Assembly: GCA_963758525.1 (NCBI GenBank)
Contig: CAVWVQ010000002.1
Location: 256,001 to 320,000, forward strand
From: an uncultured Phycisphaerales bacterium
Lineage (GTDB): Bacteria; Planctomycetota; Phycisphaerae; Tepidisphaerales; Tepidisphaeraceae
DNA length: 64,000 nucleotides
Direction: 5' to 3'
The position numbers and the translations under genes are program-made. A model generated the notes under the pieces. It worked only from the letters and a program-made list of their open reading frames with translations, searched no databases and was not told where the DNA came from. This document shows, piece after piece, positions 1 through 64,000 of the stretch (the first letter of the stretch is position 1; each line of letters opens with the position of its first letter).

Positions 1-468
1 CGCGCCACGCAGGTGCAGGTCTCCCCTGATGGGAAGCTGCTCCTCACCGGCTCCGCCGACAACCTGGTCCGCCTCTGGGATTTCAACACCGGCGCGCTGC
101 TGAGTGAATTGTCGGGCCACACCGACCGCACCGTCACCGCCGCGTTTAATGCCGATGCGTCGCAGATCATCTCCGCCGACTGGCTCGGGAACGTCCGCAT
201 GTGGGACACGGCCACCAGAAAGTGCATCCTTAACTACAACACGAGCAACAGCCGTGTGGAATTCGTCCGACTCTCCCCCACCGGCGATCGATTCGCCGAG
301 GGAGATATCCAGGGCGCGATCACGATCTTCGACACCCCCACCGGCAGAATCCTCGCCCGCTTCGACGCCGAGCAGCACGTTGACGACGGCGACTGGTCCG
401 CCGACGGCGCCCGCTTCCTCACCGGCGGCTCCGACCGAACCGTCCGGCTCTGGTCCGTGCCACGGTAG
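1..468 (+). CDS. WD40-repeat protein, C-terminal part (5' end outside the window)
   Basis: Repeated motifs such as SPDGKLLLTGSADNLVRLWD, GHTDRTV, and TGGSDRTVRLW. Confidence 0.85.
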   Translation, partial: RATQVQVSPDGKLLLTGSADNLVRLWDFNTGALLSELSGHTDRTVTAAFNADASQIISADWLGNVRMWDTATRKCILNYNTSNSRVEFVRLSPTGDRFAEGDIQGAITIFDTPTGRILARFDAEQHVDDGDWSADGARFLTGGSDRTVRLWSVPR

Positions 469-793
469 AGCGCCACGGCGCGCTTGATCGTTACCACAGG
501 CTGCAGATGCCCCTCTGTTCAAAAAACCCTCTTCTCCGCGCAGCAGCCGAGTTTGCGCGGATACATGTCCCCTCCCGCGTGCGCAGCACTCCGAATTCTT
601 TAGCCGCCTCGCTCGCGAGGCGTGTCCAGTTGCGCAATTATCATAAATGGCGCCAGTCTGAGGATCCGCGCAACGGGCCACGCCTCGCAAGCAAGGCGGC
701 TAAAGAATTCGGAGTGCTGCGCACACCCATCATCATCACAGATCCCGTCTCAATACCGTTGCAACTCCGTCAATCTCCGCCCACACTCGGGCG

Positions 794-2032
794 ATGCTCC
801 GTGCAATGAGCATTCTTCTGCTGCTGATCCTCGCCGGCCGCGGCGCAAGCGCAGCCGCGCCCGTGATCGCCCTTCCCAATCAGCCTCCGACGCCCGGAAT
901 CACCGGAGACTGGGGCGGGTATCGCAGCAAGCTCGTGAGCGACGGCCTCACCGTCGCCGCGGCGGTGTACGAAGATTATTCCAAAAATTTCCAGGGCGGC
1001 ATCAGCACTTCCAACTACGCGAGCCGCGACTTTTTCGATCTCGACATCACCTTCACGACCGACCAGCTCCTCCCCTGGCACGGTGGGACATTCTTCTTCA
1101 ACTTCCTCGACCACGAAGGCGCCGACGGCACCACCACCCTCACCGGCGACGCCCAGGGCTTCGACAACCAGGACGGCCCGCGCAGCGATCAGATTTATCA
1201 ACTCTACTTCCAGCAGATGTTCGACCACGACCAGTTTCGCCTGAAGGTCGGCCGAATCGATTCCACCACTGACTTCGCCTACACCGCCAATGGCGTTTCG
1301 TTCCTGGGATCGAGCTTCGGCTACAGCCCCGCCATCACGTTGTTTCCAACATACCCCGATCCCGCTTTGGGCGCTGTCCTCTTCTGGACCCCCAACGACA
1401 ATCTCTACGCCACCGGCGGCGTGTCGTACGCCAACCGCTCCGACCGCAGCGGCATTCTCTCCGGAGCGCCTTATCGCGTGCGGGACACTTCCGGCGGCGT
1501 CTTCGTCGCCCTCGAAGTCGGCACGAAGTGGACCATCGACTCCGGCAAACTGCCCGGCCGATTTGCGGTCGGCGGCTATCACCACACCGGCGCTTTCCGT
1601 CGATTTGACGACGTCGATCAGACCGGCGCGAGCGGAATGTTCGCCGTCTTCGACCAGACCCTTTTGCAGACCCAGTTCGTCGATCCCCCTAACGGCGCCG
1701 CCGCTACGGGCCTCGGCCTCTTCGCGCAATACGGCCTCGCCGACGCCGACGTCAACATAATCGATCAACACGTTGGCTCCGGCCTGCAATGGACCGGCCC
1801 CATTCCCACCACGGCCCGCGCTACCGATGTGCTTGGCCTGGGCGCATCCTTCGTCCATTTCAGCCATCAAGCCGCGTTGCCTCACGATCACGAATTGGCC
1901 ATCGAAACCTTCTACAAGTTGCAAATCACTCCCTGGTTCAACCTCCAGCCGGACCTGCAATACATTCTCCATCCCAGCGGCAACCGCCCCGACGCGCTCG
2001 TCGGAACCATCCGCGCCGAACTCGATTTCTGA
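794..2032 (+). CDS. Carbohydrate-selective porin, OprB family
   Basis: Signal peptide; TGDWGGYRSKL N-terminal motif; C-terminal ETFYKLQITPWFNLQPDLQYILHPSG ending in F. Confidence 0.85.
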   Translation: MLRAMSILLLLILAGRGASAAAPVIALPNQPPTPGITGDWGGYRSKLVSDGLTVAAAVYEDYSKNFQGGISTSNYASRDFFDLDITFTTDQLLPWHGGTFFFNFLDHEGADGTTTLTGDAQGFDNQDGPRSDQIYQLYFQQMFDHDQFRLKVGRIDSTTDFAYTANGVSFLGSSFGYSPAITLFPTYPDPALGAVLFWTPNDNLYATGGVSYANRSDRSGILSGAPYRVRDTSGGVFVALEVGTKWTIDSGKLPGRFAVGGYHHTGAFRRFDDVDQTGASGMFAVFDQTLLQTQFVDPPNGAAATGLGLFAQYGLADADVNIIDQHVGSGLQWTGPIPTTARATDVLGLGASFVHFSHQAALPHDHELAIETFYKLQITPWFNLQPDLQYILHPSGNRPDALVGTIRAELDF

Positions 2033-2118
2033 GGAGCAAAGGCCGTCTGGGCTGTGGCCCCAAATCACAGCCATGACGGCGCCGTGACGGCTGTGCTGCA
2101 GGGGAATCGCCCTGCCTA

Positions 2119-2562
2119 CTAACGATGACGTTCTGTGGCCGGCAACGCGACGCGCCGAGGAACGTTTGAATGGAGAACAAAGTAACGACGCGACGCGGGC
2201 CGTGACCGCGGGGTTCCTGAAGCCGTGCGGGCGTAAGCCGACGCGTGCGGCGCGTGGCTTGGTACGTGGGCGGTGGCCGCAGCGTGGCCGGCGGCCCTGG
2301 CAGCCGCGCATGCGATGGGTGAAGCCGCTGCCCGAGCCGCCGCGTGGGCAGCGAACGCGGCGCGTCGTGCTTCGGAGACCTTGATTTCGCCTCGTGCCCA
2401 TGCGCGGGCCGCTTCGATGGCCTGGCGAGGCCGAGTGTCGCCGGGACATGCTTCCTCAAATCGCCACAGCACGCGCTCGGCATCTGACGCCGCTGCGAGT
2501 GCCAGTGCCCGATGCTCAGGCGGCGTGACCGCTGGGGTGAGGTTGGGCGTTCTCTGCCGCAT
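2119..2562 (-). CDS. Imm5-like putative immunity protein in an orphan, decayed gene cassette
   Basis: DTRPRQAIEAARAWARGE and AARAAGHAAATAHV motifs; ATG at 2562 next to a partial copy of the array repeat site; 3' end runs into an attC remnant. Confidence 0.6.
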   Translation of the reverse strand: MRQRTPNLTPAVTPPEHRALALAAASDAERVLWRFEEACPGDTRPRQAIEAARAWARGEIKVSEARRAAFAAHAAARAAASPIACAAARAAGHAAATAHVPSHAPHASAYARTASGTPRSRPASRRYFVLHSNVPRRVALPATERHR

Positions 2563-2707
2563 ACCGAAGAGCACTTTATCCAGCGTGCGGCAGAAAACCA
2601 TGGCCAGACGGAAGCGGTGCGTCGCACGCCAACCAATCCGAGGCACGCCCCGCCGTTGGAAGTCTTGACCTTTCTTCGTTTTTCGCCCCACCCCTGCCAT
2701 GTTCGGC

Positions 2708-4669
2708 TTACTTCGCTTCATTCAATTCCAGCCGCACGTAGTCATACAGCACGCCATCGGTCCATGCTCGGACGTGCTTGGTCAAGGTGATGATGTTTTC
2801 CCCTTGCTTGAAGAGGGACGCGTCAAACTTCAGGTTCACTTCAGTCAGCGCATCGGAACGGATCCCGTCGCGATGCATGACTCCGGATTCGGGCAGGTCG
2901 CCCGTGGTTCCGATCGATTGGCCGTTCAGCGCCGCGTCAACCGGGCCGCCGCGGGCTCCGCAGATCGCCAGCCGCAGGACGCCGGTTCCCTTCGGAACGT
3001 GGTCCATATTAAATCGGATGTGCCACGTCGTGTCCTGCCATTTACCGTTACCCGCGGGACGCGGCGGCTGGCAATAGTTCCAATCCTTGTGCCAATCGCT
3101 CTTCCCGATGACGAAGTCGACGTCGTTTGGAAATTCCGTCGGATAGAGGTTGTACAAGCCCCACTGCCAGTATTCGTTGCCATGTCGAAATTCCGCGGCC
3201 GTTCGATCCGGAACCCCGATATCCCAAAGCTGCTGGCCGTAGCGCAGCGGCGTCCAGGTCAGCTCCCCTACATCGGTCGTCCTGCCCGCCTCAACCTTTA
3301 CCCCCTCATGGCTGAACGTCCCCAGCACCCCGTCCACAAATGCATAGAGCGTATATGTTCCCGGCCGCGCGTTGGGAATCGTAAAACGCCCCGCGGTGTC
3401 CGCCTGCACCCAATATTGATAGTGCTTCCCATCAAGCTGCCAGTCCATCGTCATCATCGACCCTTTGTTCCCGAGCGCCGCCTGATATGGCGGCTGCGCC
3501 AGCCCCACCCATGCCCCGGCAGCGGTTGGCTTGGGACTCTGCGGCGCCAGAGGATCGTGAATCGAGAGGACGCCGCTGGCGCTCCCGCGCTCCTGTGCGT
3601 GTTCGAATCCGGGGATGTCCGCCCACGCATACGGCCAAGCCTTCTTCTCCTGCGCCGCCCGCGCCTTGGCGTCTTCCCACATCGCCTGCGGGGTGTTACC
3701 GGTGTTGCAATAGATCAGGAACGGCCCCACCGTCTTCTGCCACTGCTCATCGGCCGCAAGCGCAATTCCACGCCCGCCATAGTGCGGACTCTGCCAGATG
3801 AACAACAGTGTCGGATCGGCCGGCAGTGACGCTTTGACATCGAGATGCCCGACATAATCCGTCATCGTCGCCGGACCATTCAGGTATTCGATGCTCGGAT
3901 TCACGATGAACATGCCCACCTTCCGCGTCGTGCTGCTCCAGCCCCATGCCGGCGTCTTTGCGAACAGAACCGAATAGTCGTATTTGTGCTCCACCTCTCC
4001 CTTGCGAATGCCCGTGTTCATCCGCCGCGCTTCCCACAAGTTCAACTGCGTGCCCTTGACCCAATCTTCCGGCGTCACCATGTGCCGCTGCTTCTCATCG
4101 CCGGCCGAGAGGAAGTCGAACACATCTGGATTGAGCTTCCAGCAGACCGTGTTGACCCCATCGTTGAATGCCGGATACCCCGCCTTATGCACGAGCGTCT
4201 CCGAGCCGTAGATCCCTGAGTCGCCGCGACTGAGCGTATAGCGGATCTCCAGGTCCAGAGGCTCGACATCCGCCTCGCCTTTGTATGGAAACCCAAGCAC
4301 GATCTCGCCGATCGCCCCGCCATTTTTTGCCGGGTCCTTGGTCACCGTGTAGCTGGCCGGATGTCCCTTGTTCTGCGCTGGCTTTTCCCCTGGCTCTGAC
4401 CCGTAGACATTCCAATACGCCCCGCCGCGGCTGAGCATATCGAGGCCGCGATACCGCAGTGAGATCAGATTGCCGCTGGGTTTGCTGACTTTCACGGTAA
4501 GGATGCCGTTATCCAGCGTGACGGTGTCGGCGTCGTCGGTGATTGTTACGCCGCCGCCCGCCGCGGCAGGCGATGCCGCAACATCCGCGGCGGCGCGAGC
4601 CGTGGTCGGCCTGTCAATCAGAAACAGCGTCAAAACCAGCAAAAGCAGTCGGCGAGCGGTAAGGTTCAT
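2708..4669 (-). CDS. Rhamnogalacturonan lyase (PL4)-like protein
   Basis: Signal peptide; VTLDNGILTVKV, GEVEHKYDYS, YQYWVQAD, WDIGVPDRTAAEF, DWHKDWNY and LYDYVRLE motifs. Confidence 0.85.
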   Translation of the reverse strand: MNLTARRLLLLVLTLFLIDRPTTARAAADVAASPAAAGGGVTITDDADTVTLDNGILTVKVSKPSGNLISLRYRGLDMLSRGGAYWNVYGSEPGEKPAQNKGHPASYTVTKDPAKNGGAIGEIVLGFPYKGEADVEPLDLEIRYTLSRGDSGIYGSETLVHKAGYPAFNDGVNTVCWKLNPDVFDFLSAGDEKQRHMVTPEDWVKGTQLNLWEARRMNTGIRKGEVEHKYDYSVLFAKTPAWGWSSTTRKVGMFIVNPSIEYLNGPATMTDYVGHLDVKASLPADPTLLFIWQSPHYGGRGIALAADEQWQKTVGPFLIYCNTGNTPQAMWEDAKARAAQEKKAWPYAWADIPGFEHAQERGSASGVLSIHDPLAPQSPKPTAAGAWVGLAQPPYQAALGNKGSMMTMDWQLDGKHYQYWVQADTAGRFTIPNARPGTYTLYAFVDGVLGTFSHEGVKVEAGRTTDVGELTWTPLRYGQQLWDIGVPDRTAAEFRHGNEYWQWGLYNLYPTEFPNDVDFVIGKSDWHKDWNYCQPPRPAGNGKWQDTTWHIRFNMDHVPKGTGVLRLAICGARGGPVDAALNGQSIGTTGDLPESGVMHRDGIRSDALTEVNLKFDASLFKQGENIITLTKHVRAWTDGVLYDYVRLELNEAK

Positions 4670-4702
4670 CGTCCTCTGTATATTTCCCGCCCGCTTCAGT
4701 GT

Positions 4703-5097
4703 TTAACTCAACCCCGCCGGCAGCAAGCTTTCTCGGGAAATCAGAGACACCCTTTTCCCGCGCCCGAACCAGATGATTTCGAAGGGCTCCGTATCCTCCA
4801 CCGTGATGACGACCCTGCGGTGGTGCCGACGTTGAACTCGCGCAATGCGCTCTTCTCTCCGCCGCTCCAGCCCCCGCCGTGGATGATGACGACGGCCGGC
4901 GAGCGGACGGACTTGTTGCGTCCCGCCGGCAGATACAGGTCGAGCTTCTCCGCCCGATCTGGCGCGAGGTACGAGACGTTCTGCTCGATGACGACGCCCT
5001 CGGGCGCGGGAGGCAGCGGCCTGGGGTCGGCGGCGGCGAGGAGTGCGGCATGGGCGAAGCTGCAGAGCAACAGGGCGATCAGATGCCAGCGGTTCAT
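4703..5097 (-). pseudogene. Truncated alpha/beta-hydrolase (esterase) fragment joined to an unrelated gene tail
   Basis: KLDLYLP...PAVVIIHGGGWSGG, then similarity is lost after about 90 aa with no GxSxG. Confidence 0.6.
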
Positions 5098-5349
5098 AAG
5101 CGATCCCTTCGAATCGAAAATCGTTCGGACGAGGGCGCTCATATCGCGGCCCACGCCTGCGCACGCTTTCGTGGCGCTTGTGACGCTTTCGTAGCGCTTC
5201 GTGGCACTGCCGTCGCATCCGTGGGTGCGGTTCTCAGCAACCCGCGGCTCAAATCAGAATGCGGATGTACTCCCGCGGCCAATGGCTTTAACATCGCCGC
5301 ATTCGCGTCAGCAGTAGCCACTCGCTGCTGGCGACATACCAGGAACCAA

Positions 5350-7248
5350 ATGCCTCGTTACTCCACCTGCCTCGCACTGGGTGCGCTCGCGCTAATCGCG
5401 TGCCAGGTTCGTGCCGAGCCTGTTACCGGATACCTTGAGCTCGACCCTGCCAGAATCGCAAGCATCGCCGCCATGCTGCCCAGTGCGCCGACTGGCATTG
5501 GCAGACCCATTTCCGATCGCACGTACTGGAACTCCCCCGCAATCCGCGACCTTGCCGGCGACCCGATTCCCCAGGCAGAGAAATTGCTCGCTCGTCCCTT
5601 CCCGGCCTGGAGCGATGATGATTACCTCGATTTCTCCCGCACCGGGCAGCGCCCGCGCGGGGAAGCCATGATCCGGTCGAGAAATGCGTGGCTCAAACCC
5701 CTGGTGCTTGCCGAGTGTCTCGAAAACAAGGGGCGCTTTCTTCCCGCGATCCGCCTGGCCCTCCAAGGCTACGTTTCTCAACCCACCTGGACGCTGCCCG
5801 CCCACGACGGCGACCTGAAATGCTTCCATCAGACGAAATTCACAGTCGATCTGGGTGCGTCCTCTTTCGGAGCGGATCTCGCCGAAACGGTCTGGCTGCT
5901 GGAAGATAAACTGGACGCGGGCTTGCGCCAGCGGTTGATCGATGCTATCGACCAGCGATGCCTGATTCCAGTCCGGCAGTCGCTTGCAACCGGAGCAGGC
6001 AATGGGTGGCTTGGGAGCGCCTCCCATTCGGTCGTGAATAATTGGAATGCCGTATGCCTCTCCGGAGTAGTTGGAGCGGCGCTGGCGATCACTCCCGATC
6101 GCCAGGAGCGCGCGACCTTCGCCGCCGCGGGCGAGCACTATATCAACTACTATCTCAACAGCTTTCACCCCAGCGGTTACATCGATGAGGGCGGCGGTTA
6201 CTGGAGCTACGGCTTTGGCCATCTGGCCGTGCTGCGAGAAACTCTAGTGCGGGCAACGGCAGGGCAAATCGATCTGTTCGATTTACCCCGCATTCACGAG
6301 TCAGCGCTATTTGGCCCGAGGTACCAACTCACCGACCACCAGATGCCCACCTTCGCCGATTGCCGATGGGGGACGCGTGCGGACGCCAGTTTAATAGGCT
6401 ACTACAACAAAGTGCTGAATCTTCAACTTCCCGATGCCGATGCGCACCCGAAACTGGTCGGGGGCTCGCTCTATTCCGCGCTTCTCACCCCGACTCCCCT
6501 GTCCCGCCCTCCGCAAAACAACCCACGGAGCGAACCCGACCTCATCGGCATCCGATCCTACTTCAATGATGTGGGAGTGCTTGTATCGCGGCCATCGAGT
6601 CCGCAATGCGAAATGGGCGTGGCCATCAAGGCCGGTGGAAACAGCAGCCACAGTCACAACGATATTGGTTCTTTCGTCATCACCCTCGGCAAGGAGATGC
6701 CCGTGGGCGATCCCGGCGGTCCCTTCGCCTACGACAGCAAAACGTTCGGACCCGACCGATATAAGGTCAAACTGCTCAATTCCTTCGGCCATCCTGTTCC
6801 GGTCGTAGCAGGCCAATTGCAACGCGATGCCACGAAAGTCAAACCCAAAGTGTTGCACACTGATTTCACCGACGATCACGATGAAATCACCATCGACTTG
6901 ACCCCCGCATATGACGCACCCGGCCTCATCAGCCTCAAGCGCACCCTGCGATACCAGCGTGGCGGAACCGGATCAGTCATCCTTCGCGATGAAGTAGCCT
7001 TCAGTCAGGAATCAACCTTCGAACCGGCCCTGACAACGCACGGCACCGTTACAGTGCTGGACGACCGGCACCTGCTCTTCACCCAGGGCAGCCAGCATCT
7101 GCTGGCAGCGATTACCACCCCCGATGGATTCAAGATCACCACCGAGCAGATCACCGACCTGGCCGCGCCCACCTTCACGCGCGTCGGTTTTGTTCTTTCC
7201 AAGCCCGTGAAGTCGGCCACCGTTCAATTTGACTTCACGAAACAGTAG
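5350..7248 (+). CDS. Heparinase II/III-like polysaccharide lyase
   Basis: ATG at 5350 after AGGA; signal peptide; NNWNAVC, EGGGYWSYG, SHSHNDIGSF and NSFGHPVPVV motifs. Confidence 0.8.
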   Translation: MPRYSTCLALGALALIACQVRAEPVTGYLELDPARIASIAAMLPSAPTGIGRPISDRTYWNSPAIRDLAGDPIPQAEKLLARPFPAWSDDDYLDFSRTGQRPRGEAMIRSRNAWLKPLVLAECLENKGRFLPAIRLALQGYVSQPTWTLPAHDGDLKCFHQTKFTVDLGASSFGADLAETVWLLEDKLDAGLRQRLIDAIDQRCLIPVRQSLATGAGNGWLGSASHSVVNNWNAVCLSGVVGAALAITPDRQERATFAAAGEHYINYYLNSFHPSGYIDEGGGYWSYGFGHLAVLRETLVRATAGQIDLFDLPRIHESALFGPRYQLTDHQMPTFADCRWGTRADASLIGYYNKVLNLQLPDADAHPKLVGGSLYSALLTPTPLSRPPQNNPRSEPDLIGIRSYFNDVGVLVSRPSSPQCEMGVAIKAGGNSSHSHNDIGSFVITLGKEMPVGDPGGPFAYDSKTFGPDRYKVKLLNSFGHPVPVVAGQLQRDATKVKPKVLHTDFTDDHDEITIDLTPAYDAPGLISLKRTLRYQRGGTGSVILRDEVAFSQESTFEPALTTHGTVTVLDDRHLLFTQGSQHLLAAITTPDGFKITTEQITDLAAPTFTRVGFVLSKPVKSATVQFDFTKQ

Positions 7249-7412
7249 ATGGCCGCGCGGGACGAATTTGATTCGGCCGGCGCGGATCCTAAAAGCGCTT
7301 TTAACGCAGCCATCCATGGCCCCCGGTCAACCGTTTGGGAGTCCTCGCTCTTCTGCTGAATCGGCGGTATTGGTTGCAGGCATGAATTGAACAAACTTCG
7401 CGGGATTTGCCT

Positions 7413-8612
7413 TCATTTGCGACCAGCATCTTTGAACCCCCGCCCAAACCCTTCGATCCACCAGTGGTTCGCGTGGAGGCTCGTTTCGCGGGATGAATTC
7501 TGCCAATTCGAAAGGCCCCACGTCCACTTCTGCAGGATCGAATCAAAGGAGTCGCTCGCCAGATCGTACTTCAGTGAGCGGTCGTAATTCATCGATGCCC
7601 AGCCGCCAACGTCGACGCCCTTGTAGGTCCAGACGCACCAGCTCCAGCCAAGATCGTTGTACGCGTTGGCCAGCTCGGCGGCGGAATCGGCGGTGTCCTG
7701 CGGCGCCTTGGTTTCGCCAATGAAGATGGGAACCTGCACGTCGGCACGTGCGCTGATTTTGTGCTGACGGTCGAACTTTTTCATTCGATCCCGCATGCCG
7801 CCGGTCTTCAGGACGTTCTCAGGATAATGCGCCGACCAGACGATGTTGCTCCATCCCGTCCCGGCAATGCTGCCGTAGTCGACCGATTCAAAGATCAGCA
7901 TCCGCTGCGGATCTTCCTGCCGGATGGCGTTGTAGAACGCCCATTGCAGCGCGTTGCCCGGCGAACCCTCTGGCTCGTTGATGACATCAAACCCGGCGAT
8001 GGTTGAGCTGCCGCGATAGTGATGGGCCACCTGTTTCCACAGCGCCGCCATCTGGGCGCGGGCGGCATCACCTGCGGGTGTGATGCGGGAGATGACGTGA
8101 TACTCGCCAGGCCAGATGTGAAGATCGAAGATCACATATAGATCACGCCGTTGCGCTTCGCGCACCACCCAGTCCATGCGCGAATAATCGATGTTGCCCT
8201 CGCCATCGCGCTTCCACGTGCCATCCGCGTTCTGCAGGGTGCGGTAACTGAAAGGAACGCGAAGCAGGTTGCAGCCGTATTTCTGAATCAAGTCCAGATC
8301 CGCGGTGGTGAACCAGTTGTCCTGCCAGGCGTTCATCAGCGCGGCCGCCCTCTTTGGCCCAAACCGATTTTCCAGTTGCTCCAGCGCCAGTCTGCCGCCA
8401 TCGTCGGTCTGCCCGCACATCCAGGATTCGGTGACAAGCCAACCCCCAACGTTCACCCCGCGGAGCTGTACGACGGCATCGCTGCTGTCGCGAATCTGCC
8501 GGCCCTGCGCGTGAAGAGGCAGAACGCTCTGCCCAGGACACGTCCATGGCACCAACACAAAGAGCGCGAAGCACCTCCAACTCGGCTTTCCGATGAACCA
8601 TCCCATCTGCAC
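7413..8612 (-). CDS. Glycoside hydrolase family 5
   Basis: LRGVNVGGWLVTESWM, LLRVPFSY, INEP (acid/base) and IFIGE (nucleophile). Confidence 0.85.
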   Translation of the reverse strand: MQMGWFIGKPSWRCFALFVLVPWTCPGQSVLPLHAQGRQIRDSSDAVVQLRGVNVGGWLVTESWMCGQTDDGGRLALEQLENRFGPKRAAALMNAWQDNWFTTADLDLIQKYGCNLLRVPFSYRTLQNADGTWKRDGEGNIDYSRMDWVVREAQRRDLYVIFDLHIWPGEYHVISRITPAGDAARAQMAALWKQVAHHYRGSSTIAGFDVINEPEGSPGNALQWAFYNAIRQEDPQRMLIFESVDYGSIAGTGWSNIVWSAHYPENVLKTGGMRDRMKKFDRQHKISARADVQVPIFIGETKAPQDTADSAAELANAYNDLGWSWCVWTYKGVDVGGWASMNYDRSLKYDLASDSFDSILQKWTWGLSNWQNSSRETSLHANHWWIEGFGRGFKDAGRK

Positions 8613-8637
8613 AACAATATCATGGAGCGGAACGCGC

Positions 8638-9612
8638 TTACTCTCTCGGCAACTCCAGCGGAGGTCGCACGGAGACGGCCTGCGTTGTCGGGAAGTCCTG
8701 CGGCACGGGAACCGTGACCGGCCGCTTGGCCAGCCACTGCAGCGCTCGCATGATCAACACCTGCTCGTCAACAGCCAACAAATCAACAGGCTGGCTTGTC
8801 GGCGACTCATCTCCCCACACGTGCCCAAATGATGACGCGTACACCCGGCCCTCCCCATAGGTGACGGTCCACTCCAGTGGCCAGTACTCTTTCGACTTCG
8901 GATCTTGCCCGTACGAAAGCACCTCGACGTTCGCTGCCGGTCCCCGTGCATACGCATAGACTTCCAGCTTGGGCGTCATCCAGAGCGGCGGCAGACCTTG
9001 ATGAATCGGATTGTTGGGCAACGAGTGAACCAAAACATCGCTCCGTGCCGCGTGCCCGGTGCCTTTTCCTTGACCCGCGGGGATCCGTGTTATGCGCCCA
9101 TCCTCGGTCATTTGCAGGGCCGTGCCATAGCTCGCAGGCCGCCATCCCAGTCCGATGATGTCGTTGTACTCCGGCCAGTCAGGAAAAGCGTTGTTCGCGG
9201 AGTGGAAGATAAACACACCGCCGCCACCTTTGACAAAAGAAACAAAATCCCGCTTCACCTGCTCTGACCATTGAGGCGCGTGCGGCTGGTGGATGTCGTT
9301 ACAGGTCTGGATGATCACATCGGCATGACTGAAATCCGGCTTCCACGGCGCGGCGTCAGCCGCCGTAACCGGCGGGATCGTGGATACCGATACATCGAAA
9401 AGCCCCGAAGGCTCGAGAATGGCGCGGAGCATCCTGGTATTGAGTTTCCAGTTGTGGTTGGAGAATCCGTCCAGAATGAGCACGCGGATCTTGCCCGGCT
9501 TCGTGCCCGCGATGTTCGGCGCGGTCGTAGGCATCTCTTGGGCCAGAACGGTGAGTACAATCCCGCAGATCAGAACGAGGCAACCGCTTACAAGCAAAGA
9601 ATTTCGCAGCAT
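8638..9612 (-). CDS. ThuA-like (trehalose utilisation / GATase1-like) secreted protein
   Basis: RVLILDGFSNHNW, FVKGGGGVFIFHSA and PLEWTVTYGEGRVYASSFGH; GGAGG RBS. Confidence 0.8.
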   Translation of the reverse strand: MLRNSLLVSGCLVLICGIVLTVLAQEMPTTAPNIAGTKPGKIRVLILDGFSNHNWKLNTRMLRAILEPSGLFDVSVSTIPPVTAADAAPWKPDFSHADVIIQTCNDIHQPHAPQWSEQVKRDFVSFVKGGGGVFIFHSANNAFPDWPEYNDIIGLGWRPASYGTALQMTEDGRITRIPAGQGKGTGHAARSDVLVHSLPNNPIHQGLPPLWMTPKLEVYAYARGPAANVEVLSYGQDPKSKEYWPLEWTVTYGEGRVYASSFGHVWGDESPTSQPVDLLAVDEQVLIMRALQWLAKRPVTVPVPQDFPTTQAVSVRPPLELPRE

Positions 9613-9690
9613 TAACTTCCTCCAGATTTAGTTTCGACGCGACGCGGGGCCATCCAGAGTCGAATACCCGCCGTCGTGGACATAGGCGGG

Positions 9691-10251
9691 TTAGGCCGCA
9701 GCCAGCGGGCGACAGAAGACAAAGCGGTCGGCAGCGCTCCAATGGTGATCGGGTCCCGAGCGATAGCCTCGTAACCAGAGAACGCCTTCGATCCGGCGAA
9801 GGTAGAATCCCTTCGGTGTGGCGTCGTCGCTGGCGAGCTCGCGGGACGCAACCGTTAAGGAGCCGGGCGGCGCTCGGTGCTTTGAAGGTGGATGGCCGAT
9901 GCAGCCCTCGTGTTGGTCCATGTACTGAAGCCTGAGATGCGGAGCGAGTTCCAGAGGGCACAATAACAGACCGCATTCCGCGGCCCGGCCATGAATCTGG
10001 CGAATGCTGGCGCCCTCGGGACAGCCGAGATCGGCAACTGAAAGCTCTACGATTTCGGTATGTGAGACGGCTGGTGACGTGGTGAATTTGTCCTGCGCGA
10101 ACAAAACACGGGCACTTTCGTTGAGTTGGACCTTTGCATCATGGAGTTGAGCCAGCAGATCATCTTTGGTCACTCCGCCCACGCGAATCGTCTTGGCTAC
10201 TGCCGAGCAAATTGCATAATCGCCGACGCCTGGTTTGCAGTGGGAGTTCAT
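9691..10251 (-). CDS. Conserved hypothetical protein (cassette gene)
   Basis: Stop lies in a canonical R'' GCCTAAC; CPLELAPHLRLQY...GFYLRRIEGVLWLRGY looks protein-like. Confidence 0.65.
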   Translation of the reverse strand: MNSHCKPGVGDYAICSAVAKTIRVGGVTKDDLLAQLHDAKVQLNESARVLFAQDKFTTSPAVSHTEIVELSVADLGCPEGASIRQIHGRAAECGLLLCPLELAPHLRLQYMDQHEGCIGHPPSKHRAPPGSLTVASRELASDDATPKGFYLRRIEGVLWLRGYRSGPDHHWSAADRFVFCRPLAAA

Positions 10252-10273
10252 GGCGGCCTGATTGACGGGCACT

Positions 10274-10582
10274 TTATCCAGTCGCCGGTTTGTCGTCCGG
10301 CCACGCAGACAAGGGTAGATTGTACCACGCCTCAGCTTGTCGTTGAGCGTCGGCGACTGTGGAGTGCCAGGTATCGCCAGAGATCGAAGGTTCTGCTGAT
10401 TCGATAACCAGCAAGCAGCCGTCACCCTCGCATTCGATAGTGAACGTCACCCCGACGCTTCGCCGCGGGATTGGCTGCGGAATGGCGGCCCCGGGCGGCA
10501 GCCAGCCTGAGTGTGCTTGACCGCCGAGGGTCACGACGAAGTTAGTCACGCGGCTTACGACGCTCGAAGGCTTCCGCTGCAT
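10274..10582 (-). CDS. Small hypothetical cassette protein
   Basis: Starts GTT-ATG at the cassette boundary; GDTWHSTVADAQRQAEAWY. Confidence 0.55.
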   Translation of the reverse strand: MQRKPSSVVSRVTNFVVTLGGQAHSGWLPPGAAIPQPIPRRSVGVTFTIECEGDGCLLVIESAEPSISGDTWHSTVADAQRQAEAWYNLPLSAWPDDKPATG

Positions 10583-10627
10583 AACGTAAGGCCGATCAGT
10601 AGTGCCGACTCACGAACCACGAGAATC

Positions 10628-11326
10628 TTACCCGCCGGCTCGCTCCATTGCGTTGGCGGGTTGTGGGGCAGGCCGCGCAGCCACGCCCGCGAAGTTGATC
10701 GACATCGGCGCGAGCTTCAGGAGCGCTCGCGTCTGCTGCACTCGAGCCTCTGCGACTTTGCGGAACCGATTAGTGTCGGCAGCGAGCGCGTCCAACGCCT
10801 TGGCATCCTGCTTTGCTGCCAAGGTCCAGTCGTGATCGCCGTCCGCGGCGATCACTGCCGAGAAGAACCGATGCGCTTCATCGACAAGACCGCCTACCGC
10901 ACACGCGACCGCCGCGTCGAAGCTTGGCCAAAAGCCGTTCGGACGATGGCGAGAATAATGCTCTGCGACTGCGTTCACATCGTTGAACATTTTCCGGTAG
11001 CGGTTCACTTCCCCGGCCGCACGCTCCGACAGTTGATCTGACACGGTGGCGAACTGTGCCTCGTTCTCAATTCCTGCGAAGCTCTCAAGTCGGCCACCTT
11101 CATCGAACGAGAGATAGTTCTTGACCTTCCAAAGCCAGCAGCAACCAACGTTCAGATAGCTGCCCCGAGACCAACCGCTTGGCTGGAATTCAACGACGCA
11201 CAACCACCAGCCGTGATCGTCCAACCACGTACGCGACCTGCCCTTCTGCATAAGCCCCATTGGGCGCAGGATACTCCGTGCAGAACGCGCGATGAGTGTC
11301 GAATGAACTGGTGCTTCCTGCCCCAT
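10628..11326 (-). CDS. Conserved hypothetical cassette protein; native stop probably mutated TAA>CAA at R''
   Basis: GTT-ATG start; KGRSRTWLDDHGWWLCVVEFQPSGWSRGSYLNVG; end gttgtggggcagg (plus strand) mirrors start gttatggggcagg (minus strand). Confidence 0.65.
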   Translation of the reverse strand: MGQEAPVHSTLIARSARSILRPMGLMQKGRSRTWLDDHGWWLCVVEFQPSGWSRGSYLNVGCCWLWKVKNYLSFDEGGRLESFAGIENEAQFATVSDQLSERAAGEVNRYRKMFNDVNAVAEHYSRHRPNGFWPSFDAAVACAVGGLVDEAHRFFSAVIAADGDHDWTLAAKQDAKALDALAADTNRFRKVAEARVQQTRALLKLAPMSINFAGVAARPAPQPANAMERAGG

Positions 11327-11373
11327 AACGAAGAGGACAATCGGTGGCGGCCAACGCGACGCGCCGCGGAACA

Positions 11374-11985
11374 CTATACCAAGGACAAACTTTCGACGCG
11401 ACGCGGGGCCGTCCACAGCATTGGCTGGTTATCGGGCACTTCCGGGCGGCGGGAAGGTACGCAGCTCGGCGCGGAAAGCTTGGCCTTTACGGCCGGACTG
11501 ATCGTGACCAGGTAGTCCGGCAGGGCCGTCACCGCCGGCTTGCCCGGGGACGCGAATGCGCCCGGCTCGTCGTCCCAGTTGATCATGTGCACGACAACGG
11601 ACCATTGCCCGGCCGCCAACGGCATCGCCCGTGTCGACCGCGTCACCTCCCCGGCAACATGCTCGATTCCGCCGACCGCGACCGCCCCGCGGGAGACGAA
11701 GCGGTACGGCTCGGAGGCGAGGAACAGGTATCGCCGCTCTCGCTCCGAAAGCGCAGCCACGCCCGCGCTGCTCAGACGCACCTCTACCTCCGCGACCATG
11801 TCTCGGCCGATGTTGATCGGGACGAAGTCGCCGGCCGAGATGTGCCGTGTTATGTCTGCGTCATCCTCCAGTTCCCGCGCCCACGTTTGGTAGTCATGGA
11901 CCTGCGAAAAGGCTTCCGGCGACCAGAGGGCGTGCATGCCCGCATCGGTCGCGAACGCACCACGCATGGATTCGCTGGTCGGCAT
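11374..11985 (-). CDS. Hypothetical cassette protein (3' end probably frameshifted; native stop near 11429)
   Basis: Bounded by the 12-nt inverted pair gttatcgggcac (11428) and gtgcccgataac (ends 12003). Confidence 0.6.
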   Translation of the reverse strand: MPTSESMRGAFATDAGMHALWSPEAFSQVHDYQTWARELEDDADITRHISAGDFVPINIGRDMVAEVEVRLSSAGVAALSERERRYLFLASEPYRFVSRGAVAVGGIEHVAGEVTRSTRAMPLAAGQWSVVVHMINWDDEPGAFASPGKPAVTALPDYLVTISPAVKAKLSAPSCVPSRRPEVPDNQPMLWTAPRRVESLSLV

Positions 11986-12284
11986 CGTCTTGTGCCCGAT
12001 AACGAAGAGGACTTTATCCAGCGTGCGCCAGCGACGCCGGTACTCGCGACCGCTTGTCGCACGCTGGATAAAGTCTGTTGAACTGAACCGATTTTGGACG
12101 TCAACGCACGGGAGCAATTAGCCCGAAAAACCGCGCGCATACATTATTATAGGGGATTGTATTCATAGCATATTTCCGACAAAAAAGGCGGTGTCGCAAA
12201 CTGATAATCGCTCGTCAGAGAGAAGGCTGCGGCGATGCTTAGAGTACCGAACGCCGGGCGACTGCCCACCGCGCAGCGGTTTAG

Positions 12285-14220
12285 GTGCGCCTGCGAGCGT
12301 ACCAGCATAGAGAGGTGCAAGTCCTCTCCGGGCATAGCGTTCTCCAGCCCGTAACTGAAAGTAACTGCGTGGCCGTGAGGCCAGGTGGAGAGCAACTGGA
12401 GGTGAACGACCAGTCCGAAACACAAGTGAACTCGATTCGGCCTGAAACGGTGACGAGCCTGCCTAAAAGTGGCGAAGTCCAGACCCGCGAGGGAGCGATG
12501 CATCTTTCAAGGGAAGCCCGGTGAGCTGAAGGGTAACGTGCAGAGAGGCGACGAGCCTCTCGTAAAGCGATGCCGGGGCCGTGAGGGTGATTGGAGTCGG
12601 AATGGTTGGAAGTGCTGGTGCGTGAAGCAGGGAGACCTGTTCCGGAAAGCGAACGGAGTTCATACGCCGTAACCAGTCGGCGTCGAAGAGCCGCCGGGGC
12701 AGGAGTCAGAGCGTCCGTAGTAGCGACGAAACGCCTTAACGGGCGTGGAGCCAAGGGACGCAGGAAAGTGGATGCGGGATGAATAGACCAATGGAACAAC
12801 AATCGGCGCGAGTGCCCCGACTCGGGGCTAAGCAAGCCGAAGAATCCCATCGCATCGCGGGCGCAGGCTCGCGATGGGCATGGGCGGAACCATCGGTCTG
12901 GACAGCGCGCATGTTGCAGGCCCTTGAACAAGGGGTCAAAGGAGGCATCTGGTTCAGCCTGATTGATAAAGTCTACAAACGCAGCAACCTCTGGTCGTCA
13001 TGGAGTAAGGTGGCGGCCAACAAGGGAGCGGCAGGCGTGGACCATGTGACGGTGAAGCAGTACGAGCGCCATGTGGAAAAGCACATCGAGCATCTGACGG
13101 AAGAACTGAGGGCCGGGACGTATCGGCCCAAGGCGATCCGCCGGTGCTACATCCCCAAACCCGGCAGCGCCCAGGGGCGACCGCTGGGGATACCGACTGT
13201 GCAGGACCGCGTGGTTCAGGGCGTGCTGCGTCACGTGCTGGAACCGATCTTCGAGAAGGACTTTCACGAGCACAGCTACGGCTTTCGCCCCGGAAGGGGA
13301 TGCAAAGACGCGCTGCGTCACGTGCAGAAACTTTTGGACGACGGATACCGGTACGTGGTAGACGCGGATCTGAAAAGCTACTTTGACACGATCCCGCACC
13401 GGCAGTTAATGGAGCGGGTGAGCCAGAAGGTGGCCGACGGACGAGTGCTGAAACTGATCGAATCATTCCTCACGCAAGGCGTGCTGGAAGGACTGGACCA
13501 GTGGACGCCCGCATCCGGCGCGCCGCAAGGCGCGGTGCTCAGCCCACTGCTGAGTAACGTCTATCTGGACCCGCTGGACCATCTGATGGCCCGGCAGGGA
13601 TTCCAGATGGTGCGCTACGCGGATGACTTTGTGATCCTGTGTCAGAGCCAAGAGGAGGCCGAGCGGGCGCTGGCCGAGGTGCAACGATGGACGGCGCAAG
13701 CCGGTCTGACGCTGCATCCGGAGAAGACACGAATCGTCGATGAGCGACAAAAGGGCTTCGACTTCCTGGGCTATCACTTTGGCCAAGGTCAAAGAGAACC
13801 CCGGAGCAAGAGCCTCAAGAAACTCAAAGACACCATTCGTGAAAAGACCCAACGTCGGAACGGCACTCGAATGGTCTGCATCATCGGCACGGTCAATCAG
13901 ACGCTGCGTGGCTGGTTTGGCTACTTCAAACACAGCCGACGCGAGACGTTCGCTCCGCTGGACGCGTGGATCCGTATGAGGCTGCGAAGCATCTTGCGGC
14001 GACGCCACGGCGGGCGTGGACGTGGCGGTGGTCGTGACCACTACCGCTGGCCCAATGCATACTTTGCCAAGCTGGGACTTTTCTCGCTGTTACAAGCCCA
14101 TCGCTTGGCCTGTCAACCCGCTCGAACGGGAACCCACTGACTGGAGAGCCGGATGCGGGAGAACCGCCAGTCCGGTTCGGCGGGAGGGGAGGCCGGGAAA
14201 CCGGCCTTCCCTACCCCGAT
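12285..14220 (+). mobile_element. Group II intron (ribozyme plus intron-encoded protein)
   Basis: 5' GTGCG at 12285; domain V gagagccggatgcgggagaaccgccagtccggttcgg and domain VI ending ccctaccccgat at 14220; removing it restores the repeat sequence tttag|ttcaac. Confidence 0.92.
12779..14140 (+). CDS. ltrA: Group II intron reverse transcriptase/maturase, no endonuclease domain
   Basis: NKGAAGVD, RPLGIPTVQDRVVQ, SYGFRPGR, DADLKSYFDTI, GAPQGAVLSPLLSNVYL, RYADDF, FDFLG and an X domain (LRGWFGYF). Confidence 0.93.
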   Translation: MNRPMEQQSARVPRLGAKQAEESHRIAGAGSRWAWAEPSVWTARMLQALEQGVKGGIWFSLIDKVYKRSNLWSSWSKVAANKGAAGVDHVTVKQYERHVEKHIEHLTEELRAGTYRPKAIRRCYIPKPGSAQGRPLGIPTVQDRVVQGVLRHVLEPIFEKDFHEHSYGFRPGRGCKDALRHVQKLLDDGYRYVVDADLKSYFDTIPHRQLMERVSQKVADGRVLKLIESFLTQGVLEGLDQWTPASGAPQGAVLSPLLSNVYLDPLDHLMARQGFQMVRYADDFVILCQSQEEAERALAEVQRWTAQAGLTLHPEKTRIVDERQKGFDFLGYHFGQGQREPRSKSLKKLKDTIREKTQRRNGTRMVCIIGTVNQTLRGWFGYFKHSRRETFAPLDAWIRMRLRSILRRRHGGRGRGGGRDHYRWPNAYFAKLGLFSLLQAHRLACQPARTGTH

Positions 14221-14312
14221 TTCAACGGACCAGCATTGAACGGCCGGCCGGGCTTGACCGTTTCTCGAATCACGAGGACCGTTCCGCCCGGCCGGTCCGT
14301 TCCAGTGCTTGG

Positions 14313-14822
14313 TTATCCGGCACCGGCCAGTTCCGCCGGCTCGACAAGCGTGCGCTCCGTCTCAAGGTCATCGTACTGCACGAACGTGAGTGCATGCGGC
14401 TGGAGGCGCTGCAACTCTGCCAGCGAAGCATGCGCATCAGCGGTCAAAGCCGATTGGCGCAACGCCTCGAAGACCCGCCGATCCATTTCTTCATGTGCTC
14501 GCTCGAACGCGTCAGCTTCAGCTTCAGCTTCGGCATCGGGCAACTCGTAATAGAGCGCCTCCAGACACGCCACTTTCACGCCCGCGACGTTCGCGTTCCG
14601 CTTCGGGCGCTCGGGATCCGGCGAGAACCAGATCAAGCCGCTGCCAAAGCGGACGTACGCACGCAGCCGGTCCCATTCCCAATCCGGCTTCGCGCGAACG
14701 AACTCCGCAACGGCACGGGCGACGAGCGGCCACGCCTCGCTCATACGAGCGATGACGTCCGCCCAGTCCGTCACGCGGAGGTCGATGTGCAAGACGCCGT
14801 CTTTGAGCCGTTCGACGTTCAT
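14313..14822 (-). CDS. Hypothetical cassette protein
   Basis: Stop TAA within R'' gtgccggataac; cassette starts gttatccggcacATG. Confidence 0.7.
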   Translation of the reverse strand: MNVERLKDGVLHIDLRVTDWADVIARMSEAWPLVARAVAEFVRAKPDWEWDRLRAYVRFGSGLIWFSPDPERPKRNANVAGVKVACLEALYYELPDAEAEAEADAFERAHEEMDRRVFEALRQSALTADAHASLAELQRLQPHALTFVQYDDLETERTLVEPAELAGAG

Positions 14823-14831
14823 GTGCCGGAT

Positions 14832-15109
14832 AACGAAGAGGACTTTATCCAGCGTGCGCCAGCGACGCCGGTACTCGCGACCGCTTGTCGCACGCTGGAT
14901 AAAGTCTGTTGAACTGAACCGATTTTGGACGTCAACGCACGGGAGCAATTAGCCCGAAAAACCGCGCGCATACATTATTATAGGGGATAGCATATTTCCG
15001 ACAAAAAAGGCGGTGTCGCAAACTGATAATCGCTCGTCAGAGAGAAGGCTGCGGCGATGCTTAGAGTACCGAACACCGGGCGACTGCCCACCGCGCAGCG
15101 GTTTAGTTC
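14832..15109 (-). repeat. Mini-cassette copy 2 (278 bp, 9-bp internal deletion)
   Basis: Near-identical to the other copies but lacks tgtattcat at about 14988. Confidence 0.92.
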
Positions 15110-15200
15110 AACGGACCAACGTTCAATGGCCGGCACCACGCCGACCGGCTTTCAATTTACCAAAACGCCCGACGTGGGGCCGGTCCATTGCAGCGTTTGG

Positions 15201-15464
15201 TTATGCGGCTGGCTCGCGGCGTGACTTTACTCGGACCCAGCACCCGTCATCGACCACCAACGAATGAAGCTTTGAACCGCCGACGGGACGCCGAAAACCG
15301 AAAGAAACCCAACGAAATCCGCGGTCGTCGATTTCACTGATCACAAGCACACGTCCACTATCGATTAACTTTCGGACAACGGCTCGCGTCGATCGCTCCC
15401 GCCATTCAGGCGACACCGCCACCATACGAATGCGATCACCGAGCTTAAGGGGTCGAAGCCGCAT
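15201..15464 (-). CDS. Small hypothetical cassette protein (87 aa)
   Basis: GTT-ATG start, stop in R''; 11-nt inverted pair gttatgcggct. Confidence 0.65.
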   Translation of the reverse strand: MRLRPLKLGDRIRMVAVSPEWRERSTRAVVRKLIDSGRVLVISEIDDRGFRWVSFGFRRPVGGSKLHSLVVDDGCWVRVKSRREPAA

Positions 15465-16038
15465 AACGAAGAGGACTTTATCCAGCGTGCGCCAGCGACG
15501 CCGGTACTCGCGACCGCTTGTCGCACGCTGGATAAAGTCTGTTGAACTGAACCGATTTTGGACGTCAACGCACGGGAGCAATTAGCCCGAAAAACCGCGC
15601 ACACACATTATTATAGGGGATTGTATTCATAGCATATTTCCGACAAAAAAGGCGGTGTCGCAAACTGATAATCGCTCGTCAGAGAGAAGGCTGCGGCGAT
15701 GCTTAGAGTACCGAACACCGGGCGACTGCCCACCGCGCAGCGGTTTAGTTCAACGAAGAGGACTTTATCCAGCGTGCGCCAGCGACGCCGGTACTCGCGA
15801 CCGCTTGTCGCACGCTGGATAAAGTCTGTTGAACTGAACCGATTTTGGACGTCAACGCACGGGAGCAATTAGCCCGAAAAACCGCGCGCACACATTATTA
15901 TAGGGGATTGTATTCATAGCATATTTCCGACAAAAAAGGCGGTGTCGCAAACTGATAATCGCTCGTCAGAGAGAAGGCTGCGGCGATGCTTAGAGTACCG
16001 AACACCGGGCGACTGCCCACCGCGCAGCGGTTTAGTTC
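15465..16038 (-). repeat. Mini-cassette copies 3 and 4, head-to-tail tandem (2 x 287 bp)
   Basis: Junction cggtttagttcaacgaagagg at 15741-15761. Confidence 0.93.
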
Positions 16039-16146
16039 AACGGATGACAATCTGTGGCGGCCAACGCGACGCGCCGAGGAACACTATACCAAGGACAAAC
16101 TTTCGACGCGACGCGGGGCCGTCCACACGTCCACAGCATTGGCTGG

Positions 16147-16494
16147 TTATCCCTGCGGCCGAGTTGCGGGGGTCGGATCATTCACAAATGGTAACCTGAC
16201 TCTGAAGGCGATCGGAGCCGGTGGAGCACTTTCCAAAACAATCCTTCGCAGGTCGGCGAGCGCAGCTTCATCGGCGACCGTACCGAAAACGCCTAGAGAA
16301 CCTTCCTGGCCTGTAAATGTTTCGAGATGCACATCCGTAAACCGCGGATCGCGGTGAAGCTTCTCCGCGAGAATCGGGATGTGATCCGCAGCTGCCCGCA
16401 TATTGATCGCTTGGTGACCGCCGGGAGAGTATGGGTAGTAGATCGCTACTGCTAGCACGACAACGCCGAGGAAGCCGTAGAGCCGCTTTCGCAT
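16147..16494 (-). CDS. Hypothetical membrane-anchored or secreted cassette protein
   Basis: N-terminal hydrophobic stretch; 11-nt inverted pair gttatccctgc. Confidence 0.65.
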   Translation of the reverse strand: MRKRLYGFLGVVVLAVAIYYPYSPGGHQAINMRAAADHIPILAEKLHRDPRFTDVHLETFTGQEGSLGVFGTVADEAALADLRRIVLESAPPAPIAFRVRLPFVNDPTPATRPQG

Positions 16495-16840
16495 GAGCAG
16501 GGATAACGAAGAGGACTTTATCCAGTGTGCGACCAAAGCCGTGGCCAAGCCGAACCGGTTCAACGCACACTGGATAAAGTCTGTTGAACTGAACCGGCCG
16601 TCAGCTATGGGGATTGTATCGAGCTGCCGGAGCGGTGTCTCGCTCGGACTGGTGCGGGGCGCATCCGCGCCGTGAGGTGACGGGTGGGAACGGCTTTCCC
16701 GATCGACTCAACCCGGTTGGAATGTCGTCTGGAATCGCCGTTGGCGGACCGCAATCTCACGATCGGCGCGCACCATCCCCCTTGCCGCCGTGGAGCGGTC
16801 AATTGAACAACCGCGAGGATGGGCGGACGTGGCATGTGCA

Positions 16841-18004
16841 TCAGGAGGAGTCCAATCGGGCGAGGAGTTCGGCCAGTTGAAACGGCCCGAGATTCTCTCC
16901 CGGGAGCAACTGGCCCCGGCCGCACGACGGGCAGCACCGAGGTTTGGACGGGCCGGCGCCGAGCACGCCTGGAGTGCCTTCTTCCGGCTTGGTCACGGCA
17001 ATTGCCAGCAGGCGCCGGCAGTCGATCAGGTTCTGTGTTCTCACACAATTGGCCAATAGCCCGAAGTGGCGGATGCGCACGAAGCCGGAGGGAACCGCGT
17101 GCAGCAGGAACCGGCGGAGGAACTCATCTCTGTCCAGCGTCATCGTGCCTGGCCGGTTCTGGTGGGCGTAGTCTTTGTACGTGAAGGTGACGGTCTGGTC
17201 GTCCATCGCGACAAGCCTTCGGTTGGAGATGGCGATGCGGTGGGTGTAGCGACTGAGGTACTTGAGCACCTGCTCGGGCCCGCCGAACGGTGGCTTGGCG
17301 TAGACGACCCAATCGTGTTTGACGGAGAGATCGAGCAGCCGCTCAAAGCCGTCATCGTCTTCCGCGCCGATCAGCTTGCCGCTCTTGCGTGCGCGTTTGA
17401 GCAGGTCGATGAACTTGCCGCGGAAGACTTTGGAGAGCACGCGCACCGGCAGGAAGAAGCCGGGGCGGCAGCGGATCCATTTGGAGCCGTCGGGTGAGAG
17501 CCCGCCGCCGGGAACCACGCAATGCACGTGAGGATGCAGGCAGAGGTTCTGGCCCCAGGTGTGCAGGATGGACATGAAGCCGATCTTCGCCCCCAGGTGC
17601 TTTGGATTGGCCGCCACCTCCGACAGCGTCTGGCCCACGGCATCGAACAGCACGCCATAGATCACCCGTTTGTTGGCCAGCGCCAGCGCGTTGAACGTGT
17701 CGGGAAGCGTAAAGACCACGTGGAAGTATTCGATCGGCAGCAGTTCTTCTGCGCGATCTGCCATCCACCGCGCGCAGGCGGACGCCTGGCACTTGGGGCA
17801 GTGCCGGTTGCGGCAGGAGTTGTAAGCGACACGCCGGTAGTGGCAGTGATCGCACGTCTCGACATGGCCGCCCAATGCGGCGGTGCGGCAGGAGACAATG
17901 GCGCAGGATCCGCTGCTGCGCGCCGCTGAGGTTCTCAAGCCGATGGCCGTGACGTTCGATGACATCCGCCAGTTCCAGCGCGGGCGCTGGAACGGTGGCG
18001 TCAT
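16841..18004 (-). CDS. IS91-family (Y2) transposase with N-terminal zinc-binding domain; two compensating frameshifts near the 5' end
   Basis: CRTAALGGH, CDHC, YNSCRNRHCPKC, YFHVVFTLP, LHTWGQ..HPHVHC (HUH), YLSRY (YxxxY) and RIRHFGLLAN. Confidence 0.88.
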   Translation of the reverse strand: MTPPFQRPRWNWRMSSNVTAIGLRTSAARSSGSCAIVSCRTAALGGHVETCDHCHYRRVAYNSCRNRHCPKCQASACARWMADRAEELLPIEYFHVVFTLPDTFNALALANKRVIYGVLFDAVGQTLSEVAANPKHLGAKIGFMSILHTWGQNLCLHPHVHCVVPGGGLSPDGSKWIRCRPGFFLPVRVLSKVFRGKFIDLLKRARKSGKLIGAEDDDGFERLLDLSVKHDWVVYAKPPFGGPEQVLKYLSRYTHRIAISNRRLVAMDDQTVTFTYKDYAHQNRPGTMTLDRDEFLRRFLLHAVPSGFVRIRHFGLLANCVRTQNLIDCRRLLAIAVTKPEEGTPGVLGAGPSKPRCCPSCGRGQLLPGENLGPFQLAELLARLDSS

Positions 18005-18868
18005 GTCGTTGCGGCGACTGCCTGTGGCGCGTAAAGCAGATCCAGCGGACTTGCAGCAGCGCTCAACTTGGCCTGCGGAGACGTGCAGGTAGATTGCCGT
18101 GGTCTTGATGTTGCGGTGTCCCAGCAGCACCTGGATCGTCCGCAGGTCGGTGCCCGCATCCAGCAGATGCGTGGCATAGCTGTGACGCAGCGTGTGCGGA
18201 CTGACCGGCCGCGTGATGCCCGCGCGGCGGGCGAACCGCTGCACGATCCGGCAACCTCCTCCGCCATCCTGATGGCGGGTGGGATCATCCGACTGGGGGA
18301 AGAGCCACTCGGCCGGACGCGCCTGCTTCCAGTAGTCGCGCAGCACCGCCAGCAGTTGCGGGGAGAGCTTGGCCATCTGAGCCTTGCTCCCCTTGCCGTC
18401 GCGAACGTGGATCAGCATCCGCGAACTATCGATATCCCCCGGCTTCAGCGCCAGCGCCTCGGAGATGCGCAGCCCCGCGCCGTAGAGCGTCATCATCAAT
18501 GCCTGGTGCCTGGGCTCATTGGCCGCAACCTCGAAAAGCCGGCGCAGCTCATCGGGCGAGAGGACCATGGGGAGCCGTTTGGGCCGCTTGGCGCAGGGGA
18601 GCTTCTCGAACCACTCGTCGCGCCCAAGCGTCACGCGGTAGAAGAACTGAAGGGCGCAGCGCGTCTGGTTGTAGAGGCTCCAGCTCACCTTCCGTTCCTT
18701 CACCATGTACAGCAGGTACTGGCGTACCTGTTCGCCGCTGAGTTGCTCGGGCGAACGGCCATAGTGTCTGGAGAAGTGAGCCACCGCCCGCACATAGGCT
18801 TCCACCGTGTGCGGCGAGAAGTTGCGCAGCTGAATGTCCTCGATCAGTCGTTGCCGAAGTGCCGTCAT
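18001..18868 (-). CDS. Tyrosine recombinase (phage-integrase family, SAM-like N-terminus); frameshift near 18075
   Basis: YGAGLRISE, DGKG, HTLRHSYATHLL, LLGH, TTAIY; AGGAG RBS; the typical C-terminus QAKLSAAASPLDLL lies in another frame and ends at 18001, overlapping the transposase ATG. Confidence 0.88.
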
Positions 18869-19056
18869 CAAATCGCTCCTTGTAAGAGAAGCGATCCATG
18901 ATGCCGGGCACCGATCAACGGTACGATTTTGCGGGCAGTGCAGAAATGAAGGTTACGTCTGTCCCCACCGCGCAGCGGTTTAGTTCAACAGACGCGACGC
19001 GGGCCGGTCCACAGCAGCGGCTGGTTATCCGGCACGCCGGGACGCCGCGACTGAAG

Positions 19057-19602
19057 TCACCCCTCCGGCACCACCATACCAAGCGTGGACAATTCGTCCG
19101 CCTCGACGCTCAACCGGAGTTGCCGATTGAACGTTTGGCCATCCTCGCGCACATCGCCGGCGAACACGAGGAAATTGTCCGGCAGCGCGAGGTCGGCGAA
19201 GTCGCCGGACCGACTTCGGGCCGCGTGCGTGACGGAACGTGAAACACGACCGACGAGTTCTTCGTTCGCGGTCATTACTGCTTGCCATTCCGAGTGCGGT
19301 GCGCCTGCGAGCGATGCCGACAGCCTCTCGTAGTAGGGCTCCATAGCTTCGCAGACAGGCTTCAAGACATCCCAGTGCCACTCGGCCGGTGCCCACCGAA
19401 CGCCTTCATCCGTCAGCATGCTCTCGGCGTTGACACCGAAGATGGGTGCCGAGATGACGGTGTAGTCGCAGTAAAGAATCCAGAAGGCGCCGGCGTAGAA
19501 AGTCTCGCCCGGGTTTTGGCGCAGCAGATCGGCAAGCCCGCGGTGGATCTCAATGGGCCACTGCGACTCTATTTGGTTGAGAAGGGCGCGGTGACGGTCC
19601 AT
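19057..19602 (-). CDS. DUF4303-like protein (cassette gene)
   Basis: ETFYAGAFW and VRWAPAEW motifs; 12-nt inverted pair gttatccggcac. Confidence 0.6.
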   Translation of the reverse strand: MDRHRALLNQIESQWPIEIHRGLADLLRQNPGETFYAGAFWILYCDYTVISAPIFGVNAESMLTDEGVRWAPAEWHWDVLKPVCEAMEPYYERLSASLAGAPHSEWQAVMTANEELVGRVSRSVTHAARSRSGDFADLALPDNFLVFAGDVREDGQTFNRQLRLSVEADELSTLGMVVPEG

Positions 19603-19616
19603 TTGTTGTGCCGGAT

Positions 19617-19903
19617 AACGAAGAGGACTTTATCCAGCGTGCGCCAGCGACGCCGGTACTCGCGACCGCTTGTCGCACGCTGGATAAAGTCTGTTGAACT
19701 GAACCGATTTTGGACGTCAACGCACGGGAGCAATTAGCCCGAAAAACCGCGCGCATACATTATTATAGGGGATTGTATTCATAGCATATTTCCGACAAAA
19801 AAGGCGGTGTCGCAAACTGATAATCGCTCGTCAGAGAGAAGGCTGCGGCGATGCTTAGAGTACCGAACACCGGGCGCCTGCCCACCGCGCAGCGGTTTAG
19901 TTC
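19617..19903 (-). repeat. Mini-cassette copy 5 (287 bp)
   Basis: Near-identical repeat. Confidence 0.93.
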
Positions 19904-20003
19904 AACGGATAACAATCTCTGGCGGGTCACGCGACGCGCCAGGGCACGTTGGACTAAAGACAAACTATCGACGCGACGCGGACCCGTCCAGAGCATTGTT
20001 TGG

Positions 20004-20588
20004 TTATGCCCTCGTGCCGTCAGGCCGCTCGGGTGCTTGCAGCCCGGCTTCCTTAATGAGCGCCCGATAGCGCCCCTCCTCACCGGGGGTATCCGCCGCC
20101 GGGTGCCCTAGCAGCCGTTCAACAGGCCAGATGGCCCTATTGTCGAACCGTTCGTCGTCTAGCAAGAGCAGTAGGGCGCCCGCTTTCTGAGCGATCGAAA
20201 TCCAAGTATTGCGAACACTGGGCGACTCTTCGAAGAGCAAGCTCATACCGGTAGTAGCGGCTGTCGCTCGGAAGATCACCAAATTTCCCTCCACGATAAG
20301 GGTACTCCAGACGCACCCGATCCGGACCAGACCGTTAATCAATTTTCGCTCTGGGCTGTAAGCCTCGACTTGTCCATCAGGGGGAAATAGGAAGCCGAGG
20401 CATAGGTCTGACATGTTCTGTTCTAGGGGCGTGCGTTCTATATCCCCGAGCGGGCAATCCACGTCCGAGGGAACACAAGCAAGCAAACGACCGCTATCAG
20501 TGGGATCCAGATGTTCCGCGATAGCACGAATGACGCGGTCCGCGGACGAGCGCTCGGCAATGAGCTCGAAAGCGTAATCTAGTCCCAT
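20004..20588 (-). CDS. Hypothetical cassette protein
   Basis: MGLDYAFEL start; stop in R''; 13-nt inverted pair gttatgccctcgt. Confidence 0.65.
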   Translation of the reverse strand: MGLDYAFELIAERSSADRVIRAIAEHLDPTDSGRLLACVPSDVDCPLGDIERTPLEQNMSDLCLGFLFPPDGQVEAYSPERKLINGLVRIGCVWSTLIVEGNLVIFRATAATTGMSLLFEESPSVRNTWISIAQKAGALLLLLDDERFDNRAIWPVERLLGHPAADTPGEEGRYRALIKEAGLQAPERPDGTRA

Positions 20589-20616
20589 CGTGCCACCGGT
20601 TCCGCTACGAGGGCAT

Positions 20617-20903
20617 AACGAAGAGGACTTTATCCAGCGTGCGCCAGCGACGCCGGTACTCGCGACCGCTTGTCGCACGCTGGATAAAGTCTGTTGAACT
20701 GAACCGATTTTGGACGTCAACGCACGGGAGCAATTAGCCCGAAAAACCGCGCGCATACATTATTATAGGGGATTGTATTCATAGCATATTTCCGACACAA
20801 AAGGCGGTGTCGCAAACTGATAATCGCTCGTCAGAGAGAAGGCTGCGGCGATGCTTAGAGTACCGAACACCGGGCGCCTGCCCACCGCGCAGCGGTTTAG
20901 TTC
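20617..20903 (-). repeat. Mini-cassette copy 6 (287 bp)
   Basis: Near-identical repeat. Confidence 0.93.
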
Positions 20904-21003
20904 AACGGATGACAATCTGTGGCGGCCAACGCGACGCGCCGACGGACACTATACCAAAGACAAACTTTCGACGCGACGCGGGGCCGTCCACAGCATTGGC
21001 TGG

Positions 21004-21530
21004 TTATTCGGCGACCGGTGAGCGGGTCGTGTACGGTTGAGACGGTGCCCCTTCGCTAATATAGCGCTTGGCGATTTCTTCGGCGCGGCGGCGCGCTCGG
21101 TCCGAGCCGGCATCTAAGCTGCCGAATTCAGCGTTCTCACGAATCACCTTTGCCACAGCAGGACTGTACACTAATTCTGCGCGCCAGTTGGCAAGATGCT
21201 TTGCACGCATGCTGAGTTTGATGAACCGATGCGATTTCCGGTGACGGCCCATTACGGTGACGCTCTCCCCGCCCATGCCCCAAAAGAAATCGTAGACGAA
21301 CACTTTCGCGCCGGCGCAAAATGCTTGGTCCCGCGGCGCTTCTCGACACCCCCCGGACCATAATCTCGCTCTATGACGACATTGGCGGCGACGCACCAAG
21401 CAGGTTCGGAGCCCCGATTCTCGTAACCCGGATCGATCCAGGCTGGCAGCTGAGAGCCACCGGCGATTTGAGGTGCGACGGAGGCCGGTTTTGATTTCGG
21501 ACGCAGAAATCGGAGTAGAAAGTCGAGCAT
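21004..21530 (-). CDS. Hypothetical cassette protein, frameshifted near 21315
   Basis: WCVAANVV..GTKHFAP continues as GAKVFVYDFFWGMGGE..GRHRKSHRFI in another frame; 12-nt inverted pair gttattcggcga. Confidence 0.65.
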
Positions 21531-21553
21531 CGCTGATCGCCTCTTCGCCGAAT

Positions 21554-21722
21554 AACGTATCAACGTTCTGTGGCCGGCCGCCGTGGACTGCGGTTCTCCA
21601 ATGCCACCGTCGTGGCCGGTCCACAGCAGCGTTTGGTTAGGTTTCCTGCGCAAAAGCCTATAACAACGAAAACCATCATTTGCAAGAAATACGCAAGATT
21701 ACGACATGCTTAATGGAAACCT
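21554..21722 (-). other. First cassette: short, ORF-less, AT-rich
   Basis: attC at 21554-21638; 11-nt inverted pair gttaggtttcc / ggaaacctaac. Confidence 0.7.
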
Positions 21723-21793
21723 AACTACAAATCTCACGCGCTCGGGTGCCTATAGCGGTTACGGGCAAGCCGTCGCGGCCCCCAGTATCGTCT

Positions 21794-21823
21794 AATTTAC
21801 ATAATTTACATAGATAGTGTCAA
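21794..21823 (-). promoter_or_regulatory. Pc-like sigma70 promoter facing the array
   Basis: TTGACA-18 nt-TAAATT on the minus strand, about 70 bp upstream of the first cassette GTT. Confidence 0.55.
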
Positions 21824-22657
21824 CCACTCGCCAGAATATTGGCGGGCGAATTTCGCGCGTAGGTTAGGGCGCGTGATATTGCTGGAGCGCTTTTGGCGAA
21901 GAGAGTAGACAAAGGCAGGAGCGGGCGAGAGCCCGGCGACAAGTCGCTCGGCTCTGCGCTGGCGCGACGTGGATGCCCCCTTGGATTGGACGACGCTACC
22001 CAATGCCAGACGCAACCGTCGTTCGGAAAGCACCGCCCCCACCCCGGCCCTCCCCCCGGAGTACCAGGGGAGGGGGGAAACCGTGGAGCGAACGCTCCGC
22101 CGAAAGCGTCAGGGCGCCGGAGCATCGGGCTGCACCTGCAAGCGCAACCTTGATTGCTCGCGAGGCCCTTCCCCTTCCGCGTAAGGAAACGTCAGATCAG
22201 TCAGATATGCAAAGGCCGATGGCGAATTTGCGGGCGTGGCGGGGGCATGAGCGGGAGATTTGCTTTTTTTCGCGACGTGGATTCGTCGCGGGATCCGAAT
22301 ACTTGGAATCAGGGCATCGCTTGCGGAGGGCGTGCATGAACCTTCGGCTGCACGTTCGCGTGCGGACTTCCCCCTTCGGATCGGGGGCTCGAGTTGGAAG
22401 AGAGCGTTTGGAGCGAAGACAGTTCTTTTACGTTCGAAATCACCCTCACCCCTGCCCTCTCCCGGAATAATACCGGGAGAGGGAGAACATGCAGCGACGC
22501 TCGTCAGCCGCGGTGATTGCTCCCTCTGCTGGAAATACCCGGAGAGGGAGAAGACGCAACGATGGTCGTGCAGCTGCGGTGATCGTGCATGTCGGTGATT
22601 GAGTGGCTGGCAACCATGCGGATAATGGGTTAAAGGAACATCCGGAGTACGTATCGC

Positions 22658-25600
22658 GTGAAAACGGCTGTTGAAAGACTGGTTGGCGGAATCGTTGGGA
22701 AATTTCCGGCGGGGTACGGCAACGGACATCTGCGCCGTCGGCCGCGTTTCTCGGCGGATGAGCAGCCGTTGCGCGCGGAGCTGTTCAGCGTGGATCAGCT
22801 CGAACGGCATGCCAAGGCGCTGGCGGGCTGGCACGAGCTGGCGACGCGGCGCGGCGCCGACCGGCTGCTGCCGCGGCTGGACGAAAACGAACACGTTCTG
22901 CTGCATACGTACGATCTGGTCACCAGGGCGGCGGAGGACAGTCGCCGGATCGCGCCGGCGGGGGAATGGCTGCTCGATAATTTCTATCTGATCGAAGAGC
23001 AGATTCGCACCGCCCGGCGGCACTTGCCGCGGGCGTACAGCCGCGAGCTGCCGGCGCTGGCCAACGGGCCGGCGGCGGGGTATCCGCGCGCGTATGGGAT
23101 CGCGCTGGAGCTGATCTCCCACGTTGACGGCCGGCTCGATGCGGCCAGCCTGCGCGGGTTTATCGCGTCTTACCAGTCGATCCAGCCGCTCACGCTCGGC
23201 GAGCTGTGGGGCGTGCCGATCATGCTGCGGCTGGCGCTGATCGAGAACCTGCGCCGCGTCGCCGCGCGGATTGCCGCGGGTCGGCAGGATCGCAACGTCG
23301 CCAACGAGTGGGCCGACCGCATGGTCGCGATTGTCGAAAAGAATCCGACGGATCTGATCCTGGTGCTCGCTGACATGGCGCGGGCGAATATTCCGCTCAG
23401 CAGCGCCTTCGTCACCGAACTCACCCGCCATCTGCACGGCCAGAGCCCCTACTTCGGCTTTGCCACAAGCTGGATGGAACATCGCCTGCAGGATCAGGGT
23501 CTGGCGATCGAACAGCTTGTCCAGACGGAGAATCAGAACCAGGCCGCCGACCAGGTTTCCATCGGCAACAGCATCACGAGCCTGCGGTTTCTCAGCTCGA
23601 TGGATTGGCGCGACTTCGTCGAGGAGATGAGCGTCGTCGAGCAGATCCTTCGCGGCGAGCCGGCGCGGATTTATCCCGCGATGGATTTCGCGACGCGCGA
23701 CCGCTACCGACATTCCGTCGAGGCGATTGCCAAGTGCAGCAAGCTGACCGAATTCGAAGTCGCGCGCAAGGCGGTCAAGCTGTGCGAGATGGTTTCTGCC
23801 GATCAGGCGAACGAGATTACCGGTCACGTCGGGTATTACCTGATCGACAAGGGCCGGCCGGCACTGGAGCGCATTGCGGAGATGCGGCTTTCGCCACGTC
23901 TGATCGCAAGCAAGTTGCGCCGCCGCTTTCCGATGCCGCTCTATCTGGGCGCGGTGCTGCTGATCACGCTTGCCGCGACCATCGGTCTGCTGATCTGGTC
24001 GCATCGTCATGGCATCGGGGCCTTGGGCCTTTCGCTGCTGGGAATCTTCGCCGTGGTCGCGGCGATGCATCTGGCCGTCGGGATCGTCAACTGGCTGGCG
24101 ACGCTCACCGTTGCGCCGCATCCGCTGCCGCGAATGGATTATTCGGAGGGAATTCCGCCCGAGTGCAGCACGATCGTGGTCATTCCGACGATGCTCACCT
24201 CAACGGCCGCGATCGAGAGCCTGCTCGAGGGCGCGGAAGTTCGTTACCTGGCCAATCGCGACGCCAACGTGCGCATCGCGCTGCTCACGGACTTCAAGGA
24301 CGCCCGGCAAGAGACGATGCCGGAGGACCAAGATCTCGTTCGCCTGGCGGCAGAGGGAATTGAACGGCTCAATCGCAAGTATGCCGGGGACCGCGCGGAT
24401 ATTTTCTATCTGTGCCACCGCCCGCGGCGGTGGAATCCGCAGTCTGAGCGATGGATGGGTTATGAACGCAAGCGCGGAAAGCTGGCGGAGTTCAACGCGC
24501 TGGTGCGCAACCGGCCCGCGCTGGGAAGCTCCAACGGCGAGGAGGTTGTCCACGGCCCGCGCGACCAGTTCAGCACCATCGTCGGCGATATCGCCGCGCT
24601 GCGCGACGTGCGCTATGTGATCACCCTCGACACCGACACGCAGCTTCCCCGCAACGCCGCCCGCGAGCTGGTCGGGACGATGGCGCACCCGCTCAACCGC
24701 CCGGTGATTGACGAAGAGCTCGGCCGCGTGATCAACGGCTATGCCATTCTGCAACCGCGCGTCGGCGTGAGCCTGCCGAGCGCCTCGCGCTCGTGGTTTG
24801 TCCGGCTCTTCGCCGGTGATCCGGGAATCGACCCGTACACGCGCACCGTCTCCGATGTCTATCAGGACGTTTTCGGGGAAGGGTCGTTCATCGGCAAAGG
24901 CATTTACGATCTGGACGCATTCGACCAGACCTGCAGCAACTTCCCCGAAAACACCGTTCTCAGCCACGATCTTCTGGAGAGTTGCTACGCGCGCTCGGCA
25001 CTGGTCAGCGACGTGGAATTGTTCGAGGAGCACCCCTCTCTCTACACCGCTGACGTCAATCGCCGGCATCGCTGGATTCGCGGCGACTGGCAGATCGCCC
25101 CGTGGCTGTTGCCCACGGTTCCCGCCGCCGATCACAAGACCGTTCCCAATCCACTCTCGGCGCTTTCCCGCTGGAAGATTTTCGACAACCTGCGGCGCAG
25201 CCTCGTCCCGATTTGCCTGATGGTGATTCTCGCGGGCGGCTGGATCGCAGCGATGTTCGTTCCGACCGTTACCGGGCCTCGGCGCCTTTCGATTGCTGGC
25301 ATCACCACTGTTTTCTCGCTGGCGGTGATCGCGCTCCCCGCGCTGCTGGCGCTGACCCTCGATCTGCTCAACAAGCCGTCCGATATGAGCGTGAGCCTGC
25401 ATCTGGGGAATTCGTCCACCAGCGTATGGCGGCAACTCGCGCAACTGCTGCTGGCAATCACGTTCCTCCCGTACGAGGCATACATGAGCGCCGACGCGGT
25501 GATCCGCACGCTCACCCGAATGCTCTGGACGCACCAGCGCCTCCTGGAATGGACCACCTCCAGCGACGCCGAGCGCCGAGCCCGCACCGATCTCGCGAGT

Positions 25601-28600
25601 TTCTACACGAAAATGATGATCGGGCCGGCGATTGGAGTCTGTCTGGTGGCCGTCGCCAATCTGCTGCGCCCCAGCGAAATGCCGCTCATTTCGATCTTCG
25701 CGCTGCTTTGGATGCTCTCGCCGGCGGTCGCCTGGTGGATCAGCCGCCCGATCGCTTCCCGTCGCGCAGAACTTTCGGAGGATCAGCGGGACTTCCTGCG
25801 AAAACTGGCCCGCCGGACCTGGCGTTATTTCGAGCAATATGTCACCGCCGAGGAACGCTGGCTGCCGCCCGACAACTTCCAGGAGAAGCCCAATCCCGTG
25901 ATCGCGTCGCGCACCAGCCCGACGAATATCGGCTTGGCGCTGCTGGCGAATCTTTCCGCCTACGACTTCGGGTATGTCTCGGCCGCGCGCCGCGCGCCGC
26001 TGCGCCGACACCCTGGACACCCTCGAAGCAATGGAGCGGCACCGCGGGCATCTTTACAACTGGTATGAAACCCGCACCCTGCGCCCCCTTCCGCCGCTGT
26101 ATGTTTCCACCGTGGACAGCGGCAATCTCGCGGGCCATTTGTTCGTGCTGCGGCGCGGGCTCCTCGAATTGATCGATTCGCCCATTCTCCCGTCGCGCAT
26201 CTTTGACGGCATCCGCGACACGCTGAGAGTGACGCTGGAAGTCGCCCGCGGCCAGACGCGCGATGCCGACGGCAACGAACGAACCGGCCCGATCGTGTCC
26301 GCCGAAGCGCTGCGAAAGATGGAGCAAATCGATCGCGATCTCGACCATCCGCCGCGGACATTGGGCGCGGCCGCTCTGCTGATGCAACGGCTGGTTCGAT
26401 CCTCCGGGGATCTGGTTGGATCACTGGCATCACGGAATGACGGTGAATTGCGCTGGTGGGCCGCGGCGCTGGAGCGGTGCTGCCGCGATCATTGGGATGA
26501 CCTGTCGTTCCTTGCCCCCTGGACGATGCTCCCCGCCCCCGAGCCCGCCTGGCGGCAGTCGCCGGGCGCGCCCCTCCACGCGCAGGCCGACGCGTTGCGC
26601 GATCTGCTTGCGGCGCTGGAAGAAGTGCCGACGCTGCGAAACGTCGCTCGGCTCGAGCAGACATTGGCGCCGCGCGTCGATCAGATGATTCAGTCGCTGC
26701 CGATCACCGAGGACCCGGCCGCAAAGGCCGCCGGTGAATATCTGAGCCGCCTGCGATCTTCGATTACAGACGCGGCCGACCGCGCCGTGCTGCGGATCGG
26801 GATGCTCGAAGCCGACGCCCAGCGCAGCGCAGAGCGCGCTGACATGGATTTCACGTTTCTGCTCGACAAGAGCAGCGATCTTTTCGCGATCGGGTACAAC
26901 GTCTCGGATCATCGGCTCGACGGCAGCTTCTACGATCTGCTCGCCTCGGAAGCGCGTCTGGCGAGCTTTGTCGCGATCGCTCAGGGCCAGGTCTCGCAGG
27001 AGCACTGGTTTGCCCTGGGCCGTCTGCTGACGCGCTCGCGGGGCTCGCCGGCGCTGCTGAGCTGGAGCGGCTCGATGTTTGAATATCTGATGCCGCTGCT
27101 GGTGATGCCGACTTACGAGAACACACTGCTGGATCAGACCTACAAATCAGTGGTGCAACGGCAGATCGACTACGGCAAGCAGCGCGGCGTGCCGTGGGGC
27201 ATTTCCGAGTCCGCCTACAACACCACCGACGCCGCGATGAACTACCAGTATCGCGCGTTTGGCGTCCCGGGCATGGGACTCAAACGCGGATTGGCCGAAG
27301 ACCTGGTGATCGCCCCGTACGCGTGCGTGATGTCGCTGATGGTCGCGCCGCGCGAGGCGATGAAGAATCTGCAGCGGATGGCCGCGGATGGCTACATGGG
27401 CGCCCTGGGGTTCTACGAAGCAATCGACTACACGCCCGCGCGGCTTCCGCCTGGGCAGACGCACGTCACCATCCCTTCGTTCATGTCGCACCACCAAGGA
27501 ATGAGTCTGCTGTCCTTGGCGTACGTTCTGCTCGATCGCCCGATGCAGCGGCGCTTCGAAGCGGAGGAGCTTTTCAAAGCCACCGATCTTCTGCTTCAGG
27601 AACGCATCCCGCGCGCCGCCGCGCCGGTCTTCCCTCACGCAACCGAAGCCGGCGCCAGGGAGAACTCGGGGGCGGGAACCGAAGGCACGATGCGAGTCTT
27701 CACGGATCCCTCGTCGTTCGTCCCCGAGGTGCATCTGCTTTCCAACGGGCGCTATCACGTCATGGTCAGCAGCGCGGGCGGCGGATACAGCCGGTGGCGC
27801 AGACCTGGCGATCACGCGGTGGCGCGAAGATGTCACGCGCGACGCGATGGGAAGCTTTGTCTATATGCGCGACGTCGAGCAGTCGCGCGTCTGGTCCAAC
27901 ACGTATCAGCCGACGCTGGTTCCCTGCAAGCGCTACGAGGCGATCTTCACCCAGGCCCGCGCCGAATTCCGGCGGCGCGACGTCGGAATCGACACGCACA
28001 CCGAAATCGCGGTCTCTCCCGAGGATGACATTGAGCTGCGCCGGCTCACCATCACCAATCGCACCGCCGATGAGCGGACGATCGAGATCACCAGCTACGG
28101 TGAAGTGGTCATCGCGCCGGCGGCGCAGGACATGGCTCATCCCGCGTTCAGCAATCTGTTTGTGCAAACCGAGCTCGTTCCCGGCCGCCAGGCGATCTTC
28201 TGCACGCGCAGGCCCCGATCCATGGGCGAGCGGCCGCCGCACATGCTGCACTTGATGACCGTGCAGGGACACACGATCGGCGAGGCTTCGTTTGAGACGG
28301 ATCGTTCCAAATTCGTCGGCCGGGGACGCAGTCCCGCAAACCCGATCGCAATGACCCGGCCCGGCGCGCTGTCCAACAGCCAGGGGCCGGTGCTCGATCC
28401 GATCGTCGCGATTCGTCGAACGATCCTCGTTCATCCGGATCAGTCGGTGCGGGTCGACATCATTACCGGCGCCGCTGAAACGCGCAAAGGCGCCAACGCA
28501 CTGCTCGAGAAATATCACGACCCGCGGCTGGCCGATCGCGTGTTCGAACTGGCATGGACGCACAGCCACGTCGTGCTGCAGCATCTCAACGCCGCCGAAA

Positions 28601-31600
28601 CCGATGCCCAACTGTACGGCCGGCTCGCGGGATCGGTGGTTTACCCCACGGCGCTGCGCCGCGCCAATCCCAGCATCATCGCCCGCAATCGCCGCGGGCA
28701 AAATGGGCTGTGGGGCTACGGGATCTCCGGCGATCTACCGATCGTGCTGGTGCGGGTTCGCGACCAGGCAGGGCTGAATCTCGTCCGCCAGGCAGTTCAA
28801 GCGCACGCCTATCGGCGCAATAAGGGGCTGAGCGTCGACCTGGTCATCTGGAACGAAGATCATTCGGTCTATCGCCAGAATCTCCACGAAACGATCACGA
28901 GCCTGCTGGCGGCAAGCCCCGAGGCGGCGCTGCTCGACAAACCCGGCGGCGTCTTCGTGCGGCGCGGTGAGCAACTTTCCGAAGAGGATCGCGTGCTGCT
29001 GCAGGCGGTGGCGCGCGTCATTCTTCTCGAAGAAGCCGGTTCGCTTGCCGAGCAGATCGAGAAGCGCGGACGCGCCGAGCCGGTGCTTCCGTCGCTGCGC
29101 ACGGCGCGGCGCCGTCTGGAAGTGCTGACGGCTGTCGAAGCGCCGCGTCGCGATCTGGCGTATTACAACGGCTTTGGCGGATTCACCCGCGATGGCCGGG
29201 AATACGTCACGATTCTCAAGCCCGACGCGACCACGCCGCTGCCGTGGTCCAATGTGATTGCAAATGCGAACTTTGGAACGGTCGTCACCGAAAGCGGTTC
29301 GGTCTACACCTGGGCCGAGAACAGTCACGAGTTTCGCATCACGCCCTGGTACAACGACCCGGTCGGCGACGTATCCGGCGAAGCGCTCTATCTTCGCGAC
29401 GAGGAGACCGGCCGATTCTGGTCGCCCACGCCGCTGCCGGCCCGCGGCCCGATGCCCTACGTTTCACGACACGGGTTCGGCTACACCATCTTCGAATATG
29501 AAGACGACGGCATTGCCAGCGCACTGACGGTGTTCGTCGCGATGGACGCGTCGATCAAATTTCTGCACCTCAAAGTCTTCAACCGATCCGGCAGAACCCG
29601 GCGGCTTTCGTTTACTGGATTCTGGGAACTGGTGCTCGGTGAGTTGCGGCACAAGACGGCGATGCATGTCGTCACGGAGATTGATCCCAAGACCGCGGCG
29701 GTCTTCGCGCGCAACTCCTACGACCAGGAGTTTGCCGACCGAGTCGTCTTCTTCGATGCCGCCGACACCTCGCGCAGCGTTACCGGCGACCGCACGGAAT
29801 TTCTCGGCCGCAACGGAACCTACGCGGATCCCGCTGCCATGCACCGGGCGCGTCTTTCCAACCGCGTCGGCGCGGGGCTCGACCCGGCGGCGGCGATGCA
29901 GGTCATCTTTGAGCTGGAAGACGATCAGGACCGCGAGCTGGTCTTCACCATGGGCGCCGCCCGCGGAGCCGATCAGGCGCGGGCGCTGGTGCAGCGGTTC
30001 CGCGGCGCAACCAACGCGCGCTCGACGCTGGAGGGCGTCTGGAATTACTGGAACCGCACCTTGGGCGTGGTGCATGTCGAAACGCCCGATGAATCGGTCA
30101 ACTTCCTCGCCAATGGGTGGCTTCTCTATCAAACGCTGGCTTGCCGGATGTGGGCGCGCACGGGTTTCTACCAGTCGGGCGGCGCGTATGGTTTCCGCGA
30201 TCAGTTGCAGGACTCCATGGCGCTGCTGCACGCCGAGCCGCGCATTTTGCGCGAGCAGCTTCTCCGCGCGGCGGCGCGTCAATTCAAGGAAGGAGACGTC
30301 CAGCACTGGTGGCATCCGCCCAGCGGACGCGGCGTCCGCACGCATTTCTCCGACGACTATCTCTGGCTGCCGTTCGTTGCCTGCCGGTATGTGCTGGGCA
30401 GCGGAGACACCGGCGTCCTGGACGAACGCGTCCCCTTTATCGATGGCCGGCCCGTTCGTCCTGACGAAGAGAGCTACTATGACCGCCCGCAGGTTTCCGA
30501 TGACATCGGCACGCTCTACGAGCACTGCGTGCGCGCGATCAAGAACGGCCTGCGCTTCGGCTCCCACAATCTGCCGTTGATGGGCTGCGGCGACTGGAAC
30601 GACGGGATGAATCTCGTCGGGGAACATGGCCGCGGCGAAAGCGTCTGGCTGGCGTTTTTCCTCTACGATGTTCTCACGCAGTTCGGCCGGCTCGCGACGC
30701 AGCGCAAGGATGTGCCGTTTGCGGATACCTGCTTCGCCGAAGCCGCGCGTCTCGGACGCAACATCGAGGAGAACGCGTGGGACGGGCAATGGTATCGCAG
30801 GGCGTACTTCGACAACGGCGAGCCGCTCGGATCGTCGACCAACACGGAGTGTCAAATCGATTCGCTGCCGCAGAGCTGGGCGATTCTTTCCGGCGCCGGC
30901 GACCCCGCGCGTTCCCGCATGGCCATGGAAGAAGTCGACCGGCGGCTCGTGCGCCGCGACACAGGGCTGATTCAGCTCTTCGATCCCCCCTTCGACAAAT
31001 CGGATCTCAACCCCGGCTATATCCGCGGCTACGTCCCCGGCGTCCGCGAAAACGGCGGGCAATATACGCACGCGGCCGTCTGGACGGTCATGGCCTTTGC
31101 CGCGATGAACGACCCGCGCCGCGCGTGGGAATTGTTCGACCTGATCAACCCGGTTGCGCATGCCTCGTCGGCGAAGCGCATCGCCGTCTACAAGGCCGAG
31201 CCTTATGTTGTCGCGGCGGATGTCTACGCGGTTTCGCCGCATACGGGCCGCGGCGGGTGGACGTGGTACACAGGATCTGCCGGCTGGATGTATCGGCTGA
31301 TTACCGAATCGCTCCTGGGTCTGCACGTGGACGTGGATCGACTTCGGATCGCGCCGTGCGTTCCCGCGGCTTGGAAGTCATACAAGGTGCACTACCGGTA
31401 TCGCGAGACGTTTTACCACATCACAATCGATAACCCGGCCGGAGGCACGAGCGTCGTGCGCGTTACACTTGACGGCCAAATCCTGCCTGACACGAGCATT
31501 CCGCTGGTCGACGATCGCAAGCAGCATAACGTCGAGATCGAAATGGGAGAGTTGAGCCCGATTGTGGCGGCGCCTGCGCCGCAGCCGGCTTGGCCCCTTC

Positions 31601-31610
31601 AATGCCATAA
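22658..31610 (+). CDS. chvB: Cyclic beta-1,2-glucan synthase (GT84 plus GH94); frameshifts near 25990 and 27800; 3' end approximate
   Basis: WLLDNFYLIEEQ, GYERKRGKL, ITLDTDTQLP, SHDLLE, RHRWIRGDWQ, PWGISES, YQSGGAYGFRDQLQD, GDWNDG, RENGGQYTH and WYTGSAGW. Confidence 0.9.
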
Positions 31611-31710
31611 AACTCAATTCCGTCGCTCTTCCAAGCTTGCGCGGGTTGTGATCGCCTCGCCTGCCTTGCGGCTTTCCCTCCGTGCCTTCGTGCCTCCGTG
31701 CCTCTGCTTT

Positions 31711-32307
31711 TTACGGATTAAACTTCTTCACAATTTCCGAGATCGCTTCCTTCCGCGCATCGCTGGCCTTTTGATAGACCGGACTTTTTTCGGCAGCATA
31801 GAGAGCGTCGTTGTCCACGTTTGCGGTCACTTTCTGCAACAGCGCAGCAGGTGTCGTGCAGTCCTTCACGAAATCATCGGAGACGTTGCGGAGCGTAATA
31901 CCGCTGTCCGTTTGATCGACCCGGCAAACGGTGTACCGGTCTTTCTGCCTGTCCGGCTCAAGCTCTACCGACGGATTCATCGTTTGCAGCGTGATGAACC
32001 GCGCGCCGCCGATTTGGGTGAGCCAGGCTTTAAAGGTCATCGATGCCTTGGGCGTGATGTTCGCTCCGTCGAGGGTATAGGAGTAATCCCAGACCAGATA
32101 AGTGCGGCTGTCGTACGCCTGCATCAGGATCAGATCGCGGTCAGGAGATGCGTTTGCCGGCGTCGTCTCCCACCACCCAAGCAACTTCTCGTCTACCGTG
32201 GATTTTTCCGCATCGCCAAGCGGCACGCTCAGGCAGCCTGCCAGAAAGACGCCGCAGGCCAGCAGGATGCAGCAACGGTTCGACAGATATAGACGCACGC
32301 CCATCAT
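31711..32307 (-). CDS. Hypothetical lipoprotein
   Basis: Lipobox LAGC after a hydrophobic signal sequence. Confidence 0.65.
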   Translation of the reverse strand: MMGVRLYLSNRCCILLACGVFLAGCLSVPLGDAEKSTVDEKLLGWWETTPANASPDRDLILMQAYDSRTYLVWDYSYTLDGANITPKASMTFKAWLTQIGGARFITLQTMNPSVELEPDRQKDRYTVCRVDQTDSGITLRNVSDDFVKDCTTPAALLQKVTANVDNDALYAAEKSPVYQKASDARKEAISEIVKKFNP

Positions 32308-32900
32308 CGCCTCCATTCGTGTTCGAGAATGCTGTAGAGAAACGAATTCCGCCACTCACCCTTCGACCAGACATGCTCGCGCAGGCGGCCTTGGCGCGTC
32401 ATCTTCAACTTTTCCATGACGCGCCAGGACCCGACGTTCCGCTCATCGGCGGTGCTGTAAATACGATGCAGCCCGAGAGTTTCAAAACCGTATCTCAGCA
32501 TCGCTGCGGCCGCTTCCGTGGCGTACCCGTTCCCCCAATAGTCTTTGCGATAACAATAACCCGGCATCGCCGCCTTGGCATCAGCGCCCTCAAGAAATCA
32601 GTGCGCGCCGGGTGTGGCGCTCGAAAGTGGCGATCGGCTCCGAGTAGGGCGGGATTCATCCCGCCGATTTGTTGGCCGGCTGAGAAAACGGCGGGATGAA
32701 TCCCGCCCTACGATCGCAAAATCTGCAATCGCCACAAATAAAAGTTACACCCTGCGCGCCCGCCGATGAGTTGGTTGCCTTCCTTCAAAACCACGCAAAT
32801 CTCAAATGCCCGCCGTGGTGTCTGTCTGGCGTGGCGTTGCATTCGTTCGATGTAGTCCCTGGTCTGCTGCTCGTTGTTCGGACCCCACATCACGTCATAC
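32304..32900 (-). pseudogene. RimJ-like GNAT acetyltransferase disrupted by a MITE
   Basis: WGPNNEQQTRDYI and GYCYRKDYWGNGYATEAA..LGLHRI..NVGSWRVMEKLKM split by a 143-bp insertion; an additional frameshift and a missing 5' end. Confidence 0.75.
32610..32752. mobile_element. 143-bp MITE carrying an inverted GTAG-REP pair, copy 1
   Basis: gggtgt...acaccc termini; 8-bp duplication tgcgcgcc (32602-32609 and 32753-32760). Confidence 0.85.
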
Positions 32901-32975
32901 TACCCGAGCTTCCCTTCCCGGAGCGCCTCACTATAATCCGCCCCTCGTCAAACCGGCGGAGTGAGTTTCGGGAGA

Positions 32976-34199
32976 ATGGGACTGATCGTTCAGAAATTTG
33001 GCGGGACCAGCGTGGCGGATGCCGAGCGCATCCACCGCGCCGCGCGCCGCGCCATCGCAACGCGAAAAGCAGGGCATCACGTCGTCGTGGTCGTCAGCGC
33101 GATGGGCCAGGCGACCGACGATCTGATCGATCTGGCGAAGAAGGTCTCGGAAAATCCGCCGAAGCGGGAGATGGATCAACTGCTCGCCACCGGAGAGCAG
33201 GTCACCATCGCGCTGATGGCGATGGCCATGCACGCCCAGGGGCAGGAAGCCATCAGCTTCACCGGGGGACAGATCGGGCTGGTGACGGACGAAGCGTTCA
33301 GCAAAGCCCGCATTCAATCCATCAACAAACAGCGCATCTTCGAGCAGCTCGAGGCGGGAAAAATTGTCGTCATCGCGGGCTTTCAGGGAGTGACCGCGTC
33401 CGGGGATCTGACGACGCTGGGCCGAGGCGGAAGCAATGCGACGCTCGTTGCGGTGGGGGCGGTTCTCAAGGCCGACGTCTGCGAGAATTACACCGATGTT
33501 GACGGGATTTTCACCGCCGATCCGCGCATCGTGAAAGGTGTGCGCAAGATCGACCGGATCAGCTATGATGAAATGCTGGAGCTCGCCGGCCTGGGCGCGT
33601 CGGTTCTGCAGACCCGGGCCGTGGAGTTCGCCAAGAAATACAACGTCCCGATTCACGTTCGCAACAGTCAGAACGAGTCGGAAGGGACCTGGATCGTCGC
33701 GGAGACACCGATCATGGAGCACATCGTCGTTTCGGGGGCCGCCCTCAAGAAGGACCTGATCCGTGTGACCATCAAGTCGGTTCCCGACCACCCGGGCGTT
33801 GCCGCCAAAATCTTCGGCGACATCGCCGCCGCCAATATTGTCGTCGACGACATCATTCAGAATATCAGCGACGACAACACCGCCAGCATCAGCTTCACCG
33901 TCGAGCACGGCGACCTGCAGGACGTCAAACCGGTCTGCGATCGCCTCTGCAAGGAACTGGGCGCCACGACCGGCGCCATCTATCACGATCAACTGGCGAA
34001 AGTGAGCGTTGTCGGCGTCGGCATGCGCGTCCACACAGGCGTTGCGCAACGGATGTTCAAAGCGTTGGCCGATGCTCGCATCAACATCCAGAACATCACC
34101 ACCAGCGAGATCAAGATCAGTTGCATCATCGACAAGGAACAGGGCCCCAAGGCTCTGCAGATCGTTCACGACGCGTTCGAGCTGGAAAAGGCTCGTTAG
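32976..34199 (+). CDS. lysC: Aspartate kinase
   Basis: LIVQKFGGTSV, TTLGRGGS, TDVDGIFTADPRIV and two ACT domains. Confidence 0.95.
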   Translation: MGLIVQKFGGTSVADAERIHRAARRAIATRKAGHHVVVVVSAMGQATDDLIDLAKKVSENPPKREMDQLLATGEQVTIALMAMAMHAQGQEAISFTGGQIGLVTDEAFSKARIQSINKQRIFEQLEAGKIVVIAGFQGVTASGDLTTLGRGGSNATLVAVGAVLKADVCENYTDVDGIFTADPRIVKGVRKIDRISYDEMLELAGLGASVLQTRAVEFAKKYNVPIHVRNSQNESEGTWIVAETPIMEHIVVSGAALKKDLIRVTIKSVPDHPGVAAKIFGDIAAANIVVDDIIQNISDDNTASISFTVEHGDLQDVKPVCDRLCKELGATTGAIYHDQLAKVSVVGVGMRVHTGVAQRMFKALADARINIQNITTSEIKISCIIDKEQGPKALQIVHDAFELEKAR

Positions 34200-34216
34200 T
34201 TTCCCCCTCGCCTGGT

Positions 34217-34390
34217 ACTGCTCCGAACAGAGATGTGGGAAATTAAGAAATGCCCAATGCCCAATGGTCAACAAAAGCCCAAATCGCAATGACCAATGGG
34301 AGAACCAGCCTTGGGCCTTGGACCTTGTGGCTTTGTTGGCCATTGGGCCTTGGACATTTCTTGATCTCCCACATCTCTTTTCGGAGCAGT
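34217..34390. repeat. Long intergenic palindrome with heptamer-like units (related copy at 46066-46182)
   Basis: actgctccgaa..gagatgtggga..agaaatg / catttct..tcccacatctc..ttcggagcagt. Confidence 0.7.
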
Positions 34391-34557
34391 GCTAGGGGAG
34401 AGAGCAAGAGCGGGCTATCAAGCGAACAGGCTGCCCCGGGAATTCGCGCACGCCCATGCCAGATGCTGCGACGTCGTTAATCCTTGACTCTTGCTCCCCC
34501 CCTCTTTACTGTCAAACCGGTCGGTCATTTTCACACCTGCATCGAAAGGCTCTCCGC

Positions 34558-35853
34558 GTGAATCCGCTCCTGGAAGGCAATGCCTGCGTGTTCGGTCTGC
34601 AATGGGGAGACGAGGGTAAAGGCAAGATCGTCGATTTCCTGGCGGAAGCAGCTGATGTGGTCGTTCGCTATTGCGGCGGCGCAAATGCCGGTCATACCGT
34701 CCGCATCGGCGGGGAAAAATATGCGACGCATCTGCTGCCCGTCGGAGTCTTCCGCCCGGGAGTGATGAATCTGATCGGCAACGGCGTCGTGCTCGACCCC
34801 CAGACGCTCTTCCGCGAAATTGATGAGTTCGTCGCGCGGGGCGTGCCCATCAGCCCGGTAAATCTCCGCATCAGCTACAAAACCCACCTTGTGATGCCGT
34901 ATCACATGCAGGAGGACGCCGCCCGCGAGTCGGCCAGCGGTGTCTCAGGAATCGGCACGACGCGGCGCGGCATCGGACCGACGTATGCGGACAAAATGCA
35001 GCGGGCAACCGCGCTGCGCGTCGCGGACCTCATGCACGAAGAGAAGCTCAAGCAGCGCATCAGCACGACGGTGACGGAGCGGAACAAAGTGCTGAAGGTG
35101 CTCTACGATGCTCCGCCATTGGAATGGCGCAACATCTTCGAGCAGTATCGCGACTATGGCCGGCGGATGCAGCCGTTCGTCGATGACGTGGGGCATCTGC
35201 TGATCAATTCGCTGCGCGAGGGGAAGCGAATTCTCTTCGAAGGCGCGCATGCGGTGCTCCTCGACGTCGATCATGGCACTTACCCCTACGTGACGAGCAG
35301 CAACTGCTCGGCCCTTGGGCTGTTCACAGGCTCCGGTGTTCCCCCCCAGGCCGTGCGGAATTTTCTGGGAGTGATGAAGGCCTATTCCACGCGCGTGGGC
35401 GGCGGCCCGTTTCCAACAGAACAGGCCAACAATATCGGCGACTACATCCGCGAGCGCGGCAACGAATATGGCACCACCACGCGCCGCCCCCGCCGCTGCG
35501 GCTGGTTTGACGCGATGGCTGTCAAATATTCCGTGGACCTATGCGGCGTTACCGCGATCTCGCTCATGCTGCTCGACGTGCTCAGCGGCCTGGATCACCT
35601 CGACATCTGCACCGGCTACAAGTACCGCGGCACGAGACTCGACTACTTCCGCGCCGACATGGACGTGCTGGCCGAGGTTGAGCCCATCTACGAAACGCTG
35701 CCGGGCTGGAACGGAAATCTGACAGGCTGCCGGCGCTTTGAAGATCTCCCGCGAGAAGCCCAGACCTACGTGAATCGCCTGGAGCGGCTCGCCGGCGCAC
35801 CGGTCAAGATCATCAGTGTGGGCCCGGAGCGCACCGCGACAATACTCCGTTGA
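34558..35853 (+). CDS. purA: Adenylosuccinate synthase
   Basis: GLQWGDEGKGK, GGANAGHT, GTYPYVTSS and EYGTTTRRPRRCGW. Confidence 0.96.
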   Translation: MNPLLEGNACVFGLQWGDEGKGKIVDFLAEAADVVVRYCGGANAGHTVRIGGEKYATHLLPVGVFRPGVMNLIGNGVVLDPQTLFREIDEFVARGVPISPVNLRISYKTHLVMPYHMQEDAARESASGVSGIGTTRRGIGPTYADKMQRATALRVADLMHEEKLKQRISTTVTERNKVLKVLYDAPPLEWRNIFEQYRDYGRRMQPFVDDVGHLLINSLREGKRILFEGAHAVLLDVDHGTYPYVTSSNCSALGLFTGSGVPPQAVRNFLGVMKAYSTRVGGGPFPTEQANNIGDYIRERGNEYGTTTRRPRRCGWFDAMAVKYSVDLCGVTAISLMLLDVLSGLDHLDICTGYKYRGTRLDYFRADMDVLAEVEPIYETLPGWNGNLTGCRRFEDLPREAQTYVNRLERLAGAPVKIISVGPERTATILR

Positions 35854-36357
35854 ACACTTGCGGGGCATGGACTTCATTCCAGTTCGCGAGCGTGTCAGCC
35901 ACGAGGAAGCAGGCTGGAAGCCTGCACCACAACGGACGAGCCGTAGCTTGCCCTTCGCGGGGCCTCCGCGCAGAACATTGGCATTCTCCCTCGTGCGGAC
36001 GCTTCCTGTTCGTCGCGTCCCGTTTTCTTTCAAAACGAGTCAAGGGGCGACGCGCAGATAAGTTGACAATTTCATAAGTCTATATCCTAACTAGGTTAAT
36101 GCGCTGCCACTGGAGTGCGCCGATAGAGATCAGATCGAATCCCGCCGATAAGAGGGCGTATCATGACCAGCAGCCGGCACGGAGGCGGTCGCTATTGACA
36201 GTGGATTAGATCGCGGTTCAAACTGCCGCCCCCCGGCGAATATCTCATCCCTGCAATAGTGCCGGATGTAGGACGTGGCCCTACATGCATCAAGGCTGGA
36301 TAGGCGTCCAACCGATAGCGGCCCTATCGCCGGGACACGGCGGCGGAAAAAAAGGAA

Positions 36358-39083
36358 ATGGCAAAAGCGAAGGGCAAACATCTGGTCATCGTCGAATCGC
36401 CCGCCAAGGCGAAGACGATCAACAAGTATCTGGGCGACGATTATGTTGTGAAAGCCAGCATGGGGCATGTGCGCGACCTGCCGCGCAAGGGGATCGGCGT
36501 CGATCTGGAGACCTTCACACCCGAATACGTCATCATCGAAGACCGCGGCAAGGAAAAGATTGTCAGCGAGTTGAAAAAGCTCGCAAAGCAGAGTGACGAA
36601 ATCTATCTCGCAACCGACTTGGACCGCGAAGGCGAGGCGATTGCCTGGCATTTGAAAGAGGCGCTGGGAATTCCCGACGGCAAGGTGCGGCGCGTCATCT
36701 TCAACGCGATCACCAAGGCGGAAATCCAAAAGGCCTTCAAGAAACCAATGCCGCTGGACATGGATCGCGTCAACGCCCAGCAGGCGCGGCGGATCCTCGA
36801 CCGGATTGTCGGCTATGAAATCTCGCCGCTCCTGTGGCGCAAGGTCGCCAAGGGACTCAGCGCGGGGCGGGTGCAAAGCGTTGCCGTCCGTCTGATTGTC
36901 GAGCGCGAGCGGGAGATTAATGCCTTTGTTCCGCAGGAACATTGGAAGATCGCCGGCGTCTTCACCGCCAAATCCGACGTCAACGAATGCAAAAAAATCG
37001 CTGGCGCCTGGCATGATTTTCTCACCAACACCGGCAATGGCGAGCGCACCAAGATCGAGCGAGAGCGATGGCTCGCCGAACATGAGTCGTTTGTCGCTGA
37101 GCTGATCGAGCTTGGCGGGAAAAAGTTCGAAGCCGACAACAAGGACGACGCCCGCGCCGCTGCCGAGGCGCTGGGGTTTGTGCTCGAGAAGGAAGTCACC
37201 ACCGACGACGCTGACGCCAAAGGTCCGGCACAGCATCTGACTGCGTTTGAAGGGCGTTTGGCGCATGCCCGACGTTCGCGGTTCGCTCGATTGAGAAGAA
37301 GCGGACCAGCAGTCGCCCGCCCGCGCCGTTTATCACCAGCACGCTGCAGCAGTCGGCTTCGAGCCGGTTGTCGTTGGGCGCACAGCGCACGATGCGCCTG
37401 GCGCAAACGCTGTATGAACAGGGCGCCATCACCTACATGCGTACCGACTCGACGAACATCTCAGCCGAAGCGCTGACGATGGTGCGCTCGTTCATCAAAT
37501 CGGAGTTCGGGGACCGCTATCTTCCCGCCAAGGCAAACGTCTACTCGTCGAGCAACAAGAGTGCTCAGGAAGCCCATGAGGCAATTCGTCCCACAGACGT
37601 TGCGCTCTCCCCTGCCGATGCCAAGGGAAAATTCGCCGCCGATGAGGCGAAACTCTATCAGTTGATCTGGAGCCGGTTCGTCGCCTGTCAGATGCCCCCG
37701 GCGGAGTTCGATCAAACCGCCGTCAATATCGCTTCCGCGACCAAGCGCGGCGACGCGGTCTTCCGCGCCACCGGCCGAAAGCTCGTGTTCGACGGGTTCA
37801 TGCGCGTCGCCGGCGTCAGCAGCGAGGATCAGCTGTTGCCCGCCTTGGCGGAAAAGCAGACCGTCTTCCCGATCGAAATTGATCCGACGCAGCACTTCAC
37901 GCAGCCACCGCCGCGCTATACCGAAGCGAGCCTGGTGAAGATGATGGAGCAGCAGGGAATCGGCCGGCCCAGCACGTACGCGAGCATCATTCAGACGATC
38001 CAGGATCGCGAATACGTCGAGCAGCAGGATCGCCGCTTTTACGCGACAATGCTCGGATCGATCGTCACCGACAAGCTGATCCAGGCGTTTCCCGACATCA
38101 TGGACATCCAGTTCACCGCGGGAATGGAACTGAAGCTCGACCAGATCGAGGAACAGCATCTCGACTGGATCAAGCTGCTGCGTGACTTCTACGGCCCATT
38201 CCACAACACGGTGGACGGCGCGCTTGCCAAGATCGAGCACGCGGGCGGAACTGCTTCGCCCTACAAGTGCGAAAAGTGCGGCCGGCCCATGGTCTACCGC
38301 ATCAGCAAGAACGGATTTTTCCTCTCCTGCACCGGGTATCCGGAATGCGACGGCACGCGCCCCGTGGATACGCAGGGCAGGCCGACCGTGCGCGAGGTGA
38401 GTGAGTTCAAATGCCCGGTCTGCGGCCGCGAGATGATCAAGCGTAAAGGCCGGTTCGGCGAGTTCCTCGGCTGCAGCGGATATTCGGTGAAGAATCCCGA
38501 CGGCTCCCCGGCCTGCACGACGATCATCAACCTCGACAAGGAAGGCAAGCCCCAGCCGCCCAAGGTCAAAGTCGTGACCACGGTGAAATGCGAGAAATGT
38601 GGCAGCCCGATGATCCTCCGCGACAGCAAGCGCGGCCCGTTCCTCGGCTGCTCCTCGTATCCCAAGTGCCGATCGACCCGGTACATCAAGAAGCTGGAAG
38701 GGGACGATCTCAAGCAGGTCGAGGCGCTGATTCCATTGCTCAAGGAAGGCGCTGAAAAAGCCCGCGAGATGGCGGCCAAGATCACCGGCGAAGTCCCCGC
38801 CGCCGCGGGCAACGGCAAAGCCCTCTCCAGCATCACCACCGACATCGACTGCGACGAATGCGGCAAGCCGATGATCATCCGCAACGGCCGGCGCGGAAAA
38901 TTCCTCGGATGCAGCGGATATCCCAAGTGCAAAAACACCGGCGAAGTCCCCGCCAAGCTGCTCGAAGAGCTCGGGCTGACCGAGAATGGGGACACGGCCG
39001 TGAAGAACGGCCAGGCGAAAGAGGAAACGCCGGTTCCCGACACATCCACCGACGAGATCGAAACCGAGCTTGAGATCGATTAG
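36358..39083 (+). CDS. topA: DNA topoisomerase I with C-terminal zinc ribbons; frameshift near 37270
   Basis: [57 protein letters not shown] and C4 repeats. Confidence 0.95.
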
Positions 39084-39099
39084 CTCATTGCAACTCATC

Positions 39100-39218
39100 G
39101 TGGCATGGGCGTCCCGCGCGTCCCGCCCATGCGGGCGACGTGGAGCTTACGAAATTGCCCGATATCAAGTGCCCATTTTACCACTGCGTCGCTCGCATGG
39201 GCGGGACGCCTATGCCAC
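39100..39218. repeat. GTGG-type REP doublet (family also at 48802-48910 and 56876-56994)
   Basis: gtggcatgggcgtcccgc...cccatg paired with an inverted catgggcgggacgcc(c/t)atgccac. Confidence 0.75.
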
Positions 39219-39243
39219 CAGGAATGAGCTATAATCTCGCCCC

Positions 39244-40023
39244 ATGGCTGAGATAGAACTTCTGTTTCTCGGCACCGGCACCAGCGTCGGCGTGCCAATG
39301 ATCGGCTGTCATTGTGCCGTCTGCAGCAGCACCGATCCACGCGACGCGCGGCTGCGTCCCTCGGTTCTCATCTCCTACTCCGGTTTGCGCGTCCTTGTCG
39401 ACACGACGCCCGAATTGCGGCTTCAGTGCGTCACAAATCACGTGGATATGATTGATGCCGTCGTCTATACACATGCGCACGCCGACCACATCATGGGGCT
39501 GGATGATTTGCGCCGCTTCAACCTCCTGAGCGGCAAACATCTGGATGTCTGGGCGAACGAAAAGACCCAAAGTTCCCTCCGCCGCCGGTTCGATTATGCG
39601 TTTGTCGAACCGGCGCCCGAGCCGCGGGTATTCCGGCCCAACCTGAGACTCAAGACAATCGACGGTTCATTTCAAATCGGCCCCGTCAGTTGGATCCCGG
39701 TACCATTAATTCACGGTCACGGCACGACGCTCGGCTTTCGCATAGGCAAACTCGCCTACTGCACCGATGTGAGCGCGATCCCGGAGGAGTCATTCGCCCT
39801 TTTGGAAGATCTGGATGTGCTTGTGCTCGGCGCACTCTCCACCCATAAACATCCCTCTCACTTCACCCTTGAAGAGGCCTGCGATGCTTCCCGCCGAATT
39901 GCGGCGCGCCAGACCTATTTCACGCATATCGGGCACATGCTGCCACACGAAGCGACCAATCGCACGCTCCCGTCGCCGGTTCAACTGGCTTACGACGGAT
40001 TGCGGGTCGAAGCACGACTATAA
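39244..40023 (+). CDS. MBL-fold metallohydrolase, PhnP-like
   Basis: FLGTGTSVGVPMIGCHCAVC, THAHADH, YCTD and THIGH. Confidence 0.9.
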   Translation: MAEIELLFLGTGTSVGVPMIGCHCAVCSSTDPRDARLRPSVLISYSGLRVLVDTTPELRLQCVTNHVDMIDAVVYTHAHADHIMGLDDLRRFNLLSGKHLDVWANEKTQSSLRRRFDYAFVEPAPEPRVFRPNLRLKTIDGSFQIGPVSWIPVPLIHGHGTTLGFRIGKLAYCTDVSAIPEESFALLEDLDVLVLGALSTHKHPSHFTLEEACDASRRIAARQTYFTHIGHMLPHEATNRTLPSPVQLAYDGLRVEARL

Positions 40024-40167
40024 TAGTACGTTTCCTTCCTCGCCTGCTGCTCCGGCCAAGGGCAAGCATGCATTGCGAGAATCTGGCTGCGCCAAAAGTC
40101 CAATCCGCAACGCCTGTCCTTGCCCTTGGGAAACTCCAAGGTATAAGTGGCGGGACCGCGCGTGGAG

Positions 40168-41292
40168 ATGCGCCTGAATAGTCCTCTTTTTTCCATCATC
40201 ACTCCCGTCTACCGTTGTGAGCTGACGCTGCAGCGAACGCTGGACAGTCTCATGGCCCAGAGCGAGCGCTCGTGGCAGGCGGTGGTCATTGATGACGGCT
40301 CTCCCGACCATTCCTGGAAAGTGGCCGAGGGGTTCGCTTATTTCGATCCCCGCTTCACGCTGCTGCGCCAGGAGAATGCTGGCGCCGGGGCGGCACGCAA
40401 TGTGGCGCTCTCCCACGCGCGCGGCGAATTTGTCATGTTCCTCGATGCCGACGACTGGCTCGAGCCTTCAGCGCTGGCGGTGCTGCTCGCCGAAGCGCGA
40501 CGGGGCGACTGCGATCTCGTCCACGGCGCGTTTCGCTATACAACCAACGACGGCTGGCTGACGGATTGGACAGGCGCGTATCGCGGGAAGCGGCCGCTGT
40601 TCGAAGCATTGTGCGGGTCGAACGTGCTGTCGATGCCGGCGGCGGTTATCGCCCGCCGCCGGGCGATCACTCACGTGGGAGGTTTCGATCCCACCTTGAA
40701 GAATTGCGGCGACTGGGATCTTTGGGGCCGCCTGGCGCGCCGTCGCGGAAACATCGGGCGCGTGGACGAGTGCGTCGCCAATTACCGGATGCGCCCCGCG
40801 AGCCTCAGCCACAATCCGCACACGCTGGTGCGCGATGCGATGCGCACGATGGAGCGTCTGCATGCCGTCGATCCGCGCGTCCGCGACGCGGCCCCGGAAT
40901 TTTTCATGGGCGGCGACCCCGCCGATCTTCCCGGCCGGCGCGTGAACTTCACGCTCTACACGGTCGGCCTTGCGTTGGGGGTGAACGAGGTCGCCACCGC
41001 CGCGTCGATGCTCGACACCATCACCGACTGGCCCGAGCTGTTCGCCAATGAAACCGCCGGATTCCTCTTCTCAGGCATTTGCTTTGCGCGTTGCCAGGGT
41101 CCCGAAGGCGCCGCGGAATTCTGGCCCACCGTCGCCGAAAGCGTCCGACTGATCGCGGCAACGATGGACACGCGCACGCACCAGTCGGGCCTGGGCCACA
41201 AGATTCTCGAAGCCCTGCAGCAACTCAGCGGGGAACCGCTGCCGCCGGCACAACAAACTTCTGATGGGCATCGGCTGGCGCAAAGCGCCTGA
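40168..41292 (+). CDS. Glycosyltransferase family 2
   Basis: SIITPVY, IDDGSPD, AARNVAL, FLDADD and DWDLWGR. Confidence 0.85.
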   Translation: MRLNSPLFSIITPVYRCELTLQRTLDSLMAQSERSWQAVVIDDGSPDHSWKVAEGFAYFDPRFTLLRQENAGAGAARNVALSHARGEFVMFLDADDWLEPSALAVLLAEARRGDCDLVHGAFRYTTNDGWLTDWTGAYRGKRPLFEALCGSNVLSMPAAVIARRRAITHVGGFDPTLKNCGDWDLWGRLARRRGNIGRVDECVANYRMRPASLSHNPHTLVRDAMRTMERLHAVDPRVRDAAPEFFMGGDPADLPGRRVNFTLYTVGLALGVNEVATAASMLDTITDWPELFANETAGFLFSGICFARCQGPEGAAEFWPTVAESVRLIAATMDTRTHQSGLGHKILEALQQLSGEPLPPAQQTSDGHRLAQSA

Positions 41293-41305
41293 TCCGGCGA
41301 CTTTC

Positions 41306-43114
41306 CTACGTTGCCGCCGGCGCCGGCTCGTCTTCGAGCTTGAGTTGGTGCCGCGCCATCTGGTAGTAATGTCCGCGCAGCGCCAGCAACTCTTCGTGGT
41401 TCCCCTGCTCCACGATTCGGCCCGCATCCATCACGTAAATGCAATCGCAATCAAAGGTGGTGCTGAGCCGATGGCTCACGAGAACGATCGTGCGCTTGCC
41501 CTTCAGGGCGGTCAGCGTCTGCGTGATCATCAGCTCGTTGTGCGCGTCCAGGGCGCTGGTCGGTTCATCGAGCACGAGAATCGGCGCTTCGGTCGCCAGC
41601 GCCCGCGCGATGCTGATGCGCTGGCGTTGTCCGCCGGAGAGGTTCTGGCCCCCTTCGTCGAGTTGCGTGTCGTATTTATGCTGCATCTCTTCGATAAAAT
41701 CCGCGGCTCCGGCCAGTTCCGCGGCGTGACGGATTTCCTGCGGGGTCGCGCCCGGGCGGCCATAGGCGATGTTGTCCGACACGCTCGCCGCGAGGATCGC
41801 ATTTTCCTGGAGGACCAGCGCGATGTGTTGCCGGAGAGATCGCAGCTTGATGCCGCGCAGGTCGTGGCCGTCCAGCAGAATCGAACCTTCCGTCGGATCA
41901 TAAAATCGCGGGAGCAGATTGAGCAGGCTGGATTTTCCGACCCCGCTGGAGCCGACGAAGGCCACCATCTGCCCGGGCAGAACCGCGGCGCTCACGTCCC
42001 GCAGCACCGGTTGCTCCGGTCGATAGTGAAAGCTGACGTTTCGCAGCTCGAGCTTGCGCGGCTGCTTCGCCAGGGCGATCGCATCGGGCGCGTCCTTGAT
42101 CAGCACCGGCGTGTCGAGAATCTCATACACGCGCGCCAAGCCCGCCATGTAGCGCCGCATGTCGGAGCCGCTGCCGCTTAACTTGTAGAGCGGATCGTAG
42201 AGCTGCGTCAGAAGGTAGGTGACGAACATCGACAGCTCGCCGATCGTCAACGCGCCGTGCAGCGAGAGATAGCCGCCGTAGGCCATGACCGCGGCAAGAC
42301 CGGCCGCGAAGCTCATTCCCATGATGAACCAATAGATCATGGTGTGAATGTGCATTTTCGCCCAGGCATTGTGGCTGCTTTGAACGCTCTGATTGAAGCG
42401 GGCGTACTCGTCGTCTTCGCGCCCGAATGCCTGCACGAGACCAATCGAGGCGACCGACCGTTGGATGACCGTTGTGAGCTGCGATTCAATCTGCGACGCG
42501 CGCGACGCGGTCGCGAGAATCACGTGCCCGTATTGACGGATCAGGAGGTAGAGGATCGGCATCATCGTGACGGCGATCAGCGCCAGCCGCCAGTTGAGCG
42601 AGAGCATGATGCAGCTCATGAAGAGCAATTTGAGGCAGTTGATGAAGATCGTCTGGACGATGTTAAACGCCGCCTGAAAGGCATTGGTGTCGCTTCCCAG
42701 CCGGTAGATCGTGTCTCCCTGCGTGCGGGAGCGGTGGTAGCCGAGGCTCAATTCCTGCAGCTTTCGGTACAGCTCGCTGCGCACGTGCAAGAGGCCGTTG
42801 AATCCAATTTTGATCTTGATGATGCCATTCCCCATGCTCACCAGTTCCTGGATGAGCCGCAGAAACAGCGTGATTCCCGCAAGCAGAAGGACCTGCTGCA
42901 TTTTCCCGGCGGGCGCGATCTTGAAGAACAGGCGATAATCCCATTTGGTTGGCCCGACCACCCCGAGCACGCAGTCCATCAGGACCGCGAGCGGTATCGG
43001 CTGAGCCAGTTCGGCAAGCGTGGAGACACCGATCAAGATCGTGGAAAGGATCACCCCTGCCAGATCGTTGCGGTAATACTTGGCGGCACGGACGTAAGCG
43101 CGGGTGACAGTCAT
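41306..43114 (-). CDS. ABC exporter, fused permease and ATP-binding domains
   Basis: Transmembrane helices; GSSGVGKS, LSGGQRQR and LVLDEPTSALD. Confidence 0.92.
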   Translation of the reverse strand: MTVTRAYVRAAKYYRNDLAGVILSTILIGVSTLAELAQPIPLAVLMDCVLGVVGPTKWDYRLFFKIAPAGKMQQVLLLAGITLFLRLIQELVSMGNGIIKIKIGFNGLLHVRSELYRKLQELSLGYHRSRTQGDTIYRLGSDTNAFQAAFNIVQTIFINCLKLLFMSCIMLSLNWRLALIAVTMMPILYLLIRQYGHVILATASRASQIESQLTTVIQRSVASIGLVQAFGREDDEYARFNQSVQSSHNAWAKMHIHTMIYWFIMGMSFAAGLAAVMAYGGYLSLHGALTIGELSMFVTYLLTQLYDPLYKLSGSGSDMRRYMAGLARVYEILDTPVLIKDAPDAIALAKQPRKLELRNVSFHYRPEQPVLRDVSAAVLPGQMVAFVGSSGVGKSSLLNLLPRFYDPTEGSILLDGHDLRGIKLRSLRQHIALVLQENAILAASVSDNIAYGRPGATPQEIRHAAELAGAADFIEEMQHKYDTQLDEGGQNLSGGQRQRISIARALATEAPILVLDEPTSALDAHNELMITQTLTALKGKRTIVLVSHRLSTTFDCDCIYVMDAGRIVEQGNHEELLALRGHYYQMARHQLKLEDEPAPAAT

Positions 43115-45807
43115 CAGGCGACCGACGCGGTTCCTTCCTCGAAATCCAGATCCGGATCGCGCGCAGCGACAGGCTGCGGCACGGACTCCGCCTGTGGCGC
43201 CGGCGTGGCAATCTCCGCAATGGGCTTGGGGGCCTCTGCCGCGGGTTTCTTGGCGAGCACGGGATAAAAGCCGGCCTTCTCAGCCGCGGCGTCGATCAGG
43301 CCCAGGGCCGGATTGACCACGCGCCAGCGATTGACCAGATACATGCTCCACCATGCCATCGGAATCAGCAGCGCAGGCCTGCTGAACGGCCAGGTATGAT
43401 AAATGAGCAGGCCGGCCAGAATGCAGCTTGCTCCGAGCAGCGCGAAGCAGAAGTTGCTCATGATCGGCTCGACGCGGATGCGCGTGAGCTTGCCGACGTG
43501 ATGATGATGCTCGGTGGCAGTCGTCAGCCGGATTTTGATATACCGGCTGCCGAAGATTTCCAGATCCCATCCGTTCCATCCGCTGTCGAGCCGATAGCGC
43601 CACCCGGCCGCGCGGACTTCTTCGTTGATCTTGTCCAGTAGGACGAATCGGCCGTGCTGCGCGCTCCAGTAGCGCAGGCTCGAATAGTCCGCCGGATCAA
43701 AGGGCAACTCGCGCAAGCGCAGATAGCCGCTGGCGTCGCGCCGCATCACCTTGTTCTTCAGCCGCACTGAATAGCGTGCCCAGCCCCGCGTGATTGGCTG
43801 GCGGAAATGCAGCAGTGCGATGAGAGGGCGCGAAAGCCAGTGCGTATGCTTCGTCTGCGGCGCCTGGGCGGCGGCGATGCTGGAAAGCACCATCGGCGTC
43901 AGGAACATCATCAGCGCCACCAGGAGCAGCGGAGGGAATGCCAGCCCCAGAAGGACCACAAACATCGCGAGCAGATGCCATTCGATGCTCATCATCATCA
44001 TGAGCACCAGCGATGCGGGACGACGGTAAATTGTCTGGAACAAACCGGTTCCAAACAGTCCGTGATAGATCACGTCGCCGCCGATGCGAATGCCAATCTC
44101 ATCCCCGCCGTAAATTTTCCCGCGCCAATGGCTGGCGCCCAGCGTGTTGAAGTGATCGGGATGCTTGTACTTGAGCAGGGCCTCGGCTTCGCCGTAGCCG
44201 CGCTGCTGCTTGAGATAGGCCTTGACGGTGTTCCGGCGGTAATGCCACACCTGCGCGGCCGGCGAGAATCCGATCGAGTAGCCCAGGTCCTGCAGACGCC
44301 AGATGACATCGACGTCGTCGCCCGCCTTGCGGAACTGCGGATCGAACCCGTTCACCTGCTTGAGCGCCCACGTGTAGAACGCCATGTTGCAGCCGGGCAC
44401 GTGCTCGGCGGTGCGATCGTCAACCATTACATGCGTGGGTCCGCCCGGCGAAAGTCCGACGCAATCCGCCACCCAGCTTCCCTCGTCGGGAATCAGATTC
44501 GGGCCGCCCATCCCAACAAAACCGCTGCGAACCAGCGCCAGCGCCAGATAGTAGAGCCAGTCTTCGTCAGCTTCGCAGTCGCTGTCGGTATAGACAACGA
44601 TCTCACCGCGCGCCGCGTTCATGCCGACGTTGCGGGCGAAGCTCAATCCCATGTTCTTCTGGCGGATGTTCCGCACCCAGGGGAATTTCTTGAGAATCTC
44701 CTGAGTGTTGTCGGTGCTCCCGTCGTCAACGAAGACGACTTCAAAATCGGGATATTTGAGCCGCTCCATCGAGCTCAGGCACGATTCAACCGTACTGGCG
44801 CCGTTGTAGGAGCAGACCACAACGCTCACTTTCGGCAGCTTCACATCGGCCACCTGCGGCGCGCGCAGAAAGATCTGCTTCACGGCTTCATACGACGGCT
44901 TGGGCGATCGATCGCGCCGAACCAGCCCGAACGACCAGTCTTCAATCTGGTAGCCGTGGGTGAACCAATCGTCGGTGAAGCTGAAGAGGAAGACGCCGAC
45001 AGCGCCCTCGTCGAAGATGGCGCGCATCTGCGCCGCAAGAATCTCCGCCTGCCGGGGCTCGGAATATTCGCGATACGTATCGATCCCGTATTCGCCCAGC
45101 AGCAACGGCAGATCGCGGGCGATGTTCTGCAGGCGCGCCATATAGTTGCGGAAAACCTGCTCGTCGTGGAGATAGACGTTGAAGCAGACAAAGTCGATCT
45201 TTGACGGCCGCAGGTATTCGGTCGTCGGAAAATTCGCGAAGGTGAAGAGGCAGTTGGGCGCTTCAGACTTGCCCACGTCGATCAAGTCATCGACGAATTC
45301 TTCAATCGCGGACCGTCCGCAGAAGCGCACGATGTCGGGAGGAATTTCATTGACGACGCTGATGGCGAAAATGGCCGGATGATTGCCGCACTCACGGGCG
45401 GCGTTGCGGACGGCGGCCTGCGCCTGTGCGGTGACCTTCGCATCGCCGCAGAACGTCAGATTCTTCGGCCAGCTCACATCCAGAAAAACCTTGAGGCCCA
45501 TTTCCTGGGCCAGATCCAGGAACCAGCGGGGCGGGATGTGATAGACCCGCAGGCAATTGCCTCCCATGTCGGCGATTTGCTGAAAATCGCGCCGGACCTG
45601 CTGCCGCTCCGGAAGAAATAGTCCTTCGCGGTTTTTGGCAAACGGGCCGTAAGTCACGCCCTTCACATAGAACTTGTCGTTCCCCAGCCGGAAGAACTTT
45701 CCGTCACGGCGAACGCGGTCGCTGACCACCTGCGCCAGGCGCTGGCGCGAGCCGGCAAGGAACTGAGCAGACGAGGAGGACGCTGGCTTGGCAGTTACCG
45801 ACGACAT
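43114..45807 (-). CDS. GH-A (GH2-like) TIM barrel fused to a GT2 glycosyltransferase with membrane segments
   Basis: KGVTYGPF, VVNE and LLGEYG, followed by VSVVVCSYN, DDGSTD, TDSD and AGDDVD. Confidence 0.8.
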   Translation of the reverse strand: MSSVTAKPASSSSAQFLAGSRQRLAQVVSDRVRRDGKFFRLGNDKFYVKGVTYGPFAKNREGLFLPERQQVRRDFQQIADMGGNCLRVYHIPPRWFLDLAQEMGLKVFLDVSWPKNLTFCGDAKVTAQAQAAVRNAARECGNHPAIFAISVVNEIPPDIVRFCGRSAIEEFVDDLIDVGKSEAPNCLFTFANFPTTEYLRPSKIDFVCFNVYLHDEQVFRNYMARLQNIARDLPLLLGEYGIDTYREYSEPRQAEILAAQMRAIFDEGAVGVFLFSFTDDWFTHGYQIEDWSFGLVRRDRSPKPSYEAVKQIFLRAPQVADVKLPKVSVVVCSYNGASTVESCLSSMERLKYPDFEVVFVDDGSTDNTQEILKKFPWVRNIRQKNMGLSFARNVGMNAARGEIVVYTDSDCEADEDWLYYLALALVRSGFVGMGGPNLIPDEGSWVADCVGLSPGGPTHVMVDDRTAEHVPGCNMAFYTWALKQVNGFDPQFRKAGDDVDVIWRLQDLGYSIGFSPAAQVWHYRRNTVKAYLKQQRGYGEAEALLKYKHPDHFNTLGASHWRGKIYGGDEIGIRIGGDVIYHGLFGTGLFQTIYRRPASLVLMMMMSIEWHLLAMFVVLLGLAFPPLLLVALMMFLTPMVLSSIAAAQAPQTKHTHWLSRPLIALLHFRQPITRGWARYSVRLKNKVMRRDASGYLRLRELPFDPADYSSLRYWSAQHGRFVLLDKINEEVRAAGWRYRLDSGWNGWDLEIFGSRYIKIRLTTATEHHHHVGKLTRIRVEPIMSNFCFALLGASCILAGLLIYHTWPFSRPALLIPMAWWSMYLVNRWRVVNPALGLIDAAAEKAGFYPVLAKKPAAEAPKPIAEIATPAPQAESVPQPVAARDPDLDFEEGTASVA

Positions 45808-46198
45808 AGACGCAAACCTTTGGAAGCAGACTATCTTAGGAAACTATACCACACCCACCTACGGAAAAATTCAACAGCAAAAGTGCCGCCACAAAGCAGA
45901 CAATGTCAGGCGAGCACTGGTTGGGAAGAAATATTCCGTCGATTATCAACACTGTCCGATAATTGTTGCGCGGAGGCTCAGCGACGAGGGGCGCGCCCAA
46001 ATCCGGGAACTGCTTTCCGGCCTGCTCCCCTCGTAGCCGGGGGGAGGAACAAGGTGGGGGCAAGCAGAAATGTCCAAGGCCCAATGGCCAACAAAGCACC
46101 AAACCCCAAATCCCAAGGCTAATTCTCGCATTGGTCATTGCGGCTTGGGATTTTGTTGGCCATTGGGAATTGGCCATTTCTTCGTCACGCCCGTCGGG

Positions 46199-46341
46199 GG
46201 GTGTAACTTTTATTTGTGGCGATTGCAGATTTTGCGATCGTAGGGCGGGATTCATCCCGCCGTTTTCTCAGCCGGCCAACAAATCGGCGGGATGAATCCC
46301 GCCCTACTCGGAGCCGATCGCCACTTTCGAGCGCCACACCC
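46199..46341. mobile_element. 143-bp MITE, copy 2 (inverted relative to copy 1)
   Basis: Reverse complement of 32610-32752; 8-bp duplication ccgtcggg (46191-46198 and 46342-46349). Confidence 0.85.
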
Positions 46342-46455
46342 CCGTCGGGCCAGTCGCTGGTTCGGCGTTGACCGACGCACATCCTCCAGCTAAAAGTGCG
46401 CATCATCGGAGCGATCGCCTCATCCTGTCGAAACCCCCAACCGTGAACTCCCACC

Positions 46456-47328
46456 ATGCGCCTCTCCATCGACCAGGTCGTTGATTCCTTCGGGATCGCG
46501 ACCGAAGAGAATCTCGGCGAACCCGCCCGCAACCAGCAGATCGTCGAGCTTCCCGGCGAGGGAGAGCTGTGGATTGCCGGAGATATCCATGACCATCGCC
46601 GCAACTTCGAGCGCATCGTTCAGGCGGCCGATCTGGGCAGCCATCGCTCGCGTCATCTGATTCTCCAGGAGCTGATCCATGGCGACCGATTTGATGCAAA
46701 GGGAGCCGACGGCAGCTGGGAAATCCTCTATCGCGCGGCGGAACTCAAATGCGACTTCCCCAATCAGGTTCATTTCCTGATGGCCAACCACGATCTGGCT
46801 CAGATCTTTGGCGAAGGAATCATGAAGGCGGGGTTGAGCGTCTGCGAGGCGTTCAACTCCGGGATCCGCCGCGATTTCGGAAATCGCTTCGGCCTGGTCA
46901 ACGCGTCGATCACCGAATTTCTCCTCTCCATGCCCCTGGCGGTCAGGACTGCAAATGGGTTGTTCGCATGTCACAGCCTGCCTGCTGATCAGGAGATTGA
47001 TTCGTTCGACTACGGTGTTCTCTCCCGCGAACTGACCGGCGCCGACTACCTGCGAAAGACCGGTCCGGTTTATCAATTGGTCTGGGGTCGTAACATCACC
47101 CCCGCCGCCACCGCGCGATTCGCCGAGAAAGTCGGGGCGCGCCTTTTGATCACCGGCCATCAGCCTCAAGAGTCGGGGTTCCTGGTCAACGGGGAACACC
47201 ATCTCATTATCGCCACCGATCACAATCACGGCGTGGTGTTGCGGGCGAATCTCGCGGAGCAGTATACGATGGAAACGCTGACACCCTGCGTCGAGGCCGT
47301 GGCCGCGCTGGGACATGAATTCGAATGA
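46456..47328 (+). CDS. Calcineurin-like metallophosphoesterase
   Basis: GDIHD, ANHD, CHS and TGHQ motifs. Confidence 0.75.
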   Translation: MRLSIDQVVDSFGIATEENLGEPARNQQIVELPGEGELWIAGDIHDHRRNFERIVQAADLGSHRSRHLILQELIHGDRFDAKGADGSWEILYRAAELKCDFPNQVHFLMANHDLAQIFGEGIMKAGLSVCEAFNSGIRRDFGNRFGLVNASITEFLLSMPLAVRTANGLFACHSLPADQEIDSFDYGVLSRELTGADYLRKTGPVYQLVWGRNITPAATARFAEKVGARLLITGHQPQESGFLVNGEHHLIIATDHNHGVVLRANLAEQYTMETLTPCVEAVAALGHEFE

Positions 47329-47492
47329 GGGCTTCGTCAAATCCGAATGACGAAACCGCCCGGGGAAAATCCGAATGACGAAACCAGAAACCAGAATCAA
47401 GCCCGAATGACGAATGACTGAATGAAGATTGCGTTTTGGAGACCCAAACGAACTTTCAAGTTTCTTCATTCGGTCATTCGTCATTCGGGTTT
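47323..47492. repeat. Heptamer-type repeat palindrome (gaatgac / gtcattc units)
   Basis: Several ccgaatgacga units followed by inverted tcattcg units. Confidence 0.6.
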
Positions 47493-47592
47493 CCCAGGCT
47501 TCCCGCGACGCCGGGGGTGACCTCCCGATCGAGACAACCCCCCGATCCATCCGTAGAATCACCAGATCGAGTCTTTTGCTCGCACTTGCGCC

Positions 47593-48828
47593 ATGAGCGT
47601 TCAAAATTCAACTTTGTCATGGATCGCCGGTCAGCAGTCGGCGATGGAATCGCTCCTGCGTGAACTGTGTGACATCAACAGCGGCAGCGAAAATCTTGCC
47701 GGGCTGGCGAACGTGAGCGCGGCGCTCCAGCCGAGGCTCTCGCGATTGGGCGGAGAGATTCGCCGGATCGGTCTGGCCGACCGCGCGACTGTCAATTCCT
47801 GCGGGCAACTCGAGCAGTCGCCGCTTGCGCCGGCGATTTCTGTTCGCAAGCGGCCCGACGCGCCGCTGCGGGTTTTTCTCGGCATTCATATCGACACCGT
47901 CTATGGCCCCGAATCGGCGTTCCAAAAGGTCATAGCCAGCGGAGCCGATCGATGGGTCGGCCCGGGCGTGGTTGATGCCAAGGGGGGACTTGTGGTTCTG
48001 CTGGCAGCGCTCGAAGCTTTTGAAAGGAGCGATGCCGCCGATCGAATCGGCTGGGAGATCCTGCTCAATCCCGATGAGGAAATCGGATCGCCCGGGTCCG
48101 GTCCGCTCTTCGCGCAAGCGGCAAAGCGCAATCATTTCGGCCTGCTCTTTGAACCGGCGCTTCCGGACGGCAACCTCGTGTCGTCCAGGAAGGGATCATG
48201 GAATTACGCGCTGGTCGTTCGTGGTGTATCGGCGCACGTCGGCAGGGACATTTCCGCCGGCCGCAACGCGATTCATGCGCTGGCTCGCTGCATCACAGCC
48301 ATCGCCGCGATGCAGGATTTGGACCGCGGGGTCACCGTCAATGTCGGCCGCATCGAGGGCGGCGGCCCGACGAATGTTGTCCCTGATCTGGCAATCTGCC
48401 GATTCAACGTGCGATGCAATGACCTTCCCGAGCACGCGCGCGTCGCGGCCCAGCTGCGCGGCCTGGTCGCTGGGACGAACGCCAACGGTATCGCCGCCGA
48501 GCTGCACGGGACGGCGAGTTGTCCGCCGAAACCGATCGACGACGCCACAGCGAGGCTCTTCGACACCGTGTCTCTCTGCGGAAAGGATTTGGGCTTGCAT
48601 CTGACGTGGCGTCCGACCGGCGGCGTCTGCGACGGCAATCGTCTGGCCGCGGCCGGGCTTCCCACCATTGACACCATGGGTCCTCGCGGAGGAAATCTTC
48701 ACAGCGATTCGGAGTACATTATCCTCGAAAGCCTCATGGAGCGGGCGTCGCTCTGTGCGATGGTCTTGCTTCATTTTGCTCAAAGTAAAGACTCTTCCCC
48801 CGTGGCATGGGCGTCTTGCCCATGCTAG
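47593..48828 (+). CDS. M20-family metallopeptidase/hydrolase
   Basis: HIDTVY, GPGVVDAKGG, DEEIGS, FEP, DGN and HSDSE. Confidence 0.85.
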   Translation: MSVQNSTLSWIAGQQSAMESLLRELCDINSGSENLAGLANVSAALQPRLSRLGGEIRRIGLADRATVNSCGQLEQSPLAPAISVRKRPDAPLRVFLGIHIDTVYGPESAFQKVIASGADRWVGPGVVDAKGGLVVLLAALEAFERSDAADRIGWEILLNPDEEIGSPGSGPLFAQAAKRNHFGLLFEPALPDGNLVSSRKGSWNYALVVRGVSAHVGRDISAGRNAIHALARCITAIAAMQDLDRGVTVNVGRIEGGGPTNVVPDLAICRFNVRCNDLPEHARVAAQLRGLVAGTNANGIAAELHGTASCPPKPIDDATARLFDTVSLCGKDLGLHLTWRPTGGVCDGNRLAAAGLPTIDTMGPRGGNLHSDSEYIILESLMERASLCAMVLLHFAQSKDSSPVAWASCPC

Positions 48829-48936
48829 CGACGTGGGAGCAGGAGAACCTTCGATAGCGAGATCTTTCTTAAGCTCGACGCCGCTAGCATGGGCGGGACG
48901 CCCATGCCACGGAGAGACGGGCAGACGGTGGCCGTG

Positions 48937-50344
48937 ATGACTGAACATCCCGCAAACCAGACGCTTGCTCCGCTCGCGGCAGACGCCTTTCTGGCTGACC
49001 CGCGCGTCGCGGCTGCGCGCACAATGTTGCTTGACGCACTTGCCGGCCATCAGCGAACTCTCACCGGCGTCCGCCCCGCCGATCCGGCGCGTGTCAGACT
49101 ACGAACAGACCCTCAAAAGCTTCGCCGCCCTGCGCGGCGGCGAGCTTTATTATCCCTATCTCGGCAGCGGCATCGGCAACGGAGCGTTGGTGGAACTGGC
49201 TGACGGAAGCGTCAAGTATGACATGATCAGCGGGATCGGCGTTCATTATTTCGGGCACGGCCATCGGATCGTCGTCGGCGCCGCGCTGGACGCGGCGCTA
49301 TCTGACATCGTGATGCAGGGAAACCTTCAACAAGACCGCGAGGCAGTGGAACTCACCACCCTGCTCATCGAGCAGGCCTGCATCGGCGGCGCGCAGCTCT
49401 CCCACTGCCTGCTGACCACGAGCGGAGCAATGGCCAACGAAAACGCCCTCAAGATCGCGTTTCAGAAGAAGCATCCCGCCCAGCGGTTGCTCGCATTCGA
49501 ACATTGCTTTGCCGGCAGGACGATGGCGCTGGCGCAGGTGACTGACAAAGCCGCCTACCGCGTCGGTCTGCCGCCGATGCTTGCGGTGGACTACGTCCCC
49601 TTTTTTGACCCTGACGCGCGCGAGCAGAGCACCTCCGCAGCGCTGCGTGCCCTGCGCGGGCATTTGGCGCGCTACCCGAGGCAGTACGCCGCCATGGTGC
49701 TGGAATGCGTGCAGGGCGAAGGCGGCTACCATGCGGGCGATTCAGATTTCTTCCTCGCGATCTGCCGGGAATTGCGGAAGCATGAGATCGCGATCATCTT
49801 CGACGAGGTGCAGACCTTCGGCCGAACCACGCGGCTCTTCGCTTTCCAGCATTTCGGCCTCGAAGAATTCGCCGACATCGTGACCATCGGCAAACTCAGC
49901 CAGCTCTGCGCCACGCTCTTCGCGCCCCACTACAAGCCTCAGCCGGGCTTGATCAGTCAGACGTTTACCGCCGGCACGGCCGCTCTCTTCACCGGCCGCG
50001 CCATCATCCGCGAACTCGTCGACGGCAACTATTTCGGCCCAGCCGGAAAGATTCAGCAGGTGCACGATTGGTTCCGCACCCGCCTGCAGCGGATGGCCAA
50101 GGAGGTTCCAGGCTCCATCTCCGGCCCATTTGGGCTGGGGGCGATGATCGCATTCACTCCCTTTGACGGGTCAGCCGATACCGTAAAGGGCTTGCTGCAC
50201 CGCCTGTTTGAGCAGGGCGTGATCGCATTCATTGCCGGAAGCAGCCCCGCGAGAATCCGGTTTCTGCCGCCGATCGGCGCGGTGACCGAACAGGACGTAG
50301 ACACCGTCTGTCGAATTCTTGCCAACGCGATGTCGTTGAAATGA
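48937..50344 (+). CDS. Class III aminotransferase (succinyl/acetylornithine type); frameshift near 49093
   Basis: TSGAMANENALK, ECVQGEGG, IFDEVQT and VTIGK; position within the AST operon. Confidence 0.82.
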
Positions 50345-50351
50345 CCTGACC

Positions 50352-51431
50352 ATGCTGGTGCTTCGCCCGATCCAACTCGACGATCTCGACCAGTTGATGG
50401 CGCTGGCGACGCTCACGGGCTTCGGCCTGACCACCCTGCCGCGGGATGAAGAACTGCTGCGCGACCGCGTCATTGAGAGCCAGAGCAGCTTCGAGCGAAT
50501 GAGCAAGCGCCCGCGGGGCGAAACGTATCTGTTTGTGCTGGAGGATCTGCGGAACGGAAAAGTGGTGGGCACCTGCGGCATCGTCTCCAAGGTCGGCGGC
50601 TTTGAGCCGTTCTACGCCTACCGCGTGGAGACCTCGATTCACGAATCGGAAATGCTCTCGGTGCGCAAGGAGATCAAAAAGCTCCAGCTCGTGAAGGAGC
50701 ACAACGGCCCCAGCGAAATCGGCAGCCTGTTTCTCTCGCCGCAATATCGCAAGAGCAACAACGGCCGGCTGCTTTCGCTGGGGCGGTTTCTGTTCGTGGC
50801 GGAGCATCTGCAGCGTTTTGACCCGGTGGTCATCGCCGAGATGCGCGGCGTGATCGACGATCGCGGCGCATCGCCCTTCTGGGATGCGATCGGCAAACAC
50901 TTCTTCGAGATCGACTTTCCCCGGGCCGATTTCCTGAGCATGGTGAACAAGAAGTTCATCGCCGATCTGATGCCGACGCATCCGATCTACGTCCCGCTTC
51001 TGCCGCCCGAAGCGCAGGCGGTGATCGGAAAGGTGCACGAGCAGACCGAGCCGGCGCTGAAGATGCTGCAGGACGAAGGCTTTGTCTTCACCAACGAGAT
51101 CGATATTTTTGAAGGCGGTCCCATCGTCAGTTGCAAGCGCGACGACATCAGGACGGTCCGCGAAAGCCGCCGGGCGGTGATTGCGGATGTCGCCGATGAT
51201 CTCACCGGGCCGGACGACTTTGTAGTGTGCAATACGCGCAAGGACTTTCGTGTCTGCAAGGGAGCGGTCGAGACGTCGGCCGATGGTTCGATTCGTTTGA
51301 CCAGCCGCACGGCGCTTTCTTTGAATGTAAAAGTTGGTGATACAATCCGCTTTGCCGCAATTCGCGCCGCACCAGCCGTGGAGGCTTCGGACTTTGTCGC
51401 GGCGGATGCACATCGCGAACTTGGATATTGA
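50352..51431 (+). CDS. astA: Arginine N-succinyltransferase
   Basis: GLTTLP, YLFVLED, SEIGSLFL, IAEMRG, SPFWDAIG and DIFEGGP. Confidence 0.93.
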   Translation: MLVLRPIQLDDLDQLMALATLTGFGLTTLPRDEELLRDRVIESQSSFERMSKRPRGETYLFVLEDLRNGKVVGTCGIVSKVGGFEPFYAYRVETSIHESEMLSVRKEIKKLQLVKEHNGPSEIGSLFLSPQYRKSNNGRLLSLGRFLFVAEHLQRFDPVVIAEMRGVIDDRGASPFWDAIGKHFFEIDFPRADFLSMVNKKFIADLMPTHPIYVPLLPPEAQAVIGKVHEQTEPALKMLQDEGFVFTNEIDIFEGGPIVSCKRDDIRTVRESRRAVIADVADDLTGPDDFVVCNTRKDFRVCKGAVETSADGSIRLTSRTALSLNVKVGDTIRFAAIRAAPAVEASDFVAADAHRELGY

Positions 51432-51437
51432 CGCAGT

Positions 51438-52907
51438 ATGCCCCGAGCCCAGCACTTCATTGATGGCAATTGGATCACCGGCGACGGCCCGGAGATGATG
51501 TGGCTCAGTCCCGCCGACGGCAAGCCGACCTGGCGAGGTCATGCCGCGTCTGTCGAGCAGATCGACTCGGCAGTTGCCGCGGCACGTCGGGCGCTGGCCT
51601 TCTGGATGCGCCGGCCTGTCGCGGAACGCATCACCAATCTCGAAGCGTTCGCGAGCGAGCTGCACACCCGCAAGTCTGATCTGGTCGATGCCATCTCGCA
51701 CGAAACGGGCAAGCCGAACTGGGAAGCCGCAAGCGAAGTCGAGACGATGATTCGCAAAGTGCCGCTCTCGATCGCGGCCTATCGCGAGCGGCGCAGTCCC
51801 GGGGAAACCGAATCGGGCGGCGAATGGTCCGCCACGCGCTACAAGCCGCACGGAGTGTGCGCTGTGTTCGGTCCGTTCAACTTCCCCGGACATCTTCCCA
51901 ACGGGCACATCGTTCCTGCCCTGCTCGCCGGCAATACGGTGGTCTTCAAACCCAGCGAACAGGCGCCACTTGTCGCGGACATGACCATGCGGGCCTGGGA
52001 GGCGGCGGATTTGCCGCCGGGCGTCATCAACTGCGTGCTGGGCGGGCGCGACGCCGGCGCCGCGCTGGCATCGCACCCGGGCCTCGACGGCATCTTCTTC
52101 ACCGGCAGCTTTGCAGCAGGGAAAGCGATCAGCCAGGCGTTGGCATCAACGCCGGGGAAGATTGTGGCGCTCGAAATGGGCGGCAACAATCCGCTGGTGA
52201 TCTGGAATGCGAAAGATCCGGACGCGGCGGCGTATTTCACGATCCTCTCGGCGTTCATCACCGCCGGCCAGCGGTGCAGTTGTGCGCGACGATTGATTCT
52301 CCCCGCTGATGACAATGGCAGCGCGCAGTTGAAGACGCTCGTCGCCGCCACCCAAAAGATTCGGATTGGCGTTCCAACGGATCGGCCCGAGCCATTCATG
52401 GGAACCGTCATCTCCACCACCGCTGCCGACCACGTCCTTGCGGCTCAGGACGATCTCCTTCACCGCGGCGGCGTTCCCCTGCTGGAAATGCGACGTCAGT
52501 CCGCCAGCCCCGCCCTGCTTTCGCCGGGAATCATTGATGTGACAAACGTGCGCGACCGCGCCGACACGGAGATCTTCGGCCCGCTGCTGCAGGTCATCCG
52601 CGTCAGCGATTGGGACGCGGCAATCCGCGAAGCCAATAACACCGCCTACGGACTATGCGCGGGGCTGCTCAGCGACGACCGTGAGCTGCACGACCGTTTC
52701 TACGAATCGGTCCGCGCCGGGCTGATCAATTGGAACCGCCCCACCACCGGCGCCAGCAGCGCCCTTCCGTTCGGCGGCGTCGGCAACAGCGGCAACCACC
52801 GACCCAGCGGCTCGTGGGCCGCGGATTACTGCTCCTATCCGGTGGCATCGCTGGAGTCTTCCGCTTTGCGAATGCCCGCGCAGCGCCTGCCAGGGATAGC
52901 GGAATGA
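51438..52907 (+). CDS. astD: Succinylglutamate-semialdehyde dehydrogenase
   Basis: GPFNFPGHLPNGHIVPALLAGN, ALEMGGNNP, AGQRCSCARR and SGNHRPS..AADYCSYP. Confidence 0.95.
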   Translation: MPRAQHFIDGNWITGDGPEMMWLSPADGKPTWRGHAASVEQIDSAVAAARRALAFWMRRPVAERITNLEAFASELHTRKSDLVDAISHETGKPNWEAASEVETMIRKVPLSIAAYRERRSPGETESGGEWSATRYKPHGVCAVFGPFNFPGHLPNGHIVPALLAGNTVVFKPSEQAPLVADMTMRAWEAADLPPGVINCVLGGRDAGAALASHPGLDGIFFTGSFAAGKAISQALASTPGKIVALEMGGNNPLVIWNAKDPDAAAYFTILSAFITAGQRCSCARRLILPADDNGSAQLKTLVAATQKIRIGVPTDRPEPFMGTVISTTAADHVLAAQDDLLHRGGVPLLEMRRQSASPALLSPGIIDVTNVRDRADTEIFGPLLQVIRVSDWDAAIREANNTAYGLCAGLLSDDRELHDRFYESVRAGLINWNRPTTGASSALPFGGVGNSGNHRPSGSWAADYCSYPVASLESSALRMPAQRLPGIAE

Positions 52908-52950
52908 GAATCGGGTATACCGAGGCGCGTCAGCCTCTCATTCAATACCA

Positions 52951-53012
52951 GGTTAGCCGCGACGCGCAGCGGAGCGCTTCCGGACGCGCTCCGCTGCGCG
53001 TCGCGGCTAACC
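52951..53012. repeat. GTTAG-type REP doublet
   Basis: ggttagccgcgacgcgcagcggagcg plus an inverted copy; same family as the RAYT flanks. Confidence 0.8.
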
Positions 53013-53043
53013 GGAGATGCGCGCCAAGCTTCCCGCGCTCTCA

Positions 53044-54393
53044 ATGACCCCGATGCCCGCACGTGAAGTCAATTTCGACGCGATCGTCGGTCCGACGCAT
53101 CACTACGCCGGATTGGCGCACGGAAATCTCGCATCCCAGCGGTTCAAGCACACCATTTCCAATCCAAGGCGAGCCGCGCTGGAAGGTCTCGCGAAAATGA
53201 AGCGGCTCGCGGACATGGGAATCCCGCAGGCGGTCCTGCCGCCGCATGATCGGCCCGATCTTGCCACGCTGCGCCGACTCGGTTTTCGCGGAAGCCCGGC
53301 AGAGATTCTCGCGGCCGCTGCCGCTGACGATCCTGCGGTTCTCTCCGCCTGCTCGAGCGCTTCGGCGATGTGGGCGGCCAATGCCGCGACGGTTTCACCC
53401 AGCGCTGATACCGCAGATCGCCGCCTGCACCTCACGGTCGCCAATCTGATGAGTCAGTTTCATCGATCGCTTGAGCCGGTGACCACGACCGCGGTGCTGC
53501 AGAAGCTCTTTGCGGACGAATCAAAATTCACCGTGCATGCGCCACTTCCAGCGACCGCGCTCTGGTCCGATGAAGGCGCCGCCAACCACACCCGGTTATG
53601 CGATACTTTCGATTCTCCCGGCATCGAGCTCTTCGTCTATGGCCGCGACGATCGGGCGGGCGGTTCGCTCCCCCGCCGGTTTCCCGCGCGGCAGTCGTGC
53701 GCCGCTTCCCAAGCCGTCGCTCGCCTGCATCAGCTCGACCGCGAGCGCACCCTCTACGTCCGGCAAAATCCGGATGCGATCGACGCCGGCGTGTTTCACA
53801 ATGATGTGATCTGCGTCGGCAATCAAAATGTGCTGCTGTATCACGAAGCGGCATTTGCTCCCGCCGAAGCGGATCGAATCGCTGAAGCTTTTTTACGGGC
53901 AACCGGCGATTCGCTGCATCTCCTGCGCGTGACGGACGAGGAATTGCCGCTTGCCGCCGCCGTGGAGATCTATCTGTTCAACAGTCAGTTGATCACACTT
54001 CCCAACAATCGAATGGTGCTGGTCGCCCCGGCGGAATGTCAGACGAGTCCGCTGGCCCGCGCGGTCATCGATCGTCTGATCGATGAATCCAACCCAATTG
54101 ATTCATGCGTTTACGTCGACGTGCGCCAAAGCATGCAGAACGGCGGCGGGCCCGCGTGTCTGCGGCTGAGGGTGGTGCTGACGGATGCCGAACGAGCGGC
54201 GGTTGCGGGGCGCGTCTTTCTCGACGACGCTCTGTTCGATGAGCTGACAGTGTGGATCACTCGCCACTACCGCGAAGCATTATGCGCGGATGATCTTGCG
54301 GATCCTCAACTGCTGCACGAAGGCCGACGAGCTTTGGACGAACTCAGCAGTATTTTGCAACTTGGGTGTGTGTATGCGTTTCAAGGCCCGTAG
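53044..54393 (+). CDS. astB: N-succinylarginine dihydrolase
   Basis: EVNFDAIVGPTHHYAGL, SAMWAANAA, DEGAANH, GVFHNDVI and SMQNGGGPACLRLRV. Confidence 0.95.
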   Translation: MTPMPAREVNFDAIVGPTHHYAGLAHGNLASQRFKHTISNPRRAALEGLAKMKRLADMGIPQAVLPPHDRPDLATLRRLGFRGSPAEILAAAAADDPAVLSACSSASAMWAANAATVSPSADTADRRLHLTVANLMSQFHRSLEPVTTTAVLQKLFADESKFTVHAPLPATALWSDEGAANHTRLCDTFDSPGIELFVYGRDDRAGGSLPRRFPARQSCAASQAVARLHQLDRERTLYVRQNPDAIDAGVFHNDVICVGNQNVLLYHEAAFAPAEADRIAEAFLRATGDSLHLLRVTDEELPLAAAVEIYLFNSQLITLPNNRMVLVAPAECQTSPLARAVIDRLIDESNPIDSCVYVDVRQSMQNGGGPACLRLRVVLTDAERAAVAGRVFLDDALFDELTVWITRHYREALCADDLADPQLLHEGRRALDELSSILQLGCVYAFQGP

Positions 54394-54484
54394 CCTTGGA
54401 TGTACATCCAGGGCTGCTGTCTCGAGTATCGCAAGGGGCTCGCACTTCCAAGGTGCTCGGCACGGGTCGGAAACCCGTGGTACT

Positions 54485-55282
54485 TCAGCGCCTGTTCGTG
54501 CTCTCAAAGATCTTGTCGGCGGACTTCTCCACAAAGCCGCTGTAGAGCCGGCCGTCGGGCATTTTGTGGCGGAGGGCAAATTCGTAATAGCAGGCGGGGA
54601 TCCGATGCGTCCCATCGGTGAAGCTTGTCTCTACCTGATCGGCCAGCGTGGAAGATTGCTCCAGATAGACCTCTGGCGAACCCTTGATCTCACCTCCGCT
54701 GGCATTGAGCTTGAACCCGTTCTCCTTGAGAAACGAGTTCAGCTCCGTCAAGTCGGCGAAGCTTTTGAGCGCGTTGACCAACACCGTGAAATGGTTTGCG
54801 CGAAACCCGAAAGCGGCCATCCACGCCCCGTATTCACTTTCGGCACGGAGCGATTCATATTCAGCCCAGGAGACGTTCCACGTTCGGCCGGCTACGGGAA
54901 AATCCCATTGCCCGGGCAGGGCCGCCGGCATCTGGTCGATCAGCCGCTTCACAGTGCCCTGCAGCCCGGCTGAAAAATCCCGCAGCTTCAGCTCACTGAT
55001 AAAAATGCGCGGGAACTTTCCGCTGGGATGCTCGAAGTGCCGGGCGTCCAATTTCTTCTCCGGGAACGAATAGTCGCCCATGGGCGCGTAGCCGCACCGA
55101 ATGAACGGCGCGGAGAGCGCTTCGAGGCCGATGCGCGGATCGTTGTAGGTGCGCAGCGCGATGTGGTCATTGACGACACGCTCGCCACGCGATTGGAGCA
55201 GGGAGTGGATCGCGGCAGCCTGGGGGTTGATGGTCCGGTAGTCGGTCCAGAGTTTTTCGAGAAGGTCATCGATCTGTGCCAT
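54485..55282 (-). CDS. DUF1338 family protein (HglS-like dioxygenase fold)
   Basis: NDHIALRT, FISEL, ESEYGAW, ANHFT, LEQSST, YYEFA and ADKIFEST. Confidence 0.85.
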   Translation of the reverse strand: MAQIDDLLEKLWTDYRTINPQAAAIHSLLQSRGERVVNDHIALRTYNDPRIGLEALSAPFIRCGYAPMGDYSFPEKKLDARHFEHPSGKFPRIFISELKLRDFSAGLQGTVKRLIDQMPAALPGQWDFPVAGRTWNVSWAEYESLRAESEYGAWMAAFGFRANHFTVLVNALKSFADLTELNSFLKENGFKLNASGGEIKGSPEVYLEQSSTLADQVETSFTDGTHRIPACYYEFALRHKMPDGRLYSGFVEKSADKIFESTNRR

Positions 55283-55419
55283 GCGTCCTCCGCGTGAAAA
55301 ATCGCACGGGATTGTATTCCGATTGCGCGACTCAATGCAGCGTCCTGTCGATTTGTGCAGATAACGAAGACCTGCGGAGCAAGCACCGCCGGCGTTGAAA
55401 TGCAGCAAACATAGATGTG

Positions 55420-56076
55420 CTACACCTTGGCGCGTTTTGCGGGGCGTTCGTTTCTGCGCCACAGATACCATGTCGCCAGGGATCTCCAGGGTCGCCATGG
55501 CTCTGCCAGGAGGGTCAGTTCCTTGGTAGTCGGGCGATGATCAAGCCCGTAGACTTCGCGCACCGCATCACGCAGGCCCAGATCGTCTACTGGCAGCACG
55601 TCCGCTCGATTGAGCACGAACATCAGAAACATTTCGGCCGTCCAACGCCCGATTCCATGCACGCGGATCAGGGCGTCGATCACCTGCTGATCGGTCATCG
55701 TCGAAAGGCGGCGCGTCGCGATCTTGCCGGCATGGAAGTGCTCGGCCAGATCGCGCAGGTATTTGGTCTTTTGACGGGACAATCCGCAGGTCTTCAGCAG
55801 GGCGGGATCGCCATCAAGCAGGCTCAGCGTGAGAAGCGGTGTCGGCCGTTTACCGGGGAACCGCTGACGAAATCTGGCAAAGAGGACCGCGGCCACCCGC
55901 GTCGATATCTGCTGTGCGTAGATCGCTTTGCAGAGGACAACAAAATAATCACGCCGCGGGCGGAGCGTGCACGGGCCGACCTTTCGGATAATTTTTCGCA
56001 GCTTCGGATCGACGCGCGCCAGGTGCCTGGCGCCGGCAGTCCAGCAGTCGTCCGCTTCCGTTTGGTCGAACCACAT
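55420..56076 (-). CDS. DNA-3-methyladenine glycosylase II (AlkA-like, HhH-GPD)
   Basis: QQIS, HGIGRWTAEMFLMF, DVLPVDDLG and WRPWRSLATWYLW. Confidence 0.9.
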   Translation of the reverse strand: MWFDQTEADDCWTAGARHLARVDPKLRKIIRKVGPCTLRPRRDYFVVLCKAIYAQQISTRVAAVLFARFRQRFPGKRPTPLLTLSLLDGDPALLKTCGLSRQKTKYLRDLAEHFHAGKIATRRLSTMTDQQVIDALIRVHGIGRWTAEMFLMFVLNRADVLPVDDLGLRDAVREVYGLDHRPTTKELTLLAEPWRPWRSLATWYLWRRNERPAKRAKV

Positions 56077-56093
56077 TCTTGCGATTCTAGGAG

Positions 56094-56264
56094 GGCAGGA
56101 TTCAGGGTTCAGGGTTCAGGGTTCAGGGAAGAATTTACGTCGGTCGCTTTACTGAACGCGGAACCCTGACACCGTTCTCGGTAGGATTCAGGATTCAGGA
56201 TCCAGGGTTAGAGTTTTATGCTCGTGGCTTTACTGAACCCTGAACCCTGACACCCTGAACCCTT
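56094..56264. repeat. Heptamer repeat palindromes (gggttca / tgaaccc)
   Basis: Tandem ttcaggg units with inverted ccctgaa units, arranged as two modules. Confidence 0.7.
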
Positions 56265-56368
56265 CACCGGCCCGCGCGATGTGGGGATATGCCCCTTGTT
56301 GGCGCGGTATGTGATAGCGCGTACAATTCAGGCGGGGAAAATCATTGCTTGGCGCTTGAGGAGACTTG

Positions 56369-56848
56369 ATGAAAGTTCCGTTGAAATTGAACTCGATCGA
56401 TCAGGAACACCTGCAGGAGTTGTATAACGCGGCGGGCGTTGCCCGCGACGAGCTGCCGTACACCGCGGCATACGATGAGATCTGCCAGGGGTTTCAGGAC
56501 CGCACGTTCAAGAACGCGGATCCGGAGCAGCTTTTCGGGGCAATCATCAAATACGTCCGCAGCAGCAGCAACTCGGCCACGGAACTTCCCGAAGGGACGA
56601 TCACGCCCGATCAGCAGAAGCAGCTCAAAGCCGTGCTTTCGCGTCACCTTGTCGGCGGAAAGATTCTGCCCTACAGCGACGAGTTCACCGTCGCCCGTAC
56701 CGAATTCACGAAAGTCTCCGGCACCGATCTGGGCGAGCAGGACTTCTGGCGGGCGATTCAGCGTTTGCACGGGTCCAAACGCCGCGCGCCCAAGCGCGTG
56801 AAGGTCGCAGCCCCCGTTGCGGTCGATGATGACGATGAGGTCGAATAG
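56369..56848 (+). CDS. Hypothetical protein with an internal repeat (LPY...)
   Basis: GAGGAG RBS; two LPY(T/S) modules. Confidence 0.65.
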   Translation: MKVPLKLNSIDQEHLQELYNAAGVARDELPYTAAYDEICQGFQDRTFKNADPEQLFGAIIKYVRSSSNSATELPEGTITPDQQKQLKAVLSRHLVGGKILPYSDEFTVARTEFTKVSGTDLGEQDFWRAIQRLHGSKRRAPKRVKVAAPVAVDDDDEVE

Positions 56849-57112
56849 CGCGTTTTTGCGACGAAGAATTTTCCCGTGGCACGGGCGTCCCGCCCGTGTC
56901 AGCGGCCCGGCAGTGGAAAAATATCCGATATTGAAGACGCTTTGTAATCTTGGCGTCGCCAGCATGGGCGGGACGCGCGGGACGCCCATGCCACGCATGC
57001 CACGGGGATATCTGCGGAAGAGCATTGCAGGGTCTGCCTTGGGGTCGCTATCATTCCCCGCTTGATTCCGCCGGGCTGTGATCGGCCCCGCCTTGAAAGG
57101 ACGTACTGCGAC

Positions 57113-59392
57113 ATGCCCGCACTTACCTGGAGAGAGAAGCTCGCCGGCCAGGTCGATCCAAACCTCACGGAAGAGATCGATGCATTTGAAGCCAAGATCG
57201 AGCTGCGCAAGCAGGGACGCCTCGACGAAAAGGTCTTTGCCGAGAGCCGATTGCGGCGCGGCGTCTATGGTCAGCGCTACGACAACGGCCAACGTCACGA
57301 CGGGATCCGCACGCAGAAACTGCAGTTCCCCCACGCCGAACTCACCAAGGGCCCCGAAACTTTCTTCGACGCCCCAGGCATGCAGCGCATCAAGATTCCG
57401 TTTGGGGGATTGACGCCGCAGCAGATGCTCGTCCTCGCTGAATGCGCCGACGAATATTCCGACGCGATCCTGCATATCACGACCCGCCAGGACGTCCAAC
57501 TCCACTACATTCACATTGAAGATACGCCCCCGATGATGCGCCGCCTTGCGGCAGTCGGCATCACTACGCGCGAGGCGTGCGGCAACTCCGTCCGCAACGT
57601 CACCGCCTGCCCGATCGCCGGCGTCTGCAACGAAGAGGCGTTTGACGTCACGCCGTATGCGAAGGCCTGCGCCTTCTATCTGCTGGGCCATCCCGATACC
57701 CAGGACTTCGGCCGCAAGTTCAAGATCGCATTCTCCGGCTGCAAGAGCAACGCCTGCGCTCTGGTGACCATTCACGACATGGGGGGCATCGCCAAGACCA
57801 AAGTCGTCGATGGCAAGACCATTCGCGGGTTCGAGCTTTACGTCGGGGGCGGATTCGGCGCGGTCCCCTATCAGGCGAAGCTGTACGACGAATTTGTTCC
57901 TGTCGAAGACCTGCTGCCGCTCTCCCGCGCCATGGCTCGCGTCTACGCCCGCCTTGGCGAAAAGAAGAACCGCAACAAGGCGCGCATCAAGTTCCTCGTC
58001 GCCAAGCTCGGCATCGAGGAGTTCAAGCGGCTGGTGCAGGAAGAATTTCAGTCGATGCCCGCCGATGATTCGTGGCGGACCTATTTCGACCAGATCGAAA
58101 AATACGACGAGCAGCCGGCTGCTGCCGCCTCTAATTTGAACGGCGCTGCCCGCCCCGCCGGGTTTGATGACTGGCACAAGACCAACGTCTATCGCCAGCG
58201 CCAGGCAGGCTATGCGACGGTGACGATTACGCTGCCGCTGGGCGATCTCTCATCCGACCAGATGCGTGCCCTGGCTGCGATGACGACGCAGTACAAGACG
58301 CCGCACGTGCGGACGACCGTCGAACAGAATCTGGTGTTTCGCTGGGTGCCTGAGGCAAAGCTGATCGACTTTTACCGCGATCTGGCCGCCATCGGGCTCG
58401 GCGAAAGCGGCGCGGGAACCATCGTGGATGTCGTTGCGTGCCCGGGAACCGACACCTGCAAGCTGGGCATCGCGTCTTCGCGCGGCCTTGCCGGCGAGTT
58501 GCGCCAACGCCTTGCGGCACAGGCGATGAACATGGACGAGGCGATTCGCAACCTGCGCGTCAAGATCAGCGGCTGCTTCAATTCCTGCGGGCAGCATCAC
58601 GTCGCCGACATCGGTTTTTACGGCAACAGCCGCAATGTGGGCGGCTACACCGTGCCGCATTTTCAGGTGGTTCTCGGCGGACAATGGTCGGAGAACGCCG
58701 CTTCCTACGGGCAGGCGATGGGCTCGGTCCCGTCGAAGCGCATCCCCGAATTTGTCGCCAGCCTGACGGAGAAGTTTGTCAGCGATCGTCAGCCGAACGA
58801 GAGTTTCCAGAAATATTGCGGGCGTCTCGGAAAGAAGTCGTTGAAGGCAATGATCGACCAATGGACCAAAGTCCCGCCGCACGACGTGGACGCGAGCTAC
58901 TACTCCGACTGGGGCGACCCGCGCGAGTTCACCATCGGTGACATGGCGATGGGCGAGTGCGCCGGCGAGATGGTCACCACCGCGGAATTCGGTTTCGCCG
59001 CCGCGGAAACGAGCAATTTCGAGGCGCAGCTCGCACTGGAAGCCGGCGACTATCGCCGGGCCGACGAACTGGCTTACAAGGCAATGATCGAAGCGGCTTC
59101 GACGATCCTCAAGACGCAGCTTCCCGATCTGCCGAAAGACAACAACACCATCGTCTCTGAATTCCGCACGCGGTTCGTCGATACGAAGCTCTTCTGGGAT
59201 CGCTTCGCGCACGGGACTTTTTCCAACTACCTGTTCGCCCGCCATGAAGCGCCGCCCGAACGTCACACGAAAGAGACGGCCCATCAGTTAACCGACCAGG
59301 CCAACCTGTTCATCGACGCGGCGCATGCCTGCTATATGAAGCTTCAATCCAACGCCGCCGCTGAATCCGTGAAGCTGCCGGTTTTACCCTGA
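57113..59392 (+). CDS. Siroheme nitrite/sulfite reductase with C-terminal extension
   Basis: GVYGQR, HITTRQDVQLH, ACGNSVRNV, RKFKIAFSGC, ACPGTDTC and SGCFNSCGQH. Confidence 0.9.
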   Translation: MPALTWREKLAGQVDPNLTEEIDAFEAKIELRKQGRLDEKVFAESRLRRGVYGQRYDNGQRHDGIRTQKLQFPHAELTKGPETFFDAPGMQRIKIPFGGLTPQQMLVLAECADEYSDAILHITTRQDVQLHYIHIEDTPPMMRRLAAVGITTREACGNSVRNVTACPIAGVCNEEAFDVTPYAKACAFYLLGHPDTQDFGRKFKIAFSGCKSNACALVTIHDMGGIAKTKVVDGKTIRGFELYVGGGFGAVPYQAKLYDEFVPVEDLLPLSRAMARVYARLGEKKNRNKARIKFLVAKLGIEEFKRLVQEEFQSMPADDSWRTYFDQIEKYDEQPAAAASNLNGAARPAGFDDWHKTNVYRQRQAGYATVTITLPLGDLSSDQMRALAAMTTQYKTPHVRTTVEQNLVFRWVPEAKLIDFYRDLAAIGLGESGAGTIVDVVACPGTDTCKLGIASSRGLAGELRQRLAAQAMNMDEAIRNLRVKISGCFNSCGQHHVADIGFYGNSRNVGGYTVPHFQVVLGGQWSENAASYGQAMGSVPSKRIPEFVASLTEKFVSDRQPNESFQKYCGRLGKKSLKAMIDQWTKVPPHDVDASYYSDWGDPREFTIGDMAMGECAGEMVTTAEFGFAAAETSNFEAQLALEAGDYRRADELAYKAMIEAASTILKTQLPDLPKDNNTIVSEFRTRFVDTKLFWDRFAHGTFSNYLFARHEAPPERHTKETAHQLTDQANLFIDAAHACYMKLQSNAAAESVKLPVLP

Positions 59393-59421
59393 CGCCATCT
59401 CGGCGCTGACAGCGAATTTCC

Positions 59422-59991
59422 ATGGACTCATCCAAGCTCGCGATCAAGTTTTTTGCCGACGACTCCTCGACGTTGAAAGCCGAGGAGCTGGTTCCCGTCT
59501 TTCACCAGTGGATTCAGACGCAGGCCGTTGCCGGACATCAGCCGATCGACGTCGCGGACTACGCGCACGTGAAGAACGGCCCGGGCGTCATGCTGATCGC
59601 CCACGAAGGTCAGTTCGGCTACGACCTTGCCGACGGTCAGCCGGGGCTGCTCTATTTGCGCATGCGGCCTCTCGACGGATCATTTGATACGCGTCTCATC
59701 GCGGTTGCCTCCGCTGCGCTCGGCGCCTGCGCCCGCATCGAACAGGCCCTTCCCGGCAAGATTCATTTCCGATCGGATCGAATCCTCTTTCGCATCAATG
59801 ACCGGCTCAACGCCCCGAATACCCCCGAAACGTTCGAGCAGATCGAGTCGCAGCTTCACGCATTTTTCTCCAAGCTCCTCGGCGGTGCGATTCGCATTGA
59901 ACACCGAGCTGATGTCACTCGTCCGTTTGAGGTACTGATCCGCGGACCCGGTGCTGCGTCGGTCGAGAAGATCCTCGCGACGCTCGTTTAG
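59422..59991 (+). CDS. Conserved hypothetical protein downstream of the reductase
   Basis: Coding-like ORF with IDVADYAHV..GPGVML and NDRLNAPN. Confidence 0.7.
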   Translation: MDSSKLAIKFFADDSSTLKAEELVPVFHQWIQTQAVAGHQPIDVADYAHVKNGPGVMLIAHEGQFGYDLADGQPGLLYLRMRPLDGSFDTRLIAVASAALGACARIEQALPGKIHFRSDRILFRINDRLNAPNTPETFEQIESQLHAFFSKLLGGAIRIEHRADVTRPFEVLIRGPGAASVEKILATLV

Positions 59992-60020
59992 GGGCAGGGT
60001 TTGAGTGCGTTGCGCACTCG

Positions 60021-60155
60021 CGTTCGAATACGCGCTCCGCTGCGCGTCGCGGCTAACCGCTGATAACGACGATCGTCCGCGTTCCGACGAAGGTGCGGTG
60101 CGCCAGAGTGAGCTTTGGGTTAGCCGCGACGCGCAGCGGAGCGCGTATTCGAACG
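60021..60155. repeat. GTTAG-type REP pair flanking the RAYT (also 60811-60942 and 63795-63959)
   Basis: gttagccgcgacgcgcagcggagcg(c/a)gtattcg in both orientations. Confidence 0.85.
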
Positions 60156-60207
60156 CAAAGCGGCGCGGTCTCACTCAAAACCCAACGATCTCGTTTAAGC
60201 TTCCAGT

Positions 60208-60783
60208 TTAGTAACAAACGCCCACCTTTGTCGCTTCTTTCCTTCCTTCAGCGGATTTGCCTCCACATATTGGATTGCGCCAGACATCGTCGGGATCAAG
60301 GAACACCTTCCACTCCCCCCGCGCAAATGCCTTTGGAGTTCTCCGACCCTCGCGCCGATATTTCGCGAGAGGATGGATTCCCTCCTTCTCCAGTTCCAAC
60401 GTCGCGGAGGCTTTGAGCTGAATCACTGTCTGTTCCACACGAAGATGCGATCTGCCGAGAACCATATGCACATGATCAGGCATGATCGAGCAAGCCCAGA
60501 CCGGAAGCCCCGATCGCGCCGCATAGAGCGCAAACCCACGGGCGACGGCCCTTGCCTGCAATCCGTTGAAGAGAACGGGCGGATATTGCAGCGCTTTCTT
60601 CGATGCTATGCGCTTGGCGCGGTCGTGCTCGCCGTAGGCGAGCGAATGCGTTTCTGCGGTCGTGGTTGCGCCCCCGTATCGAAACAAGTCCCATGACCCA
60701 ACGAAGTCGGACCATGAGCCGCGAGGGTCGTTCGGGAGCCAGAATCCGTAGGTGCTGAAGATGACGTGGTATCCGACGATCAT
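60208..60783 (-). CDS. REP-associated tyrosine transposase (RAYT, Y1 HUH); frameshift near the 3' end
   Basis: YHVIFSTYGFWLP.DPRG and IMPDHVH; the IQYVEANP segment is in another frame; flanked by REPs. Confidence 0.82.
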   Translation of the reverse strand: MIVGYHVIFSTYGFWLPNDPRGSWSDFVGSWDLFRYGGATTTAETHSLAYGEHDRAKRIASKKALQYPPVLFNGLQARAVARGFALYAARSGLPVWACSIMPDHVHMVLGRSHLRVEQTVIQLKASATLELEKEGIHPLAKYRREGRRTPKAFARGEWKVFLDPDDVWRNPICGGKSAEGRKEATKVGVCY

Positions 60784-61043
60784 GCGGGTTCATATATTAC
60801 GGTATCACGCGCACGAATACTCGCTCCGCTGCGCGTCGCGGCTAACCTTCGAGCTGGATTTTACCAAGTGCGCTGATTAGTACATGCAGTCGCTGCGTCT
60901 CTGAGGTTAGCCGCGACGCGCAGCGGAGCGAGTATTCGTGCGCCAGACGCCCGATTAACCACCTGCGCCCTTTCTTCGTCATCAGTATTTGCCCACGCGC
61001 CATTTCAACGCACCGGGGCGATCGGCCTATTATGTCATAAGAA

Positions 61044-62196
61044 ATGACTCCGTTGCACGATACGATTGCCGTTGAGCGTTCCTCCGTTCCGCAGGAAATT
61101 CCCGGCTCGCGCGTTCGCGTGGCGTTCGGAGCGGGGAATCTGCAGCATCTTGGCGAGATCGCCAAAAATGAAGGGGGCCGGCGCGTGCTGCTGGTCAGCG
61201 ATGCGGGAATCGTCGCGGCCGGGCATGTGGAGCGGGCGGTGCGATCGCTCTACCGATCGGGCGTGACCGTTCGCGTTTTCGATCTGGTGGAGGAGAACCC
61301 CACCACCGTTCACGTCGATCGCGGGCTGCGCTGTGCGAGCGATTTCAAGCCGGACATGCTCGTCGGGCTGGGCGGCGGCAGTTCGATGGACTGCGCGAAA
61401 GGGATCAACTTCCGATTCACCAACGGCGGCCAGATGCAGGACTACTGGGGCATCGACAAGGCGCACTCGCCGATGCTCCCGATGATCGCCATCCCCACAA
61501 CCTCGGGCACCGGCAGCGAAGCCCAGTCATTCGCGCTGATCACCGATCCGCAGACGCATCAGAAGATGGCCTGCGGCGACGCGCGGGCGCTGCCGCGCGT
61601 GGCGATTCTTGATCCGGAATTGACGCGGACGCAGCCACCGCGCGTGGCCGCCGCGACCGGAATTGATGCGGTTGCGCACGCGGTAGAGACCAGCGCTACA
61701 ACAAAGCGCACTGACGTGTCGCGCAGGCTTTCCCGGGCCGCTTGGCAACTGTTGAACAATTCGTACGAACGGCTGATGCGCAATCAGTCGCAGGATTGGC
61801 AGGCGCGAGGAGATGCTGCTGGGGGCGCATCTGGCCGGCGCCGCGATTGAGAACTCGATGCTCGGCGCGGCGCATGCGCTGGCCAATGGGCTGACCGCGA
61901 TGTTCGGCACGGTTCACGGCGTGGCCGTCGGACTCATGCTGCCGCACGTTGTTCGGTTCAACTCGGCCGGCGATGATCCGTATGCAGAACTCGGGCTGGA
62001 CGCCGAGTCGCTCTGCGGGCGCATCAATGCCATGCTCGACGCGGGACAACTCCCGCGAAGACTCAGTGACCTTGGCGTCGGGCCCGACAATCTCGATGAG
62101 TTGGCTGCGATCGCTGCAAAGCAATGGACCGCCACTTTTAATCCTCGGCCAGTAGACGAGGCGGCGCTGCGTTCGATCTACGACGGGGCTTTGTAG
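61044..62196 (+). CDS. Iron-containing alcohol dehydrogenase; frameshift near 61800
   Basis: GLGGGSSMDCAK, IPTTSGTGSE, DAVAHAVE, AAHALA and HGVA. Confidence 0.88.
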
Positions 62197-62327
62197 CCCG
62201 GTGCTCCGCCCTGCTCCGCAGCATTCCACATTACGCTTGCGCCTCCCTTTCCACCCTGTCACGGTCCAATCACCAATCACCACCTCCGATGGATTTCGAC
62301 GCTCCGACGCACCTATGATGCACCGTG

Positions 62328-63761
62328 ATGAGTCATCCACGCGCCGCCACAGTTGGACAATTAAAAGAGACCGGATATCAGCCTTGCTCGGTGAAGGATG
62401 AGCTGCGAAGGAACGTTATTCGCAAGCTCAGAGCCGGCGAAGAATTGTTTCCGGGCATCGTCGGGTATCGGGATTCGGTCATTCCTCAGATCATCAACGG
62501 CATTCTGTCGAAGCACGATCTGCTGTTTCTCGGCTTGCGCGGGCAGGCCAAGACGCGCATTCTGCGGCTGCTTCCCGACCTGCTCGACGAATGGATGCCG
62601 GTGCTGGCGGGGATCGAGATCAATGACGATCCGATCAAGCCCACGACCAAGTCGGGGAAACGGCTGATTGCCGAGCACGGGGACGATGCGCCGATCGAAT
62701 GGGTAAATCGGTCGGATCGCTATCATGAAAAGCTCGCGACGCCGGACGTGACCATCGCCGATCTCATCGGCGAGATCGATCTCGTGAAGCACGCCGAGGG
62801 GCGGTATCTCTCCGATGAGTCGACCATGCACTTCGGGCTGATTCCGCGCAGCAATCGAGGCATCTTCGCGATCAACGAATTGCCGGATCTGGCTCCGCGC
62901 ATCCAGGTCGGGCTCTTCAATGTTCTGGAAGAACGCGACGTGCAGATTCGCGGGTATCCGATCCGGCTCGATCTGGATGTGTGCCTGGTGTTCAGCGCCA
63001 ATCCGGAGGATTACACCAATCGCGGAAGGATCGTTACGCCGTTGAAGGACCGCATCGGCTCGGTGATTCGAACGCACTATCCGGAGTCAGCGGACGAAGG
63101 GATTGCGATCTCCCAGCAGAACGCATGGCTCGATCGCGGCAATGGCGAATCCGGAAGCGGCGTGCGCGTCGATGTGCCGCGATTCCTGTCGGAAATTGTC
63201 GAAGAGACAGTCCGCCTGGCGCGTTCGAGCCCGCACGTGAGCCAGGCGTCGGGAGTCTCGGTGCGAACCAGCATCGCGAATATGGAGACTGTGGTCAGCA
63301 ACGCCGAACGGCGCGGCATCCTGACCGGAGAGAAACGCGTCGTCCCGCGCATCTGCGATCTGAACTATCTGGTCGCTTCCTGCCGGGGAAAGATAGAAAT
63401 GACGCTTGCCGAAGAGGAGGGCGCGGAGGACAAGCTGATTCGTTCGCTGGTCGGCGAAGCCGTCAAAGCGGTCTTCGCCCGCTACGACGATCCTGAAGCC
63501 CATGAGGGAATCACCGAGCAATTCAAGGGGAATCTGACCTTCCCCGCCGGCGACGATCTGCCGGCCGAGGAATTTGTGGCGAACATGAAGACGATCAAGG
63601 GGCTTGCGCAGGCCGCCACCGTGCTGACCCGGGAGATGAAGCTGGATTCGGCTGATGCCGGCAACCTCGCTGCCGTCGGAGAATTCCTGCTGGAGGGTCT
63701 GTACGTCAACAATCGGTTGAGCAAGTTCAACGCGCGCGGAAAGACGTTTTTCAAGAAGTAG
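62328..63761 (+). CDS. AAA+ ATPase, magnesium chelatase subunit I-like
   Basis: GLRGQAKT, INELPDL and ANPEDYTNRGRIVTPLKDR. Confidence 0.85.
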   Translation: MSHPRAATVGQLKETGYQPCSVKDELRRNVIRKLRAGEELFPGIVGYRDSVIPQIINGILSKHDLLFLGLRGQAKTRILRLLPDLLDEWMPVLAGIEINDDPIKPTTKSGKRLIAEHGDDAPIEWVNRSDRYHEKLATPDVTIADLIGEIDLVKHAEGRYLSDESTMHFGLIPRSNRGIFAINELPDLAPRIQVGLFNVLEERDVQIRGYPIRLDLDVCLVFSANPEDYTNRGRIVTPLKDRIGSVIRTHYPESADEGIAISQQNAWLDRGNGESGSGVRVDVPRFLSEIVEETVRLARSSPHVSQASGVSVRTSIANMETVVSNAERRGILTGEKRVVPRICDLNYLVASCRGKIEMTLAEEEGAEDKLIRSLVGEAVKAVFARYDDPEAHEGITEQFKGNLTFPAGDDLPAEEFVANMKTIKGLAQAATVLTREMKLDSADAGNLAAVGEFLLEGLYVNNRLSKFNARGKTFFKK

Positions 63762-64000
63762 AGCGATGCGGCGCAGGCAGACCACCTCATGCCCGGTTAG
63801 CCGCGACGCGCAGCGGAGCGCGTATTCGAGCGCCTGAAACCGTAGCTCGATCTGCAAGCTTGAATGAAACGCAATGTATCCTGGATCTCGCTGCGGGTTA
63901 GCTGAGACTGCGCCCGCTTTGCATTCGAATACGCGCTCCGCTGCGCGTCGCGGCTAACCGCGGAAAATGCAAGCGCGACGGTGCCCGCAAGAGGATGCTC

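Follow-up and report, generated by a model that had tools for sequence, protein, structure and literature searches.

Miniatures without genes, and a single damaged full-size copy, of an IS91-transposase and tyrosine-recombinase element at the cassette junctions of an integron array

Background

The IS91-like elements ISShvi3, ISSod25, ISAzo26 and ISWz1 carry an integrase gene, according to ISfinder. One of them, ISShvi3, has been recorded beside an attC (PMC9229058, excerpt), and this is the one passing mention of the family that we found in the literature. ISShvi3 and the IS91-like elements with an integrase gene probably belong to the same family as the element described here, which likewise has two genes and lies beside attC. 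In the IS91 group, the end termed terIS is defined as a subterminal palindrome beside GTTC or CTCG (PMC13181058, excerpt). In integrons, IntI strongly favors the bottom strand, and extrahelical base removal in VCR2 lowered IntI1 recombination 50-fold (PMC5027507, excerpt). It has been speculated that IntI and attC arose from a phage-like ancestor whose folded site had no extrahelical bases (PMC4792948, excerpt).

We analyzed a stretch of 64,000 nucleotides from an uncultured Phycisphaerales bacterium (the window). The repeated units that it contains are gene-less miniatures (minis) and a single damaged full-size copy of a widespread element that combines an IS91 transposase with a tyrosine recombinase. 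All of them are oriented like cassettes and meet the G|TT crossover. Under the explanation that we prefer, with a probability of roughly 0.55, they move as circles of single-stranded DNA; once joined, the two ends would fold into a mimic of attC, to be inserted at AAC by an IntI-type recombinase.

An array filled by two forms of one element family

The six near-identical units and the longer element described in a first-pass annotation were all recovered (Table 1), in a single orientation: every unit starts with AAC and finishes with GTTC ahead of the next AAC. The length of 287 bp given for the units holds for four of them, but not for the one at 14832 (278 bp) or the one at 12001, which is split by an intron. 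Similarly, the six consecutive junctions said to be filled are indeed filled, although the site at 18987 is an R'' half rather than a full attC. Overall, the units occupy 6/8 of the window's attC junctions, in nearly strict alternation with genes, and the array's own intI has been deleted. None of six cassette genes has a Pfam match.

Table 1. Features of the array in the window (positions are those of the window)
Feature	Position	Strand	Remarks
Mini element 1	12001..12284	-	last 3 bases at 14221-14223, past the intron
Mini element 2	14832..15109	-	278 bp, with 9-bp deletion
Mini element 3	15465..15751	-	tandem partner of mini element 4
Mini element 4	15752..16038	-	junction 15738-15841 is the predicted circle junction sequence
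Mini element 5	19617..19903	-	
Mini element 6	20617..20903	-	
Full-size element	16505..18986	-	2482 bp, recombinase + Y2 transposase
Full-element left end	16505..16596	.	AAC core; spacer (6 nt); hairpin (18 bp); 14 bases able to pair with right end plus core
Conserved CTATGGGG-type motif	16605..16619	+	also in minis; putatively oriIS-like
IS91-family Y2 HUH transposase	16841..18004	-	two indels near start in full copy
Tyrosine recombinase, IntI-related group, without IntI insertion	18001..18868	-	one indel near end in full copy
Full-element right end	18967..18986	+	short palindrome then GTTC; terIS-like
Group II intron	12285..14220	+	1936 bp, between TTTAG and TTC of terIS-like end; RT/maturase 12779-14140; domain V AGC triad
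Host attC	14224..14314	-	
Host attC	15110..15202	-	
Host attC	16039..16148	-	short internal duplication
Half attC, R'' side only	18987..19026	-	
Host attC	19904..20005	-	
Host attC	20904..21005	-	
attC, first 12 bases are element left end	11327..11430	-	likely footprint of copy lost from seventh junction
Unoccupied attC of short gene-less first cassette	21554..21638	-	
attI region and two flanks of deleted intI	21723..21932	+	76% and 94% like intact integron on contig C1

Sequence shared by the mini and full-size forms is confined to the first 92 bp (79%), the final 23 bp (100%) and one inner motif of 11 bp. Given such limited shared sequence, the mini stems from a relative of the copy at 16505-18986 and not, as had been proposed, from that copy itself. 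The reported lack of a target duplication depends on how the bases are counted, with AAC present at both ends, as at an integron crossover. The core triplet is found at both ends, standing at the left boundary, in 22 of 25 complete elements (538/3511 windows by chance), and may be read as a shared crossover core or as a 3-bp repeat.

The copies in the window have unique flanks and differ from one another by 0-5 substitutions. Eight minis occur in this genome. All nine intact copies in the genome are at attC, specifically at R', in cassette direction and on the bottom arm (the arm that IntI uses); there is at present no copy at attI in this genome. Contig C1 carries an intact IntI with a similar attI. 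One block made up of a mini and a gene occurs in two arrays behind different attC sites, which speaks for host IntI but could also be explained by homologous recombination. The minis have the properties expected of miniature elements: they are gene-less, multi-copy and bear the two ends of an autonomous partner, which may, to judge by these shared ends, mobilize them in trans. The earlier reading of the element as a pseudo-cassette that also has a non-autonomous form is supported. A second array with four such minis was identified, and independent minis of 295-307 bp were also found in L092, L136 and L329. The exact left-end motif was absent from 140 other genomes of the order.

It should be noted that the deletion in mini element 2 gives rise to a sequence that resembles a promoter, with a 16-nt spacer, and is directed toward the next cassette. 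We considered and rejected a promoter in the mini: four matches in the region against 3.0 expected is not significant, and the 278-bp copy is the only one that matches.

The two enzymes

The transposase matches PF04986 (210 bits), PF14319 and NF033538 (417.6 bits; cut-off 125), which identifies it as a Y2 HUH enzyme of the IS91 family. In the full copy, the two genes read as one 676-aa frame. Compared with a 96% identical relative, this copy has three indels within 180 bases, resulting either from decay or from assembly error. The indels account for the fused frame, and the genes are fused in 0/24 other complete elements, so a fusion protein was rejected as a genuine feature. The sole Y2 gene found in the assembly is the one bearing indels.

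The best family match of the recombinase is TIGR02249, at 193 bits (below the cut-off of 265). The catalytic residues R-K-H-R-H-Y are invariant in 44/44 full-length element recombinases, and in a quick tree these proteins share a single branch with IntI, separate from Xer and the rest (SH-aLRT 98). The span from K to HxxR is 64-79 residues in element recombinases versus 105-107 in 26 of 29 rows labeled IntI. Judged by its sequence, the recombinase lacks the IntI-specific I2 insertion.

Ends and the joined junction

The two minis in tandem provide a natural version of the joined ends. This junction folds at -41.3 kcal/mol (z -9.7), and 0/200 shuffles folded as well, which supports an attC-like site. 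It has the G|TT boundary and, through a 14-bp pairing, the R'/R'' complementarity of a cassette. However, the joined ends form an 18-bp unbroken stem with no extrahelical bases and a spacer of 6 versus 1, and so depart from a canonical attC; the host attC sites do display extrahelical bulges.

These ends are conserved throughout the family as a common AAC core, a perfect hairpin and a terIS-like GTTC, and they are maintained in lineages in which no IntI was found. Across 25 distinct complete elements, 288/350 end positions pair, compared with a mean of 267 and a maximum of 280 in 5000 partner swaps. Paired changes include a core ATG with CAT, CTTG with CAAG and, in three alphaproteobacterial plasmid elements, AATC with GATT. 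The palindrome beside GTTC at the right end is kept in relatives found by protein search and corresponds to the IS91 terIS; the minis retain this end, together with the inner motif. The target tetranucleotide of IS91 (GTTC/CTTG) was not found beside the oriIS side in any of 19 complete elements with four flank letters, and in this genome a GTTC flank at that end occurs in the tandem copy only. In G351, the hairpin module is tandemly repeated and joined at GTTC|AAC. No circle joint was present among the joints listed in contigs of related organisms, and no free 2.5-kb circle was present among 15 stretches from a viral collection.

A group II intron in the element tip

The first mini is split three bases short of its end by an intron that was missing from the first-pass annotation. 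It matches RF00029 (50.5 bits) and TIGR04416 (404; cut-off 300) and has the GUGYG start, AY end, domain V/VI and RT-maturase of group II introns. It differs from group IIC(-attC) introns in having an AGC rather than a CGC triad, and in occupying a TTAG/T site in the element tip rather than TTGT/T at the attC R''. All four full copies in this genome are at the element-tip site, and its five closest relatives are all in the same element tip. This intron lineage appears to home to the tip, where it would inactivate the nick site.

Target sites across the family

The proposal that these elements are specific to attC is not supported by their relatives. The flanks of 24/112 distinct relatives score as attC, which is an enrichment over controls (10/377 and 8/336), and the others are attI-adjacent or at ordinary AAC sites; the label "attC-targeting" is thus too narrow for the family. 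The scan was home-made and misses some sites (it recovers 5/8 host sites; a stricter earlier version recovered 1/8). Of the relatives scored at attC, 9/24 are on bottom arms, which could be explained by the element's own enzyme, and 12/24 are backwards at R''. Two relatives are located immediately before an intI start. In general, then, relatives occur at attI and on either arm of attC, but AAC sites of other kinds account for most of them, and genomes without a detected IntI are included.

Targets of the relatives prefer T at +8, eight bases on from the core, and this preference is in part due to attC/attI sites missed by the scan. In this genome, 17/18 parsed top arms of attC have T at +8 and 0/20 parsed bottom arms do, so the copies in this genome avoid the arm that fits the family consensus and occupy the IntI-type arm. 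An IntI over the cut-off was found in 31/49 host genomes, and within the phylum in 14/38 versus 70/362. In G276, four identical copies are at four non-att AAC sites, and none of the 48 candidates there is over the IntI cut-off. Three Rhizobium plasmids carry one element, at three sites in all; integrons were absent from all of 243 alphaproteobacterial genomes (PMC4889954). The close relatives L217 and L218 are found at a site other than attC and, in reverse, within the hairpin of another element; thus, this lineage does not always behave as in the window. A strand bias is unsupported (AAC strand skew at 12 relatives' loci was positive in 6 and negative in 6), and the GC skew of this genome is weaker than needed to tell the direction of replication.

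How the copies may have moved

Under our preferred reading, the Y2 enzyme would nick at the terIS-like GTTC, producing a single strand. Only where copies are circular or in tandem would this GTTC adjoin the left end. The recombinase would swap one strand at AA|C, leaving a junction to be resolved by replication. Across the family, the element's own recombinase likely performs the insertion, because insertion also occurs in genomes without a detected IntI. In this genome, the minis have likely joined normal integron traffic, with the host IntI (contig C1) inserting them at attI or on the bottom strand of attC, in some cases together with the gene cassette that follows. All nine copies are on the IntI-type arm and not on the consensus arm; therefore, the host IntI likely spread them. 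The strong preference of IntI for the bottom strand, the block of mini and gene shared by two arrays and the two relatives ahead of an intI start also speak for host IntI. Arm usage in this genome thus points to a result that the first-pass annotation had itself named as counting against its model. Some points count against the mechanism. IntI needs the I2 insertion for single-stranded sites, and the recombinase lacks it; it is also hard to see how the hairpin would be included when a strand is peeled off one integrated copy. Also, without extrahelical bases and with the 6-versus-1 spacer, the element site may be a poor IntI substrate.

We consider it rather unlikely that the element's own two enzymes target attC and placed every window copy without host IntI. 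The filling of most junctions in an array with a deleted intI, the position of all nine intact copies at attC, the enrichment of relatives there and the current lack of any copy at attI would all fit. However, the majority of relatives are away from attC, the occupied arm misfits the family consensus that the empty arm fits, C1 supplies an intact IntI and similar attI, and the only Y2 gene found is damaged.

It is improbable that the HUH transposase inserts alone, guided by subterminal bases of the DNA that would pair with the target triplet, with the recombinase in an accessory role. The core does co-vary with its complement, the right end bears the IS91 tetranucleotides GTTC or CTTG, and the tandem modules in G351 fit a nick at GTTC|AAC. 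Yet the fixed IS91 tetranucleotide is 5' of the nick, where the four bases vary here (0/19 are GTTC or CTTG), and the fixed letters are instead the triplet cut by IntI. Moreover, the second preferred target position is eight bases on, as in a two-armed recombinase site, and the recombinase catalytic residues are invariant.

More doubtful still is that these are ordinary gene cassettes (the short ones being gene-less) moved everywhere by host IntI only, with the two enzymes as cargo. The cassette geometry in the window is perfect, insertions occur beside intI, IntI is frequent in host genomes (also relative to the phylum), and GWT sites anywhere are usable by IntI (10.1101/2022.09.11.507474). 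Against this, identical copies occupy multiple sites where no IntI was found, top-arm insertions are as many as bottom-arm ones, and the minis keep a terIS-like end and an inner motif that a plain cassette would not need. Finally, although the clustered indels of the full copy suggest errors in this assembly, it is hardly credible that the repeats are an assembly artefact, given that copies differ, flanks are unique, boundaries are base-exact in two arrays and an unrelated record shows this arrangement too.

Comparison with known systems

The element resembles IS91, IS801, IS1294 and IS1294b in its Y2 HUH transposase, in the palindrome and GTTC upstream of the transposase, in an upstream gene that overlaps the transposase start and in the circular intermediates expected; it differs in that the upstream gene is a tyrosine recombinase, the ori-side flank is not GTTC/CTTG, the core triplet is at both ends and the ori-side end has an extra long hairpin (PMC13181058, excerpt). 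With integron cassettes, attC and IntI it shares the G|TT boundary, a cassette start paired with its own site, a folded single-stranded site and a related recombinase, whereas its site lacks extrahelical bases and has the 6-versus-1 spacer, and its recombinase lacks I2 and is inside the mobile unit, together with an HUH enzyme (PMC5027507, PMC4792948, excerpts). CTXphi/XerCD also combines a folded single-stranded site without extrahelical bases, an I2-less recombinase and single-strand exchange, but CTXphi borrows host XerCD at dif, whereas the element brings a recombinase of its own, inserts at many AAC sites and lacks a virion (PMC4792948, excerpt).

Tentatively, and with more doubt than conviction, we suggest that these elements are a living sister group of integrons: self-contained, with an HUH enzyme making a single-stranded circle and an I2-less, IntI-related recombinase integrating its folded junction at AAC. 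IntI and attC could then descend from such an element, and the minis would be host-IntI-compatible, filling arrays in cassette orientation and carrying their own specialized intron parasite. A 2.5-kb element with an IntI-sister recombinase, a bulge-free folded site and an HUH enzyme makes the ancestor idea testable. One end motif is present in ~3800 stored GTDB stretches; the family is common, and integron annotation is therefore affected.

The elements would be integron parasites of a third kind, which can fill an array junction by junction and may alter cassette expression and excision. The three-layer nesting of integron, element and intron offers a natural way to learn which features of the ends are important. 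IS1111-attC elements and IIC-attC introns are likewise parasites at attC, but they insert inside attC and against the cassette direction, whereas the window copies are positioned at the crossover, run in cassette direction and do not interrupt attC; the window intron differs from IIC-attC introns in its AGC triad and in targeting the element tip rather than attC (PMC3001079, PMC7923331, excerpts).

The array in the window

The array reported by the first-pass annotation, comprising six gene-less minis and one full element (an IS91-family Y2 transposase with a tyrosine recombinase), is present at the places claimed, its repeats are real, and it is well bounded. On the plus strand, every unit starts with AAC and ends with GTTC, and the AAC of the following site comes directly after; since the minus strand carries the cassette genes, each unit opens at G|TT in the cassette direction. 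The description of six near-identical 287-bp units holds in length for four, given that one is 278 bp and the first is split by an intron, and the host attC claimed at 18987 is only half an attC. A mini matches the full copy over 92 bp (79%), the final 23 bp, and an 11-bp motif; adjacent minis have private changes in common. The tandem junction folds as predicted, and the bulges of host attC sites (extrahelical bases) are absent from it.

Features of the array and related sites (window positions, unless a contig of the source genome or a relative's locus is named)
Feature	Position	Remark
Minis (starts)	12001, 14832, 15465, 15752, 19617, 20617	
Full element	16505-18986	
Group II intron	12285-14220	1936 bp; interrupts first mini 3 bases short of its end
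attC with element-like start	11327-11338	opens with first 12 bases of element; probable trace of an imprecise deletion
Decayed left end, full type	2563-2630, 2121-2215	follows short cassette with decayed attC
Gene-less first cassette	21554-21725	AT-rich stretch promoter-like by eye, missed by consensus scan
intI deletion	21873-21932	near-clean (~1.08 kb), from first codons to downstream flank
Palindromic REP-like repeats	52951-53020, 60020-60947, 63795-63967; 32644-32711, 46240-46307	elsewhere in window
attI-like second copy	C1:206263-206418	within C1 array
Symmetric element hairpin	C3:101277-101361	both arms equal left arm; cassettes lead away on each strand; possibly left over from two copies placed head to head
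Relic family	C3:122016-122290, 124500-124799, 4029960-4030186; C1:212000-212900	inner motif linked to recombinase start via shared unrelated repeat
Intron-bearing element	L218:3115-3199	backwards in inner arm of another element's hairpin; resembles relatives at attC R'' (top arm)

The source genome holds eight minis (six in the window and two in an integron on contig C1), one full copy, and about 10 relic ends. All nine intact copies lie at attC junctions, one via a tandem copy and three via an intron. Contig C1 encodes an IntI above the cut-off (338.8 bits), and the window array, from which intI has been deleted, terminates in an attI 76% like that of C1. The window Y2 gene is the only one found in the genome. 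In the full copy, three indels between 17900 and 18077 (reference, a 96% identical contig) make the two genes read as a 676-aa fusion; none of the 24 other complete elements is fused.

The element family

Relatives were sampled by a protein search of 401 genomes of the source organism's phylum, probably Planctomycetota, with a match in 39, and by a GTDB motif scan, from which 120 loci were fetched of ~3800 stretches. Together these yielded 27 complete elements, 25 of them distinct including the window copy. In all of them, the left end opens with the core triplet, which is separated by 4-10 nt from a near-perfect hairpin; after a further 0-5 nt come 14 bases that are complementary to the right end and the core together. 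The right end is made up of a palindrome and, after it, GTTC or CTTG. Between the two ends, 288 of 350 positions pair, compared with 267 (maximum 280) in 5000 swaps, a comparison that carries no probability because kin are not independent. Pairs co-vary, for instance, as ATG/CAT (L017), CTTG/CAAG (L032), and, in Rhizobium, Ensifer, and Paracoccus plasmids, AATC/GATT. Of the 25 distinct elements, 22 have the core at their left boundary; where the motif scan was the source (14 elements), the search pattern preset the right-hand AAC but not the left-hand one. In the relative G351, two loci (L211 and L214) have a tandem repeat of the hairpin module with the joint GTTC|AAC, and the same five bases follow all four copies.

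Minis also occur in relatives, backwards at attC R'' and with lengths of 305 bp (L092) and 307 bp (L136). Four more, of 295-298 bp and 80-86% alike, lie at R' (the arm used by IntI) in the cassette direction in L329, an unrelated array rich in AT; three of them fill consecutive junctions.

The full set of six catalytic residues is invariant across 44/44 full-length element recombinases. The region of the IntI insertion spans 64-79 residues in these proteins, versus 105-107 in 26 of 29 IntI-labelled rows, with one element protein under a wrong label among the three that deviate; Xer has 69-71. The top family match is integron integrase, under the cut-off. A quick tree built on 57 rows places 21 element recombinases, of which six are labelled "Other" but come from element loci, on a single branch with 10 IntI (support 98), separate from Xer and others; the element recombinases are monophyletic there with support of 89, and weakly (59) in another tree. 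The accessible text of one survey describes an "integron-like" subgroup in which the insertion is not fully conserved, with IS91 unmentioned (PMC8138268).

The intron occupies TTTAG|TTC in the element right end in all four of its full copies in the source genome, as do its closest relatives (5/5, from metagenomes, 87-94% protein identity). Among the other 75 relatives, none of the 11 with a scorable upstream exon is at TTTAG|TTC. A similar palindrome precedes the L224 intron. The window intron is also seen on a contig from run X1, attached to the right end of a full element. In G374 (L030), the right end of an element holds a distinct group II intron, two bases beyond TTTAG|TTC.

Targets of the relatives and the spread of the minis

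The first-pass annotation proposed a candidate attC-targeting element pair, and relatives' copies were found mostly elsewhere: 24 of 112 distinct right flanks score as attC (controls, 10/377 and 8/336), with a scan that recovered 5/8 host sites and left about seven further flanks that are attC by eye. The 24 comprise 12 top arms, 9 bottom arms, and 3 without a bulge. Two of the flanks immediately precede the start of an intI, and five are no more than 360 bases from the end of one. T at +8 occurs in 39 of the other 72 flanks, some being missed att sites, versus 636/2766 control sites.

In some hosts, no IntI above cut-off was found. G276 has four identical AAC-bounded copies at non-att sites (at L207 and L209, heptamer tandem repeats containing AAC), and none of its 48 scored candidates passed the IntI cut-off (genome 90% complete, 120 contigs); likewise, no IntI above cut-off was found in G351 (one contig, four copies) or G264. 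A single element is found at three sites on Rhizobium plasmids; a search of one of these plasmids and of two others found no IntI, and its absence from the class of these hosts is taken from PMC4889954. Counting against independence from IntI, it is above cut-off in 31/49 host genomes (from 50 of the 120 loci) and, within the phylum, in 14/38 versus 70/362 (5 candidates scored per genome).

In the source genome, the T at +8 preferred by relatives is present in 17/18 parsed top arms (the one without it was misparsed) and 0/20 bottom arms, and all copies nevertheless occupy bottom arms. IntI is reported to prefer the bottom strand by orders of magnitude (PMC5027507), and one mini-plus-gene block is common to the window and C1 arrays, preceded by different attC sites. 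Given also the private changes shared by minis, we therefore think it likely that host IntI spread the minis here. The route proposed in the first-pass annotation, in which the element's own two enzymes and not host IntI placed every copy, is favoured by the non-canonical spacer of the element site and the strict alternation of units with gene cassettes; for this genome we regard it as unlikely. We do think that the family's own recombinase accounts for the element ends.

Comparison with known systems

The accessible literature holds one passing mention of what is probably this IS91 plus tyrosine recombinase family, ISShvi3 adjoining attC (PMC9229058), in a search that lay outside ISfinder and most subscription papers; the accessible text of PMC9345347, PMC5737581, and PMC8876359 does not describe the arrangement seen here. 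By the definition in PMC7923331, the AGC triad excludes the window intron from class IIC. The family differs from canonical IS91, whose target rule failed, and from a canonical gene cassette, in that extrahelical bases are absent. They are also absent from the folded site of CTXphi, a type of site from which integrons have been speculated to originate (PMC4792948). The family right end matches terIS, the IS91-type end of IS801 and IS1294 (PMC13181058), and, to judge from its sequence, the element would work like a self-contained cassette.
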